DNA of 64,000 nucleotides from Anaeromyxobacteraceae bacterium (GTDB taxonomy: Bacteria > Myxococcota > Myxococcia > Myxococcales > Anaeromyxobacteraceae): contig JASGHJ010000001.1 in the NCBI GenBank assembly GCA_047602405.1, forward strand, positions 192,001 through 256,000, written 5' to 3'. The notes beneath the pieces are model-generated. The model made no database searches and was not told the origin of the DNA. It worked only from the letters and a program-made list of their open reading frames with translations. The translations under genes and the position numbers were made by a program. Positions 1 through 64,000 of this stretch are shown here, piece by piece. Position 1 is the stretch's first letter. Each line of letters begins with the position of its first letter.

Positions 1-941
1 GCCTTGATGGTGTCGAAGTCCCCCTGCCACTCCTCCTCGATGGGCGGCGGGATCTCGCCGCGCGCGAGCTGGGTGAGGCGGGTGGAGGTCTCCTCGATGG
101 GACGCCGGAAGCCCTCGACGGCCTCGTTCACGCCCGCGACGATGCCCTGGAAGTCGGGGCCCACCGCCTGCGCGTCGGCCCGGACGTCGAGCTTGCCCGC
201 CCGGACGGCGCGGGTGATGTCGCCCACGCCGTTCTGCACGGCGGAGAGCTCGGCGAGGAGCTTCGCGCGCACCCACCACCCGATCGCGAGGGCCACGAAC
301 GCGGCGATGACCGCCACGGTCGCGAGCCGCACGCGGCCGTCCCGGATCACCGCGTCGATCGCGTGCGCCGCGACCTCGGTCTCTCCGTCGACGACCGGGT
401 CCATGGCGTCGCGCGCCGCGTCCCCGGCGGGCCAGCCCTGCTCGGCGGCCTGCGAGGCGCCCCACGCGTTCGCCGAGGCCTCGACCACCTCCGGGTCGGT
501 GCGCGTCATGCCCGACCCGAGCAGGCGATCGCGCTCCGCCGCGCCCTTCGCCGCCTCGGCCACGCGGGCGAGCCAGGGATCGAGCACCGCCCACAGCTCG
601 CGCCAGCGGGCGGTCGCGGCCTCGCCGTGCGGGTGCGCCTCGTACGCGGCGCGGGCCTGTCCGAGCTCCTCGACCGCCTGCTTCAACCCGTCCTGCGCGG
701 CGCGCCGCTCGTCGAGCGTGGCCTTGTTCACGAACAGCGCCGAGAGCTGGCGCGCGACCGCCGCGCGGCGATCGTTGAGCCGGTTCCACGCCTTGACCGA
801 CGGGGTCGCGTGCGCCTCGTGGTGCTGCTGGGCGGCGGCGACCGCGGCGAGGCTCACGACGCCGGTGAAGGCGATGAACGCCGCGATGAAGGCGGACGCC
901 GCGAGCCCGGCGACGACGAGGGTGGAGAGCTTGAGACGCAT
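1..941 (-). CDS. Methyl-accepting chemotaxis protein, N-terminal part (runs off window)
   Basis: Minus-strand ORF from ATG at 941 (MRLKLSTLVVAGLAASAF...). TM, helical sensor, TM, then HAMP-like repeats ending ...[15 protein letters not shown], resembling the MCP at 42638-45476. Confidence 0.8.
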   Translation of the reverse strand, partial: MRLKLSTLVVAGLAASAFIAAFIAFTGVVSLAAVAAAQQHHEAHATPSVKAWNRLNDRRAAVARQLSALFVNKATLDERRAAQDGLKQAVEELGQARAAYEAHPHGEAATARWRELWAVLDPWLARVAEAAKGAAERDRLLGSGMTRTDPEVVEASANAWGASQAAEQGWPAGDAARDAMDPVVDGETEVAAHAIDAVIRDGRVRLATVAVIAAFVALAIGWWVRAKLLAELSAVQNGVGDITRAVRAGKLDVRADAQAVGPDFQGIVAGVNEAVEGFRRPIEETSTRLTQLARGEIPPPIEEEWQGDFDTIK

Positions 942-986
942 GGGGGAAGGTCCTCTCGCGACCGATGGTGATCCGGTAGTAGCCCT

Positions 987-1003
987 TTGCAGCGCGCGGG
1001 CCT
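987..1003 (-). promoter_or_regulatory. Possible sigma-54 (-24/-12) promoter for the MCP gene
   Basis: AGGCCCGCGCGCTGCAA gives GG-N10-GC, 46 nt upstream of the ATG; weak evidence in high-GC DNA. Confidence 0.3.
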
Positions 1004-1278
1004 GACGCGGGGTTCGCGGAACCTCGCGTAAACCGGTCATGATCCGCCAGGTTCGCCGGTCCGTCCGGGAGGGGCACCACGCACCCGGGGGGTCCTCGCC
1101 CCCGGGGAGGAGGGCCGGCGTTCGACCCTGGGGGCGGCCTCGACCCGGCGAATTGTCCCGTCGATCAGCGCGCGCGGGGATGGCTCGGAACTCGCAATCG
1201 GTCATCGCCCGAAGGCGCTCGACCGGGCCGGCCCCCGCGGCCCGGCGTGCGCCCACCCTCCGACCCGAGGTCCAACGC

Positions 1279-1842
1279 ATGTCGTACCTCCACCGCGCCG
1301 CCCTCCTCGCCACCCTGGCCGCCGCGCTCGTCGCGCGCCCGGCGTCCGCCGAGCCGCTCTCGGCGCACAACCAGGCGCTGCTCGTGGTGAAGGTGCTCGG
1401 CTCCGACAAGGACCTCGCCCGCCGCGCCTCCGGCTCCGCCGTGATCGCCGTCGCCGCCGTGCAGGGCGACGTCCGGGCCGAGGCCCGCCGCGACGCCATC
1501 GTGAACGAGCTGAAGCTCCTCTCGAAGGACGTCCGCCTCCAGGGGCTCGCGCTCGACGCGCGCGCCGTGACCTGGGGCGAGGCCGACGCCCTCTCCCGCG
1601 CCTCCGCGGTCGTGGTGGTGGGCGGCCTCGCCGAGAAGGCCGCCGAGATCGTGAAGCTGACCCGCACGAAGCAGGTGCTCTCGATCGGCGAGGATCCCTC
1701 CGCGGTCGAGCGCGGCCTCGCGGTCGGCGTCTTCGCCCGCGCGGCGAAGGCCGTCATCTCCGCCTCGCTCCTCACCGCGCGGCAGGAGGGCGTGACGTTC
1801 GAGCCGGCGTTCCTGCGCACGGCCGAGCTGGTGGACGAGTAG
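1279..1842 (+). CDS. YfiR/HmsC (DUF4154)-like secreted protein
   Basis: Signal peptide; VLSIG...VERGLAVGV...ARQEGVTFEPAFLRTAELV C-terminal pattern. Confidence 0.6.
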   Translation: MSYLHRAALLATLAAALVARPASAEPLSAHNQALLVVKVLGSDKDLARRASGSAVIAVAAVQGDVRAEARRDAIVNELKLLSKDVRLQGLALDARAVTWGEADALSRASAVVVVGGLAEKAAEIVKLTRTKQVLSIGEDPSAVERGLAVGVFARAAKAVISASLLTARQEGVTFEPAFLRTAELVDE

Positions 1843-1851
1843 CGCCTGACG

Positions 1852-3126
1852 CTACCCCTCGGGCTCCCGGAGCCCGCGGATCGAGGCGTCCAGGAACTCG
1901 ATCGGGTGCGCGGCGCGCACCGACGTGGACCGCTCGCGCAGCATGCGCAGCACGTGGAGCGTGCAGCCCGGGTTGGCGCTCGCGAGCCACGGCGCGCCCG
2001 TCGCGAGCACGGCCTGGGCCTTGCGCGCCCCGACCTGCTCGGCGGCCTCCGGCTGCACGAGGTTGTAGACGCCCGCGCTCCCGCAGCAGCCCTCGGCCTC
2101 CCCGACGTCCACGACCTCGAGGCCGGGGATGCCGGTGAGGAGGGCGCGCGGCGCCGCGCCGACGCGCTGCGCGTGCGCGAGGTGGCAGGGCGCGTGGAAC
2201 GCCACCTTCGCGGCGATGGGGTGCCGCGGTGCGCGCGGCTCGAGCGAGGCCACGAGCTCGTTCACGTCGCGCACCCGGGCCGAGAAGGCCCTCGCGCGCT
2301 CGAAGAAGCCGTCGCCCTCGAAGAGCCGCTCGCAGTCCTTGAGGTGCGAGCCGCAGCCGGCGGAGTTCACGACGACGAGCTCGACGCCCGCGACCTCGAA
2401 GCGTTCGATGAGCGCGCGCACCATCCGGCGCGACTCCTCGAGCCGGCCCGCGTGCACCGAGAGCGCGCCGCAGCAGCCCTGTCCGCCGGGCACCACGACC
2501 TCGCAGCCCTCCGCGGCGAGCACGCGCGCGGTGGCCGCGTTGACGCCCGGGAAGAAGGTGCCCTGCACGCAGCCGGTGACGAGGCCCACCCGGAGCCGGC
2601 GCGGGCCCTGCGCGGGCACCGCGGCGGGCAGCCGCGCGGCGATCGCCGCGAGCGACACCGGCGGCGCGAGCCCCTCCGCCGCCGCGAGCCGCCGCGACAG
2701 GAGCCGCGTGAGCCCCGTCACCCGCGCGAGCCACGCGAGCCCGGTCGCGCGGTAGAGCCAGAGCAGCACCGCGGCGACGCGCAACCGGCGCGGGTACGGG
2801 AGCACCGCAAAGAGGAGCGCCCGGTGGAGCCGGTCGACCGCGCCCCGCGGCACCGCCCGCTCCCGCGCCGCGCGCGCCTCCTCGATGATCCGGTCGTAGC
2901 GCACGCCGGACGGGCACGCCGGCAGGCAGGCCATGCAGCCCAGGCACCGGTCGAGGTGGAGGGCGACCTCCTCGTCCATCGCGATCCGCCCGTCGCGCAC
3001 GGCCTTCACGAGGTCGATGCGGCCGCGGGGCGAGTCCATCTCGGCGCCCCACACGTGCCAGGTCGGGCAGACCGGCAGGCAGAAGCCGCAGTGCACGCAC
3101 TCGTCGACGTGGGCCCGCGGCGCCAT
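1852..3126 (-). CDS. glcF: Glycolate oxidase iron-sulfur subunit
   Basis: CVHCGFCLPVC and CLGCMACLPAC 4Fe-4S motifs, two CCG domains; operon with glcDE. Confidence 0.9.
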   Translation of the reverse strand: MAPRAHVDECVHCGFCLPVCPTWHVWGAEMDSPRGRIDLVKAVRDGRIAMDEEVALHLDRCLGCMACLPACPSGVRYDRIIEEARAARERAVPRGAVDRLHRALLFAVLPYPRRLRVAAVLLWLYRATGLAWLARVTGLTRLLSRRLAAAEGLAPPVSLAAIAARLPAAVPAQGPRRLRVGLVTGCVQGTFFPGVNAATARVLAAEGCEVVVPGGQGCCGALSVHAGRLEESRRMVRALIERFEVAGVELVVVNSAGCGSHLKDCERLFEGDGFFERARAFSARVRDVNELVASLEPRAPRHPIAAKVAFHAPCHLAHAQRVGAAPRALLTGIPGLEVVDVGEAEGCCGSAGVYNLVQPEAAEQVGARKAQAVLATGAPWLASANPGCTLHVLRMLRERSTSVRAAHPIEFLDASIRGLREPEG

Positions 3127-3128
3127 CG

Positions 3129-4352
3129 CTAGATCCCCCCCACGAACCGGCCCGGCGCGAGCCGGCCCTCCGGGTCGAGCTCGGCCTTCAGCCGCCGCAT
3201 GATCGCGATCCCGGGCGGCGGCGGGCCCCACGGCTCCACCGCGGTCCGGATGCCGCCCGGCGCCTCCGCCACCACGAGCGTCCCGTCGAGCCGGGCCGCC
3301 GCCTCGCGGGCGCGGACGATGGCCGCGGCGGCGTCGAGGGGCGCGGCCTTCGCGGAGACCGTGCCGACCCCGAGCACCGGCTCGAGCGCCGCCGCGCCGC
3401 CGAGCGCGCGCGAGAGCGGCTCCACGACCTCCTTCACGAGCGCGGCGAGCGCCGAGGACGCGGCCGCGACCCGCACGCGGACCTCGCCCTCCGACCGCAG
3501 CGCCGCGTGGCGCCCCCAGAGCTGGGCGGCGCCCGCCGGCGCGAGCCGCTCCGCCGGGACGCCGAGCGGGACCGCGAGCTCCTTGAGCCTCGCCTGCTGC
3601 GCCGCGACGCCGGGGCCGAAGCCCTCGAAGCGCACCGCGAGCACGAGCCGCCCGCCCTCGAGGAGGAGCGACACCGCCGCGGGCTCGAGCTGCGCGTCGC
3701 GGAGCGCCTTCACGACCGCCCGCGCGGCCTCGGCGTCCCGCGGCACGAGCACGGCGGTCTCGTCCACCTCCGGGAGCGGGTGCAGCCGGAACGTCACCGT
3801 CGCGAGGAGCGCGAGCGTGCCGAGCGATCCCACCATGAGCCGCGGGAGGTCGAAGCCGGCGACGTTCTTCACCACCTTGCCGCCGCCGCGCGCGAGCACG
3901 CCGTCGGCGCGGACCAGCGACACGCCCACCAGGAGATCGCGCGAGGTGCCGTAGCGCGTCCGGTGCGGGCCCCACGCGTTCGCGGCCACCACGCCGCCGA
4001 GCGTCGCGCGGTCGGGCGACGGCGGGTCGAGCGCGAGCCGCTGCCCGTGCGGCGCGAGCGCCGCCTGGAGCGCCGCGACCGTGAGGCCGGCCTCGGCGAC
4101 GACGATCTGGTCGGCGGGCTGGTGCTCGACCACGCGGGCGAGGCCGCCGGTGCGCAGGACGAGGTCGAGGCCGGAGGGTGGCGCGCCGAGGCCGAGGTCG
4201 GTCCCGCCGCCCACGAAGCCGACCCGCAGCCGGTCGCGGGCGCACGCCTTCATGACCTCGACCGCCTCCTCCACGCTCGCGGGCTCCGCGACGAGCCGCG
4301 GCGCGACGCCGAGGAGCGCGTCCTCCGCGCGGGCGGGCCGGGGCGGGCTCAC
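3129..4352 (-). CDS. glcE: Glycolate oxidase FAD-binding subunit
   Basis: GGKVVKNVAGFDL...GSLGTL motif; GTG start overlaps the glcD stop (GTGA). Confidence 0.88.
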   Translation of the reverse strand: MSPPRPARAEDALLGVAPRLVAEPASVEEAVEVMKACARDRLRVGFVGGGTDLGLGAPPSGLDLVLRTGGLARVVEHQPADQIVVAEAGLTVAALQAALAPHGQRLALDPPSPDRATLGGVVAANAWGPHRTRYGTSRDLLVGVSLVRADGVLARGGGKVVKNVAGFDLPRLMVGSLGTLALLATVTFRLHPLPEVDETAVLVPRDAEAARAVVKALRDAQLEPAAVSLLLEGGRLVLAVRFEGFGPGVAAQQARLKELAVPLGVPAERLAPAGAAQLWGRHAALRSEGEVRVRVAAASSALAALVKEVVEPLSRALGGAAALEPVLGVGTVSAKAAPLDAAAAIVRAREAAARLDGTLVVAEAPGGIRTAVEPWGPPPPGIAIMRRLKAELDPEGRLAPGRFVGGI

Positions 4353-5803
4353 CAGCGCTCCACCTCCCCGGCGCGCTCCGCCGGGTGGGGACGGTACGGG
4401 CCGGGCTTCTCGCCGCACAGGCGCGGCGTCGGGAAGACCTTGCCCGGGTTGAAGCGGCCGGCGGCGTCGAACGCGCAGCGGACGCGCGCCATCGTCTCGA
4501 GGTCGTCCGCGCCGAACTGGTCGGCCATGTAGGCGGCCTTCTCCGCGCCGACGCCGTGCTCGCCGGTGATGGACCCGCCGAGCCGCACGCACAGCCGGAG
4601 GATGTCGCCGCCGAGCCTCGCCGCGCGCTCCTCCTCGCCGGGCCGCGCGGCGTCGTAGAGCACGAGCGGGTGCAGGTTGCCGTCGCCGGCGTGGAACACG
4701 TTCGCGACCCGCAGGCCGGCCTCGTCGGCGAGCCGCTGGATCTCCCGCAGCGTCCGCGCGATCTCCGAGCGCGGGATGACGCCGTCCTCGACGAGGTAGC
4801 TCGGGCTGATGCGCCCGACGGCGGCGAACGCGCTCTTGCGCCCCTTCCACATGAGCTGCCGCTCGGCCTCGTCCCTCGGCACCGACACCGCGGTCGCGCC
4901 CGCGGCCCGCGCGCAGGCGATCGCCCGCTCGGCGGTGTGCGCGACCTCCGCCTCGGGGCCGTCGACGTCCATGAGGAGGAGCGCGCCGCGGTCCGGCCAG
5001 GCGAGCCCGGTCGCCGCCTTCGCGGCCTGGATGGCGAGCGTGTCCATCATCTCGATCGCCGCGGGCAGGATGCCCGCCGCGATGATGGCCGACACCGCCG
5101 CGCCCGCCTCGTCGTTGCCGGGGAAGGTCGCGAGGAAGGTGCGGGTGGCCTGGGGCTTCCGGAGCAGCCGGAGGGTCACCTCGGTCACGATGCCCAGCAT
5201 GCCCTCCGAGCCGACGAGCGCGGCGAGGAGGTCGTAGCCGGGCCCGTCCGCCACGGGCCCGCCGAGGTCCACCACCTCGCCGCCGTCGAGCACCACCCGC
5301 GCGCCGAGCACGTGGTTCACGGTGAAGCCGTACTTCAGGCAGTGCGCGCCGCCGGAGTTCTCCGAGACGTTGCCGCCGATCGAGCAGATCGACTGCGACG
5401 ATGGATCCGGCGCGTAGTAGTAGCCGCGCGCCGAGACCGCCTTCGTGACGTCGAGGTTGATGACGCCGGGCTCGACCTTCACCCAGCCGTCCTCGAGGTT
5501 CACCTCGAGGACGCGGCGCATCCGCGAGAGCGCCACCACCACCGACTCGGGCGTGGGCCGCGCGCCGCCGGAGAGGCCGGTCCCGGACCCGCGCGGCACG
5601 AGCGGCACGCCCGCCTCGCGGGCGAGGCGCACGACCGCCGCGACCTCCTCGGTCGAGCCGGGGAGGACGACGAGGCGAGGCCTCACCCGCCCGTGGGCCA
5701 GGCCGTCGCACTCGTAGGTCGAGAGCGCCGCGGGGTCGGAGAGGCAGTGCGCCTCCCCGACCACCTCGGCGAGCCGGCGAGCGAGCGGGTCCTCGTGGGC
5801 CAT
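4349..5803 (-). CDS. glcD: Glycolate oxidase subunit (FAD-linked oxidase)
   Basis: PRGSGTGLSGG, APDPSSQ, HAGDGNLHP and GEHGVG motifs. Confidence 0.92.
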   Translation of the reverse strand: MAHEDPLARRLAEVVGEAHCLSDPAALSTYECDGLAHGRVRPRLVVLPGSTEEVAAVVRLAREAGVPLVPRGSGTGLSGGARPTPESVVVALSRMRRVLEVNLEDGWVKVEPGVINLDVTKAVSARGYYYAPDPSSQSICSIGGNVSENSGGAHCLKYGFTVNHVLGARVVLDGGEVVDLGGPVADGPGYDLLAALVGSEGMLGIVTEVTLRLLRKPQATRTFLATFPGNDEAGAAVSAIIAAGILPAAIEMMDTLAIQAAKAATGLAWPDRGALLLMDVDGPEAEVAHTAERAIACARAAGATAVSVPRDEAERQLMWKGRKSAFAAVGRISPSYLVEDGVIPRSEIARTLREIQRLADEAGLRVANVFHAGDGNLHPLVLYDAARPGEEERAARLGGDILRLCVRLGGSITGEHGVGAEKAAYMADQFGADDLETMARVRCAFDAAGRFNPGKVFPTPRLCGEKPGPYRPHPAERAGEVERW

Positions 5804-5816
5804 GGGCCCTCCCGCC

Positions 5817-7610
5817 CTACTTTACGGGCGGGACCGGGATGACGCCCGTGAACACGTACGCCTGCAGGAGCGCGATGATGCCGATGACGGCCGCCCCGGC
5901 GAGCGAGTGCCACCAGACCGCGCGGAAGATCGGGCCGAGCGAGTGCGCCCGCTCCTTCGGATCGTCGTAGCAGGCCGCGCCCGCCACCATGATCGACTGC
6001 GCGTCGATCATCTTGCCCATGACGCCGCCGGTGGAGTTGGTGGCGACGATGAGGACCTCGTTCAGGTTCAGCTGCTGCGCGGTGATGCGCTGCAGGCTCC
6101 CGAAGAGCGCGTTCGAGGCGGTGTCGGAGCCGGTGAGGAACACGCCCAGCCAGCCGAGGTAGGCCGCGAAGAACGGGTAGAGGAACCCGGCGTTCGTGAA
6201 CGCGAGGCCGAGGACCGCGTCGGTGCCGGAGTAGCGGGTGAGGTAGCCGAGGCCGAGCACCTGGCCGATGACGAGCACCGGGGTCTTCATGCGGCCGAGG
6301 GTCCGGCGGACGGCCTCGCCCCACTGCGCGGCGCTCATCTTGAGCACGAGGCCCGAGATGATCGCGGCGACGAACACGCCGGTGCCGGCGGCGGAGAGCC
6401 AGTTGATCGTGAAGCGGGCCGCCTCGGGCTTCGCGTTGACCGCCGCGACCGGCGGCATGCGCTGCACGAGGTTGTGGAGGGCCGGCATGTCCCAGGTCGG
6501 CAGCGAGAGGACGCCGCCGATCTTCGAGCCCAGGAACGTCGAGTCGAACTTCACCGAGGCGAAGAGCCCGTTGAGCGCCTTCTTGAACTCGGGCGCGCCC
6601 CAGAGCGCGCAGCAGGCGATGAGGATCGCCCAGGGCAGCCAGGCGTAGACGGTCTGGCCGACGGTGTACGGGTACTTCCAGGCCGACTTGTCGATGGCCT
6701 CGGCGGTCTTCCCGGCCTCGCGCTCCGCCCGCAGCAGGAAGCGCGTCTTCGGGTGCCACACGAAGCGCAGGAAGAGCGCGGTGCACACGACCGAGGTCAC
6801 GCCCGCGAGCACGTCGGTCATGAGGTGGGTCTCGGGCAGGCCCGAGAAGATCCACTGCGCGACGGCGAAGGAGACGCCGGAGACGACCGCCGCGGGCCAG
6901 ACCTCGAAGACCTCGCCCCAGGTGCCGCCCTCCATCTTCACGAACGCGGCGATGAGCCAGAAGGGCACGAGCACCGAGACGAACGGCAGCTGGCGGCCGG
7001 CCATCGCGGAGAGCGACACCTGGTCGAGGCCGGAGACCGCGGCGAGCGTGACGATCGGCGTGCCGATGGCGCCCCAGGCGACCGGGGCGGTGTTGGCGAG
7101 GAGGTTCAGCACGGCGGACTGGAAGGGCTTGAAGCCGAGGCCCACCATGACCGCGCCGGCGATGGCCACCGGCGTGCCGAAGCCGGAGGTGCCCTCGATG
7201 ATCGCGCCGAACGAGAACGCGATCAGGAGCACCTGCAGGCGCCGGTCGAACGAGATGTGGATGATCGACTCCTTCACGATCTCGAACTTCCCGGTGATGA
7301 CGGTCATCGTGTAGAGGAACATCGCCGCCACGACGATCCAGATGATCCCGAGGAAGCCGGAGAGCGTGCCGAGCGCGAACGCCGACACCGCCGTGCCGAC
7401 CGGCATCCCGAACACGAGGCAGGTGATCAGGAACGCCGCGATGACGCCGAAGAACGCGGCGTACGGCGCGGAGATGCCGAGGTGGCGGACGCCGTCCTTG
7501 TCGCGGTGCGGATGCAGCGCGATGAAGTAGAGCAGCACCGCGATGGGCACCGCGGCGAGGACGGTGGAGAGGAAGACGCTCCCGGTGGGGTTGTAGTTCT
7601 GCTGGTACAT
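5817..7610 (-). CDS. L-lactate/glycolate permease (LctP family)
   Basis: Multi-TM; GFGTPVA, ANTAPVAWG, LTGSDTASNALFG and GGVMGKMI motifs. Confidence 0.92.
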   Translation of the reverse strand: MYQQNYNPTGSVFLSTVLAAVPIAVLLYFIALHPHRDKDGVRHLGISAPYAAFFGVIAAFLITCLVFGMPVGTAVSAFALGTLSGFLGIIWIVVAAMFLYTMTVITGKFEIVKESIIHISFDRRLQVLLIAFSFGAIIEGTSGFGTPVAIAGAVMVGLGFKPFQSAVLNLLANTAPVAWGAIGTPIVTLAAVSGLDQVSLSAMAGRQLPFVSVLVPFWLIAAFVKMEGGTWGEVFEVWPAAVVSGVSFAVAQWIFSGLPETHLMTDVLAGVTSVVCTALFLRFVWHPKTRFLLRAEREAGKTAEAIDKSAWKYPYTVGQTVYAWLPWAILIACCALWGAPEFKKALNGLFASVKFDSTFLGSKIGGVLSLPTWDMPALHNLVQRMPPVAAVNAKPEAARFTINWLSAAGTGVFVAAIISGLVLKMSAAQWGEAVRRTLGRMKTPVLVIGQVLGLGYLTRYSGTDAVLGLAFTNAGFLYPFFAAYLGWLGVFLTGSDTASNALFGSLQRITAQQLNLNEVLIVATNSTGGVMGKMIDAQSIMVAGAACYDDPKERAHSLGPIFRAVWWHSLAGAAVIGIIALLQAYVFTGVIPVPPVK

Positions 7611-7807
7611 GCACGATCTCCCGCAGCGAGGTGGAGGACCTCTGCGTCTCGAGTCGACGTGCTACCGGCTGCTCGTGGCGCACATGAGAGTCAGGTTGCC
7701 GCTGATCTGGCAAGCCTCGCCTCGCCGCGCGCTGCGTCACCCTCCGGCCGCATTCACGAAACGTGCAGATCCGTCGGCGGAGGAGGGGTGCCTTCCTCCC
7801 GCCCGGG

Positions 7808-7829
7808 GCGCACCCCGGCCGGGGTGCGC
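7808..7829. repeat. 22-bp perfect palindrome in divergent intergenic region
   Basis: GCGCACCCCGG|CCGGGGTGCGC. Confidence 0.6.
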
Positions 7830-7874
7830 GGCGCGGCGCATGCACCCGCGCGAGGTGGAGGTTAGGTTCGCCCG

Positions 7875-9197
7875 ATGGCGTCGCCCTCCGTGACCCTCGA
7901 CGTCGCCGGCCGCGAGGTGACGATCACGAACCCGGCGAAGGTCTACTTCCCGCCGGTCGAGGGGAAGCACGCCGGCTACTCGAAGCTCGACCTCGTCCGC
8001 TACTACCTCGCGGTCGCCGACCCGGTGCTGAGGAGCCTGGGCGGCAGGCCGATGGCGATGAAGCGGTACGTCGACGGCATCGCGGGCGAGGCCTTCTACC
8101 AGAAGCGCGCGCCGGAGAAGCGCCCCGACTTCGTCGAGGTCGCGACCTTCTCCTTCCCGTCCGGCCGCACCGCCGAGGAGGTCGTGCTCACCGGCGCGCC
8201 GACGCTCGCGTGGGCGGTGAACCTCGGCTGCATCGACCTCCACCCGCACCCGGTGCGGGCCGACGACCTCGACCACCCCGACGAGCTGCGCGTCGACCTC
8301 GACCCGGTGCCGGGCGTGGCGTGGCCGGACGTCTGCGCCGTCGCGATGGCCGCGCGCGACGTGCTCCGCGACTTCGGCCTCGCCGGCTGGCCGAAGACCT
8401 CGGGCTCGCGGGGCATCCACGTCTGGGTGCGCATCGAGCGCCGCTGGGAGTACCCGCAGGTCCGCCGCGCCGCGCTGGCGCTCGCGCGCGAGGTCGAGCG
8501 CCGCGTGCCCGCGCTCGCGACCTCCAAGTGGTGGAAGGAGGAGCGGCACGGCGTCTTCCTCGACTACAACCAGAACGCGCGCGACCGCACCACCGTCGGC
8601 GCGTGGTCGGTGCGCCCGGTGCCCGACGCGCGCGTCTCGACGCCGCTCGCCTGGGACGAGGTGCCCACCTGCGACCCCGCCACGTTCACGGTCGCCACCG
8701 TGCCCGCCCGGTACGCCGCGCGCGGCGATCCGTTCGAGGGCATCGACGCCGCGCCGGGCTCGCTCGACGGGCTCCTCGAGCTCTCGAGGAAGCACGAGGC
8801 CGAGGGGCTCGGCGACGCGCCCTGGCCGCCGCACTTCGCGAAGGCGGAGGGCGAGGGGAAGCGCGTCGCGCCCTCGCGCGCGCGGAAGCCGGGCGAGAGC
8901 CGGCGGGTGCCGAAGGTGCCGCTCCTCACGATCTCGAAGGCGGCCGCGAAGGCCGACGCGCTCGCCGGGCTCGAGCGCTGGAAGGCGCGCCACCCGGCGG
9001 TGGTCCCGCACCTCGAGGCGGCGGACGTGCTCGTCGACTCGATGCGCGGGCGCTCGTCCACCTGGACGCGCGTGCGCGTGAACCTCGTGCACGTGCCCGC
9101 GGAGCTGAGACCCGCGGAGGAGCCGCCGGAGCCGGACTACGATCCGTGGGAGGGTTTCTCCCCGCCCGCCGGTGCAGACGAGCCCGCCGAGCCCTGA
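7875..9197 (+). CDS. LigD-like primase-polymerase (Prim-PolC type) with C-terminal extension
   Basis: ITNPAKVYFP, FYQK, ELRVDLDP, KTSGSRGIH, WWKEERHGVFLDYNQN. Confidence 0.88.
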   Translation: MASPSVTLDVAGREVTITNPAKVYFPPVEGKHAGYSKLDLVRYYLAVADPVLRSLGGRPMAMKRYVDGIAGEAFYQKRAPEKRPDFVEVATFSFPSGRTAEEVVLTGAPTLAWAVNLGCIDLHPHPVRADDLDHPDELRVDLDPVPGVAWPDVCAVAMAARDVLRDFGLAGWPKTSGSRGIHVWVRIERRWEYPQVRRAALALAREVERRVPALATSKWWKEERHGVFLDYNQNARDRTTVGAWSVRPVPDARVSTPLAWDEVPTCDPATFTVATVPARYAARGDPFEGIDAAPGSLDGLLELSRKHEAEGLGDAPWPPHFAKAEGEGKRVAPSRARKPGESRRVPKVPLLTISKAAAKADALAGLERWKARHPAVVPHLEAADVLVDSMRGRSSTWTRVRVNLVHVPAELRPAEEPPEPDYDPWEGFSPPAGADEPAEP

Positions 9198-10255
9198 CCG
9201 AAGATCGCCGCGAGCTCCGCGGCGGCGACCTGCTCCAGCTGATCGTAGCGGCAGTCCGCCGGCGACCTGTCGTCCCGCCAGCGGACCATGTGCGTCGCGT
9301 GCCGGAAGCGGTCGCCCTGCAGGTGATCGTACGAGACCTCGACCACGCGCTCGGGCCGCACCGGCTCCCACTCGAGCGACTTGCCGCGGTTCCAGCGCGA
9401 GGTCGCGCCGGGCATGCGGCTCCCCCCCGGCTCCTCCCGCCACGCGGCCCAGGGGTGCCCCTCGAGCGCGTTCGCGCGCAGCGGCTCGAGCTCGGCGGCG
9501 AGCTCCTTCCGCTGCTTCGCCGAGAACCCGCTCGCGACCCCGGCGTGCTGCAGCGTCCCCTGCCCGTCGAGGAGGCCGAGGAGCAGCGAGCCCACCTCGA
9601 CGCCGGGCGCGTTCGCGTGCCAGCGGAAGCCGGCGACGACGCAGTCCGCGGTGCGGGCGTGCTTCACCTTGAGCATGGTGCGCTTGCCGGCGTCGTAGGT
9701 GCCGTCGGCGCGCTTCGCCATCACGCCGTCGAGCCCGGCGCCCTCGAACCGGGAGAACCAGTCCCGCGCCACCGCCTGGTCGGCGGACGCCGGCGTGAGG
9801 TGGAGCGGCGGGCGCGCGCCGGCGAGCACCTCCTCGAGCCGCGCGCGCCGCTCGCCGAACGGCGCGCCGCGGAGATCCCGGTCGCCGAGCGCGAGGAGAT
9901 CCCAGGCGACGAGCTCGGCGGGCGTCTCCTTCGCGAGGAGCGCCACCCGGGAGGCCGCCGGGTGGATGCGGAGCAGGAGCCGCTCGAAGTCGAGGCCGCG
10001 CGGGCCGGCGATCACGATCTCCCCGTCGAGCACGCACCGCTCCGGCAGCGCGGCCTTGAGCGGCGCCTCGAGCTCCGGGAAGTAGCGGTTCATCGGCTTC
10101 AGATCCCGCGACTGGAGCAGGAGCTCGTCGCCGTCCCGGAAGACGAGCGTGCGGAAGCCGTCCCACTTCGGCTCGTAGATCCAGCCCGCGCCCTCCGGGA
10201 GCGCCTCGGAGAGCTTCGCGAGCATCGGCTCGAGCGGTGCCTCGAAGGGCAGCAT
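9137..10255 (-). CDS. ligC: ATP-dependent DNA ligase (LigC type)
   Basis: EPKWDGFR, LDGEIV, EGAGLDGVMAK, KVKHARTADCVV, VEVSYD. Confidence 0.88.
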   Translation of the reverse strand: MLPFEAPLEPMLAKLSEALPEGAGWIYEPKWDGFRTLVFRDGDELLLQSRDLKPMNRYFPELEAPLKAALPERCVLDGEIVIAGPRGLDFERLLLRIHPAASRVALLAKETPAELVAWDLLALGDRDLRGAPFGERRARLEEVLAGARPPLHLTPASADQAVARDWFSRFEGAGLDGVMAKRADGTYDAGKRTMLKVKHARTADCVVAGFRWHANAPGVEVGSLLLGLLDGQGTLQHAGVASGFSAKQRKELAAELEPLRANALEGHPWAAWREEPGGSRMPGATSRWNRGKSLEWEPVRPERVVEVSYDHLQGDRFRHATHMVRWRDDRSPADCRYDQLEQVAAAELAAIFGQGSAGSSAPAGGEKPSHGS

Positions 10256-10311
10256 GGGGCGATCCCTATCGAGGCACGGCCGCGCGCGCCAGCGATCGCT
10301 AGGGTCCTGGG

Positions 10312-11052
10312 ATGGATCAGCCCCAGCGCGGCAGGGTGAAGGTCGAGCCGTCCACGAAGCGCGTGCGCGCGTACCTCGGCGGCGAGCCGGTGTTCGACAC
10401 GCTGCGGCCGGTGCTGGTCTGGGAGTCGCCGAAGTTCCCGACGTACTACGTGCCCGCGCCCGACGTGCGGGCGCAGCTCGTGCCGAGCGGGCGCACCGAG
10501 CGCTCGCCGAGCCGCGGCGAGGCCGAGCTCCTGGACGTGAGCTCGGGCCGGGCCACCGCGCCGGGCGCGGCGCGCCGCTACCCGGACTCGCCGCTCGAGG
10601 CGCTCCGCGGCCTCGTGCGGTTCGACTGGGAGGCGATGAGCGAGTGGCTCGAGGAGGACGAGCCCGTCTACACGCACGCGCGCGACCCGCACCACCGCAT
10701 CGACACGCTCCGCTCCTCGAGGCGGATCACGATCTCGGTCGGCGGCACGCAGGTCGCCGACTCGACGCGCGCGGTGGTCCTCCACGAGACGGACCTCGTG
10801 CCGCGCTGGTACCTGCCGATGACCGACGCGCGGATGGACCTCCTCGTGCCCTCGGAGACCGAGACGCACTGTCCGTACAAGGGCCGCGCCACGTACTTCT
10901 CGGTGCGCGCGGGCGACGCGCTGCACGCCGACCTCGTCTGGACCTACCGCGCGCCGTTCCAGGACGCGTGGAAGGTCGGCGGCCTGATCGCGTTCTACGA
11001 CGAGAAGGTCGACCTCGCGATCGACGGCGTGCCGCAGGCGCGGCCGCGGTGA
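10312..11052 (+). CDS. DUF427 tandem-domain protein
   Basis: HARDPHHRID and THCPYKGRATYFS motifs. Confidence 0.85.
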   Translation: MDQPQRGRVKVEPSTKRVRAYLGGEPVFDTLRPVLVWESPKFPTYYVPAPDVRAQLVPSGRTERSPSRGEAELLDVSSGRATAPGAARRYPDSPLEALRGLVRFDWEAMSEWLEEDEPVYTHARDPHHRIDTLRSSRRITISVGGTQVADSTRAVVLHETDLVPRWYLPMTDARMDLLVPSETETHCPYKGRATYFSVRAGDALHADLVWTYRAPFQDAWKVGGLIAFYDEKVDLAIDGVPQARPR

Positions 11053-11460
11053 CTACCCGCAGCCGCAGCCTTCTCCGTGCACGTGGAGTGGCCCCGCGGG
11101 CTTCCCCTCGGAGCCGCCCGCACAGGTGCCCGCGTCGATCTGCGGCAGCATCCCGGCCTTGAGCGCGCTCACCACCTGCGCGACCGTCGAGCGGACCGCC
11201 CGGTAGACCGGGATGCCCTTCGCCTGGAAGCGGCCGATGGCGCCCTCGCCGATGTTGCCGACCACCGCGACGTCCACCCGGTCCTCGCCGAGGGCGTCGA
11301 GCGCGTGGGTCCGGCCTGGCGTGCCGGCGCTGGGGTTCGGGTGGGCCGCCATCGCGCCCGTGTCGGTGTCGATCACCAGGAACACCGGCGCCGACCCGAA
11401 GTGCGGGAAGACGACGCTCGACAGTCCATGGTCCTTCGCGACGGGGATGCAGGCCTTCAC
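11053..11460 (-). CDS. NifB/NifX family (Fe-Mo cofactor-binding-like) protein
   Basis: PHFGSAPVF, VVGNIGEGA, GIPVY; His/Cys-rich tail HVHGEGCGCG. Confidence 0.8.
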   Translation of the reverse strand: MKACIPVAKDHGLSSVVFPHFGSAPVFLVIDTDTGAMAAHPNPSAGTPGRTHALDALGEDRVDVAVVGNIGEGAIGRFQAKGIPVYRAVRSTVAQVVSALKAGMLPQIDAGTCAGGSEGKPAGPLHVHGEGCGCG

Positions 11461-11672
11461 GGGTCACCTCCGGCGCCGGGCCGCCCGGAACCTCCGGGAG
11501 ATAAGGCCTCCCGGCGTGGATCCGGTCAAGCGCCCCGCGGCGCAAGACTTGCGCCTTTCCCGGGGATCTCCTGGGTTTGGCTGCCAGCGCGGCACCTTGT
11601 CGCACCCTCGAACCCGCCCTGGGGGCGGGGGCTCCCACCGGCCGAAGTCCCCTCCGCTCTCAGGAGTACACG

Positions 11673-13094
11673 TTGACCGCCCCCTCCCGCCGCTGGCTCG
11701 CCGTGGGCCTCGCGCTGACCGTCGTCGCCGGCATCGCCGCCGCCGTCGCCGCCTCGCGCCGCGAGACCCCGCACCCGCTCGCGCCCGCCTTCCAGAGGAA
11801 GACGCGCGCCCACTTCGACCACGCACCCGTGATGCCCGCGAGCTTCGACTCGCCCCAGGCCGTCACCCGGAGATGCCTCGAGTGCCACGAGGACGCGAAG
11901 GCCGTCATGAAGACCTCGCACTGGCAGTGGCTGGGCGAGGAGACCGCGATCCCGGGCCGCGAGGGCAAGCACCGCGTCGGCAAGGCGAACCTCATCAACA
12001 ACTTCTGCATCGCCTCGAGCGGCAACGAGAAGTCCTGCACGAAGTGCCACGTCGGCTACGGCTGGAAGGACGCCTCGTTCGACTTCTCGAAGGCCGAGAA
12101 CGTCGACTGCCTCGTCTGCCACGAGCGCACCGGCGGCTACGTGAAGGGACCCTGGGGCTTCCCCACGAAGGAGTCCGACCTCGCGGCCGCCGCGCGGTCG
12201 GTCGGCTTCCCGACCCGCGAGAACTGCATCACCTGCCACGCCTACGGCGGCGGCGGCCAGGCGGTGAAGCACGGCGACCTCGACTCGTCGCTCCTCCACC
12301 CGATCGCCGACGACGACGTGCACATCGGGAAGCTCGGCTTCCTGTGCGTCGACTGCCACGGCGGCAAGGACCACCAGCTGAAGGGCCGCGCCTTCTCGGT
12401 CTCGGTCGAGGACGCCCACGGCGTCGCCTGCCAGGACTGCCACGCGACGCCGAAGCACCCGGACCCGCGCATCGACGGGCACCTCGCGTCGGTCGCCTGC
12501 CAGACCTGCCACATCCCGAGCTACGCCCGGAAGATCCCGACGAAGGCCACCTGGGACTGGTCGAAGGCCGGCGACGCCTCCCGCCAGGACGACCCGCACA
12601 GCTACCTCAAGATCAAGGGCGAGTTCACCTACGAGCAGGACGTCGTGCCGGAGTACCGCTGGTTCAACCTGACCGTGGGCCGCTACCTCTCCGGCGACAA
12701 GGTCGACCCGGCCGGCGTCACCGAGCTCAACCCGCCCCAGGGCAGCATCCAGGACCGCACCGCGAAGATCTGGCCGTTCAAGGTCCACCGCGCGAAGCAG
12801 CCCTTCGACGCCGTGAACCTGTACCTCCTGAAGCCGGTCACCGGTGGTGAAGGCGGCTACTGGACCACCTTCGACTGGGACAGGAGCTTCAGGCTCGGCG
12901 AGAGGACCTCCGGCCTCGCGTACTCCGGCAAGTACGGCTTCGCGAGGACCGAGATGGTCTGGCCGATCACCCACATGGTCACGCCGAAGGAGAAGGCCCT
13001 CGGCTGCACCGACTGCCACGGGGAGAAGGGCCGCATGGACTGGAAGGCGCTCGGCTACGCGGGCGACCCGATGACGGTGGGAGGCCGGCCGTGA
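11673..13094 (+). CDS. Octaheme c-type cytochrome, tetrathionate reductase (OTR) family
   Basis: 8 CxxCH motifs (CLECH, CTKCH, CLVCH, CITCH, CVDCH, CQDCH, CQTCH, CTDCH); GKANLINNFCI, GGGGQAVKHGD, WDWSKAG; AGGAG RBS before TTG. Confidence 0.88.
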   Translation: MTAPSRRWLAVGLALTVVAGIAAAVAASRRETPHPLAPAFQRKTRAHFDHAPVMPASFDSPQAVTRRCLECHEDAKAVMKTSHWQWLGEETAIPGREGKHRVGKANLINNFCIASSGNEKSCTKCHVGYGWKDASFDFSKAENVDCLVCHERTGGYVKGPWGFPTKESDLAAAARSVGFPTRENCITCHAYGGGGQAVKHGDLDSSLLHPIADDDVHIGKLGFLCVDCHGGKDHQLKGRAFSVSVEDAHGVACQDCHATPKHPDPRIDGHLASVACQTCHIPSYARKIPTKATWDWSKAGDASRQDDPHSYLKIKGEFTYEQDVVPEYRWFNLTVGRYLSGDKVDPAGVTELNPPQGSIQDRTAKIWPFKVHRAKQPFDAVNLYLLKPVTGGEGGYWTTFDWDRSFRLGERTSGLAYSGKYGFARTEMVWPITHMVTPKEKALGCTDCHGEKGRMDWKALGYAGDPMTVGGRP

Positions 13095-15397
13095 AGCGCG
13101 CGTTCTCGATCCTGACCCTCGCCCTCACCCTCGCCCTCACCCTCGCGGCGCCGCTCGCCGTCCGGGCGCAGCAGGCGGTGAACCCCATCCACCCGCAGTT
13201 CGCGCCGCTCGGCGCGGACGGCAAGCCCGTGGCGAAGCCGGAGGCGGTCTCGATCGACGCCACCTGCGGCGCGTGCCACGACGCGAGGTACGTGCAGGCG
13301 CACGGCGTGCACGGCGAGGGCAAGGCCCGCGCCTCCTGCGTGCAGTGCCACGTCGACGGCGGCAAGCTCGACCTCGCCGCCCTCGGCGCTGACGGGCGGC
13401 TCGCCCGCGAGGCCCTCCGCATCGGCAAGCCGAAGGCCGCGAACTGCGCCGCCTGCCACGGCGTGATCGCGCCCGCCGGCGAGGCGGTTGCGCTGCCCGC
13501 GGACCTCGAAGCCGCCCCGGCGCCGGGCCGCACGTGGTCGTTGACCCTTGGCGAGGGCGCCATCGTCTCGCCGGGCCGGATGGAGGAGTCCTTCCTCAAC
13601 CTCGCAGGGAAGGACGCGCTCGCTTCCCCGTGGGACGTCCACGCGGCGAAGCTCGTCGACTGCGTCGCCTGCCACCACGCCGCGAACGATCCGGTCCGCG
13701 TCGACGCGAAGAAGGCGAAGCTCGCGTACCTCACCACCGACCCTCGCCGCACCACCACCGCGGAGTACCTGCTCCGGCCCGATCACCGGCTCGCCGAGCT
13801 CGACTGCCGCGCATGCCACGACGCGACGAAGGCCCACGCGTTCCTGCCCTACCGCGAGCGCCACGTGCAGGTGCTCGCTTGCCAGGCCTGCCACCTGCAG
13901 GCGCCGGCCGGCCCCGCCGCCGAGATGATCGACGCCACCGTCGCGGACGCGGCCGGGAAGCCCGCCGTCCGGTTCCGCAACGTCGAGCGCCGGCCCGGCG
14001 AGCCGCTCAACGCCGCGGCGATCACCCCGCTCCGCCCGCTCCTCGTCATGCGCACCGCGCCCGACGGGGCACGCCGGCTCACGCCGGTGAACCTCGTGTC
14101 CCGCTGGCGCTGGACCTCGAACGGCGAGGACGTCCCCTTCGAGAAGGTCGCCGCCGCGTTCCGCGAGCCGGCCGTGACGGCGGCGCTGGACGCCGACCGG
14201 GACGGCAAGCTCTCGGAGGCCGAGCTGCGGCTCGACGGCGACGCGAAGGTCGCCGCGGTCGCGGCGCGCCTGCGCGCGCTCGGGGTCGCCGATCCCCGCA
14301 TCGAGGGCGCTCTCGAGCCGCACGTGCTCGCCCACGGCGTCCCGTCCCGCGAGCGCGCGCTGCGTGACTGCGAGGCGTGCCACGCCGCCGAGTCGCGCGT
14401 CGCCACGACGTTCGCGCTCGCCGCCTACGTCCCCGGCGGCGTGCCCCCGAGGCCGCCCGAGGGCCGGCCCGGCGGCGAGAAGGTCGAGCTGTCGGGCACG
14501 GTGGAGCCCGGCCCGGCCGGCGGCCTCGTGTTCCGCCAGGGCGAGGGCTCGACGCCCTCCGGCCTCCACGTCCTCGGGCACTCCCGCGAGTCTTGGTCCA
14601 ACCTGCTCGGCTTCCTCGTGTTCGCGGCGGTCGCGCTCGGCGTGGCCGGCCACGGCCTCGCCCGGATCGTGATCCGCAAGGTCCGGGGCGCGCCCGCCCA
14701 CCCGCGCGCCGCACCGGCGGCGGCCCCTCCGACGCCGGGGCGCGAGTACGTGTTCGGCCGCTACGAGCGGCTGTGGCACTGGACGATGGCGTTCTCCGGC
14801 ATGGCCCTCATCCTCACCGGCCTCGTGATCCACTTCGCCGGGTCGGGGCCGCTCAGCCTCGCCGCCGCGGTGAACGTGCACAACGCGGGCGCCGTGGTGC
14901 TGATGGTGAACGCGTTCCTCGCGCTCTTCTACCACCTCGCCACCGCGGCCATCCGCAACTTCATCCCCGCGCCGCACGGCCTCGTGAGGCGGATGCTCGA
15001 GCACATGGAGTACCAGGCCCGCGGCATCTTCTTCGGCGGGCCGCACCCCGAGAACGCGCCGGGCGTGAAGCTCAACCCGCTGCAGCAGCTCACGTACCTC
15101 GCGCTCCTGAACGCGCTCTTCCCGGTGCAGATCGGGTCCGGCCTCCTCCTCTGGGCGGTCGGCCACTGGCCGTCGCTGGGCGAGGCGCTGGGCGGACTCT
15201 CCGTTCTCGCCCCGCTGCACAACCTCGGGTCCTGGCTGTTCCTCGCGTTCTTCGTGCTGCACGTCTACCTCGTCACGACCGGCCGCACGGTCGGCGAGCA
15301 CCTCCGCTCGATGGTCACGGGCTACCGCGACGCCGAGCCGGAGCCCGAGGGGCACGCCGCGGCTTCCCCCTCTCCTCTCGTCGACGCTGGAGCCTGA
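13091..15397 (+). CDS. Multiheme (7 CxxCH) cytochrome c fused to a C-terminal cytochrome b membrane domain
   Basis: Signal peptide; 7 CxxCH motifs; ERLWHW...VH, KLNPLQQLTY and HN...LHVY cytochrome b His ligands. Confidence 0.85.
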   Translation: MKRAFSILTLALTLALTLAAPLAVRAQQAVNPIHPQFAPLGADGKPVAKPEAVSIDATCGACHDARYVQAHGVHGEGKARASCVQCHVDGGKLDLAALGADGRLAREALRIGKPKAANCAACHGVIAPAGEAVALPADLEAAPAPGRTWSLTLGEGAIVSPGRMEESFLNLAGKDALASPWDVHAAKLVDCVACHHAANDPVRVDAKKAKLAYLTTDPRRTTTAEYLLRPDHRLAELDCRACHDATKAHAFLPYRERHVQVLACQACHLQAPAGPAAEMIDATVADAAGKPAVRFRNVERRPGEPLNAAAITPLRPLLVMRTAPDGARRLTPVNLVSRWRWTSNGEDVPFEKVAAAFREPAVTAALDADRDGKLSEAELRLDGDAKVAAVAARLRALGVADPRIEGALEPHVLAHGVPSRERALRDCEACHAAESRVATTFALAAYVPGGVPPRPPEGRPGGEKVELSGTVEPGPAGGLVFRQGEGSTPSGLHVLGHSRESWSNLLGFLVFAAVALGVAGHGLARIVIRKVRGAPAHPRAAPAAAPPTPGREYVFGRYERLWHWTMAFSGMALILTGLVIHFAGSGPLSLAAAVNVHNAGAVVLMVNAFLALFYHLATAAIRNFIPAPHGLVRRMLEHMEYQARGIFFGGPHPENAPGVKLNPLQQLTYLALLNALFPVQIGSGLLLWAVGHWPSLGEALGGLSVLAPLHNLGSWLFLAFFVLHVYLVTTGRTVGEHLRSMVTGYRDAEPEPEGHAAASPSPLVDAGA

Positions 15398-15399
15398 CC

Positions 15400-15957
15400 A
15401 TGGCCGACACCGACCCCACGACCGAAGCCCCGGCCCCCGCCCCGCGCGAGCCCAGGAAGTACATCGACCCCTACCTCGGCGGCGCGCTCCTCGGCGTCGT
15501 CCTCTTCCTCGCCTTCTACGTGACCGGCGGTGGCCTGGGCGCCTCCGCCGGCATCAACCACGTGCAGGTGGGCCTCCTCGACCTCGTGGCGCCCGGCCAC
15601 GTCGACCGCGTCGCCTACCTCGCCGAGATGGGCGGCGGCAGCCGCAGCTCCTGGGCGTACACCGGCGTCTACATGCTGGTGGGCACGCTCGTCGGCGGGC
15701 TCGTCTCCGGCCTCGTCGGCCGGCGCGTGAAGCTCGAGACCCGCGGCGGCCCGAACGTCTCCACCCGCACCCGCTGGCTCCTGGCGTTCGCGGGCGGAGT
15801 GGTCATGGCCTACGGCGCCCGCCTCGCGCGCGGCTGCACCTCGGGTCAGGCGCTCTCCGGCGGCGCGGTGCTCTCCGTCGGCAGCTGGGCCTTCATGTTC
15901 TCCATCTTCGCCGGGGGCTACGCGGTCGCGTTGCTCTTCCGCCGGCTCTGGAACTAG
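15400..15957 (+). CDS. YeeE/YedE sulfur-compound transporter subunit
   Basis: PYLGG, GARLARGCTSGQALSG motif; multi-TM. Confidence 0.85.
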   Translation: MADTDPTTEAPAPAPREPRKYIDPYLGGALLGVVLFLAFYVTGGGLGASAGINHVQVGLLDLVAPGHVDRVAYLAEMGGGSRSSWAYTGVYMLVGTLVGGLVSGLVGRRVKLETRGGPNVSTRTRWLLAFAGGVVMAYGARLARGCTSGQALSGGAVLSVGSWAFMFSIFAGGYAVALLFRRLWN

Positions 15958-15966
15958 GAGGCGGCC

Positions 15967-17275
15967 ATGGCTCCCTTCGATCTCGGCGGCATCGCGGGCA
16001 CCTTCTCCTACGCCCTCGTCTTGGGTGCGATCGGCTTCGGCTTCGGCGCCGTGCTGGAGATGACCGGCTTCGGCGACACCCGCAAGCTCGCGGCGCAGTT
16101 CTACCTGACCGACCTCACCGTCCTGAAGACGATGTTCACCGCCATCGTCGTCGCGGCGGTGCTCGTGTTCGGCGCGACCTCGCTCGGCCTCCTCGACTTC
16201 TCCCGGGTGTGGGTGAACCCCACGTACCTGTGGCCCGGCATCGTGGGCGGGCTCATCATGGGCGTCGGCTTCGTCGTGGGTGGCTTCTGCCCGGGCACCT
16301 CGCTCGTCGCGGCCGCCACGCTCAAGGTGGACGGCATCCTGTTCGTCCTCGGCGCGCTGGTGGGCGTCGGGCTCTTCGGCGAGACGGTCGGCGCGTTCGA
16401 GCCGTTCTTCCTCTCCGGCGCCATGGGCCGCTTCACGCTGCCGGAGTGGCTCGGGCTCTCCACCGGCGCGGTCCTGCTGCTCGTGGTCGCGATGGCGCTC
16501 GTCATGTTCTGGGGCGCGGAGGTCCTCGAGCGGCGGGTGGGCGGCGCGCCGGCCCCCTCCGCGCGGCGCCGCACGCTCCGCCGCGCGGGCGTCTTCGCGC
16601 TCGCGGTGGTCGCGCTCCTCGTGGCCGTGCGCGGCCAGCCGACGGCCGACGATCGCTACGCCCGGATGCCCGCGCTCCAGAAGCTCGTCGCCGACGGCGC
16701 GATCCTCGTGCACCCCGCCGAGGTGGTCGCGCTCAAGAGGGACACCAGCGTGAAGGTGAACGTGCTCGACCTCCGGGACGAGGCCGCGTTCAACCTCTTC
16801 CACGTGGGCGGCGCGCGCCGGATCTCCGCCCGCCGCGCTCCAGGACCGCGCGGTGCTGCGCCCGCTCGTGGAGGCCGGCCCCACCGACGTGACGTTCCTC
16901 GTGGCGGCGACCGCGCCCGAGGCGCTCGCCGCGTGGCGCGCGCTCCGCACCCAGGGCGTCCTCAACCTCTTCGTCGTCGACGGCGGCGCCGACCGCTGGC
17001 TCGAGCTCTACCCGCCGCCGGCGTGCGTCGCCGAGCGGTCGCAGGGCGAGGCCGGGTGGCGGTTCCAGTACGCCACCGGCGAGAGCCTGCCGTCGGCCTG
17101 GCCGGAGCTCGCGAGCTCGCGGCTGTTCCGGTTCCCGTGCGAGACCACCGCCGACGCCTCGCACGCCGAAGGCGCCCCCGTGGGCGGCCACCACGGGTAC
17201 ACCTGGCCGAGCCACGCCTTCACGAAGCGCGTGAAGCTGCAGACGAAGTCGGTCGTGAAGGGGGGCTGCGGGTAG
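15967..17275 (+). CDS. YeeE/YedE transporter fused to a rhodanese-like domain, C-terminal GGCG (one +1 frameshift near 16831)
   Basis: GGFCPGTS; VLDLRDEAAFNLFHVGGA rhodanese start; reading continues in ORF 16853-17275, ending KSVVKGGCG. Confidence 0.78.
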
Positions 17276-17435
17276 CGGCTCCCCCACGCCGGGTGCGGGG
17301 CCCCTGCGTCCCCTCGCCCGGCAGCCCCCGCCGCGGGTTCGGAGCCGTGGCGGGGGCACCTTCCGCCCGCGGCCTCGAAAAGGCAGAGGATCCGGACCGG
17401 CCCTTGTCGTACTCTGGGTGCACCGGGAGGGTGCG

Positions 17436-17999
17436 ATGTCGCGAATGGCCTGGTTCGTCACGGCGGGGCTGGCCGCGCTCGCGCCCGCCGTCGCCATGGC
17501 CTCGGGCGGAAGCGCGCCGGGCGTCGCGGTCGGGGCCCGCAAGCACTCCGACGGCTACGGGCCGGCGCTCCGGCTCGAGCTCGCGACCGCGCCGCGCAGG
17601 CTGGATGCGCACTCGGACTACCAGCTCGTCGGGTCGTTCGGGCTCTCTCGCGTGTGGGGCGGCACCCGCTACTACCTCTCGCCGGAGGCCGTGGGTGAGG
17701 GTCGGTGGGTCGGCTCGGCCGCCGAGGCCGCGCTGGGCGTGCGGCTCGGCATGCAGGGTCCGGGGCGAATGCGCTTCGAGGCCGGGGTGGGCGTCGGCCT
17801 GTCCTGGCGGAGAGACGACCTGCAGGGGGTGGACGGGGCCTCCTTCTCGGACCAGCGGCTGTTCGGCCGCCCGTCGTTTGCGGCGCTGTGGGACGCTGGC
17901 GCGTCCGGCCACTGGGGCGTCGAGGCGGCGTTCCTCGTCATCCGCGGCGACGACGGCATCCCGGTCGAGCTCCTGGCCGCGTGGCGCGTGGCCTTCTGA
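17436..17999 (+). CDS. Hypothetical secreted protein, probable small outer-membrane beta-barrel
   Basis: Signal peptide, alternating beta-strand pattern, C-terminal Phe (LAAWRVAF). Confidence 0.5.
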   Translation: MSRMAWFVTAGLAALAPAVAMASGGSAPGVAVGARKHSDGYGPALRLELATAPRRLDAHSDYQLVGSFGLSRVWGGTRYYLSPEAVGEGRWVGSAAEAALGVRLGMQGPGRMRFEAGVGVGLSWRRDDLQGVDGASFSDQRLFGRPSFAALWDAGASGHWGVEAAFLVIRGDDGIPVELLAAWRVAF

Positions 18000-18080
18000 G
18001 CTGGCGCGGGTCTCCCGGGGTCGGCGCAGACGTCTGCGCATCCGACCCTCCCCCGTCCGTCCCTTCCCCCCCCCGCCCGT

Positions 18081-18120
18081 CCCGAGCGTAGCCCCCGCGC
18101 AGCGGGGGCGGAGACGAGGG
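18081..18120 (+). repeat. 40-bp REP-like palindromic element (family A), intergenic copy
   Basis: CCCGAGCGTAGC-CCCCGC-GCA-GCGGGG-GCGGAGACGAGGG; second copy at 40135-40174. Confidence 0.7.
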
Positions 18121-18179
18121 ACAAGGGTCCGGGGGGCTCGAGATCCTCCCTGAGCCCCAGCCGGATCCTGCGATTTCAC

Positions 18180-18201
18180 TGTCAGACCGGGGTGGCAGGA
18201 T
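18180..18201 (+). promoter_or_regulatory. RecA-NDp/PafBC-like promoter motif upstream of the HNH gene
   Basis: TGTCAG-N10-CAGGAT, 7 nt before the ATG; resembles TGTCRG-N10-TANNNT. Confidence 0.35.
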
Positions 18202-18208
18202 CTCGGGC

Positions 18209-20011
18209 ATGGACGCGTGCGCGGCCAGCGAGATCGTCGCGGAGACGTCGCCGGAGATCACTCCGGGTGACGCTGCGACGGGCATCACCCGCCGCGACCC
18301 GCTCGGCGACCGCTGGGACCTCCGCGCGCCGCGGTGGGATCTCCCGACCTTCACGCTGTTCGAGCTGCGCGAGCTCTGGCTGCGCGGCGACGGCGGCCTC
18401 GAGAAGTACGAAAGGGCTCTGGCCCAGGGCGCTCGCATGCTGCGGGCGCTGCAGGTCAGCCGCGCCGCGGTGCTCGCCAAGTTCACGGAGGGTGACCGGC
18501 TCGCCCGGCTGGGCTTCTCGAGCCTCGGCGACTTCACCGAGAACCTCCTCGGCACCCGCCGGCGCGCCGCGCAGGTGGAGGTCCAGCTCTCGAAGGCGCT
18601 GCGGGAGCGGCCGCTCCTCAGGGCCGCGGTGCACGCGGGCACGGTGAGCCCGTCGGCGGCGCTCGCGGTCCTGCCGGTCACGCCCGGAGACGACGAGGCG
18701 CGCTGGGTCGAGCGCGCGGCGGAGCTGCCGGTCCGCAGGCTCAAGCAGGAGGTGAAGCGGGCGCTGAAGGAGCGGAAGGCGCTGCCCGGGCCCGACGCCG
18801 CGGAGGAGAAGAGGGAAGAGGACGAGGCACCCTGGGTGCACCTCGACGTGCCGATCTCGGACCGGGCCAGCGAGCGGCTCCACAAGGCCCTCGCCCTCGC
18901 CGGCGAGCTCGTCGAGAGCCCGCACCGGTTCGTCCAGCTCGAGGCGCTCGGGCAGGAGTTCCTCTCCGAGCACCCGGGCGACGAGTGGGACGTGAAGGGC
19001 GCTGAGCTCGCCCTCGATCGAACGTTGCACCCCCTCGACGTCCCGACGAAGCGGAACGCCGCGGAGGCGAAGCTCGAGTCCGAGACCTCCTCCTGGGAGT
19101 TCCTCGACCCGGTCGTCCCGGTCCCGGCCGTCGAGCTCGACCCGCTCGACGCCGCGACGGACGACGACCTCTACGGGACCGCGCTCGGCCTCTCCCTGGA
19201 GATCAAGAGCTGGGAGGACCTCATCGGTTTCTGCTCGGCGGTCGTGAAGGGCGCCCGGCTCCACAAGGAGGCGGGGTTCGTCGACTTCCGTCACTACGCG
19301 ACCGAGCGGCTCGGCGTCCCGGCCCGCACCATCGAGACCCGCGCCGCGCTCGAGAAGCACCTCTGGGAGAAGCCCGAGCTCAAGGTCGCCAAGGAGATGG
19401 GCCTCAGCTACTCGAAGCTGCTCCTCCTGAAGGAGGTCCCGCAGGACCAGATCCTGGAATTCGCGAAGCGGGCCGAGACCCTGACGGTGGTCGAGCTCAA
19501 GGAGGCCGTCCAGGCGCGGACCGACGCGCATATGTCTGCGTCGAAGCGGTTCCGGGTGTGGGTCCCCCGCCGGGTCGCCCTGCTGCTCCACCAGGCGTTC
19601 CTGGCCTCGTTGGCGCTTCCGGTTCCGCCGGAGGAGGCGGAGACCCCCCAGTCCAGCACCCTGGACGGCGCCTTCCTCGGGAAGCTCGCGGACCACTTCA
19701 TCGCGGTCTGGGGCGGCGACGTGATGGAGCCGAAGACCGTCTCCCAGAAGCAGCGCGCGAAGTACCCGCGCTGCTGCTTCCCGGGCTGCAGCCGCCGCAG
19801 CGACCACGGCCACCACATCGAGTTCCGCAGCCACGGCGGCTCGGAGGACGCCTGGAACCGCATGCCGCTCTGCGCCTTCCACCACCACGTCGTCGTCCAC
19901 GGCGGCCACGCCACCATCACCGGCATCTTCCCCGACGCCGTCGAGTTCCGCGTGAACGGCGTCGTCTGGAAGGACGCGAATTTCGGGCGAACGCGGGCGG
20001 AGCGGGTCTGA
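18209..20011 (+). CDS. HNH endonuclease domain protein (DUF222-like N-terminus)
   Basis: C-terminal CCFPGC...HHIEFRSHGG...N..PLCAFHH...H. Confidence 0.8.
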   Translation: MDACAASEIVAETSPEITPGDAATGITRRDPLGDRWDLRAPRWDLPTFTLFELRELWLRGDGGLEKYERALAQGARMLRALQVSRAAVLAKFTEGDRLARLGFSSLGDFTENLLGTRRRAAQVEVQLSKALRERPLLRAAVHAGTVSPSAALAVLPVTPGDDEARWVERAAELPVRRLKQEVKRALKERKALPGPDAAEEKREEDEAPWVHLDVPISDRASERLHKALALAGELVESPHRFVQLEALGQEFLSEHPGDEWDVKGAELALDRTLHPLDVPTKRNAAEAKLESETSSWEFLDPVVPVPAVELDPLDAATDDDLYGTALGLSLEIKSWEDLIGFCSAVVKGARLHKEAGFVDFRHYATERLGVPARTIETRAALEKHLWEKPELKVAKEMGLSYSKLLLLKEVPQDQILEFAKRAETLTVVELKEAVQARTDAHMSASKRFRVWVPRRVALLLHQAFLASLALPVPPEEAETPQSSTLDGAFLGKLADHFIAVWGGDVMEPKTVSQKQRAKYPRCCFPGCSRRSDHGHHIEFRSHGGSEDAWNRMPLCAFHHHVVVHGGHATITGIFPDAVEFRVNGVVWKDANFGRTRAERV

Positions 20012-20012
20012 C

Positions 20013-20360
20013 CTAGATCGTCACGACCTTCGCCGCGCCCATCGTCCGCTGCACGATCTCGCGCATGTTGCTCACCGTGCCCACCGCCAGCTTCTGCGTG
20101 AGGGCGAAGTGCTCGAGGCAGGTCACGCAGGCGAGGAGGTCCACCCCGGCCGCGTGCAGCGCCTGGAGCGCCTCGACGTGCGGCGAGCCCTCGGCGAGGA
20201 GCTTCACCGCCGCGTTGTAGAAGACGATGGCATCGGGCTTCTCGTCGACCGTGCCGAGCGTCCGGAAGAAGCTTCCCAGGATCTTCGCGCCGAGCGCGTC
20301 GTCGCCCCGGCCCATCGTCTCCGCGTGCACCGCGATCACCGTGCCGCTCTTGCCCGCCAT
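20013..20360 (-). CDS. DsrE-family / YedF-like sulfur (selenium) relay protein
   Basis: MGRGDDALGAKIL, FYNAAVKL, ACVTCLEHF, VGTVSNM. Confidence 0.8.
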   Translation of the reverse strand: MAGKSGTVIAVHAETMGRGDDALGAKILGSFFRTLGTVDEKPDAIVFYNAAVKLLAEGSPHVEALQALHAAGVDLLACVTCLEHFALTQKLAVGTVSNMREIVQRTMGAAKVVTI

Positions 20361-20396
20361 GCGCTCGACCTCCGGTCCCCGTGCGCCTCGTGTCTC

Positions 20397-20433
20397 GAGC
20401 CACCCAGCATGAGCCACCCAGTATGAGCCACCC
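20397..20433. repeat. 14-bp tandem repeat (~2.6 copies) in a divergent promoter region
   Basis: GAGCCACCCAGCAT / GAGCCACCCAGTAT / GAGCCACCC. Confidence 0.75.
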
Positions 20434-20464
20434 CGGGCCGGCCGGGGTGCGCTACGGTGAGGCG

Positions 20465-21748
20465 GTGACCGGTCTCTCCGCGAGGGCCGCGCTGGCGCCC
20501 GGCGCGACGCCCGCCGCCCCCTCCCGCCTCGCCCTCGCCCGGCTCTCGGCCTGGCTCGGCCTCGTCGGCTTCGGCGGCGGCATCGCGGTGCTGGCGACCA
20601 TGCGCACCGCGCTCGTCGACCAGCGCCGCTGGCTCTCCGAGCGCGAATTCGCGGTCACGGCCACCGTCTCGCAGATGATCCCGGGGGGCGCCGCGGCGAA
20701 CGCGCTCGCCTACACGGGACTGCGGATGTTCGGCCCCGGCGGCGCGGCGCTCGCGTACGCCGCCTTCATCGCGCCGGGCGCCGTGGTCGTGCTCGCGCTC
20801 GCCGCCGCGTACGCCCACCTCGGCGTCACCCCGCACCTCGCGCCGGCGCTCGCCGGGATGAACGCGGCGGTGGTGGGCGTGGTCGGCGCCATCACGCTGC
20901 AGCTCGTGCGGAGCGGCGTCTCGCGCCCCTGGCAGATGGGCGTCGCGGGCGGGGCGCTCCTCCTCGCGCTCGCGGGTGGGGCCTCCGCCGCCGAGGTGGC
21001 CGCGCTCGGCGTCGGCGCCGGGCTCGTGCTCGACCTCGGGATCGCCCGCTTCCGGCTCGCCCGCGTGCAGCGGGCCGGCGCCGCTCGTCCCGGGCCCGTC
21101 GAGGAACGAGCCGCCTCGAGGGAGCCGCCGCCGGTGGCCCTCCCCGAGGAGGGCGAGCGCCTCCCCACGCCGCCCGGCGGCGAGCACGCGCTCCTGCCGC
21201 TCGCGCTCGGCGCGGCGCCGGCGCTGGGCGCCCTCGGGACGCTCGGCCTCGTGCTTTTCCGCGCCGGGCTCGGTGCGTACGGCGGCGGCTTCGCGGCGGT
21301 CACGCAGCTGCGCGCGGCGGTGCTCGAGCACGGCTGGCTCACCGCCCGGCAGTTCGCGGACGCGGTCGCGATCGGCAAGCTCACGCCCGGGCCGGTGCTG
21401 CTCATGGCGACCTTCGTGGGCTACCTCACCGCCGGCCTGCCCGGCGCGCTCGTCGCGACGGTCTCGATCTTCGCCGGGCCGCTCCTCCTCGTGCTCGGGA
21501 TCGGCGCGGTGCTCGCGCGCTACCGCTCGCGCCGTCCGGTGCGCGCGGCGCTGCGGGGGCTCACGCCCGCGGTGGTCGGGCTCATGGCCGCCGCGGCGCT
21601 CACGCTCGGCAGCTCGCTCGAGGGCGCGCCGGAGCTCGCGATCGCGGGCGCGGCGTTCCTCACCCTCGCGCGCTTCCGGGCGAGCCCGGTGGCCGTGATG
21701 GCGGCCGGCGGCGCCGCGCGGCTCGCGCTCGCGCTCGCCGGCCGCTGA
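20465..21748 (+). CDS. chrA: Chromate ion transporter (CHR family)
   Basis: Two repeats with GFGGG / AYGGG and PGP motifs; multi-TM. Confidence 0.88.
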   Translation: MTGLSARAALAPGATPAAPSRLALARLSAWLGLVGFGGGIAVLATMRTALVDQRRWLSEREFAVTATVSQMIPGGAAANALAYTGLRMFGPGGAALAYAAFIAPGAVVVLALAAAYAHLGVTPHLAPALAGMNAAVVGVVGAITLQLVRSGVSRPWQMGVAGGALLLALAGGASAAEVAALGVGAGLVLDLGIARFRLARVQRAGAARPGPVEERAASREPPPVALPEEGERLPTPPGGEHALLPLALGAAPALGALGTLGLVLFRAGLGAYGGGFAAVTQLRAAVLEHGWLTARQFADAVAIGKLTPGPVLLMATFVGYLTAGLPGALVATVSIFAGPLLLVLGIGAVLARYRSRRPVRAALRGLTPAVVGLMAAAALTLGSSLEGAPELAIAGAAFLTLARFRASPVAVMAAGGAARLALALAGR

Positions 21749-21755
21749 GCGGCTG

Positions 21756-22115
21756 CTACTTCGCGGTCGCCGGCGTGTTCGTCGCTGCCGCGGGCTGGGT
21801 CGTCGCTGCCGCGGGCGGGGTCGCCGGCGGAGCGTCGGGCTTCCCGTAGTACTTCACGAGGTAGTCGACGATCTTCGGCACGTCCTCGGGCTTGATCTTG
21901 GCGTCGAACATCTTGACCATCTTGCCGACCGAGCCCTCCCACGCCTTGCGATCCAGGAACGGCGAGTTCATCTGGATGTAGTCGAGGCTGTGGCACATCG
22001 AGCAGCTCGCCTTCACGAGCGCGGCGTCCGGGCCGTCCTTCAGCTTCACCGCCTTCTCGTCCGCGAGCGCGGCGGGCGCCGCGGCGAGGAGGGCCATCAC
22101 GATCAGGGTGCGCAT
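21756..22115 (-). CDS. sorB: Sulfite dehydrogenase cytochrome c subunit
   Basis: Signal peptide, CSMCHSLDYI, W...V.KM; directly downstream of sorA. Confidence 0.82.
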   Translation of the reverse strand: MRTLIVMALLAAAPAALADEKAVKLKDGPDAALVKASCSMCHSLDYIQMNSPFLDRKAWEGSVGKMVKMFDAKIKPEDVPKIVDYLVKYYGKPDAPPATPPAAATTQPAAATNTPATAK

Positions 22116-22126
22116 GCGGTGCCTCC

Positions 22127-23365
22127 TCACCCGACGTCGAGGGTGACCTTCGAGACGACGTTGTTGTGGTAGCCGGCCGGGTTGAACACGAGCTCGAACG
22201 ACTGCGAGCCGCCGAGCCGGTTGGTCGCCTTCGCGAGCACGACCTGGGCGCCCTTCCCCTCCGCCTGGATCGCCATCGAGAACGACCGGAACGAGAACTT
22301 CCCGAGGTCCTGGCCGAGGTCCGCGGGACGCCAGCTCCGGCCGCCGTCCGCCGAGACCTCGACGGTGCGGATGCCGTAGCCGCCGTCCCAGGCGATGCCC
22401 TTCACCTCGACCTGGTCGCCGGCCTTCACCTTCTGGCCCTCGCGCAGGTTCGTGATGAGCGAGTTCGTCACCATCTCGGTGATGGGCATGTTCACGTCGC
22501 TCTCCTGCGACGAGAACCGGTCCACGAGCGGAAACTTGCCCTTCGGGATCCGGTAGGCCGGCGCCATCCAGAACGACTTGAACGGCTGCGTCACCGCCTG
22601 GATCGAGACCACGTGCTTCATCCAGTAGGTCGCCGTCCAGCCCGGCACCACGAGGCGCACCGGGTCGCCGTGGTAGTGCGGGATCGGCTCGCCGTTCATC
22701 TCCCAGGCGAGCAGGGTGTTCTCGTCGAGCGCCTTCCAGACCGGGATGCTCTTCTGGAAGTCCGGCGTGGTCGCGAGCACCGCGGTGTCGGCGCCGTTCG
22801 CGACGATCTCGACGGCCTCCTTCTTGACGCCCGCCTTCGCGAGCACGTCCCTGAGCCGCACGCCCTTCCAGCGCGCGTTGCCCATCGCGCCGTGGCCCCA
22901 CTGCACGCCGGCCACGTGGGGCTCGGAGAGGCCGCGGCGGTTGCCGGAGCAGAGGCACACCGCGACGGTCTCGACCTGCTCGAAGTCCTTCCTGAGCGCG
23001 GCGAGGTCGAAGGTGAGCGGCTTCTCGAGGCCGTCGCCGCCGAGCTCGAGCTTCCACCGGGCCGGATCGACCTTCGGGGTCACCGGCAGGTGGCAGCGGA
23101 CGAAGAACGCGTCGTTCGGCGTGATGGCGTCGTCGAAGTACTCGACCGGCGTCTCGTAGTTCAGCGGCCGGTAGGTCCGCTTGATGAGCGGGCGCTTCCC
23201 GGGGAGGGACTCGAGCACCGACTCCTCGAGCGTGCCGGCGGGGAGGCCGGCCGGGCCGAGCGAGGGCTTCTCGCCGGCGTGGGCCCAGCGGGGGAGGAGG
23301 GCGCCGGCGCCGGCCACGGCGGCGCCGCTCGCAACCTTGCGAAGGAATTGACGTCTGGAGGTCAT
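22127..23365 (-). CDS. sorA: Sulfite dehydrogenase molybdopterin subunit (sulfite oxidase family)
   Basis: Tat signal SRRQFL; FFVRCH, CSGNRR, QWGHGAMGNARW, FNPAGYHNN. Confidence 0.88.
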   Translation of the reverse strand: MTSRRQFLRKVASGAAVAGAGALLPRWAHAGEKPSLGPAGLPAGTLEESVLESLPGKRPLIKRTYRPLNYETPVEYFDDAITPNDAFFVRCHLPVTPKVDPARWKLELGGDGLEKPLTFDLAALRKDFEQVETVAVCLCSGNRRGLSEPHVAGVQWGHGAMGNARWKGVRLRDVLAKAGVKKEAVEIVANGADTAVLATTPDFQKSIPVWKALDENTLLAWEMNGEPIPHYHGDPVRLVVPGWTATYWMKHVVSIQAVTQPFKSFWMAPAYRIPKGKFPLVDRFSSQESDVNMPITEMVTNSLITNLREGQKVKAGDQVEVKGIAWDGGYGIRTVEVSADGGRSWRPADLGQDLGKFSFRSFSMAIQAEGKGAQVVLAKATNRLGGSQSFELVFNPAGYHNNVVSKVTLDVG

Positions 23366-23537
23366 GTCCGCTCCCTGCTTCAGCGGCCGGCCGGCGTGGA
23401 GGTCCGCGGCCGCCGGTCATCACGGGGGGTCACATCACGGTGCGTGTAGCGTGGGGCGTCGAAGAAGCATCCCGATCCGCGCGTGGCGCGTCAAGCCGCT
23501 GCGCTCCCTGCACCCGAGCGGAGCGCGCGCACCCCGC

Positions 23538-23750
23538 TCACGCGCCGCGCTGCGGCGCGTCCTTTCCGGGGTCGATGGTCCGCCACTGGTAGGTGGGCGC
23601 CTCGCCGTGGTGACCGATGGTGATCATCCGGATCATCTTCAGGTTGATCCACGCGAACCGCACGAGCTGCCACGGCAGGAACGTCCGCATGAGGACGGTC
23701 CAGCGCGTCGGCATGGGCGCGTGGAAGGTCTGCTCGCCGGGTCTGGGCAT
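23538..23750 (-). CDS. Small hypothetical protein downstream of sqr
   Basis: 70-aa ORF with GGAG RBS (MPRPGEQ...RTFLPWQLVRFAWINLKM). Confidence 0.55.
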   Translation of the reverse strand: MPRPGEQTFHAPMPTRWTVLMRTFLPWQLVRFAWINLKMIRMITIGHHGEAPTYQWRTIDPGKDAPQRGA

Positions 23751-23761
23751 CGTCGACTCCC

Positions 23762-25216
23762 CTACTCCGGGATCAGCCACCAGCCCGCGCGGGCCTTGGC
23801 CTTCCAGAGGAACAGGTGGTGGAGGATCTTCTTGATCCAGTGGCCGGCGAGGCCGATCTCGCCGAACGTGAAGCGGAAGTCCCGGCCGTAGTCCGGGTAC
23901 TTGTCGTAGTCCGGCACGATCGGGAACATGGTCATCGAGGCCGCGGAGCCGCCGAGCCAGCTTGCGCCGGCCGAGGCCACGCAGGACGCGCCCATCTCGG
24001 CCATCGACGCGGTGCGCGTCGGCCGGGGCGTGCCCATCACGATCATGCCGGTGATGGACTCGGCGACCGCGCGGGCCATGACGGCCGACGGCATGCCGGT
24101 GCGCGGCGGGGCGGGGGCGATCAGCGTCCCCTTCGCCGACTTCCGCGGGCGGGAGATCGCGTGCGGCGGCGCGAAGGCGATGCCGATCGCGAAGACGTTG
24201 GGGTACCTGGGGGTCTGGTAGGTCTTCGGCCAGTCGGCCGCCTTCCACTGCTCGAACGGCTTCGCGGTGTAGTCGGCGTCGACCCGCATGAACCCGCTCG
24301 GCGCGAAGACCTCGGAGGTGATCTCGGCCCCGTCCTTCGCGAAGGCCTTGATGGGCTGGCCGGCGAACGGGGGCAGCAGCATCGCGAAGTCGAACGGGAG
24401 GTCGTGCTCGACCCCGTCGAGCGTCTCGTAGTGCACCACGTCCGGCTCGACCCGGTGCACGTGGGCGCCGGTGATCCACTCGATGCCGCGCTCGGCGTAC
24501 AGCGACTCGGCGAAGGTCTTCGAGTGCACGCGGTAGCCGCCGCGCTCGAGGTGCACGCCGCCCACGCCGAAATCGCCGAGGTCGGCCTCGTTCGTGAGGA
24601 AGACGATGCGGGCGCGGTCGCGCACGCCCGCCTGCCGGAGCGTGAACTCGACGTTGAAGACGTACTCGAACGCCGCGCCCTCGCAGGTGCACAGGCCGTG
24701 GCCGACGCCGACCACCAGCGTCAGCCGCTCGCCCTGGCGCATCCGGGCGATGGCCTGCGCGAGCGCCTTCGCCGCGTGAGCGGCGTGGTCGTTCGTGCAG
24801 ACCGAGACGGTGTGGGCCTCGGGGCCGAGGCCGGGCGTCGCCGCGAAGTTGAGGCGGGGACCGGTCGCGTTGACGAGGTAGTCGTAGGGCACGCGGGAGC
24901 GCTCGCCCGCCGCGGCGCCGGTGGACTCCACCACGACGTGCGGCCCGGGCTCGGCGGCGCCGCCCTCGGCCCACAGCTCGACCGCCTTCGCCTGGACGAA
25001 CTCGATGCCCTCCCGCCGGTAGACCGGGGCGAGCTCGAAGACGACGTCCTCCGGCTTCATCATCCCGACGCCCACCCAGATGTTGGACGGGATCCAGTTG
25101 CAGGTCGGCTTCGGGGAGACCACGGTGACCGTGTGCTCGCGCGGGAGCTCCTTCCGGAGGAGCAGCGCCGCCGTGTGCCCCGCGATGCCGGCGCCGAGGA
25201 CCACCACCTTCGCCAT
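23762..25216 (-). CDS. sqr: Sulfide:quinone oxidoreductase, SqrD (type IV)-like
   Basis: GAGIAG, WIPSNIWVG, CTCEGAAFEY, PPRTGMPS, GLAGHW, W.LIPE C-terminus. Confidence 0.88.
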   Translation of the reverse strand: MAKVVVLGAGIAGHTAALLLRKELPREHTVTVVSPKPTCNWIPSNIWVGVGMMKPEDVVFELAPVYRREGIEFVQAKAVELWAEGGAAEPGPHVVVESTGAAAGERSRVPYDYLVNATGPRLNFAATPGLGPEAHTVSVCTNDHAAHAAKALAQAIARMRQGERLTLVVGVGHGLCTCEGAAFEYVFNVEFTLRQAGVRDRARIVFLTNEADLGDFGVGGVHLERGGYRVHSKTFAESLYAERGIEWITGAHVHRVEPDVVHYETLDGVEHDLPFDFAMLLPPFAGQPIKAFAKDGAEITSEVFAPSGFMRVDADYTAKPFEQWKAADWPKTYQTPRYPNVFAIGIAFAPPHAISRPRKSAKGTLIAPAPPRTGMPSAVMARAVAESITGMIVMGTPRPTRTASMAEMGASCVASAGASWLGGSAASMTMFPIVPDYDKYPDYGRDFRFTFGEIGLAGHWIKKILHHLFLWKAKARAGWWLIPE

Positions 25217-25310
25217 GGAGACCTCCCCTGGACCACGAGCGGGCCCGAGCCACGTGTGAGGTGCGGAGGGTGGCGGGCGGTTCGCGCTCGCCCCGCCCGG
25301 GACCGAGGTG

Positions 25311-25457
25311 ATGGACGGCGCCGCCTACGTGCACCGCGACGACACCGTCGAGCGGATGATCCCGCTGCCGGTGGTCGGGCACTGGATGGAGCGCGGCTGG
25401 GGCCGCTACTTCACGCTCTCGAAGAAGCGGCTCGTGCCGCGGCTGCCGGGGACGTAG
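25311..25457 (+). pseudogene. C-terminal remnant (48 aa) of a second SQR, SqrF/type VI-like
   Basis: MDGAAYVHRDDTVERMIPLPVVGHWMERGWGRYFTLSKKRLVPRLPGT resembles the SqrF C-terminus; no FAD domain upstream. Confidence 0.6.
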
Positions 25458-25601
25458 CCGGCCCGGGGCGGCGGCCCGGACCCCGTCCCGAGGTGGGCGG
25501 GGCCGAGGGTCGCAGCCCCACCCGGCCACCGCCGGCCTCGGCCCCCTGCGTCAGCATTCCCTGCATCTCGACGCTTGACGCCGGTCAACCGCCCTGGCAG
25601 A

Positions 25602-25625
25602 ACGTTCAACGATTCAATTGAACGT
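25602..25625. promoter_or_regulatory. Putative ArsR/BigR-type operator
   Basis: ACGTTCAA-N8-TTGAACGT perfect inverted repeat at the ArsR start; TTGACG at 25575. Confidence 0.65.
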
Positions 25626-26398
25626 GATCTCCTGACAAGAACGCCCTCGCGCGCGCCCACTACGCGGAGCTCGCCCGCATCGGGAAGGTCCTCGGCAGCC
25701 CCGTCCGGCTGCTCCTGCTGGATCTCCTGCGCCAGGGGCCGCGCTCGGTCGAGACGCTCGCCGAGGCCGCGGGCCTGCCGGTCGCGAACGCCTCGCAGCA
25801 CCTCCAGCACATGCGCCGCGCCCGCGTGATCGCGGCCGAGCAGCGCGGCCGGTTCACCGTGTACCGCCTCGCGGCCGAGAACGTCTCGGCGGTCTTCGCC
25901 GCGCTGCGCCTGCTCGCGGAGGACCTCCTCCCCGAGATGGACCGGCTCCGCGGCGAGCTCTCCGTGCTCGGCCCGGAGGAGCGCGAGGAGCTCCTCGAGG
26001 CGATCCGTCGCGACGCCGTGACGCTCGTCGACGTCCGCCCGGTCGAGGAGTTCCGCGCCGGGCACCTCCCCGGCGCCCACTCGATGCCGCTCGCCGAGCT
26101 GCGCGAGCGCCTCGCCGAGCTGCCGCGCGAGCGCGAGATCGTCGCGTACTGCCGCGGCCCTTACTGCACGCTCGCGGGCACCGCCGTCCGGATCCTCGAG
26201 CAGGCCGGCTTCAGGGCCCGCCACCTCGACCTCGGCGTACCCGACCTCAGGGCCCGCCGCTTCCGCATCGCCTCCGGCGACGCCGCGCAACCGCGCCGCG
26301 CCGCCCCGCCCACCCGCCGCGCCGTTCGCACCTCGAAGCCCAGCACCTCGAAGCTCAGCACCTCGAGGCCCCGCACCCGCACCCGGAGCTCCCGATGA
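25624..26398 (+). CDS. ArsR-family regulator fused to a rhodanese domain (apparent +1 frameshift near 25630)
   Basis: ARIGKVLGSPVRL...LRQGPRSVETLA...SQHL HTH; VDVRP.EEF..GHLPGA and YCRGPYC. Confidence 0.85.
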
Positions 26399-27333
26399 GA
26401 CACCTCGTTGCCGTCGCCGCCCTCGCGTTCGCCACCCCCGCCCTCTCCGACGACGTCTTCGTGTCCGCGGACGAGGCGAAGGCCCTCGCCGGGAAGCCCG
26501 ACGTCCGGTTCGTCTACGCCGACGCCGTGAAGAAGTTCGAGGCCGGGCACGTCCCCGGCTCGGTCGTCGCCTTCGCGCACGACCTCCACTTCCTCGACGA
26601 CGTGAAGGCCTGCAAGGGCCTGCCGATGTGCGAGCCCGCCGCCGCGAAGCTCATCGGCGGCACCCTCGGCATCGACGGGAAGACCCAGGTCGTCGTGTAC
26701 GACGACGGCCCGGGCGCGAACGCGTCCGGCACCTGGTTCTTCCTCGAGCTCTACGGCGTGCCGAACGTGAAGATCCTCGACGGCGGCCTCGCCGCCTGGA
26801 AGGCGAAGGGCGGCGCGGTCGAGGCCGGCGCCCCGGCGAAGGTCGCCGCGAAGGCGTTCACGCCCGCCGTGCAGTGGAACATGATCGCGACGGTCGACGA
26901 GGTGAAGAAGGCGACCGCCGACGGCGCCCACTACGTCATCCTCGACTCCCGCCACAACCTCGACGAGTACACCGGCAAGCAGCTCCTCGGCGCGCTCTCC
27001 GCGCCCGGCAAGGAGCAGACCGTGAAGCGCGGCGGCGCGATCCCCGGCGCGATCTTCTCGCCCTGGTCGAAGTACGCCGGCAACAAGGACGGCGCGGCCG
27101 ACAAGCCGACGCTGAAGGACCCCGCCGAGCTCGCGAAGCAGCTCGAGAAGCTCAAGAAGAACGGCTACGACCCGTCGAAGACCGTCATCACCTACTGCCA
27201 CGTCGGCCTGGGCCGCGGCTCGTTCCAGTACCTCGCGCTGCGCGCCGCCGGCCACAAGAACACGAAGGTCTACGTCGGCTCCTGGGACGAGTGGGGCAAC
27301 GACGCCTCGCTCCCGCTCGCCGCGCAGCCGTAG
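26395..27333 (+). CDS. Exported tandem-domain rhodanese/sulfurtransferase
   Basis: Signal peptide; GHVPGS, ILDGG...W, YCHVGLGRGS active loop, VYVGSWDEW. Confidence 0.88.
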   Translation: MRHLVAVAALAFATPALSDDVFVSADEAKALAGKPDVRFVYADAVKKFEAGHVPGSVVAFAHDLHFLDDVKACKGLPMCEPAAAKLIGGTLGIDGKTQVVVYDDGPGANASGTWFFLELYGVPNVKILDGGLAAWKAKGGAVEAGAPAKVAAKAFTPAVQWNMIATVDEVKKATADGAHYVILDSRHNLDEYTGKQLLGALSAPGKEQTVKRGGAIPGAIFSPWSKYAGNKDGAADKPTLKDPAELAKQLEKLKKNGYDPSKTVITYCHVGLGRGSFQYLALRAAGHKNTKVYVGSWDEWGNDASLPLAAQP

Positions 27334-27342
27334 GAGGTCGTC

Positions 27343-28473
27343 ATGGTCGGCTCCTTCCTCGCGGGCGCCCTCACCGGCGCGGCGTTCGGGTGGGTCCTCT
27401 ACAAGGTGGGCGCCACGCGCTACTCGCGCGTGATGGGCATGCTCACGCTCAAGGACACGAAGGTGATGAAGTTCGCCTTCACCACCATCGGCGTCGCCTC
27501 GCTCGCCTATGGCCTCGCGGCCGCGGCGGGCGTGGCGGAGGCCTGGGGGCTCGTCCCCCGGGTGATGCCGTTCCTCGGCTACGGCCACCTCCTCGGCGGC
27601 GCGCTCTTCGGCCTCGGCATGGGCGTCTCCGGCCTCTGCCCCGGCACCTGCGTCGCGAAGCTCGGCGGGCGCGGCGGCGGGAAGAAGTACGCCACGCCGG
27701 CCGCGGTCCTGGGGCTCGTCGCCGGCGTGCTCGTCTACCAGCTCGTGAAGGATCGGCTGATGTCCGCCGGGGTCATCGCCGAGAACCAGCTGCCGCTCAC
27801 GCTGCACGGCGTGCTCGGCCTGCCCTACGCGGCGGTCGCGCTCGTCCTCGCCGCGGTCATGATCGCCGTCGCGATCGCCGTCGACCGGCTGACGCCCGAG
27901 GCGGTGTACGCGCCGGCCCGCGAGAAGAGGACGCTCGTCGACTGGCTGCGCGGCGAGTGGAGCTGGACCGCGGGCGGCACCGCCGCGGGCCTCCTCGTCG
28001 TGGCCTCGACCGCCCAGGGCGGCTACCTGGGGTTCTCGGGCGCGATCCTCGCCGCGGTCGGGAGCGGCACGCACCTCCTCGGCCTCGACCTCCCCATCGT
28101 CCCCCGCGTCGACGCCGACATCGTCTGGCGGGCCGCGCTCATCCTCGGCGTGTTCCCGGGCGCCTGGCTCGCCCACGCGGTCGCGATCCCGTCGAAGGCG
28201 GCGGTCGAGGCCCCCGCCGTGAAGGTCCTCGACTGGCGGGCGATCGGCACGAGCTTCGGCGCGGCGGCCACGATGTGCCTCGGCGCGCTCGTCGGCGGCG
28301 GCTGCACCACCGGCGCGTTCCTCTCCGCGTGGCCGACCCTCTCGGTCGGCAGCTTCGCCATGGCGGGCACGTTCTTCGCCGTCTCGATGGCGACCTCGAG
28401 CGCCCGGGCGTTCCTCCTCCACACCTACGACATCGGCGCGGCGCAGGCGTTCGGCGATCGCGCCTACGACTAG
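27343..28473 (+). CDS. Double-domain YeeE/YedE sulfur transporter
   Basis: GLCPGTC and GGGCTTG motifs; multi-TM. Confidence 0.85.
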   Translation: MVGSFLAGALTGAAFGWVLYKVGATRYSRVMGMLTLKDTKVMKFAFTTIGVASLAYGLAAAAGVAEAWGLVPRVMPFLGYGHLLGGALFGLGMGVSGLCPGTCVAKLGGRGGGKKYATPAAVLGLVAGVLVYQLVKDRLMSAGVIAENQLPLTLHGVLGLPYAAVALVLAAVMIAVAIAVDRLTPEAVYAPAREKRTLVDWLRGEWSWTAGGTAAGLLVVASTAQGGYLGFSGAILAAVGSGTHLLGLDLPIVPRVDADIVWRAALILGVFPGAWLAHAVAIPSKAAVEAPAVKVLDWRAIGTSFGAAATMCLGALVGGGCTTGAFLSAWPTLSVGSFAMAGTFFAVSMATSSARAFLLHTYDIGAAQAFGDRAYD

Positions 28474-28482
28474 GAGCCGGCC

Positions 28483-28617
28483 ATGAAGATGCAGATCAGG
28501 ATGCTCCTCGCGGCGGCCGTGCTGGTGCTCGCCGCGGGCTATCTGGGCCTCAGGAGCGGCAACGCGGCGCTGGAGCGGAAGGTCGCCGCCACCGCGAGGG
28601 GTGAGGTGACGCCGTGA
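28483..28617 (+). CDS. 44-aa single-TM hypothetical protein
   Basis: AGGAG RBS, MKMQIRMLLAAAVLVLAAGYLGL...; stop overlaps the next start (GTGA). Confidence 0.6.
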   Translation: MKMQIRMLLAAAVLVLAAGYLGLRSGNAALERKVAATARGEVTP

Positions 28618-29076
28618 AGCTCGAACCGCTCGTCTGGGTGGGGGCGCTCGCGCTCCTCTCCGGCATGGTCGTGAGGGAGGGCCAGCGCCGCACCGCGCTC
28701 GAGGCCCAGGTGCCGGTCGAGGCGAAGGACCTCTACCGCACGATGGCGAGGTCGAAGGCGGCGCTCCAGAATCGTCGACGTCCGCCCCGACCTCTCCGCC
28801 GGCTACGAGGACGCCCGGGTGCCGGGCGCGCTGCCGATGCCCGGCTGCGACCTCGCCGCCGCGCCCGAGAAGGCGCGCGCCCGCATCGTCCCGTCGGTGC
28901 CCACCGTGATCGTCACGGCCACCGGCAGCGCGGCGGAGGCCGCGAGGTGCGCGGGCTTCTTCACGTCGGCGCGGTTGCTCGCCGGCGGCCAGGAGGCCTG
29001 GACCGACGCGAACCTGCCCGAGGACTCGGGCGAGTACTCCCCGCCGTCCGCGAAGGCGGGCGGGGGCTGCCTCTAG
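28614..29076 (+). CDS. Membrane-anchored rhodanese-like protein with C-terminal GGGCL (+1 frameshift near 28771)
   Basis: N-terminal TM; IVDVRP..GYEDARVPGA, LAGGQEAW; ends SAKAGGGCL. Confidence 0.72.
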
Positions 29077-29142
29077 GACGTTCGTCGCTCGCAGCAGGGC
29101 AGCGCTGGCAGCAGCGCTTCGACACCAGGGAGAGGGTTGGCC

Positions 29143-32064
29143 ATGTCCGTCAGCCGAAGGGACGTGCTGAAGGGGATCGCGGCGCTGCCGGTGGCCGGAG
29201 CCGCCGGCGAGGTCCTCGCCGAGGCAGCGCCTCGACAGCCGCAGCTGCCCGAGCCGGTCCGGGTGGAAGGCCCGGGGCCCGGCCCGACCGCGAAGGCCAC
29301 CGAGGACCTGTACCGCGCCGAGTTCGCCGGTACCTACGGCGACGGCGAGCAGCACGGGTACGCCTTCCACTGCGTGAACTGCCAGGGCAACTGCGCCTGG
29401 GAGGTCTGGACCGACGCGTCGGGCAAGGTGACGCGCGAGAACCAGTCGGCCTCCTACCCGCAGCTCGCGCCCGACCTGCCGGACGCGAACCCGCGCGGCT
29501 GCAACAAGGGCGTGCAGCACTCGCAGATCATGTACGAGAAGGACCGGCTCCTCTACCCGATGCGGCGCGCGGGCAAGCGCGGCGAGGGCAAGTGGACCCG
29601 GATCTCCTGGGACGAGGCGGTCACCGAGGTCGCCACCCACCTCTACGAGACCATGCTCTCGAAGGGGCCGGGCGGGAACTACGTCCACATGGGCTCGGGC
29701 ATGCTCTCCGAGGCGCGCGCCGCCTCCGTGAAGCGGCTCGGCTCGCTCCTCGGCGCGGTCCGCCCGTACATCGCGAGCTACGTCGGCGACAACTTCCCCG
29801 GCCCGGGCCTCGTCTACGGCGAGGGCAACCTCGGCGTCACCTACGACTTCTTCTACAAGACCGAGGTGGCGGTGTTCTGGGGCTGCAACCCCAACACCTC
29901 TCGCATCCCGGACGCCCACTACCTGTGGGAGGGGAAGTACAACGGCGCGAAGGTCATCGTCATCACGCCCGAGTTCAACTCGACCGCGGTGCACGCCGAC
30001 CTGTGGGTGCCGGTGAAGCCGGGCTACGACGGCCACCTGGCGCTCTCGATCATGAACCGGATCGTGGCGCGGAAGCTCTACGACCCGGCGTTCCTGAAGA
30101 CCTTCACGGATCTCCCGTTCCTGGTCCGCGCCGACACGAAGGAGCTCGTCCGGCTCCACGACGTCGACCTCACGGACAGGCGCTTCGACGCCGGCTCGGC
30201 GAAGCGGTTCGCCGCCGACGAGGCGAGGCACCACGAGGTCTTCCTCGCCTGGGACCTGAAGCAGAACCGGGCGACCGCGCTGCCAGGCTGCGAGGGCTCG
30301 ACGGTCGACACGCTCCGGCTCGAGGACATCGACTGGAAGCTCGACCCGGCGCTCGCGGGCAGCTTCAAGCTGAAGCTCAAGGAGCACGGCGGCGCCCCGA
30401 AGGAGGTCACGGTCGTCCCGGCCATGGCGCTCCTCGAGCAGGAGCTCCGGAAGTTCGCGCCGGAGGCGACCCGGAAGCTCACCGGCGTGCACCCGTCGAT
30501 CGTCGAGACCCTCGCGACCGACCTCATGAAGTCGAAGACCGCGGTCCTCACCCTCGGCTTCGCCATCGGCAAGCACTTCAACGGCCTCCTCTCCCAGCGC
30601 GCCATCGCCTCCCTCGGCGCGCTCATGGGCAAGCTCGGGCCCCGCGGCGGGTTCAACACCGAGAACGAGTGGTCGATCACCGGCCTCGGCGGGCTCTCCG
30701 GCTTCGACGGCCGCTACAACCACCGCTTCGCCTCGGGCTTCGTCTCCGAGTTCATGATGGGCGACGGCTTCGCGTCACCGGAGGCCGCCTTCCAGGACGA
30801 GGACTTCAGGCGCGCCACCGGCAAGGGGGAGAAGGAGTACGTCGCCGAGGTCGCCGCCACCATCGCGAAGAGCGAGGGCGACGCCGGCTACAGGCAGGGC
30901 AAGCCCTGGTGGAAGGAGACCGACACCTTCCTCCTCTTCGCCGACGCCCGCTTCCGCCGGAACAAGGGGCGCTACCGCGACGCGTTCCTGGAGAAGGCGA
31001 AGTTCATCGCGTACGGCGACTTCCGGATGAGCGACTTCGCGAGCTACGCGGACGTGCTCCTCCCCTGCTCCAGCCACTACGAGGTCTGGGACCTCCGCAC
31101 GAACCCCGGCTACCACCGCTACGCGAACGTCGCCGTCCCGCCCGCGAACCTCAAGAAGCTCGGCGAGGCGAAGTCGGAGTGGGAGATCTCGACGCTCATC
31201 GCCGAGAAGCTCCAGGCGATCGCGACCGCGCGGTACGCGGCGACGAAGGACGAGAGGTTCATCAAGATCCCCGACCGCACGCACACCCAGGGCGGCGTCC
31301 GCGACCTCGACCGCGTGGTCGAGGAGTTCACCCTCGGCGGGAAGCTCCGGAGCGACCGCGACGCGGTCGAGTTCGCGCTCGAGCACGTCGACCAGTTCAA
31401 GCCGAACGACCCGAAGACGATGGTGGCCCGCGGCGGGTACCTGCAGCTCAACGAGAAGGCGGGCAAGTCCTCGCCGCTCTACCCGGACCGGCCCTACTCG
31501 ACCTTCGAGAACAACCTGTACCTCACGCAGAGGTTCGAGACCGCGAGCGGCCGCCTCACCTTCTACGTCGACCACCCGCTCTGGATCGCCCAGGGCGCGA
31601 ACGTGCCGACCGCGAAGGAGCCGCTCGCCTCGCGGAAGTTCCCGTTCCTGCTCATGACGCCGCACGCGCGCTGGTCGATCCACTCGACCTACAAGACCTC
31701 GCCGACGCTGCTCCGCCTGCAGCGCGGCCGGCCGGCGGTCATGCTGAACCCGGCCATCGCCGAGAAGCGGGGCATCCACGACGGCGAGCTCGTGCGGGTC
31801 TTCAACGACCTCGGCGAGGCCACCATGGTCGCGAAGGTCGCCGCGAGCTGCCCGCGGGACGCGCTCGTCCTCGAGCACGGGTGGGAGCCGTTCTGCTACC
31901 CGGGCAAGAAGGGCCACAACGCGCTCGTCGGCTCGATGCTCAACCAGCTCGAGGTCTCCGACGGCTGGGGCCACCTCAGGTTCGGCACCGCCTGGGACGG
32001 CAACCAGCACGCCTACGACGGCACCGTCGACGTCGCGAAGCTCGCGCCCGGGAAGGAGGCCTAG
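29143..32064 (+). CDS. Periplasmic DMSO-reductase family type II molybdoenzyme, alpha subunit (substrate unknown)
   Basis: Tat signal SRRDVLK; FS0 motif HCVNCQGNC...PRGCNKG; YVGD (Asp Mo ligand position); TPHARWSIHSTY. Confidence 0.9.
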   Translation: MSVSRRDVLKGIAALPVAGAAGEVLAEAAPRQPQLPEPVRVEGPGPGPTAKATEDLYRAEFAGTYGDGEQHGYAFHCVNCQGNCAWEVWTDASGKVTRENQSASYPQLAPDLPDANPRGCNKGVQHSQIMYEKDRLLYPMRRAGKRGEGKWTRISWDEAVTEVATHLYETMLSKGPGGNYVHMGSGMLSEARAASVKRLGSLLGAVRPYIASYVGDNFPGPGLVYGEGNLGVTYDFFYKTEVAVFWGCNPNTSRIPDAHYLWEGKYNGAKVIVITPEFNSTAVHADLWVPVKPGYDGHLALSIMNRIVARKLYDPAFLKTFTDLPFLVRADTKELVRLHDVDLTDRRFDAGSAKRFAADEARHHEVFLAWDLKQNRATALPGCEGSTVDTLRLEDIDWKLDPALAGSFKLKLKEHGGAPKEVTVVPAMALLEQELRKFAPEATRKLTGVHPSIVETLATDLMKSKTAVLTLGFAIGKHFNGLLSQRAIASLGALMGKLGPRGGFNTENEWSITGLGGLSGFDGRYNHRFASGFVSEFMMGDGFASPEAAFQDEDFRRATGKGEKEYVAEVAATIAKSEGDAGYRQGKPWWKETDTFLLFADARFRRNKGRYRDAFLEKAKFIAYGDFRMSDFASYADVLLPCSSHYEVWDLRTNPGYHRYANVAVPPANLKKLGEAKSEWEISTLIAEKLQAIATARYAATKDERFIKIPDRTHTQGGVRDLDRVVEEFTLGGKLRSDRDAVEFALEHVDQFKPNDPKTMVARGGYLQLNEKAGKSSPLYPDRPYSTFENNLYLTQRFETASGRLTFYVDHPLWIAQGANVPTAKEPLASRKFPFLLMTPHARWSIHSTYKTSPTLLRLQRGRPAVMLNPAIAEKRGIHDGELVRVFNDLGEATMVAKVAASCPRDALVLEHGWEPFCYPGKKGHNALVGSMLNQLEVSDGWGHLRFGTAWDGNQHAYDGTVDVAKLAPGKEA

Positions 32065-32066
32065 CC

Positions 32067-33134
32067 ATGACCACGACCACGACGCCGGGCGGCGCGCAGC
32101 GCCAGCTCGCGATGGTGATGGACCTCAACAAGTGCATCGGCTGCCAGACCTGCACGGTCGCCTGCAAGACGCAGTGGACCAACCGGAACGGCCGCGAGTA
32201 CATGTACTGGAACAACGTCGAGACGCGCCCCGGTGACGGCTACCCGAAGAAGTGGGAGTCGCTCGGCGGCGGGTTCGACGCGGCGGGGCAGCTCAAGGAC
32301 GGCGTCGTCCCCTCCCGCCACCTCGAGTACGGCACGCCCTGGGACTTCGACCTCGGCGCGGTCGCCGGCGGCGCCGAGGTGAGGCCGCAGGGCAGCCTCG
32401 AGCACGGCGCGAACTGGGACGAGGACCAGGGCGCGGGCGAGTTCCCGAACTCGTACATGTTCTACCTGCCCCGCATCTGCAACCACTGCTCGAACCCGGG
32501 CTGCCTCGCGGCCTGCCCGCGCAACGCGATCTTCAAGCGCACGCAGGACGGGGTCGTGCTCGTGGACCAGGAGCGGTGCGAGGGGCTGCGCTACTGCATC
32601 GCCGCCTGCCCCTACAAGAAGATCTACTTCAACCCGAAGATCTCGAAGTCGGAGAAGTGCATCTTCTGCTTCCCCCGCGTCGAGAAGGGCCTGCCGCCGG
32701 CCTGCGCGCAGCAGTGCGTCGGGCGCATCCGGTGGGTCGGGTACCTCGACGACGAGGCCTCCCAGGTCTCCCAGCTCGTGAACCGGTGGAAGGTCGCGCT
32801 GCCCCTCCACCCGGAGTACGGCACGCAGCCGAACGTCTACTACGTGCCGCCGCTCCCCGGCCCGCCGAAGTTCGACGCGCAGGGGAAGCCCATCCCGAAC
32901 TCCGAGCGCATCCCGCTCGCCTACCTCGAGTCGCTGTTCGGCCCCGAGGTGAAGCGGGTCCTCGGGGTCATCGAGGCCGAGCTGGCGAAGCGGAAGGCCG
33001 GCAAGCCGTCCGAGCTCCTCGACACCCTCATCGCGTTCAAGCACTCGGACATGTTCCGCCTCGGCGCGCCGGTCTCCGAGGGGCTCGTCCCGCTCGGCCG
33101 CCGCGGCGTGAAGTCGACGGAGGTGAAGGGATGA
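32067..33134 (+). CDS. Type II molybdoenzyme beta (Fe-S) subunit, NarH/EbdB/SerB-like
   Basis: DLNKCIGCQTC, YWNNVET, YLPRICNHCSNPGC, CPYKK, EKCIFCFPR, HPEYGTQPNVYY. Confidence 0.92.
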   Translation: MTTTTTPGGAQRQLAMVMDLNKCIGCQTCTVACKTQWTNRNGREYMYWNNVETRPGDGYPKKWESLGGGFDAAGQLKDGVVPSRHLEYGTPWDFDLGAVAGGAEVRPQGSLEHGANWDEDQGAGEFPNSYMFYLPRICNHCSNPGCLAACPRNAIFKRTQDGVVLVDQERCEGLRYCIAACPYKKIYFNPKISKSEKCIFCFPRVEKGLPPACAQQCVGRIRWVGYLDDEASQVSQLVNRWKVALPLHPEYGTQPNVYYVPPLPGPPKFDAQGKPIPNSERIPLAYLESLFGPEVKRVLGVIEAELAKRKAGKPSELLDTLIAFKHSDMFRLGAPVSEGLVPLGRRGVKSTEVKG

Positions 33135-34192
33135 TCACGCTCTGCTTGATGGCGGTGATGGCCGCGACGTCGCCGGACGCCGCCCTGGCCGCGGAGACCG
33201 TGCTCGTGAAGGACGTCCCCGGGCCGCTCACCGCGGACGCGGCGTCGCCGTCCTGGGACGCCCTCCCCGCCCTCGAGGTCGCGGTGGGGCCGCAGCAGAG
33301 CGTCCGGCTCGTCGACCGGATGGCCAACGCCGCGCTCGACGCGGCGAGGGGCCCGCGCGCCGTGAAGGTGCGCGCCGCCACCGACGGGAGTTCCCTCGCC
33401 GTCGTGCTCGAGTGGGCGGACGCCACCGAGGACCGCGCCGCGGGCGAGACCGACCAGTACGGCGACTCCGCCGCGCTGCAGTTCCCGGAGCGGTTCGGCG
33501 CCGGGCAGCGCCTGCCGTACGTCGGCATGGGCGATCCCGACCAGCCGGTCGCGCTCTACCTCGCGCGGGCCCGGAAGGAGGGCGTCGCCGTGCGCGAGGC
33601 GGTCGCCGCCGGCTTCGGCTCGACCACGCGCGCCGCGCTCGGCGGGGCGAAGGTCTCGATGCGCTTCAAGGACGGCGGGTGGCGCGCGGTCTTCGTGCGG
33701 CCGCTCACCGCGCCCGCCCACGACCTCGCGAGCGGGCTCGTCCCGTTCGCGGTCGCGGTGTGGGACGGCGCCCGCGCCGAGCGCGGCGGCAACAAGGCGC
33801 TGTCGAGCTGGAAGGTGCTCCGCGTCGAGCGCCTCCCCGCCGACGCCGCCTACGCGGCCGAGCTCGCCCGGGGCCGCCGGCCCGAGGACCAGGGCGACCT
33901 CGCGCGGGGGAAGCAGCTCGTGAACGGGAGCTGCATCGCCTGCCACCGGACGCCGGAGCGGAAGGTCGCCCGGGTGGGGATGGCGCCGGACCTCTCCGCC
34001 ATCGGCGTCATCTCGAGCCCGGCCTACCTGCGCGACTCGATCGTCTCGCCGAGCCAGGTGGTGCTGCAGCGCAAGGGCTGGTTCCGGAAGGACGCGTCCG
34101 GCAAGCTCGTCTCGACGATGCCGCCCTACGCCGCGCTGCCGCCGGCCGACGTGGACGCGATGGTCACCTACCTCATGACCCTCGGGAGATAG
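33131..34192 (+). CDS. Gamma subunit: EbdC-like heme-b domain fused to a cytochrome c domain
   Basis: W.D.TED, AALQFP, PYVGMG (Met), AVWDG...RGGNK (Lys); C-terminal CIACH...MP. Confidence 0.8.
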   Translation: MITLCLMAVMAATSPDAALAAETVLVKDVPGPLTADAASPSWDALPALEVAVGPQQSVRLVDRMANAALDAARGPRAVKVRAATDGSSLAVVLEWADATEDRAAGETDQYGDSAALQFPERFGAGQRLPYVGMGDPDQPVALYLARARKEGVAVREAVAAGFGSTTRAALGGAKVSMRFKDGGWRAVFVRPLTAPAHDLASGLVPFAVAVWDGARAERGGNKALSSWKVLRVERLPADAAYAAELARGRRPEDQGDLARGKQLVNGSCIACHRTPERKVARVGMAPDLSAIGVISSPAYLRDSIVSPSQVVLQRKGWFRKDASGKLVSTMPPYAALPPADVDAMVTYLMTLGR

Positions 34193-34196
34193 CCCC

Positions 34197-34625
34197 ATGC
34201 CCAGGAAGACCAGGCTCGCCACGCTCCTCGCCTCCTCGTTGCTCGCCGCCCCGCTGCTCGCCTCACCGACGGTCGCCGCCGCCGCCCCGGGCGACGAGGT
34301 CGAGGTCACCGCCGGCGTCGTCACCGGCCTGAAGTGCGCCCTCGACGCCAAGGAGAAGCACGACCTCAAGCTCCTCACCGCCTGCCCGCCCGCGGAGGCG
34401 ACGAAGGGGCTGGTGGTGTTCGACGTCGCCGAGAAGCGCATCTACGGCATCTCGACGAAGGCCGTCCGCCGCTTCGAGCTCGAGGCCGCGTTCGGCGGCG
34501 GGTCGATCGACTTCACCGGCAAGGAGGTGAAGAGCGACCCGAAGACCGAGGTCACCACGGTCGACGTCACGGAGTACTCGATCGCCCGCCGGCCGAAGCC
34601 GGGCGCCTTCAAGGGCTGCCTCTAG
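34197..34625 (+). CDS. Exported hypothetical protein with C-terminal KGCL
   Basis: Signal peptide; 3 Cys including the terminal PGAFKGCL. Confidence 0.65.
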   Translation: MPRKTRLATLLASSLLAAPLLASPTVAAAAPGDEVEVTAGVVTGLKCALDAKEKHDLKLLTACPPAEATKGLVVFDVAEKRIYGISTKAVRRFELEAAFGGGSIDFTGKEVKSDPKTEVTTVDVTEYSIARRPKPGAFKGCL

Positions 34626-35494
34626 TGACCTCCGGCCTCGTCCAGCTCGGGAAGGCGGGCCGCCCCGCGGCCGACCTCTCCTTCGGCCACACGCTCGCGC
34701 CGAACGATCGCGCCGCGTTCGCGCGGCACGTGCTGCTGTTCACGAGCGGCAAGGGCGGGGTCGGGAAGAGCACGGTCGCGGTCAACGTCGCGAGCGCGCT
34801 CGCCCAGCGCGGGCTCGCGGTCGGCCTGCTCGACGCCGACGTGCACGGCCCGAGCGTCCCGCGGATGCTCGGGCTCGCCGGCGAGCGGGTGCGCTGGGGC
34901 GACGACGACCGGATGATCCCGGCGGAGAACTTCGGCCTCAGGGTGATGAGCGTCGGGCTCACCACCCCCGAGGCCGACACGCCGCTCGTCTGGCGGGCGT
35001 CCGTCGCGACCTCGGCGCTCGTGCAGCTCGTCGAGGACGTCGCCTGGGGTCCGCTCGACGTGCTGTGCGTGGACCTGCCGCCCGGCACCGGCGACGTGCA
35101 GCTCACCCTGGCCCAGGAGCTCCGGGTCTCCGGGGCGATCGTGGTCACCACCCCGCAGGCGGTGGCCACCGACGACGTCCGCCGCGCGATCCGGATGCTC
35201 CAGGAGTCCAGGGTCCCCGTGACCGGGGTCGTCGAGAACATGTCGAGCTTCGTGACACCCGACGGCGGGGTTCACCATCCGTTCGGGCAGGGCGGCGGCC
35301 GCTTGCTGGCCGAGGCCTACGGGGTGCCGTTCCTGGGCGAGCTGCCGCTCGACCCCGGGATCCGGGAGGCGTCCGACGAAGGACGCCCCATCGCGGCAAC
35401 CGGAACGGAGGCGCAGAGGGTACACTTCGTCGCGCTGGCCTCGGCGATCGTCGCCGGGCTGGGGCTGACACCGAGGGAGGAACAGACACCATGA
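34625..35494 (+). CDS. Mrp/ApbC/NBP35 family ATPase
   Basis: SGKGGVGKST, DADVHGPS, DLPPGTGD, VTTPQ, VENMS. Confidence 0.9.
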   Translation: MTSGLVQLGKAGRPAADLSFGHTLAPNDRAAFARHVLLFTSGKGGVGKSTVAVNVASALAQRGLAVGLLDADVHGPSVPRMLGLAGERVRWGDDDRMIPAENFGLRVMSVGLTTPEADTPLVWRASVATSALVQLVEDVAWGPLDVLCVDLPPGTGDVQLTLAQELRVSGAIVVTTPQAVATDDVRRAIRMLQESRVPVTGVVENMSSFVTPDGGVHHPFGQGGGRLLAEAYGVPFLGELPLDPGIREASDEGRPIAATGTEAQRVHFVALASAIVAGLGLTPREEQTP

Positions 35495-35865
35495 AGAAGC
35501 TCATCGCCATGCTCGCCGTCGCCGCCGCCGCGCTGCTCACCGCCTCCACCGCCCGCGCCGCCGAGCCGAAGAAGTCGCCGGAGCTCGTCGCGAAGGGGAA
35601 GACCTCGTACGAGACCAACTGCGCGGCCTGCCACGGCGCGAAGGGCCTCGGCGACGGCGAGGCCGGCGCCGCGCTCGACCCGAAGCCCCGCAACCTCGTG
35701 AAGGACAAGTTCAAGAAGGGGGACAAGCCGGCCCAGGTCCACGCGATGCTGAAGACCGGCATCGACGGCTCCACGATGGTGTCCTTCGGCCACCTGCCGG
35801 ACGAGGAGCTGTGGGGCCTCACCTACTACGTGCTCGATCTCCGCGCCGCGAAGGGCAAGAAGTAG
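35491..35865 (+). CDS. Monoheme cytochrome c
   Basis: Signal peptide, CAACHG..G.GDG, M..FGHL. Confidence 0.9.
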   Translation: MKKLIAMLAVAAAALLTASTARAAEPKKSPELVAKGKTSYETNCAACHGAKGLGDGEAGAALDPKPRNLVKDKFKKGDKPAQVHAMLKTGIDGSTMVSFGHLPDEELWGLTYYVLDLRAAKGKK

Positions 35866-35884
35866 CCGCGCTCGCCCCCGGGCC

Positions 35885-36727
35885 ATGAGCTCCCCCCACC
35901 CCGCGGGCGCACGCGCCGCGGGCGCCCTCGCCGTGGCCGCCGCCCTCGTCGCGGCGGCCCCGGCGGGCGCCCAGACCGCCGCCCAGATCCGCCGCGCCGA
36001 GGCCGAGATCGGCGTCGAGGAGAGGCTCGGCGTCCTGGTGCCGCGCGCCGCGACGTTCGAGGACTCGGAGGGCCATCCCCTCGCGCTCACCGCGCTCGCG
36101 GGGCGGCCGCTGCTCCTCTCGTTCAACTACACCGGCTGCCCCCGCCTCTGCTCGGTGCAGCTCGCCGGGCTCGCCCGCGGGCTGCGCGACCTCGGCTGGC
36201 AGGGCGACCGCTTCGAGATCGCCACGGTCTCCATCGACCCCGCCGACGGGCCCGCCCAGCTTGCGAAGTACAAGGCGACCTACGTCGGGCAGGCGGGCGG
36301 CCTTCCCTCGATCGCCGCCGCGTGGCACTTCCTCCACGGGAAGAAGGAGGACGTGGACGCGCTCGCCGCCGCCGTCGGGTTCAAGTACCGCTACGACCCG
36401 AAGACGAACGAGTTCGCCCACCAGGCGACGGTCGTGGTCCTCACCGCCGACGGCCACGTGAGCGGCTACCTGCACGGCGTCACCTACGCCGCCGACGCGC
36501 TCCGCACCGCGGTCGGCCGCGCCGAGGCCGGCAAGATCGCCACCGCCGCGGAGCAGAAGGACCTCGGCGGCTTCCTCCTCTCCTGCATCGGGTTCGCCCC
36601 CGACGACCCCTTGCCGCTCGCGCTCAAGATCATGCGCTTCGGCGGCGTCGCCACCGCCCTCTTCCTGTTCGGCTTCCTCGCCTTCCAGATGCGCAAGGCC
36701 CGCACCTCCCCGAGGACCACCCCGTGA
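35885..36727 (+). CDS. SCO1/SenC copper chaperone
   Basis: YTGCPRLC, VSIDP, EFAH. Confidence 0.88.
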   Translation: MSSPHPAGARAAGALAVAAALVAAAPAGAQTAAQIRRAEAEIGVEERLGVLVPRAATFEDSEGHPLALTALAGRPLLLSFNYTGCPRLCSVQLAGLARGLRDLGWQGDRFEIATVSIDPADGPAQLAKYKATYVGQAGGLPSIAAAWHFLHGKKEDVDALAAAVGFKYRYDPKTNEFAHQATVVVLTADGHVSGYLHGVTYAADALRTAVGRAEAGKIATAAEQKDLGGFLLSCIGFAPDDPLPLALKIMRFGGVATALFLFGFLAFQMRKARTSPRTTP

Positions 36728-37758
36728 CGAGACTCCCCCTGGACACCGTGACCGCCCTCGCGGCGGCCGCCCCCGGGTACCTGCCCGCCCGCGCCTCCAC
36801 GGCCGCGGGCGCGGTCGACTCGGTCTTCCTCTTCATCTTCTGGGTGAGCGCCTTCTTCCTCGCGCTCATCCTCTTCCTCACCGTCCTGTTCGTCGTGAAG
36901 TACCGCAAGCGCCCGGGCCGCGAGGCGCCCGAGGCGTCGCCGTCGCACTCGACGAAGCTCGAGCTTCTTCTGGTCGGTCATCCCGCTCGCGCTCGTCATG
37001 GCGATGTTCGTCATGTCCGCCCGCGCGTACGTGACGATGACCCGGCCCGAGGGCTCGACGAAGGGCGCGCTCAAGGTGGGCGTCACCGCGAAGAAGTGGT
37101 CGTGGTGGTTCGACCACCCGGAGGGCAAGGGCGCCCCCGACCTGCACCTCGTGGTGAACCGGCCGGCGGAGCTCGTGCTCTCGTCGATGGACGTCATCCA
37201 CTCGCTCTACGTCGCCGAGTTCCGGCTCAAGCAGGACGCCGTGCCGGGCCGGTTCACCCGGATGATCTTCACGCCGACGATGGCCGGCACCTACCCCATC
37301 CTCTGCACCGAGTTCTGCGGCACCGACCACTCGCGGATGCTCTCGCAGGTGGTGGTCCACCCCGACCAGGCCTCCTATGACGCCTGGGCGAAGGAGGGGA
37401 TGGGCCCCGACGTGAACGTCGTCGAGGCCGGGAAGAAGGTGTTCCTGCAGCGCGGCTGCGTCGCGTGCCACAGCACCGACGGGACCCGCAAGGTGGGCCC
37501 GACGGTGAAGGGGCTCTACGGGCACGACGTGCCGCTCGCCGACGGCACGACCGTGAAGGCCGACGACGAGTACATCCGTGAGTCGCTGCAGAAGCCGGGC
37601 GCCAAGGTCGTGGCCGGGTTCCCGAACGTCATGCCGCCCGCCGTGCTGCCCGACGGCGACCTGAAGGCCCTGATCGCCTACCTCGAGTCCCTCGCGTCCG
37701 ACGCCGCCAAGGGCGGCGAGGCCGCCCCCGTCCCCGCTGCTGCCCCCGGAGCCCATCC

Positions 37759-37762
<4 letters not shown>
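36724..37762 (+). CDS. coxB: Cytochrome c oxidase subunit II with fused cytochrome c (caa3); +1 frameshift near 36966
   Basis: DVIHS and [12 protein letters not shown]uA motif; CVACH. Confidence 0.88.
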
Positions 37763-39417
<1,655 letters not shown>

Positions 39418-39421
<4 letters not shown>

Positions 39422-40099
39422 GCTCCAACGGCGACGCCGCGAACCCCAACCTCGCGGTCCAGTTCGACGACATGAAGTCGCAGATCTCGACCGGGCAGCT
39501 CGGGGTCTGGCTCTTCCTCGGCTCGGAGAATCCTGTTCTTCTCCGGCCTCTTCACCGCCTACGCCGTCTACCGCGCGAACCACCCCGAGCTGTTCCGGTA
39601 CGCGCACTTCTTCCTCGACTGGCGCCTCGGCATGACGAACACCTTCGTGCTCGTCAGCTCGTCGCTCACCGCCGCGTGGGCGGTGCGCTCCGCGCAGCTC
39701 GGCGACACGAAGCACCTGCGCCAGAACCTCCTCCTCACGATGGCGCTCGCGGCGGGGTTCCTCGTCGTGAAGTACTTCGAGTACTCGCACAAGCTGCACC
39801 ACGGCATCGGCTGGGGGGCGGCCTGCCACCCCTCCGAGGAGATCCTGGCGTCGCTCCCCGCGGCGGCCCACGCGCTCCCCATCCCGTCGAACCTCGGGAC
39901 GTTCTTCTCGATCTACTACCTGATGACCGGCCTCCACGGCGTGCACGTGGTGGTCGGGATCGGGCTCTTCGGCTGGCTGTTCAAGCGCGTGAAGCAGTTC
40001 GGGGCCGAGAACTGGGGCGCGGTCGACGGCGTGGCGCTCTACTGGCACCTCGTCGACCTCATCTGGATCTTCCTCTTCCCGCTCTTCTACCTCATCTGA
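39418..40099 (+). CDS. coxC: Cytochrome c oxidase subunit III; +1 frameshift near 39530
   Basis: [46 protein letters not shown]. Confidence 0.9.
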
Positions 40100-40110
40100 C
40101 GGAGCCGCCC

Positions 40111-40500
40111 ATGTCTGACGCTCTTTCCGCTCACCCCGAGCGTAGCGCCGCCGCAGGCGGCGCGGAGTCGAGGGGCCACTCCGGAACCCACGTCCTCTCG
40201 CCGAAGGTCCTCCTCACGACCGCGGGGGCGCTCTTCGGCCTCACCCTCCTCACGGTCGCGGTCTCGCTCGTCGACCTCGGCCACCTGAACATCGCGGTCG
40301 CCCTCGGGGTGGCGACCGTGAAGGCCATCCTCGTCGCGGGCTGGTTCATGCACCTGCGCTACGAGGGGCGCTTCAACCTCGTCGTCCTCGTCGGCTGCGC
40401 GCTGTTCGCGATCTTCATGATCGGGTTCATCGTGTTCGACACGACCGAGTACCAGCCGGACCTGCGCGCCCACGACGCGGCGCAGGTGCAGAAGAAATAG
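40111..40500 (+). CDS. coxD: Cytochrome c oxidase subunit IV
   Basis: LTLLTV, VATVKA, FMHLRYE. Confidence 0.85.
40135..40174 (+). repeat. REP-like element (family A) embedded in-frame in coxD
   Basis: CCCGAGCGTAGC-GCCGCC-GCA-GGCGGC-GCGGAGTCGAGGG; reads [14 protein letters not shown]. Confidence 0.7.
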
Positions 40501-40517
40501 GGGATACTGGCGGGCCG

Positions 40518-41549
40518 ATGGCCACGACGAAGAAGCCTCGCCCGGAGGCCCGCCTCCTCGCCCTCGCCTCCTTCATCCTCGCCCAGCGCGCGCCCGTGAC
40601 CCGGGCGCGCATCTACGAGCGCTTCCCCCGCGACTACACGGGCAAGGCGGCGGCGAGGGAGAAGAAGTTCACCCGCGACAAGGCCGACCTCGAGGAGCTG
40701 GGCTTCGTGCTCGTCGGCGAGCCGCTCGAGGGCAACGAGGAGGACCAGTTCGGCTACCGGATCGACGCCCGGGCCTCGACGCTCCCGGCCATCGGGCTCT
40801 CGGCCGACGAGGCCGCGGTCGTCTGGGCGGCCGGCACCTCCGCGCTGCGCCTCTCCGACCACCCGCTGCGCGACGCGCTCGAGAACGCGCTCCGCAAGCT
40901 CGCGATCGGCACCCGCACGCTGCCGCCGCGCGTGGCCGCGCCCGACCTCGACGAGCCCGAGGGCGCCCCCGCGCCCGACGGCGACGCGCTCCTCGACACG
41001 CTCGTCGGCGCCTGGCAGCGCCGCAAGCGCGTCACCCTCGAGTACTTCCGGGTCGCGTCGAACACCCTCTCGACGCGCGAGGTGGACCTCTACGGCTGGG
41101 CGCAGCGCCGCGGCGAGTACGTCTTCGTCGGCCACTGCCACCTGCGGAAGGATCTCAGGCTGTTCTACCTGTCGCGCGTCCACGGCGCGAAGGCGAACAG
41201 GAAACGGCCCGCCCAGCACGACTACGAGATCCCGGAGAGCTTCGACATCGGCGCATGGGCGCGCCAGGCGGTGTGGGACTACCGCGTCCACGCGCCGGTC
41301 GAGGCGCGCGTCCGGTTCACGGGCTCCCTCGCGCCCATCGCCCGTGACCTCGTCCCGGAGGCGACGCTCGAGAAGCAGCCCGACGGGGCGCGGCTCGCCT
41401 CGTTCCAGGTGCGCAACGTCGAGGGGCTCGCGCGGCAGGCGCTCGCGTGGGGCCCGGAGGCCGAGGTGCTGGCGCCGGACGAGGCGCGCGCGACCGCGCG
41501 CGCGCTCCTCGCGCGGCTCGCCGCGGGCCTCGAGGGAGGTGCCGCGTGA
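40518..41549 (+). CDS. HTH-WYL-WCX transcription factor, PafB-like
   Basis: KFTRDKADLEELG, GYRI, YVFVGHC..R..R.F.LSRV. Confidence 0.82.
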   Translation: MATTKKPRPEARLLALASFILAQRAPVTRARIYERFPRDYTGKAAAREKKFTRDKADLEELGFVLVGEPLEGNEEDQFGYRIDARASTLPAIGLSADEAAVVWAAGTSALRLSDHPLRDALENALRKLAIGTRTLPPRVAAPDLDEPEGAPAPDGDALLDTLVGAWQRRKRVTLEYFRVASNTLSTREVDLYGWAQRRGEYVFVGHCHLRKDLRLFYLSRVHGAKANRKRPAQHDYEIPESFDIGAWARQAVWDYRVHAPVEARVRFTGSLAPIARDLVPEATLEKQPDGARLASFQVRNVEGLARQALAWGPEAEVLAPDEARATARALLARLAAGLEGGAA

Positions 41550-42517
41550 ACCCGACGCTCTCCCGCCTGAGGCGGCTGCTCCTCGTCATCCCGGCGGCGG
41601 CGAAGGAGTCGCTCGCCGGCCGCGTGCTCCCGCTCGAGAAGGCCCGCCGGATCGCCGGCGCGACCAGCGTGCGGCAGGTCCTCGAGGACGTGGACGCCAT
41701 CAAGGAGCTCTACCTCGGCGCCGGCGTCGACGAGGACGACCCGCTCTGGGTCCAGGCCTCCGACGACGGCATCGAGGTCGTGTACGCGAGCGGCCTCGAC
41801 GCCCCCCTCGCGCTCTCGCTGCCGGAGGGCGCGATGCTGCTCGCCGCGCTCCGGCCCTTCGAGCGGACCGCCGGGCCGGCGGTGCGCGGCGCGGCCCGGA
41901 AGCTCCGCAAGGCCATCCCCGAGCCGCTCCGGCCCGCCGCAAATCAGCTCGTGCGCGGCGTGGACGTGGTGGCCCCGCCGCCGGCGCCGCACCTCGACGT
42001 GCTCCGCGACGCCGCGGACCGCAAGCGCGAGGTCACCCTCCAGTACCGCTCGGTCGCCGACGGCAAGGTCGCGCCGCGGGTGGTCGAGCCCCGCGTGGTG
42101 TTCCATCGTGACGGCGTCTGGTACCTCGCCGCCTTCAACGTGGCGAAGGGGGAGGAGCACCTCTTCCGCGTCGATCGCATGGCCGAGGTCGTCGTGGGCA
42201 CCCGCACCTTCGAGCGCCACCGCGGCCCGGACCCGGCCCGCTACGCGAAGCGGCGGCTCTACTTCGCGAGCGGCGCCGAGCGCGACGTGAGCTTGCGCCT
42301 CGACGGCGCCCCCGCCCGCCTCGCCCTCCGCCGCGGCGGCGGCCGGGTGACCGAGAACGGCGACGGGACCGCGACGGTCACGAAGCGCATGACCACCGGC
42401 AACCACCTCGCCTCGGTGGTGCTCGGCCACGGCGGCGACGTGACCGTCACCGCCCCGGAGGACGTCCGCGAGGACCTCCGCAAGCGGGTGGCGGAGCTCG
42501 GGAAGCTGTACCGGTAG
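41546..42517 (+). CDS. HTH-WYL transcription factor, PafC-like
   Basis: [27 protein letters not shown]. Confidence 0.82.
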
Positions 42518-42537
42518 CCGTGAAGCCTCTCGGCGAA

Positions 42538-42567
42538 GTGTCCCCCGGGCCAGAGGCCCGGGGACAC
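42538..42567. terminator. GC-rich hairpin between convergent genes
   Basis: GTGTCCCCCGGGC-CAGAG-GCCCGGGGACAC. Confidence 0.5.
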
Positions 42568-42636
42568 GGAGCCGATCCAGGGGAGGGGCCCATCAGCTTC
42601 GCTGATGGGGAGGGGGGCCTACGGCCCCCCCTGAAA
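42568..42636. repeat. ~70-bp double-hairpin repeat (family B), copy 1
   Basis: GGAGC.GATCC.GGGG.GGGGCCC...CAGCTTCGCTG...GGGGGG(C)CTACG(G)CCCCCC.TGAAA, shared with 52624-52694. Confidence 0.7.
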
Positions 42637-42637
42637 C

Positions 42638-45476
42638 TCAGAAGTCCTTCATCGGGAACAGGTCGTCCGCGTCCTTCACGGCCGGGGGCGGCATGGGGGC
42701 GGCCCTCGCGGCGGGGAGCGGCTTCGCGGCCCGCGGGGCGCCGGACGCCTTGCGCGGCGGGGCCAGGCGACCCTGCTCGGGCGCGCGGCCTCGCGCCTCC
42801 AGGTGGAACGCGCCGACCATCGCGGCGAGCTCCTCGGCCTGGCCCGACAGCTCGCTCGCCGCCGAGGAGGACTCCTCCGCCGACGCCGCGTTCTGCTGGG
42901 TGACCTTGTCCATCTCGCCGACCGCCTTGTTCACCTGCTCGATCCCGGCCGACTGCTCGTTCGACGACGCCGCGATCTCCGCCACGATGTCGGAGACCTT
43001 CTGGATCCCGGCCCCGAATCTCGCCGAGCTTCGCGGAGACGTGCTTCGCGGTCGTCTCGCCCTCGCCGGCCTCCTTCACCGACTGCCGGATGAGCTCCTC
43101 GGTCTTGGTCGCCGCCTCCTTCGCGCGGAGCGCGAGCGAGCGGACCTCCTCGGCGACCACCGCGAACCCGCGGCCCGCCTCGCCGGCGCGCGCGGCCTCG
43201 ACCGCGGCGTTGAGCGCGAGGAGGTTCGTCTGGAAGGCGATGTCCGAGACGTCCTTGATGATCTGCGAGGTCCCCTCGGCGGAGGCCTTGATCCGGTTCA
43301 TCACGCCCTGCATCTGATCGACCGCCTGCGAGCCGTCGGCCGCGGCGGTGCGGGCGTTCTGGGCGAGGAGGTTCGCCTGCTGGGCGCTGTCGGCGGAGTG
43401 CTTCGTGCGCTCGGCGAGCGACTCGACGGACGCGCCCGTCTCCTGCAGCGAGGAGGCCTGCTCGGAGGCGCCGGAGGCGACCGCCTGGGACGAGGCGGCG
43501 ATCTGGGTGGCGGCGGAGGAGACCTGGTCGACCGCGGCGGCGACCTGCTGGAGCGCCTCGTGGAGCGCCTCGCCGGTCGCGTTGACCGCCTCCTTGATGC
43601 GGGCGTGGTCGCCCTGGTAGTCGCCCGAGACGCGCGCGCGGAGGTCCCGCTTCGAGAGCTGCTCGAGGACCTTCACCGCGTCGTTCACCGGCGCGATGAC
43701 CGCGTCGAGCGTGCGGTTCACGCCCTCGACGATCTTCCGGAAGTCTCCCTGGTGCTTGCCGGCGTCGGCGCGGGTCGAGAGGCGGCCGCCGATGGCGGCG
43801 TCGACGAGCGCGGCCGCGTCGCGGGTGAGCGCGCGGACGGCCTCGGCGCTCCGCTCGATCGCCGCGGAGATGGTGGCGTACACCTGGCGGGCCTCTGCGG
43901 TGTCGCCGTCCGCCTCGGCGACGGCGACGTCCATGGCGAGGTCGCCCTTCGAGAGCTTCTCGAGCGCGGCGACGACCCGCTGCGTCTCTCTCGCCTGGTA
44001 GGCGGAGACCTTCTCGGCCTTGCGCATCGCGCGGCGGACCGCGGTCTGGTCGGTCACGACCTCGAGCGCGCCGACCACCTGGCCCCGTGCCCTGATCGGC
44101 ACGGCGTTGTAGTCGATCTCGACGCCCGCGGCGGCGAGCGCCGCGTTGCCCTTCGGGCGCGCCACGGTCTGGCCACCGGCCGGCGAGCCCGTCTGGATCG
44201 TCTTCGCGGTGGCGCAGCGCTCCGTGCCGCAGTCGCCCGTGCAGAAGGCCTCGCGGCAGGGCCCGCCCTGGAAGTCCTGCAGCGCACGGCCGCCGACCGA
44301 GGTGGCCGCCTTGTTCATCCACAGGACCTTGAGGTCGCGGTCCACGACCATGGCCGGGGCGGGCACCGCGTCGAGGTGGGCCACGATCGAGCCCACGGAC
44401 TCGTTCACGCCCTCGACGATGCGCCGGTAGGCGCCCTCGTGCGCGGCGGCGTCGGCGCGGGTGAGCAGGCGCCCGTGCACGAGCGCGTCGGCGAGCTCCG
44501 CCGCGTCCGCCTCGAGGCGCTGCAGGGTCGCGACGCTGCGGTTGAGGCTCTGCTTCACGCCGTCGAAGTCGCCCTGCCACTCCTCGGTGATCGGCTCGGG
44601 GAGGTCGCCCTTCGCGATCCGGTCGAGGGACTCCGCCGCCACGTGCACCGGGCGGTGGTACGCGCCGAGGATCTCGTCCATCCCGGCGAGCACCGGCCTC
44701 AGCTCCGGGGCGAGCCCCTGGGCGTTCGACCGCTCCGAGAGGCGGCCCGCGACGACGGCGTCGCGCAGGCGGCCGGCCTCCCTGACGAGCGCGGCGAGCA
44801 TCGCGCCGATGCTGCGCGCGAAGAAGACGCCGAGCGCGACGAGGGAGAACGCGCCGAACACGACCGCGGCGAGGATGAGGGTCATGCTCCTGTTCGCGGC
44901 CGCGGCGCCGCTCGCGTCGGCGGCGTCGGCCTCCGCCAGGACGGCCTTCTTCGCGTTCTCGAGCGCGTCCGCGGCCTCCGAGAAGGTGGTCCGGGAGGAC
45001 GCGTAGATCGACCACGCCCGCTCCTCCGCGGCGACGATCTCCGGATCCTCCTTGCCCTCCCCGAGCGCAAGGCGGGCCTCGATCGCGCCGCCCGCGGCGA
45101 CCGCGGCCTTGGCCCACGGGCCGTACAGGCGGCGCCAGGTCTCCCAGGCCTCCTTGACCTCGGCGGTGTGCGGCCTCGACTCGAGGATCTTCGCGCCCTC
45201 CTCGGCCTGGGCGAGCTTCGCCGTCATGGCCTTGATGGCGTCGCGGCGGACCGACGGATACTCCCGGCGGAAGAGCGCGCTCTCGAGGTTCGCGACCGCG
45301 GCCGCCTGGCCCTCGGCGCAGGCGGCGAGCGCGTTGAGCGTCGGGACCGTGTTGTCGTGGAGCTCGTCGAGGCGCGCCTCGATGCGGCCGGCGCTCCAGT
45401 ACGCGAACCCGCCGACGGCGGCGAGGAGGAGGGTCGAGGCGAGGAACGCGGCCAGGATCTTCTGTGCGGTGGTCAT
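42638..45476 (-). CDS. Methyl-accepting chemotaxis protein (4HB, poly-HAMP, PAS, MA domain); +1 frameshift near 43018
   Basis: [35 protein letters not shown]-terminus continues in ORF 42638-42985. Confidence 0.9.
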
Positions 45477-45724
45477 CGAGGAGCCCTTGGGATGGACGCA
45501 GCCGCCCATCCAGGAGCAGGGGGCGTGCCTGCGGACCCCGCGACATCCCGCCGCGCCCACGCCCAGAATCTGCCGTGACTACGGCTCGTTCGTCCCTGGA
45601 GCTGGTCCCCTCGCACCCCGGGGCCTCGCACCCTGGGTTCGTCCGACCCCGACCCTGGCGACCACCGCGGGTGGCCGATCGGGAGCCTCGGCGCTAGGAA
45701 GCCCACTCCCTCGCCGGAGCCACC

Positions 45725-46489
45725 GTGACCCCCACCCTCACGCGGATCGCCGCGCCGGAGCACCGCCTCGCGACCTTCAGGCACTTCCACGTGCTCGTGG
45801 TCGTCTACGTGACGGTGCTCCTGATCTCGAACCTGGTCGGGCAGAAGCTCACCGCGCTCGGCGGGCTGCGGGTCAGCGGCGCCCAGCTCCTCTTCCCGAT
45901 CACCTACGTCTTCTCGGACATCTTCACCGAGGTGTACGGCTACGCCGCCTCGCGGCGCGCGATCTGGCTCGCCTCGCTCGCGAACGTGCTCATGGCGGCG
46001 ATGGGGCTCTTCATGGTCTGGATCCCCGCCGCGCCGGAGTGGCCCGCCGAGAACCAGGCCGCGTTCGCGATCGTCTTCGGCAACGTGCCCCGGATGATCG
46101 TCGCGAGCCTGGTGGCGTTCTGGGCGGGCGAGTTCTCGAACTCCTACGTGCTCGCGAAGATGAAGGTGTGGACCGGCGGCCGGTGGCTCTGGACCCGCAC
46201 CGTCGGCTCCACGCTCGTCGGCCAGGCCTTCGACTCGCTCATCGTGACGACCGTCTTCTTCTGGGGCACGGTCCCCTTCACGACGATCATGATCGCCGCG
46301 GCGTCGGGCTACCTCGTGAAGGTCACCTACGAGGCGCTCGCGACGCCGCTCACCTACGCGATCGTGAACGGCCTGAAGCGCGCCGAGGGGCTCGACGTCT
46401 ACGATGAGGGCACCGACTTCAACCCGTTCGCCCGCGAGGGCGACGCGGCGCCTCCGGGCCCTACTTCTCCGGGAGCCCCAGCGCCGTGA
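45725..46489 (+). CDS. yhhQ: Queuosine precursor transporter (VUT family)
   Basis: FPITY..SDIFTEVYGY, PRMIVASL.AF, LWTRTVGST. Confidence 0.88.
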   Translation: MTPTLTRIAAPEHRLATFRHFHVLVVVYVTVLLISNLVGQKLTALGGLRVSGAQLLFPITYVFSDIFTEVYGYAASRRAIWLASLANVLMAAMGLFMVWIPAAPEWPAENQAAFAIVFGNVPRMIVASLVAFWAGEFSNSYVLAKMKVWTGGRWLWTRTVGSTLVGQAFDSLIVTTVFFWGTVPFTTIMIAAASGYLVKVTYEALATPLTYAIVNGLKRAEGLDVYDEGTDFNPFAREGDAAPPGPTSPGAPAP

Positions 46490-47243
46490 GGAGCGCCCGC
46501 GCCTTCGCCTGGACGAGCCGCCCGTTCCGGGGTCCCATGCGCAGCAGGTGCTTCTCGACCGCGGGCAAGGCCTCGAGCTTCGGATCCGCGTAGGTGTAGA
46601 CGCCCGACTGGTCGACGAGCGCCACCTCGCCGTCCTTCACCGGCGCGTTCGCGATGCGACGGAGCGCCTTCCCGAGCGCGCGGTCGAAGGCGATGCCGGG
46701 GTAGCCGAGCATCCGGTAGGCGGTCTGGAGCGCCGGCCGCGCGACCCGCCAGGCGGCGGCCACGGCCTGCTCGTCGACCGAGGCCACCGCGTCGCCGAAG
46801 GCGTCGTAGCGCGCGCAGGACGCGGGCGAGATGACGAGCCCCGCGCCGGTCCGCGTCGCCTCGAACTTGCCCTCCGGGGCGAGGAACGCGAGCTCGCGCC
46901 GCGGCGTCACGCCCTCCGCGAGGTTGTCGACGACGACGACGACGCGGCGCACGACGTCGTTGCCGGAGAGCCCCTTCTGCACGAGCGGGTTCGCCGAGAC
47001 CTTCGGCAAGAGATCGGGCAGCTTCGCCTCGCCGGCCGCCGCCTGCTCCGGCGTGGGCTCGGGCTCGACCGGCGCGGGCGCCGCCTGCTGCGCGACCGGC
47101 GCGGGCTCCGCCGGCGGCGTGCGCAGCCGGAACCAGGCGTATACGCCGCCCGCGATCACGGCGAGGGCGAGCAGGATCCACGGGAGCGGGCTCGGCCGGC
47201 GCAGCGAGGTCTGCGGGATGGGCTCTTCGGTGCGGTCGTCCAT
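46461..47243 (-). CDS. DUF3014 family protein
   Basis: RR.VVVVDNLAEG, YTYADPKLEAL...KHLLRMGP.N. Confidence 0.8.
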   Translation of the reverse strand: MDDRTEEPIPQTSLRRPSPLPWILLALAVIAGGVYAWFRLRTPPAEPAPVAQQAAPAPVEPEPTPEQAAAGEAKLPDLLPKVSANPLVQKGLSGNDVVRRVVVVVDNLAEGVTPRRELAFLAPEGKFEATRTGAGLVISPASCARYDAFGDAVASVDEQAVAAAWRVARPALQTAYRMLGYPGIAFDRALGKALRRIANAPVKDGEVALVDQSGVYTYADPKLEALPAVEKHLLRMGPRNGRLVQAKARALLTALGLPEK

Positions 47244-47255
47244 GGTCCCTCGATC

Positions 47256-48215
47256 CTAACCCGCCGCCCGCGCCTCCGCGCGCGGGAGCCCCGAGACGGC
47301 CTCCCACACGGCGCGTCGCAGCGCCTCCTGGTGGAACAGCACGGCGGTGACGTGGCCGGCGTCGAGCCAGCGGAGCTCGGCGCCGAGGTGGCGCGCGACG
47401 GCCTCGAGGTTCGGCGGCGTGACGATGCCGTCGTTCTTGCCGCCCACGACGATCGCGGTCGAGCCCGGCGACGGGCGCGGGAACCTCGACACGTCGAAGC
47501 GCGCGAGCCGCCGGTGAAGCATCGCGCGCGCCGCGGGCCCGCCGCCGAGCGCGTCGAGGTCGACCGCGTGGCGGAGGTGCCCCTCGGCGAAGACCGACGC
47601 CGGCGTCGCCGCCGGCGCGAGCGCCGCGATCGCCACCGGGAACGGCAGCGTGCAGCCCACCATCGCCGCGACCTGCCCCCCCATGCTGTAGCCCGCGACG
47701 CCGACGCGCGCGTGGCCCCGCCCCCGGAGCCAGGCCGCGAGCGCGCGCCCCTCCCGCGTGGCGGCCGAGGCCATGAGGACGAGATCGGAGACCGTGCGCA
47801 CGGCGGCGCCCGCCTGCCCCGGCGGCCGGCGCGTGCCGTAGAAGGGGTTCTCGAGGAGCAGCACCGCGAGCCCGCGCCGCACGAGCGGCGCCGCGAAGGC
47901 CTCGCGCGCGGCGAAGCCCTGGTCCCCGGAGGACGCCAGCAGCAGCACGGCCGCCTCGGGCGCGCCCGTGACCGGCTCGAGGAGGCGGACCCGCGCGCGC
48001 CGGCCGGACGGCAGCCGCCGGTCGGGCGAGGCGAACGACCCGCTCCGCATCAGGACGCCCTCGCGCCGCTCCGGCGGGCCGAGCTCGACGTCGATGGCGT
48101 CCGGCGGCGCGTCCGCGACCCGCTCGCCCTCGACGAGCGCGAGATCGCCCCAGCCGGCCGCGAAGAACTTCGCGTGGCGCAGGGCGACGGAGAAGGCGAG
48201 GTCGAGCAGGTCCAC
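47256..48215 (-). CDS. Alpha/beta hydrolase (ABHD18/DUF2048-like)
   Basis: KFFAAGWG, LENPFYG.RRP.GQ, GYSMGG, D...GH triad. Confidence 0.78.
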   Translation of the reverse strand: MDLLDLAFSVALRHAKFFAAGWGDLALVEGERVADAPPDAIDVELGPPERREGVLMRSGSFASPDRRLPSGRRARVRLLEPVTGAPEAAVLLLASSGDQGFAAREAFAAPLVRRGLAVLLLENPFYGTRRPPGQAGAAVRTVSDLVLMASAATREGRALAAWLRGRGHARVGVAGYSMGGQVAAMVGCTLPFPVAIAALAPAATPASVFAEGHLRHAVDLDALGGGPAARAMLHRRLARFDVSRFPRPSPGSTAIVVGGKNDGIVTPPNLEAVARHLGAELRWLDAGHVTAVLFHQEALRRAVWEAVSGLPRAEARAAG

Positions 48216-48383
48216 GGGCGCGCGCAACCTAGCAGGAACGGCCGGTTGCGTCGGGGTAGTGTGGGTGCGGCGCGGGTGCCGGACACACGAGGGCAGGGAC
48301 GCCCCTTCCGGGACGCGGCTGACGCTGTCACCGGGCGCGGCGGCGGTTCGTTGACCGGGCGAACCCTGGAAAGGAGCACACCG

Positions 48384-50735
48384 ATGACCACCGCCCTCGC
48401 CCACGCCACTGCCCCTTCGTCTCCCTCCGGCAACGAAGGCCGCCTCGTCGCCGTGGACGGCCGCGAGCTGCCGCTCGCCGGCGCCCGCCTGGAGGCCCGC
48501 GCGCGCGGCGGCCTCTGCCGCGCGGTCCTCGTCCAGACCTTCCGGAACCCGCACGCGGAGCCCCTGCGCGTCACCTACCTCCTCCCGCTCCCGCACGACG
48601 GCGCGGTGAGCGGCTTCGCGTTCACGGTGGGTGGCCGCCGCGTCACGGGCGAGGTCGACAAGGCGCGGAAGGCCCGCGAGCGCTTCGAGCGCGCCCTCGT
48701 CGAGGGCCGGACCGCCGCGCTCGTCGAGCAGGACCGCACGAGCCTCTTCACGCAGGAGCTCGGCAACGTCCCGCCCGGCGGCGAGGTCGTCGCGGAGCTC
48801 ACGGTGGACCAGCGGCTCGCGTGGCGCGCGGGGGCCTGGGAGTGGCGCTTCCCCACCACCATCGCGCCTCGCTACCAGGGCGCGCCCGGCCGCGTCCCCG
48901 ACGCCGGGAAGCTGGAGGTGCCCGTCGCCGACGGCCCGCTCGCCGTGCGGCTCACGCTCGCGCTCACCGTCGAGGACCGGCTCGCCGAGGGGGGCCGGCT
49001 CGAGTCGCCGTCGCACGCGCTCCTCGCGACCTCTGGCCCGGGCGGCCTCTCGGCCGCGCTCGAGGACGGCCGCGGCGTCCCGCTCGACCGCGACGTGGTC
49101 GTCCGCTGGCCGGTCGCGGCCCCGGAGCCGGGGCTGTCGCTCGCGGTGACGGGGCGACCGGGCAAGGGGGAGAAGGCGCGCGCCTTCGGCCTCCTCACGC
49201 TCGTGCCGCCGGCGCTGACGCCGCGCACCGCCCCGCGCGACCTCGTGCTGCTCTTCGACGTGTCCGGCTCCATGCACGGCGAGCCCATCGACCAGTCGCG
49301 GGCCGTCGCGCTCGCGCTCGTCGACGCGCTCGGCCCCGACGACCGCCTCGAGATGGTCGCCTTCTCGGACGCGCCCGTCCGCTGGCGCGCCCGCCCGGTC
49401 GCGGCCGACGCCGCCGGGAAGCGGGCCGCCGTGAAGTGGCTGAACGCGCTCGCCGCCGGCGGCGCGACCGAGATGCGCGAGGGGATCCGCGAGGCGCTCC
49501 GCCCGCTGCGCGAGGGCGCCGGCCGGCAGGTCGTCGTCTTCACCGACGGGCAGATCGGCTTCGAGCAGGAGATCGTCGCCGAGATCCTGGCGTCGCTCCC
49601 CGCGGGCTCGCGCCTCCACACGGTCGGCGTGGGCGACTCGGTGAACCGCTCGCTCACCGGGCCCGCCGCCCGGGCCGGCCGCGGCCGCGAGGTCGTCATC
49701 GGGCTCGGCGAGGCCCCGGCCCGCGCGGCCGCGCTCCTCGTCGCGCACACCGCGCTGCCGGTCGTGACGGAGCTCGAGGTGACGGGCTCCGCCGTGAAGG
49801 CGGTCGCCCCGGCGCGGCCGGGCGACCTCCACCAGGGCGCCCCGTCGCTCGTGGCGCTCGAGCTCCACCCGGCTGGCGGCGAGCTCGTCGTCCGCGGCCG
49901 CACCGCGGAGGGCGCGTTCGAGCACCGGCGCTCCGTGCCGGCCGCGGCGCCCGGCGAGGGCCCGGCCGCCGTGCCGGCGCTCTTCGCCCGCGAGGCGGTC
50001 GAGGACCTCGAGGCGCGCATCGCGTCGGGCGATCCGGACCACCGCCGGCTGGAGGCCGCCATCGAGAAGCTCGGGCTCGAGCTCCAGATCGCGACGCGGC
50101 TCACGAGCTGGGTGGCGATCTCCGAGGAGGCCACCGTCGACCCATCGTCGCCCACCCGCCGCGAGGTGATGCCGCACGCGCTGCCGCACGGGATGTCCGC
50201 GGAGGGGCTGGGGCTCCGGCACGCGCTGCCGGTGATGGCCGCGCCGGCGAGGTCGGTGGTGCTCTTCCAGCGCGCGCTGGTCGAGTCGGTCCAGCTTGAG
50301 GATGTCGAGGCCGCGCCGATGGACGCGGAGCCGTCCCTGAAGGAGGAGAAGGCGAAGCGGACGCGCGCCGCGAAGCCCTCGGCCCCGAAGGCGATGCCGC
50401 CCGCCTTCTCGATGGGCCCGCGGCCGGCGGCGCCGGCCGGCCGGGCCGCAGCACACCGGGCCCGGATCGTGCTGCGCGAGGGGAACCGGCTCGTGCTCGA
50501 GCTCACGCTCGGCAGCGAGGTGACCTGGGCGCCGCCCGAGAACGCGATGCTGAGCGACGGCGCGCGGCTGCCCGTCCTCGTGGAGGGCACGACGGGCGCG
50601 GGGACGTACGGCCCCGGCCTCGTGCTGCGCGTCACGCTGGAGACCACGGGTACCGTGCCCCCCGGGGAGCGCGACCTCGCGTACATCATCCTGTCCTTCC
50701 CCGGCGGCGGTACGCTCACCGCCACCCTCGGATGA
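48384..50735 (+). CDS. VIT and vWA domain protein
   Basis: QTFRNP...Y.LPLP.DGAV, DVSGSM MIDAS motif, FTDG, RLTSWVA. Confidence 0.88.
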   Translation: MTTALAHATAPSSPSGNEGRLVAVDGRELPLAGARLEARARGGLCRAVLVQTFRNPHAEPLRVTYLLPLPHDGAVSGFAFTVGGRRVTGEVDKARKARERFERALVEGRTAALVEQDRTSLFTQELGNVPPGGEVVAELTVDQRLAWRAGAWEWRFPTTIAPRYQGAPGRVPDAGKLEVPVADGPLAVRLTLALTVEDRLAEGGRLESPSHALLATSGPGGLSAALEDGRGVPLDRDVVVRWPVAAPEPGLSLAVTGRPGKGEKARAFGLLTLVPPALTPRTAPRDLVLLFDVSGSMHGEPIDQSRAVALALVDALGPDDRLEMVAFSDAPVRWRARPVAADAAGKRAAVKWLNALAAGGATEMREGIREALRPLREGAGRQVVVFTDGQIGFEQEIVAEILASLPAGSRLHTVGVGDSVNRSLTGPAARAGRGREVVIGLGEAPARAAALLVAHTALPVVTELEVTGSAVKAVAPARPGDLHQGAPSLVALELHPAGGELVVRGRTAEGAFEHRRSVPAAAPGEGPAAVPALFAREAVEDLEARIASGDPDHRRLEAAIEKLGLELQIATRLTSWVAISEEATVDPSSPTRREVMPHALPHGMSAEGLGLRHALPVMAAPARSVVLFQRALVESVQLEDVEAAPMDAEPSLKEEKAKRTRAAKPSAPKAMPPAFSMGPRPAAPAGRAAAHRARIVLREGNRLVLELTLGSEVTWAPPENAMLSDGARLPVLVEGTTGAGTYGPGLVLRVTLETTGTVPPGERDLAYIILSFPGGGTLTATLG

Positions 50736-51322
50736 GCGCCGCGCCGCACACGCTCGAGCTCCAGGCGATCGCCGCCGGCGACCGCGCCGCCTTCGCCCGC
50801 TTCCTCGCGCGGGCGGAGGCGGCCGTCCGCCGGCGGCTCTCGCCGTTCGCGCCGCACGTCGACACCGAGGCCGTCCTCCAGGAGGCGTTCCTCCGGGCCT
50901 GGCAGGTCGCGCCCTCGGTGAAGGGCGACGGCGGCGGCGATCCGCTGCTGCGCCTCACCCTCACCCTCGCGAGGAACCTCGCGCTCGACGAGACCCGCCG
51001 CTCCCGCCGCGTGAGCCCGGGCGAGCTCGAGGCGCTCGAGCGCGCGGCGGCGGAGGCCGACGGTGCGCCCGCCGGCGACGGCGCGCCGGATCCCCTGCTC
51101 CGGCGCCTCATCCAGGCCTGCCTGGCGCTCCTCCCCGCGCAGCCGAGGCGCGCGCTCGAGGCGCGCCTCGCCGCCGAGGGCGGGCGCCCGGACGCCTCGC
51201 TCGCCGAGGACCTCGGCATGAAGAAGAACACCTTCCTCCAGAACTTCGGCCGGGCGCGCAAGCTCCTCGCCGCCTGCCTGCGCGCGAAGGGCCACCCCGT
51301 CGACGCCCCGGAGGCGACGTGA
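50732..51322 (+). CDS. ECF RNA polymerase sigma factor
   Basis: GDRAAF, EAVLQEAFLRAW, ARNLALDE, region-4 HTH. Confidence 0.78.
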   Translation: MSAAPHTLELQAIAAGDRAAFARFLARAEAAVRRRLSPFAPHVDTEAVLQEAFLRAWQVAPSVKGDGGGDPLLRLTLTLARNLALDETRRSRRVSPGELEALERAAAEADGAPAGDGAPDPLLRRLIQACLALLPAQPRRALEARLAAEGGRPDASLAEDLGMKKNTFLQNFGRARKLLAACLRAKGHPVDAPEAT

Positions 51323-51543
51323 CCTCCCGTGAACACGACGCGCTCGTCGAGGAGGCCGCGACGGCCTTCCGCCCCCGCGACCCCGGCGGCCGCCTCCGCC
51401 CGCACCCGGCCTTCCTCGACCTCGACGCGGCCGGCCGTGCGGAGGCCCACGCCCGCGCGGCCACCTCCCGCGCGCTCGAGGCCGCGCTCGACCCCGAAGG
51501 GCTCTCCACGACCGCCCGGGCGATCCTCGCGCGGCTCGGCTAA
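51319..51543 (+). CDS. Small hypothetical protein
   Basis: 74 aa; start overlaps the sigma factor stop (GTGA). Confidence 0.55.
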   Translation: MTSREHDALVEEAATAFRPRDPGGRLRPHPAFLDLDAAGRAEAHARAATSRALEAALDPEGLSTTARAILARLG

Positions 51544-51553
51544 GCTCCCCCGG

Positions 51554-52186
51554 ATGCGCGCGCTCCCGCCCCTCGCCGCCCTCGCGCTCGCTGCCGCCGT
51601 CGTCGCGTGCGGGAGCGACACGCAGCCGGAGGGGCCCGGCTTCGGGCCGAAGCCCGACACCACCCCGCCCGCGCTCGTCACCGCGGCGCCGTCCGCGGGC
51701 CAGGCGGTGAAGCAGGCGTTCCAGGCCACGGCGACGTTCAGCGAGCCCGTCACCGTGAAGGCGGCCACGTTCCGCTCCGACCTCGAGCCCACGCCGCGGG
51801 CGGTGGCCGCGGCCGCCGCCGGCGCGACCGTGACGGTGGAGGTGCCGCTCGTGGACGCCTTCGGTTCGCGGGTGCACCTCGACGTCGAGGACGCCGCCGG
51901 GAACCCGGCGTCGGCCGACCTCGGCGACTGGTACGCGCAGCCGCTCTACGTGGAGTGGGGCCTGCCCGAGCTCGGCGGGCCGTTCTCCGGCACCATCCTC
52001 CTCCAGATCGCCTGGGCAGGGCCGCCGTCGCTCGACGTGAAGATCGACGACGTGCCGGTCGGCACGCTCGGGAAGGACCTCCCCATCGACACCACGAAGT
52101 TCACCGACGGGCCGCACACCTTCTGGTTCTACGCACCCGGCTACCAGCGGACCCCGCAGCCGTTCACCATCGACAACGCGCCGTAG
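51554..52186 (+). CDS. Putative lipoprotein with Ig-like domains
   Basis: Lipobox VVAC; DTTPP, TFSEPV, IDTTKFTDGPHT. Confidence 0.65.
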   Translation: MRALPPLAALALAAAVVACGSDTQPEGPGFGPKPDTTPPALVTAAPSAGQAVKQAFQATATFSEPVTVKAATFRSDLEPTPRAVAAAAAGATVTVEVPLVDAFGSRVHLDVEDAAGNPASADLGDWYAQPLYVEWGLPELGGPFSGTILLQIAWAGPPSLDVKIDDVPVGTLGKDLPIDTTKFTDGPHTFWFYAPGYQRTPQPFTIDNAP

Positions 52187-52204
52187 CCGCCCCCGGAGCA
52201 CGCC

Positions 52205-52561
52205 ATGCCCATCGCCCTCGCCGCGACGATCCTCGTCCTCGCCGCCGGCGCGCCGAAGCCCGCGGCGAAGGCGGCCGCGAAGCCCGCCCCGGAGGCCCGC
52301 AGGGTGATGTGCGTCGACGGGACGACCGCGCGCGAGGGCAAGGCCGCCTGCAAGGAGCACGGCGGCGTCGAGCGGACCGGACTCGCGCCGCGGAAGGCGA
52401 AGCCGGCGCCCGCGGCCGCCGTGCCCGGGCGGACGCAGGCGTTGAAGCCCGCGCCGGCCCTGCCGCTCACCACCCCGGGCCCGGGCGCCCCGGCCGCGCA
52501 GCCGACGCCGCCGTCCAAGGCCGCCGCGACGGGCGCGGCGGCGGCGAAGCGAAGGCGATGA
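52205..52561 (+). CDS. Small secreted protein, DUF3761-like
   Basis: CVDGT...ACKEHGGV motif; Pro/Ala-rich tail. Confidence 0.55.
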   Translation: MPIALAATILVLAAGAPKPAAKAAAKPAPEARRVMCVDGTTAREGKAACKEHGGVERTGLAPRKAKPAPAAAVPGRTQALKPAPALPLTTPGPGAPAAQPTPPSKAAATGAAAAKRRR

Positions 52562-52623
52562 GCTTCGCTCGGCGGGGCAGCGGGCGCCGACGTAGCGCGA
52601 GCCACGCCCCCGCGAAGCGCAGC

Positions 52624-52694
52624 GGAGCGGATCCGGGGGTGGGGCCCCGATCCAGCTTCGCTGGTCGGGGCGGGGGGCTACGCCCCCCGTGAAA
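52624..52694. repeat. ~70-bp double-hairpin repeat (family B), copy 2
   Basis: Same layout as 42568-42636; lies between convergent genes. Confidence 0.7.
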
Positions 52695-52716
52695 TGCAGC
52701 CGAGCCCCCCGGAAAC

Positions 52717-53727
52717 TCAGTGCCCGATCTTCTCGAGCGCCTGCGACATCGGGAAGGTCGTCGAGTCCCGCGTGCCGAGGAACACGCGCCGGAGGCCGAG
52801 CGTCGGGAAGTCCACCACGTCGACCGTGCCCTTCGCCCAGGCGTCGCCGCCCGAGACGTAGGTGAGCTCCTCGTCGAGCGCGCGGGTGTCGTGCGCGACG
52901 CCCGCTGGGAAGCCGAGGAAGTCGCCCGGGCCGATCTCGACCTCGATGCCCGCGTGGCGCGCGAGCCCGCGGCCGGAGAGCACGTACATCCACTCCTCGT
53001 CGCGCGCGTGCGCGTGCATGACGTACGCGTCGCGCCTCGCCGGCAGGCGCGTGTGGACCACCGCGAGCCGCTTCAGGCCGGCGGGGCGCGAGAGCGCCGA
53101 GAGGAACACCTCCGAGCGCGGGTTCTGCGGGTGCTGGAACCGGCGCGCCTCGCCGCGCTCGGCCGCCTTCACGACGACCCGCGGGGGCGGCCCGGGCTGC
53201 TCCGCCTCGCCGCCGAACAGCGCGTCCGGCAGCTCGAGTGGCGTCGGTGCCCCGGGGAAGAACGGGACCTCCGCCTCGAACGGGAAGATGGAGATCTTCC
53301 GTCCGGTGCGGACCATGCGGCGCTTCAGGCGCGGGAAGTCGGCGACCTCCACGTCCTTGATCATCTCGCCGCCCTGCAGGAACCGCAGGTCGGCCGCGCC
53401 GGTGTTCCGGACGAGGTGCGCGACGCCGGGCGGGAAGCCGAGGAAGTCGCCCGGGCCCACCGCGACCTCGCGGTCGTCGGCGTCCACCGTGCCCTCGCCC
53501 TCGAGGACGTACAGCCACTCCTCCTCGCGGTGATGCAGGTGGTACGCGTACGACTCCTTGCCGGGCGGGATCCACGCGAGGCTCACGCCGAGCCGGGTGA
53601 GCCCGGCCGCCGTCCCGAGCATCCAGCCGTGGAGCTCGGAGCGCGGGTTCCAGGGGTGCTGCGCGCCGCCGGCCTCGCCGCGCTCGGTCGCGCGCACGAG
53701 GATGCGGGGGCCCGTGCCGTCGGCCAT
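52717..53727 (-). CDS. Tandem cupin-domain protein
   Basis: Two HxH..EEW.YVL.G and GDFLGFP.GVAH repeats. Confidence 0.85.
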   Translation of the reverse strand: MADGTGPRILVRATERGEAGGAQHPWNPRSELHGWMLGTAAGLTRLGVSLAWIPPGKESYAYHLHHREEEWLYVLEGEGTVDADDREVAVGPGDFLGFPPGVAHLVRNTGAADLRFLQGGEMIKDVEVADFPRLKRRMVRTGRKISIFPFEAEVPFFPGAPTPLELPDALFGGEAEQPGPPPRVVVKAAERGEARRFQHPQNPRSEVFLSALSRPAGLKRLAVVHTRLPARRDAYVMHAHARDEEWMYVLSGRGLARHAGIEVEIGPGDFLGFPAGVAHDTRALDEELTYVSGGDAWAKGTVDVVDFPTLGLRRVFLGTRDSTTFPMSQALEKIGH

Positions 53728-53742
53728 GTCCTCTCCCCTCCG

Positions 53743-55032
53743 CTACAGCATCGCCCGCCGGAGGTCCGCGATCACGCCGGCGAGGTGGGTGACGAACCGC
53801 GCCGCCTGCGCGCCGTCGATGACCCGGTGATCGTACGAGAGCGAGAGCGGCAGCATGAGCCGCGGCTGGAAGGCCTTCCCGTCCCACACCGGCCGGGTGA
53901 CGGTGCGCGAGACGCCCAGGATGGCGACCTCGGGCGCGTTGATGATGGGCGTGAAGAAGTGGCCGCCGATCCCGCCCAGGCTCGAGATGGAGAAGGTGCC
54001 GCCCTGCATGTCGCCGGAGGCGAGCTTGCCGTCGCGCGCCTTCCTCGCGAGCTCGGCGGTCTCGGCGGCGAGCTCGAGGACGCCCTTCCGGTCCGCGTCC
54101 TTCACGACCGGGACCATGAGGCCGTTCGGCGTGTCGGCGGCGAAGCCGATGTGGAAGTACTTCTTGAGGACGAGCTCGTCGCCCTGCAGCGAGCTGTTCA
54201 TCTCCGGGAACTTCCGGAGCGAGGCCACGACCGCCTTCACGAGGAACGCGAGCAGCGTGACCTTCGGGCCGCCCGCCTTCTCCTGCTCCTTCGCGAGCGC
54301 CTGGCGCAGCGCCTCGAGGTCGGTGACGTCGGCCTCCTCGTGCTGCGTGACGTGCGGGATCATCACCCAGTTGCGGGCGAGGTTCGCCGCGGAGAGCTTG
54401 CGGATCCGGGCGAGCGGCTTCGCCTCCACCGGGCCGTACTTCGCGAAGTCGACCCTCGGCCAGGGGAGGAGGTCGAGCCCGGCGCCGCCGGCGGGGCGGT
54501 TCACGAGCTCCTTCACGAACCGCTGCACGTCCTCGTGGAGGATGCGGCCCTTCGAGCCGGTGCCGTCCACCTTCGCCACGTCCACGCCGAGCTCGCGGGC
54601 GAACTTCCGGACCGCGGGGGAGGCGTGACTGACGGTGGGGTGATCGGAGTCGGGAGCAGGAGCGGTGACGGGAGCAGGAGCGGGTGCAGGTGCTGCTGCC
54701 GGAGCAGGGGCAGAAGCGGCAGGGGCGGGAGCGGCCGGAGCTGCAGCGGCAGAAGCGGGAGTGGGCTTCTCCTCCACCTTGCCGGGGGCGGCCTCGGCTG
54801 CGTCGAGCGTCAGCACGATCGAGCCCTGCTTCACGCGATCGCCGACCTTGATCTTCACGTCCTTGATCGTGCCGGCGACCGGGCTCGGCACGTCCATCGT
54901 CGCCTTGTCGCTCTCCAGCGTGGCGAGCGCCTGCTCGGCCTTCACGGCCTCACCGGGCTTCACGTGGATCTCGATGACCGGGACGTCCTCGTAGTCGCCG
55001 ATGTCCGGGACCTTGACCTCGATGGCGCTCAT
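53743..55032 (-). CDS. aceF: Pyruvate dehydrogenase E2, dihydrolipoyllysine acetyltransferase
   Basis: Single lipoyl domain ESDKA, HASPAVRK, DHRVIDG. Confidence 0.95.
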   Translation of the reverse strand: MSAIEVKVPDIGDYEDVPVIEIHVKPGEAVKAEQALATLESDKATMDVPSPVAGTIKDVKIKVGDRVKQGSIVLTLDAAEAAPGKVEEKPTPASAAAAPAAPAPAASAPAPAAAPAPAPAPVTAPAPDSDHPTVSHASPAVRKFARELGVDVAKVDGTGSKGRILHEDVQRFVKELVNRPAGGAGLDLLPWPRVDFAKYGPVEAKPLARIRKLSAANLARNWVMIPHVTQHEEADVTDLEALRQALAKEQEKAGGPKVTLLAFLVKAVVASLRKFPEMNSSLQGDELVLKKYFHIGFAADTPNGLMVPVVKDADRKGVLELAAETAELARKARDGKLASGDMQGGTFSISSLGGIGGHFFTPIINAPEVAILGVSRTVTRPVWDGKAFQPRLMLPLSLSYDHRVIDGAQAARFVTHLAGVIADLRRAML

Positions 55033-55036
55033 GTCG

Positions 55037-57700
55037 TCACACCGTCCAGGGGGCCGGCTTCTTCGGGTCGATGCCGTACTTCTTGATCGCCTCGGCCACC
55101 TTGCCGGCGGGCACGGCGCCCTCCTCGGCGAGCGACCGCAGCGCCGCGATCGTCACGTGGTGACGGTCGACCTCGAAGAACTTGCGCAGCTTCTCGCGGG
55201 TGTCGGACCGGCCGAACCCGTCGGTGCCGAGCACCGTGTAGCGGCGCGGCACGTACGGGCGGATCTGCTCGGCGAAGGCGCGGACGTAGTCGGTCGAGGC
55301 GACGACGGGCCCGCGGGTCTTCCCGAGGCACCGCTCGACGTAGGACGGCGTCTTCTTGCCCTCGGGGTGGAGCAAGGCCTCGCGCGCGCGGGCCTGGCCC
55401 TCGCGGCCGAGCTCGGTGAAGCTCGGGCAGCTCCACACGTCGGCGTCGACGCCCCAGTGCGACTTGAGGAGGTCGGCGGCGGCGATCACCTCGCGCAGGA
55501 TCGTGCCGGAGCCGAGGAGCTGGACGCGCGGCGCCTTGCCGTCGTCCTTCCCCGCGCCCTTGAAGAGGTACATCCCCTTCAGGATCCCCTCGGCGGCGCC
55601 CGCGGGCATCGCCGGGTGGACGTAGTTCTCGTTCATCACCGTCAGGTAGTAGAAGACGTCCTCCTGCTCCGCGACCATGCGGCGCAGGCCGTCCTGCACG
55701 ATGACGGCGAGCTCGTACTGGAACGTCGGATCGTAGGAGACGCAGTTCGGGATGGTGGCGGACACGAGGTGCGAGTGGCCGTCCTCGTGCTGCAGCCCCT
55801 CGCCGTTCAGCGTCGTGCGCCCGGCGGTGCCGCCGCACAGGAAGCCGCGCGCCCGCATGTCGCCGGCCGCCCAGGCGAGGTCGCCGATCCGCTGGAACCC
55901 GAACATCGAGTAGTAGACGTAGAAGGGGATCATCTGGACGTTGTGCGTGGAGTACGCGGTCGCCGCCGCGATCCAGTCGCACATGCCGCCCGCCTCGGTG
56001 ATGCCCTCCTGCAGCACCTGGCCCGCCTTGTCCTCGCGGTAGAACGCGAGCTGCGCGCGGTCCTCCGGCGTGTAGAGCTGGCCGACCGAGCTCCAGATGC
56101 CGAGCGCGCGGTACATGCCCTCCATGCCGAAGGTGCGGCCCTCGTCCGGGACGATGGGCACGATCCGCTGGCCGATGGCCTTGTCGCGCGCGAGCGTCTG
56201 GATCATCTGCACGAGCGCCATCGTGGTGGAGATCTCGCGGTCCTCGGTGGAGTCGAGGAAGCGCTTGAAGGCGTCGGGCCCCGGCACGGGCAGGGACGGC
56301 GTCACCTTGCGGCGGCGCTTCGGCCGGTCGCCGCCGAGCTCCTTGCGGCGGGCCTTCAGGTACTCGGCCTCGCGCGAGCCCTCCTCGAACCGGAGGAACG
56401 GCACCTTCTCGAGGTCGGCGTCGGCCACCGGGATCTGGAACCGGTCGCGGAAGCTCCGGATCGCGTCGGTGTCCATCTTCTTCTGCTGGTGCGTGATGTT
56501 CTGGGCCTCGCCGGCCTCGCCCATGCCGTAGCCCTTGATCGTCTTCGCGAGGATGACGGTGGGCTGGCCCTGGTGCTGCGAGGCCTCGTGGTAGGCCGCG
56601 TACACCTTGAACGGATCGTGGCCGCCGCGGTTGAGGCGCCAGATGTCCTCGTCGGAGAGGTCCGCGACGAGGTCCTTCAGCTCCGGCGTGTTGAAGAAGT
56701 GCTCGCGGACGTAGGCGCCGTTCTTCGACTTGTAGGTCTGGTAGTCGCCGTCGACCGACTCGAGCATCCGCTTCTGCAGGATGCCCTTCTTGTCGCGGGC
56801 GAGCAGCTTGTCCCAGTGCCGGCCCCAGACGACCTTGATGACGTTCCAGCCGGCGCCGCGGAAGACCGCCTCGAGCTCCTGGATGATCTTGCCGTTGCCG
56901 CGGACCGGGCCGTCGAGCCGCTGCAGGTTGCAGTTCACGACGAAGATGAGGTTGTCGAGCTTCTCGCGCCCGGCCATGTGCAGGGCGCCGGTCGACTCGG
57001 GCTCGTCCATCTCGCCGTCGCCGCAGAACGCCCAGACCTTGCGGCCCTTCGTCTCCACGATGCCGCGCGAGTCCAGGTAGCGCATGAAGCGCGCCTGGTA
57101 GATCGACATGATCGGCCCGAGCCCCATCGACACGGTGGGGAACTGCCAGAAGTCGGGCATCAGCCACGGGTGCGGGTACGACGAGAGCCCCTTCCCGTCG
57201 ACCTCCTGGCGGAAGCTCTCGAGCTGGGTGTCGCTGACGAGGCCGAGCAGGTACGCGCGCGCGTAGATGCCGGGGGCGGAGTGGCCCTGGATGTAGACGA
57301 GGTCGCCGCCGCGCTCCTCGGTCCACGCCTTCCAGAAGTGGTTGTAGCCGACGTCGTAGAGCGTCGCGGCCGAGGCGAAGCTCGCGATGTGCCCGCCCAC
57401 GTTGGTGGTGCGGTTCGCGCGCACGACCATCGCCATCGCGTTCCACCGGATGTAGTGGCGGATGGTCTGCTCGAGCGAGAAGTCGCCCGGGAAGCGCGCC
57501 TGGCGATCGACGGGGATGGTGTTGAGGTAGGCGGTGTTCGCGCTGAAGGGCAGCCACGCGCCCGACTTCCGCGCGCGATCGATCAGCTGCTCGATGAGGA
57601 AGTGGGCCCGCTCGGGCCCCTCGCGATCGAGCACGCCCTCGAGGGCTTCGAGCCACTCCGAGGTTTCCTGGGGATCGAGGTCGGCAGGCTTCTGGTCCAT
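55037..57700 (-). CDS. aceE: Pyruvate dehydrogenase E1, homodimeric
   Basis: DPQET.EW, GGHIAS, SSYPHPWLMP, GDGEMDEPES, GEGLQHEDGHS. Confidence 0.96.
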   Translation of the reverse strand: MDQKPADLDPQETSEWLEALEGVLDREGPERAHFLIEQLIDRARKSGAWLPFSANTAYLNTIPVDRQARFPGDFSLEQTIRHYIRWNAMAMVVRANRTTNVGGHIASFASAATLYDVGYNHFWKAWTEERGGDLVYIQGHSAPGIYARAYLLGLVSDTQLESFRQEVDGKGLSSYPHPWLMPDFWQFPTVSMGLGPIMSIYQARFMRYLDSRGIVETKGRKVWAFCGDGEMDEPESTGALHMAGREKLDNLIFVVNCNLQRLDGPVRGNGKIIQELEAVFRGAGWNVIKVVWGRHWDKLLARDKKGILQKRMLESVDGDYQTYKSKNGAYVREHFFNTPELKDLVADLSDEDIWRLNRGGHDPFKVYAAYHEASQHQGQPTVILAKTIKGYGMGEAGEAQNITHQQKKMDTDAIRSFRDRFQIPVADADLEKVPFLRFEEGSREAEYLKARRKELGGDRPKRRRKVTPSLPVPGPDAFKRFLDSTEDREISTTMALVQMIQTLARDKAIGQRIVPIVPDEGRTFGMEGMYRALGIWSSVGQLYTPEDRAQLAFYREDKAGQVLQEGITEAGGMCDWIAAATAYSTHNVQMIPFYVYYSMFGFQRIGDLAWAAGDMRARGFLCGGTAGRTTLNGEGLQHEDGHSHLVSATIPNCVSYDPTFQYELAVIVQDGLRRMVAEQEDVFYYLTVMNENYVHPAMPAGAAEGILKGMYLFKGAGKDDGKAPRVQLLGSGTILREVIAAADLLKSHWGVDADVWSCPSFTELGREGQARAREALLHPEGKKTPSYVERCLGKTRGPVVASTDYVRAFAEQIRPYVPRRYTVLGTDGFGRSDTREKLRKFFEVDRHHVTIAALRSLAEEGAVPAGKVAEAIKKYGIDPKKPAPWTV

Positions 57701-57894
57701 TGGGCTCGTACTCCTAACGGGGCGCGAGGTCAGGGTAAAGGATTCCTGCGGGGGCGCCGGGCCGGGGGATATCGCGTTCACCCGTGGTCTGGGTTGCCCC
57801 ACCCCGGGCAGCACACCCCACACCCGGGGCCCTTGACCCCCTCGTCGGGCGTTTGCGACATAGGGCGCTCACCCCCGCCGTACCAGGCCGCACC

Positions 57895-59139
57895 ATGAAA
57901 AGACCTCTCCGACTCGTCCTCACCGGCGTGGGGGCGCTCGCCCTCGCGATCGCCCTCGCGGCCGGCGCCGCCACCCTGTACGCGATGCGTCAGTTCGAGG
58001 CCCGGCACGCCCTCGTCCTGCCCGCCGCCTTCACGCCCGCCCGGAGCCCCGAGGCGCTCGCCCGCGGCAAGCACCTCTTCGACACCATCTGCGCCCAGTG
58101 TCACGTCGACGCGAAGGGGCTCGCCGCCGGCCAGCACATGGCCGACGTGCCCGAGTTCCTCGGCAAGTTCTACACGGCCAACATCACCCGTCACCCCGTG
58201 GGCGGCATCGGCGCCTGGTCCGACGCGGACCTCGTGCGCGTGCTCCGCACCGGCGTGAAGCGCGACGGCCGGCTCGCGGTGGTCATGCCGCAGTTCACGG
58301 GGCTCTCCGACGACGACCTCGCCGCGATCGTCGGCCACCTCCGCTCCGACGACCCGGCCTTCACGCCGGTCGCCGAGCGCCAGCCGCCGGTCGAGGGCAC
58401 CGTCGTCGGGAAGCTCATCCTCACCTTCGTCGCCGGCGCGGACCCGAAGCCGATGCCGGCGCACCCGGTCGTCGCGCCGCCGGTGGGGCCGACCGCCGAC
58501 TACGGCCGCTACCTCGTGAAGGACGTGCTCCTCTGCGGCGACTGCCACTCCCCGGGCTTCGCGGGCGACAAGTCGGAGGGCAAGGAGGCCTTCACCGGCG
58601 GCTTCGAGTTCGTGGGCGCGCGCGGGGAGAAGGTCTTCTCCGCGAACCTCACGCCGGACGCCGACACCGGCATCGGCCGGATGACCGAGGCCGAGTTCGT
58701 GCGCGCGCTCCGCGAGGGCGTGCGCCCCGACGGCACGACGCTCCGCCCGCCCATGCCCCCCTTCCGCACGCTCGACGAGGTGGAGGCCCGCGCCGTTTAC
58801 GCGTGGCTCCGCACGCTCGCCCCGGCGCACCACCCGGTACCCCGGCCCGCGGCGGACCCCCTGCCGCCGGAGGGCGGCGTGGCCGCGCGGTTCGTCACGC
58901 TCGGCTGCGTCGCGTGCCACGGCGAGGGCGCCGCCTTCCGCGAGAAGCTCCGGCCCGCCGCGGGCCAGCCGCTCGAGGAGGTCGCCGCGCGCATCCTCCA
59001 CCCCGAGCGCTTCAACCCGCGCTCGCCCATGCCGCCGTTCGCCGGCCGCATCGACGAGGCCGAGGCGCGCGCGCTCGCTGCGCACGTGCAGGAGCTCTCG
59101 CGCCGCCTGCCGCCGCCCGCCCAGGTGGCCGACCGCTGA
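57895..59139 (+). CDS. Tri-heme cytochrome c, membrane anchored
   Basis: CAQCH, CGDCH, CVACH; NIT/NLTPD..TGIG repeats. Confidence 0.85.
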   Translation: MKRPLRLVLTGVGALALAIALAAGAATLYAMRQFEARHALVLPAAFTPARSPEALARGKHLFDTICAQCHVDAKGLAAGQHMADVPEFLGKFYTANITRHPVGGIGAWSDADLVRVLRTGVKRDGRLAVVMPQFTGLSDDDLAAIVGHLRSDDPAFTPVAERQPPVEGTVVGKLILTFVAGADPKPMPAHPVVAPPVGPTADYGRYLVKDVLLCGDCHSPGFAGDKSEGKEAFTGGFEFVGARGEKVFSANLTPDADTGIGRMTEAEFVRALREGVRPDGTTLRPPMPPFRTLDEVEARAVYAWLRTLAPAHHPVPRPAADPLPPEGGVAARFVTLGCVACHGEGAAFREKLRPAAGQPLEEVAARILHPERFNPRSPMPPFAGRIDEAEARALAAHVQELSRRLPPPAQVADR

Positions 59140-59167
59140 CTTCACCGCGGGCCCGAGGACCGCTACC

Positions 59168-59863
59168 ATGCGGCCCTTGGGCCCGCGCGACCAGCGCCCC
59201 GCCGGCGAGGATCCGGACGCCGCGCTCGTGGAGCGCGCGCGCGCCGGCGACGCCGCCGCGTTCACGGCGCTCGTGCGCCGGCACGGGCCCGCCGTGCAGC
59301 GGGTGGCCCGGCTGTTCGTGCGCGAGCCCGCCTCCGCCGAGGAGGTGGCCGCCGACGCCTGGCTCGCCGCGCTCGAGGGGCTGGCGCGCTTCGAGGGGCG
59401 GGCCGCGTTCCGCTCCTGGCTCCTCGGCATCACGGCCAACAAGGCGCGGACCCGCGGGGTGCGCGACGCCCGGGCCGTGCCGTTCTCCGCGCTCGCGTCG
59501 GCGGAGGCGCAGTCCCCCGCCGAGGACGTCCTCGCCGGCCGGTTCGACGGCGGCGGGCACTGGCGCACGTTCCCCGCGGAGTGGCACGAGGACTCGCCCG
59601 AGGCGCTGGCGCTCCGGCAGGAGACCCGGGGTGTGCTCGAGCGGGCGATCGGCCGCCTGTCCGAGGCCCAGCGGGCCGTCATCACGCTGCGGGACCTCGA
59701 GGGGCTGCCTTCCGAGGAGGTCTGTAATCTCCTGGGGCTCACGGAGACCAACCAGCGGGTGCTCCTGCACCGGGCCCGGACGCGCGTCCGGGCGGAGCTG
59801 GAGCGCCACCTTTCCGGGGACGCCGGAACCGGCGAGACTGACGCAGGGGAGAACGTGTCGTGA
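59168..59863 (+). CDS. ECF RNA polymerase sigma factor
   Basis: GDAAAF, FEGRAAFRSWL, VLLHRAR. Confidence 0.9.
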   Translation: MRPLGPRDQRPAGEDPDAALVERARAGDAAAFTALVRRHGPAVQRVARLFVREPASAEEVAADAWLAALEGLARFEGRAAFRSWLLGITANKARTRGVRDARAVPFSALASAEAQSPAEDVLAGRFDGGGHWRTFPAEWHEDSPEALALRQETRGVLERAIGRLSEAQRAVITLRDLEGLPSEEVCNLLGLTETNQRVLLHRARTRVRAELERHLSGDAGTGETDAGENVS

Positions 59864-60105
59864 TGCTGGGCTGCCGCGACGTGACCGCGCTCGTGACCGA
59901 CTACGTCGAGGGCCGGCTCTCGCTCGTCGACCGGCTGCGGTTCCGGTTCCACCTCGTCGGCTGCCGCGGCTGCCGCGCCTACGTGCGGCAGATGGCGCTC
60001 ACCTCCCGCTCGCTCGGCGCCTTGCCGCCGCCGGCGCTCGACGCGCACGTGGAGGCGGAGCTCCTGCGCCGGTTCGAGGGGTGGAAGAAGTCGAGCGGGG
60101 GCTGA
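59860..60105 (+). CDS. Zinc-finger (zf-HC2) anti-sigma factor
   Basis: C...HLVGCRGC; overlaps the sigma factor stop. Confidence 0.85.
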   Translation: MMLGCRDVTALVTDYVEGRLSLVDRLRFRFHLVGCRGCRAYVRQMALTSRSLGALPPPALDAHVEAELLRRFEGWKKSSGG

Positions 60106-60124
60106 GATCCGGTAGATCCGGTAC

Positions 60125-60966
60125 GTGCCCGCGGAGTTCGACAGCGACGTCACGCGCCCGCTGGACCGGCCGAGATCGAGCGCCCGCGACGACCGCCGCC
60201 TGCTCTTCATGGGGACGGGCGTCCTCGTGTTCGTGGCGGTCGTCGACGCCGCCCTCGCGGGCCTGGGTCCGCGGACGCCGCTCTGGGCGGCGTGGATCGC
60301 GCTGTTCCTCGCGAGCGCCTGGGCGATGGGCGCTTCTCCGGGGCCGTCACCGCCGCCCTCGCCTACGTCCCCGGCCTCGGCGCGATCGTCTTCCTCACCG
60401 CGCTCGCCGCGGTGAGCGGTGGGGCCACCAGCCCGTTCCTGCAGTTCCTCCTCACGATCCCGCTCCTCAGCGCCATCGCCCGGCCCGGGCGCATCGTGGA
60501 GCCCAGCCTCTTCGGCGTCGCTTCGGTCGTGGCGGGGGCCACCCTGCTCGTCCTCGGCGGCGCCCCGGGGACGGACCTCGTGCTGTGGGTCGCCACGACC
60601 GCCGCCGCGGTGACCTTCGCGGTGGTCTCCGGCCGGCTCGAGGGCCGGCGCCAGGCGCGCTACCTCGAGTCGGAGCGCGAGCGCGCGGACGCGCTCGCCC
60701 GGCTCGCCGAGATCGAGCGGGCGCAGGCCGCCGCCCAGGCCTGGGTCGCGAAGGGCCAGCTCGCCGAGGAGGTCGCGCACGCGCTCAACAGCCCGCTCGG
60801 CGCGGCGCGCTCGTCGCTCGCGTACGCGCGGGCGGAGCTCGAGCAGGGCCGGATCGCCCCGGCGCTCGAGGCGATCTGGGACGCCGCCGAGTGCGTGGAG
60901 CGCATCCAGATCGCGATCGCGTCCTTGCAGGTGCTGCACCCGCCGCAGGCGGACCGCCGGACCTGA
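60125..60966 (+). CDS. Membrane protein ending in a HisKA-like dimerisation domain, no HATPase (frameshift near 60339)
   Basis: Several TMs, then GQLAEEVAHALNSPL H-box. Confidence 0.55.
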
Positions 60967-61003
60967 CTCGAAGGCCTCTGCGCGCCCGCGCTAGACTCCG
61001 GCC

Positions 61004-61204
61004 ATGTGGAACAAGTGCAGCGTCTGCAAGCAGCCGATCGCGTACGGCGCGCCGTACCTGAAGTGCGCGGTCTCCACCTGCAACCGGAAGAGCTTCCAGC
61101 TCTACTTCTGCTCCGACGCCTGCTGGGACGCCCACAACCCCGACCAGAACCATCGCAACCCGGCGTACACCGAGCACGTCGCGCCCAAGGCGCCGGGGGT
61201 GTGA
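61004..61204 (+). CDS. Small Cys-rich (Zn-finger-like) protein
   Basis: CSVC, CAVSTC, FCSDACWDAH. Confidence 0.65.
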   Translation: MWNKCSVCKQPIAYGAPYLKCAVSTCNRKSFQLYFCSDACWDAHNPDQNHRNPAYTEHVAPKAPGV

Positions 61205-61305
61205 CGAAACGGCGCTCCGCACGGGCGCGGTTCTCGAAGCGGCCGGAGCCATCGCGGTGGTAGCCTCCGAGCTGCGCCAGCGGCGCCCGCGAGGGGAAGC
61301 GTCAC

Positions 61306-61770
61306 ATGAGCAAGTGGACGATCGGTGCGGTCCTGGCGGTCACCTCGCTCGCGGCGCCCGCCGCGGCGCGGGCGACGATCTTCTCGGACGAGCTCGGCAA
61401 GTGCATGGTGGAATCGACCACGCAAGCCGACCGCAACGCGATGGTGCGGTGGATGTTCGCCGCCGTCGCGAAGCACCCCGCGGTGAAGGACGTCGTCTCG
61501 GTCTCGCCCGAGCAGCTGGAGGCCGCCTACAAGGGGATGGCGGATCTCATGATGCGCCTGCTGACGAAGGACTGCCGCGAGAAGGCGAGGGCGGCGTTCA
61601 AGGCCGACGGCCCGAGCGCATTCCAGGGGAGCTTCCAGGTCCTCGGGCAGGTGGCGGGGCGCGAGATGTTCGCCGCCCCCGAGGTCGCCCAGAGCATCGC
61701 GGGCCTGACCCGGCATCTCGACGAGGGTCAGCTGAAGGCGCTCGTGCAGGAGACGCCGGCGGCGAAGTAG
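61306..61770 (+). CDS. Secreted hypothetical protein
   Basis: Signal peptide; LGKCMV.ST...VRW, RLLTKDC, F..LGQVA. Confidence 0.7.
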   Translation: MSKWTIGAVLAVTSLAAPAAARATIFSDELGKCMVESTTQADRNAMVRWMFAAVAKHPAVKDVVSVSPEQLEAAYKGMADLMMRLLTKDCREKARAAFKADGPSAFQGSFQVLGQVAGREMFAAPEVAQSIAGLTRHLDEGQLKALVQETPAAK

Positions 61771-61791
61771 CGCGCGCAGCGCACCGCGACC

Positions 61792-62469
61792 TCACCCGAA
61801 TGCGTCGGAGCGGGGATCCCAGAAGTCGCCCGACAGGCCCAGGCCCGAGAAGATCGCCCGCATCTCGTCCGGCTGGGGTCGCCTGGAGCTCTCCTCGAGG
61901 CGGGTCGCGTACCAGGTCGTCGCGAGCGTCCAGAGCTGGGGCATCGTCACGATCGGCCGCACCGGGCTCCCGGCCGCCTCGCACCACTCGTGAACCCGTT
62001 CTTCCGACCGGAAGAAGAGCATGTTCCTTCAGGTGAAGACGATGTCGTCCCACCACCTCGCCGCCGGGACGAGGCAGTGGAAGAGCCAGTCCGAGCGCGC
62101 GGGCCCGTCGGCCCCCACCTCGAGGTGGAGCGGCTCGCCCGACCGCTCGCAGCGGGAGTGGACCGTGCCCGGCCGGCGCAGCGCGGCGGGGACGCCCAGG
62201 GCGTCCCAGGCGCAGTTGGCGAAGTAGCGCACCCCGCCGGACTCGACGGCGTGCTGGGTCGGGACGCCCGAGAACGGGGAGGCCATCCGGATCGAGCGGC
62301 CGTCCGGCTCGAGGACGAGGAGGCGCTGGGCCCGGAGCCTCGGGTAGGCCTCGAGCACGTCCTCGACGTTCGTGCCGACCCGCCCGGCCACGTCCCCCGG
62401 AGACGGCGGCCCTCCCGTCTCCGCAAAGTGCCGGTAGATCGCCAGCTTCACCTGAACGTCGAAGTCCAC
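61792..62469 (-). CDS. MerB-like (organomercurial lyase family) protein, probable selenoprotein with UGA at 62029-62031
   Basis: MASPFS, YFANCAWDA, WWDDIVFT-UGA-RNMLFFRSEE continuing in frame. Confidence 0.8.
61992..62026 (-). other. Bacterial SECIS-like hairpin
   Basis: TTCTTCC-GGTC-GGAAGAA stem-loop with the loop 19 nt after the UGA; GAAC/GTTC lower stem. Confidence 0.7.
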
Positions 62470-62596
62470 GGCCCCTCCCGGCGCGGCGCGCGACGCCAGC
62501 CTTCCACACCGGTCGAGGCGCGGCAACGGTGACGACGGGTTCGTGGGTCGGCGACGATCCCGAGATCTCGCGGGTCGCGTTCCGAGGGACGCGAGC

Positions 62597-63370
62597 TCAG
62601 CGCGCCTTCTTGCCGGTCACGTAGCCGATCTGCACCGCGCCCAGCGAGAGGATCCTCGGCAGCCAGGAGAGGAGCGTCTGCACGCTGCGGGCCGCGTCCT
62701 TCTCGCCGTCGAAGCCGGCGTCGCGCAGCGTCCTGGCGTACTGGCCGAGGTGCCGGACGTCGACGATCAGCACGCGCCCGCCGACCTTCAGCACCCGCGC
62801 GATCTCGCGCACGGCGGTCTCTCGCTCGCCGGCGTCGTAGATGTTGTGAATCGCCGCGCTGGAGAGCACGACGTCGAAGCTCCTGTCGTCGAAGGGCAGC
62901 TTGCGTGCGTCGGCCGTCTGCACCTCGACGCGCTCGGCCACGCCTTCGATCGCCGCGTTGTGCAGCGGCGCCGCCGGCTGGTTGCCGCTGAGATCCTCGG
63001 CTTGCCAGATGTCGATGCCGATGGCCCGGCCCGTGCTCAGGCGCCTCGCTGCCCCGACCAGGAACAGCCCGCGCCCGCAGCCGACGTCCAGCACGCGCTC
63101 GTCGCCGCGCCATTCGAGCAGGTCGAGATACGCCTCGCGCTCGCGGACCTTGCCGAACTTGCTCGACCAGATCATCCAGGCCGCCATCACGCCGCAGGAC
63201 AGGCCTGCCGAGATCAGCGGGCGGCCGAGCAGCGCGAAGGGCGACTCCCCGTTCCACAGACCCGCCGCCCGCGTGATCAAGGAGAGGATCCCGAGCGCGC
63301 CCACGATCAGCAGGTTGCGGACCACGGGCGGCGCATCGAGGCCGTAGTCGGCGCGCGGGGGTCTGGTCAT
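62597..63370 (-). CDS. Class I SAM-dependent methyltransferase
   Basis: YGLDAP, VLDVGCGRG, GIDIW, LPF...FDVV, RVLKVGG. Confidence 0.88.
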   Translation of the reverse strand: MTRPPRADYGLDAPPVVRNLLIVGALGILSLITRAAGLWNGESPFALLGRPLISAGLSCGVMAAWMIWSSKFGKVREREAYLDLLEWRGDERVLDVGCGRGLFLVGAARRLSTGRAIGIDIWQAEDLSGNQPAAPLHNAAIEGVAERVEVQTADARKLPFDDRSFDVVLSSAAIHNIYDAGERETAVREIARVLKVGGRVLIVDVRHLGQYARTLRDAGFDGEKDAARSVQTLLSWLPRILSLGAVQIGYVTGKKAR

Positions 63371-63426
63371 CGCCGGCATCTTGGGACGGGCGTATCTGCG
63401 CTGACAAGGACCGTCCCTTCCGAAGA

Positions 63427-63688
63427 GTGAACCCGGAATCCGTAAGGTCATTCTCCGATGAAGTCCCTGCGGGGACGGCCGCGAGATGCCGAGCCCGATG
63501 GGCTCGCGCAGACGTTCTGCCCGCGTTCTCCGCCGTCTCTTCCATCCTGCGCATACGTCTGCGCCGCTTCGCGCACTCGCACCCGCCTGGCGGACACCTG
63601 ACTCGCCCCTCGAGCTTGAGGCGACGGCCGAGCTGCACGCCCCATCAGTTACACCACTGGTGGAGGGGCTTACGGATTCCGGGGTCAC
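63427..63688. mobile_element. MITE-like or internally deleted IS remnant
   Basis: 20-bp terminal inverted repeats, 19/20 identical: GTGAACCCGGAATCCGTAAG ... CTTACGGATTCCGGGGTCAC. Confidence 0.6.
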
Positions 63689-63732
63689 GCCAAGGAGTGG
63701 CTGGCCAGCGCCCGATTGGCGGGCCGGGCGTC

Positions 63733-63750
63733 GCTATCATATCTGATAGC
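63733..63750. promoter_or_regulatory. AT-rich palindrome, candidate operator
   Basis: GCTATCA-TATC-TGATAGC. Confidence 0.45.
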
Positions 63751-63869
63751 ACTTTCGCTCCCTGGGGAGCAGGGACACGTCGGGCGCGGCAGGTGGACTT
63801 GTCCCGGATGACGACGCGAGCGCGTGGTAGCCTGACGGGCTCTCAGCCTCGCACACCGGAGCCCGACCG

Positions 63870-64000
63870 ATGATCACCGGCCTCGCCTTGCTCGCCCTCG
63901 CCATCGCCCCGGCGGACGTCGCGTCCCTGTCGGAGCGAGCGCAGCCGACGGTGGTGAAGCTCGTCGCCGAGGACGCCCGCGGCCAGGAGGAATCGTCGGG
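63870..64000 (+). CDS. Secreted protein N-terminus, possibly a trypsin-like serine protease (runs off window)
   Basis: MITGLALLALAIAP...AQPTVVKL...ESSG. Confidence 0.4.
   Translation, partial: MITGLALLALAIAPADVASLSERAQPTVVKLVAEDARGQEESS

Follow-up and report, generated by a model that had tools for sequence, protein, structure and literature searches.

Do two adjacent open reading frames (ORFs) separated by a single TGA form one gene in which that codon is read as selenocysteine, and what would such a gene encode? The question is raised by a locus on the minus strand of a 64,000-nucleotide stretch of Anaeromyxobacteraceae DNA (hereafter the window). Translation table 11 cuts the reading of 61792–62469 into ORFs 62029–62526 and 61792–62022. 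A preliminary description of the window proposed that these two ORFs share a frame, with a single TGA between them. We find this to be correct. Read from 62469 to 61792, the gene comprises 146 codons beginning with GTG, a TGA at 62031–62029, a further 78 codons, and a terminal TGA at 61794–61792 (Table 1). The peptide read through the internal TGA is WWDDIVFT-U-RNMLFFRSEE. The two ORFs are very likely a single gene, judging from the sequence comparisons below.

Table 1. Features of the locus, with positions in the window.
Feature	Position	Strand	Basis or remark
Entire gene, 225 codons and a stop; protein of MerB fold with a single recoded TGA (predicted)	61792..62469	-	PF03243, 95 bits, residues 66-187
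GGGAGG, Shine-Dalgarno-like, 4 nt 5' of GTG 62469	62474..62479	-	read from sequence
In-frame TGA, codon 147, predicted selenocysteine, MerB Cys159 position	62029..62031	-	alignment; TGA in 81/81 loci
Predicted bacterial SECIS	61994..62020	-	7-bp upper stem 61999-62016, GGUC loop 62006-62009, variable lower stem
C86-A-W-D89, equivalent to MerB Cys96 and Asp99	62203..62214	-	alignment; both invariant in 81/81 loci
Cys107, equivalent to MerB structural Cys117	62149..62151	-	alignment; 80/81 loci
N-terminal winged-helix-like domain, residues 1-65	62275..62469	-	weak Z 4-4.7; also within MerB alignments
Conserved C-terminal extension, about residues 193-225	61795..61893	-	beyond MerB superposition, which ends at 192-195

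Standard gene callers were expected to split this gene, and the protein databases show that they do. Among the best 120 of 5,692 database matches, 116 end directly before the TGA. The remaining four read through or around it: two are apparently frameshifted, one has Trp, and one has Arg. The commonest database length for close homologues is 146 amino acids, which equals the distance from GTG 62469 to the TGA. The sequence downstream of the TGA is coding-like, with a third-position GC content (GC3) of 0.91 and a conserved frame. A search of sequencing runs listed no RNA run as holding the gene. Two DNA runs contained 8% of the sequence words; their tables were the same and no contig reached 99%, so they come from relatives rather than from the source organism.

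The internal TGA is invariant among close relatives. A scan of species-level genomes gave 492 confirmed relatives in 48 of the 64 parts of the collection. The best 80 of these span Acidobacteriota, Verrucomicrobiota, Chloroflexota, Gemmatimonadota, Eisenbacteria, and other groups. TGA occupies the codon-147 column in all 81 loci (the best 80 of 492 plus the window), always directly preceded by Thr, and the frame remains open for 74 to 110 codons beyond it. The preliminary description had suggested looking for alternation of Cys and UGA at this column, and we observe such alternation across the wider family. Among the best 150 representatives of 50% clusters, 62 end at residue 146, 59 read through, and 29 are other fragments. 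At the protein level, the 59 read-through representatives carry Cys in 50 cases, Trp in three, and six single other residues. The truncated representatives are known as protein only, although one matches a retrieved TGA locus exactly. A distant branch is represented by 52 metagenome loci, of which 47 extend over the column; TGA is present in every one of the 47, and GGUC at the same spacing in 39.

We therefore regard it as very likely, on this comparative evidence, that UGA codon 147 specifies selenocysteine, directed by SelB and a hairpin. The competing view is that the TGA is a genuine stop, whether in a pseudogene or in a protein split on purpose, or else an assembly error or a Trp codon under an alternative code, and this is very improbable. 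A true stop would be expected to drift to TAA or TAG, so its constancy as TGA in 81/81 and 47/47 loci, never as TAA or TAG, counts against a stop, as do the conserved downstream frame and the Cys of distant homologues. Trp does appear at the column in four database proteins; however, the conserved Trp codons that flank it are TGG in 81/81 loci, which does not fit a Trp code, and the window gene and many of its relatives use TGA as their terminal stop. Two verrucomicrobial copies broken by frameshifts would agree with a loss of function. These copies (G611:C5:28361-29030 and G576:C1:150582-151245), and a further one with a second stop (L043), might reflect either decay or assembly error.

The element expected to direct recoding is also present. 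The 7-bp stem and GGTC loop described previously are found at 61999–62016, with the loop beginning 19 nt past the UGA. Published consensus rules for bacterial SECIS elements specify a loop of 3–9 nt, an upper stem of 4–16 bp, a G in the first two loop positions, a distance of 16–37 nt from the UGA, and a minimum free energy (MFE) of -7.5 or lower (PMC13188914). The hairpin satisfies all of these, with a loop of 4 nt, a stem of 7 bp, GG, 19 nt, and -12.3 kcal/mol. Its stability relative to shuffled sequences is modest and not significant alone (z -0.3 to -1.8 over four sequence windows), and a comparable GGUC hairpin occurs at 16–24 nt after 67 of the 89,127 TGA triplets of the genome. The significance of the hairpin therefore lies in its conservation across loci, not in its stability alone.

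This conservation is seen at both the codon and the base-pair level. The A/U-rich stem encodes F-F-R-S-E-E. The codons for F152, F153, R154, and S155 are single-codon in 81/81, 81/81, 80/80, and 80/81 loci, respectively, whereas in the rest of those genes the same codons account for 76%, 76%, 30%, and 37% of the respective residues. At the other 78 conserved degenerate columns, the commonest codon is fixed in 30–90%, compared with 99–100% at codons 152–155. Across 22 hand-chosen loci, the stem is paired in 92.9% of cells, against 49–68% when slid, with shuffle controls for this pairing being inflated by the relatedness of the sequences. In the same loci, both partners vary in three of the seven stem pairs, whereas the first loop G never varies. 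A Calditrichota copy (L046:1205-1251) has a compensatory change, in which the closing C-G pair becomes A-U, the loop becomes GUUC, and Arg becomes Ser.

The preliminary description likened the loop to that of the Escherichia coli fdhF SECIS, and the parallel holds. Both elements lie within the coding region and have a G-first loop with GGUC (PMC13188914, Fig. 2A), which begins 18 nt after the UGA in fdhF and 19 nt after it here. Unlike fdhF, the hairpin here has a 4-nt loop on an A/U-rich 7-bp stem and no Rfam SECIS match; an Rfam scan of 61700–62600 returned no SECIS family and three matches at chance level.

The source genome has the machinery needed for selenocysteine incorporation. Of the selA, selB, selC, and selD genes that had been suggested as a check, we detected selA, selB, and selD over their cut-offs, together with a tRNA-Sec, in this genome of 6.16 Mb (74% GC, 98% complete). 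Its selD (G000:C2:257317) itself contains one in-frame TGA (GAG-U-ACK). No GGUC hairpin follows that TGA at fdhF-like spacing, so it lends no support to a genome-wide GGUC rule. Among host metagenome-assembled genomes (50 of 79 examined), selB is found in 43, in 41 of them over the cut-off; the other seven, with no selB match, belong to a set of incomplete genomes. In a verrucomicrobial family, selA occurs in 22 of 23 carriers of the gene versus 63 of 98 non-carriers (Fisher p 0.0015); the remaining carrier has selB. In Gemmatimonadota, selB occurs in 22 of 23 TGA carriers versus 140 of 178 others (p 0.037). Both statistics should be read against high baselines (64–79%) and the non-independence of kin, and four of the genomes counted as non-carriers are flagged as unpublished (G290, G265, G165, and G566). 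A phylum-wide sample of Verrucomicrobiota had no carriers among 250 genomes besides the centre genome, and the comparison was therefore made on the family-level sample.

The read-through protein is predicted to adopt the MerB fold. Its PF03243 match, well over the cut-off of 27 bits, spans the TGA. We built an AlphaFold2 model from a 30-row alignment with Cys substituted for selenocysteine (pLDDT 90.8). A Foldseek search with this model returned 11 MerB chains at E values of 8.5e-11 to 3.8e-7. By VIA, Z was 17.7 to MerB2 5C17 (rmsd 3.1, 187 aligned) and 13.9 to MerB 3F2G, with the next match at 4.7. The sole strong fold matches are thus MerB structures. Alignment with solved MerB agrees with the earlier proposal, placing C86 and D89 on Cys96 and Asp99, and codon 147 on Cys159. 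Together with the TGA/Cys column, the hairpin, and the sel genes, this supports the 225-residue selenocysteine-containing MerB-like protein that had been proposed. Identity to MerB is 21–24%, Asn precedes the first Cys where MerB has Trp95, and there is no Cys160. Additional cysteines are conserved at positions 132 (73/81 loci) and 163 (79/81 loci). The C-terminal tail past about residue 195 has no counterpart in the MerB structures compared.

A selenocysteine-containing MerB-like protein had indeed been reported before, as the preliminary description noted. This is SaoL (NF040728), a selenoprotein of the SAO locus named as a MerB-like organometallic lyase and described from 45 of 15,511 genomes, all of them anaerobes, with a CU motif and a nine-gene SAO locus (Haft & Gwadz, bioRxiv 10.1101/2022.07.06.499078). 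The window protein and SaoL share the PF03243 fold, selenocysteine (predicted here) at the MerB Cys159 position, and equivalents of Cys96 and Asp99. The database entries of both are cut at the UGA, and for both the function, substrate included, is a prediction. We nonetheless reject identity with SaoL. The window protein scores 38 bits against the SaoL model, whose cut-off is 140, and six other TGA-bearing relatives score 29–55. The motif is TU here versus CU (or CC) in SaoL, and about 78 residues follow the selenocysteine, compared with about 50. The nine-gene SAO locus is absent among the seven window neighbours, and no neighbour family recurs in more than 6 of 81 loci. In addition, SaoL was reported from 45 genomes, whereas the scan of the species-level collection confirmed 492 stretches, spread over 48 of its 64 parts. 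Since the tests for SaoL membership fail, the family appears to be a separate and much larger group. Proteins that lean towards SaoL (86–105 bits, still under the cut-off of 140) group apart on a long branch of their own in a FastTree tree, and all 16 scanned of the 70 homologues of one such protein fall under the SaoL cut-off.

Canonical MerB (EC 4.99.1.2) can be set aside as well. The window protein resembles R831b MerB (PDB 1S6L, 3F0O, 3F2G) and Bacillus MerB2 (PDB 5C17) in fold and in its equivalents of Cys96, Asp99, and Cys117. It differs in the predicted selenocysteine at Cys159, the lack of Cys160, Asn in place of Trp95, and the C-terminal extension. Against the canonical MerB models NF033555 and NF009710, it scores 45 and 54 bits, under cut-offs of 200 and 193, respectively. 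Unlike canonical MerB genes, it has no mer operon, and MerA is mostly not found in its hosts. The TGA at Cys159, the low scores, and the lack of mer context led us to reject this identity. The window protein passes no model in NCBIfam (June 2026). It is predicted to work like SaoL and MerB, yet appears to be a member of neither curated family. In the consulted parts of the literature searched, SaoL is the only MerB-type selenoprotein, as in the table of a 2026 review (PMC13188914; likewise PMC9312934), and the main texts of PMC12013277, PMC2398784, and PMC13326102 contain no MerB; Haft & Tolstoy 2025 (PMC12013261) or BSepDB may cover the clade. We conclude that the locus is a real and intact gene, very likely with a recoded UGA, from an extensive and so far overlooked clade of selenoproteins within the MerB superfamily.

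The gene stands apart from any mercury resistance operon. Among the seven neighbouring ORFs (57784–63427), we detected no mer gene, in agreement with the preliminary description, and no Sao model. A class I methyltransferase gene (62597–63427) lies upstream on the same strand, and a convergent gene without an assigned family lies downstream. The genome contains no other PF03243 gene, HgcA was not found in it (98% complete), and its best MerA score is 357 bits, under the cut-off of 454. MerA exceeds that cut-off in 3 of 50 host genomes. A scan of 135 adjacent ORFs, selected with a rough coding score, gave no match to mer or ars families at E 1e-15. The wider window also holds a 66-residue Cys-rich ORF (61004–61204, plus strand; CxxC, CxxxxC, CxxxCW) with no family over cut-off, possibly a small metal-binding protein; a gene for a multi-haem cytochrome c, after which come genes for an ECF sigma factor and a zinc-finger anti-sigma factor (57784–60105, plus strand); and a pyruvate dehydrogenase E1/E2-like pair (53743–57823, minus strand).

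The distribution of the gene suggests that it moves independently. No neighbour is conserved among the 81 loci, and 36 same-genus genomes contain no close copy, with the distant branch present in two. The nearest tree neighbours of the window gene are one acidobacterial and one planctomycete gene. For these reasons, the gene is likely a mobile stand-alone gene. The FastTree tree (130 rows, including 13 of the 81 close loci) has weak deep support and so permits no conclusion on the number of selenocysteine origins.

How might such a protein act? MerB binds R-Hg+ through Cys96 and then through Cys159, uses Asp99 to protonate the carbon, and transfers Hg(II) to MerA; deletion of merA renders MerB-bearing cells hypersensitive (PMC10114901). 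The three MerB catalytic positions are kept here, which makes protonolysis with a selenolate second ligand the most likely reading. SelB bound to the hairpin would deliver Sec-tRNA to the UGA. Cys86 would then bind R-M+, as in the MerB model, the selenolate of Sec147 would weaken the C-M bond by adding a further soft ligand, and Asp89 would protonate the leaving carbon, releasing R-H. In the last and weakest step of this scheme, the gene would act alone; with neither mer regulation nor MerA, the metal would go to cellular thiols or remain bound. A selenolate would capture trace substrate more avidly than a thiolate. Hg-Se bonds are also very stable and could block turnover.

The phrase organometal lyase-like, used in the preliminary description, reflects fold and active-site residues only, and the activity and substrate it implies are predictions. 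That the protein cleaves some carbon-metal or carbon-metalloid bond is, in our judgement, somewhat probable. For the narrower proposal, that it cleaves carbon-metal bonds with organomercurials as the most plausible substrates, the chances appear evenly balanced, given a model and sequence comparisons. The lyase reading is weakened by the general lack of MerA, the sensitivity that follows merA deletion, the stability of Hg-Se bonds, and the low identity to MerB.

An alternative is a protein that binds its ligand rather than turning it over. It would be a Cys/Sec clamp for scavenging or sensing a soft metal or organometal, and would act a single time or else as a chaperone or sensor. MerA would be lacking to strip the product (357 of 454 bits here, and over the cut-off in 3/50 hosts), and MerB2, the nearest of the solved structures, has low activity (PMC10114901). 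Furthermore, three of the ten long representatives scanned are Cys-form relatives fused to a LuxR helix-turn-helix domain, which fits sensing. Pure binding, however, would not obviously need the proton donor Asp89, which is invariant in 81/81 loci, and a search for longer proteins in the core clade (a weak test, with two hits) revealed no regulator fusion; one of the two hits is an apparent frameshift fusion with an upstream epimerase-type gene. We consider binding without turnover rather unlikely. Among the Cys-form relatives themselves, P0177, P0210, and P0265 carry the LuxR domain at the C-terminus, and P0260 has an N-terminal GNAT acetyltransferase; in these proteins, the MerB-like domain may be a sensor. 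Redox or group-transfer chemistry of the thiol/selenol pair on a non-metal substrate, with the MerB fold reused, would accord with the view that most bacterial selenoproteins are redox enzymes (PMC9312934), with the additional conserved Cys132 and Cys163 (73/81 and 79/81), with the conserved C-terminal extension, and with neighbours unrelated to metals. Such chemistry is nonetheless improbable, with all three MerB catalytic positions retained, strong fold matches to MerB only, and no conserved redox partner nearby.

The same lyase chemistry might also be directed at an organoarsenical or organoantimonial substrate, such as methylarsenite. The distant selenocysteine-bearing branch scores 48–60 bits with the family profile, and in one same-genus genome a member of it immediately precedes arsR-acr3-arsC. 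Close arsR homologues also occur in 4 of the 52 metagenome loci from that branch; in two of the four they are accompanied by acr3 and arsC, and in one by an ArsA-like ORF. However, these loci may represent copies of a single mobile island, and the distant branch has Glu in place of Asp99. The 80 core loci, for their part, gave one weak ArsR-like match, about 3.5 kb away. An arsenic or antimony substrate for the window protein is thus quite unlikely. The lead for an arsenic link comes from L114:1342-8345 (G070:C39), with L133, L142, L156, and L158 belonging to the same lead: a single-Sec member precedes arsR-acr3-arsC, in which arsC is apparently frameshifted, and is divergent from a TtrA/B-like molybdoenzyme pair that falls under all cut-offs.

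Relatives of the window protein include other forms of the active site. Members of the distant branch with a C/U-G-F-E motif (L122–L151 and L166) have TGA at both catalytic Cys positions. Across that branch, TGA occupies the Cys96 position in 28 of 51 scorable loci and the Cys159 position in 47 of 47. An intact 225-residue Cys-form relative with CAWC (Cys for Asp99) is annotated as hypothetical on Ralstonia megaplasmids (L113:3495-4172, CP022482.1), and 98 of the 149 plasmid records with a match are from Ralstonia.

The selenocysteine reading preferred here would bring into the bacterial selenoproteome a large family whose annotation is systematically wrong. Surveys for merB have used Cys96, Asp99, Cys117, and Cys159 as criteria (PMC8261052). 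Since gene calls in this family end before the Cys159 position, such surveys would discard or mis-score its members, and the organometal-cleaving potential of soil lineages may be under-counted. It is possible, though doubtful, that a stand-alone enzyme for methylmercury cleavage, dependent on selenium and missed by merB surveys, occurs in soil-type bacteria of many phyla. If so, this would represent a MerA-independent demethylation route, possibly ending in selenium-bound mercury. It would also be a candidate for part of the 'mer-independent' demethylation described in soils, where Gemmatimonadota are enriched among 13C-methylmercury-labelled taxa (PMC12130583). Finally, because the same active site occurs naturally as Cys/Cys, Cys/Sec, and Sec/Sec, the contribution of selenium to MerB-type chemistry is open to direct experiment.
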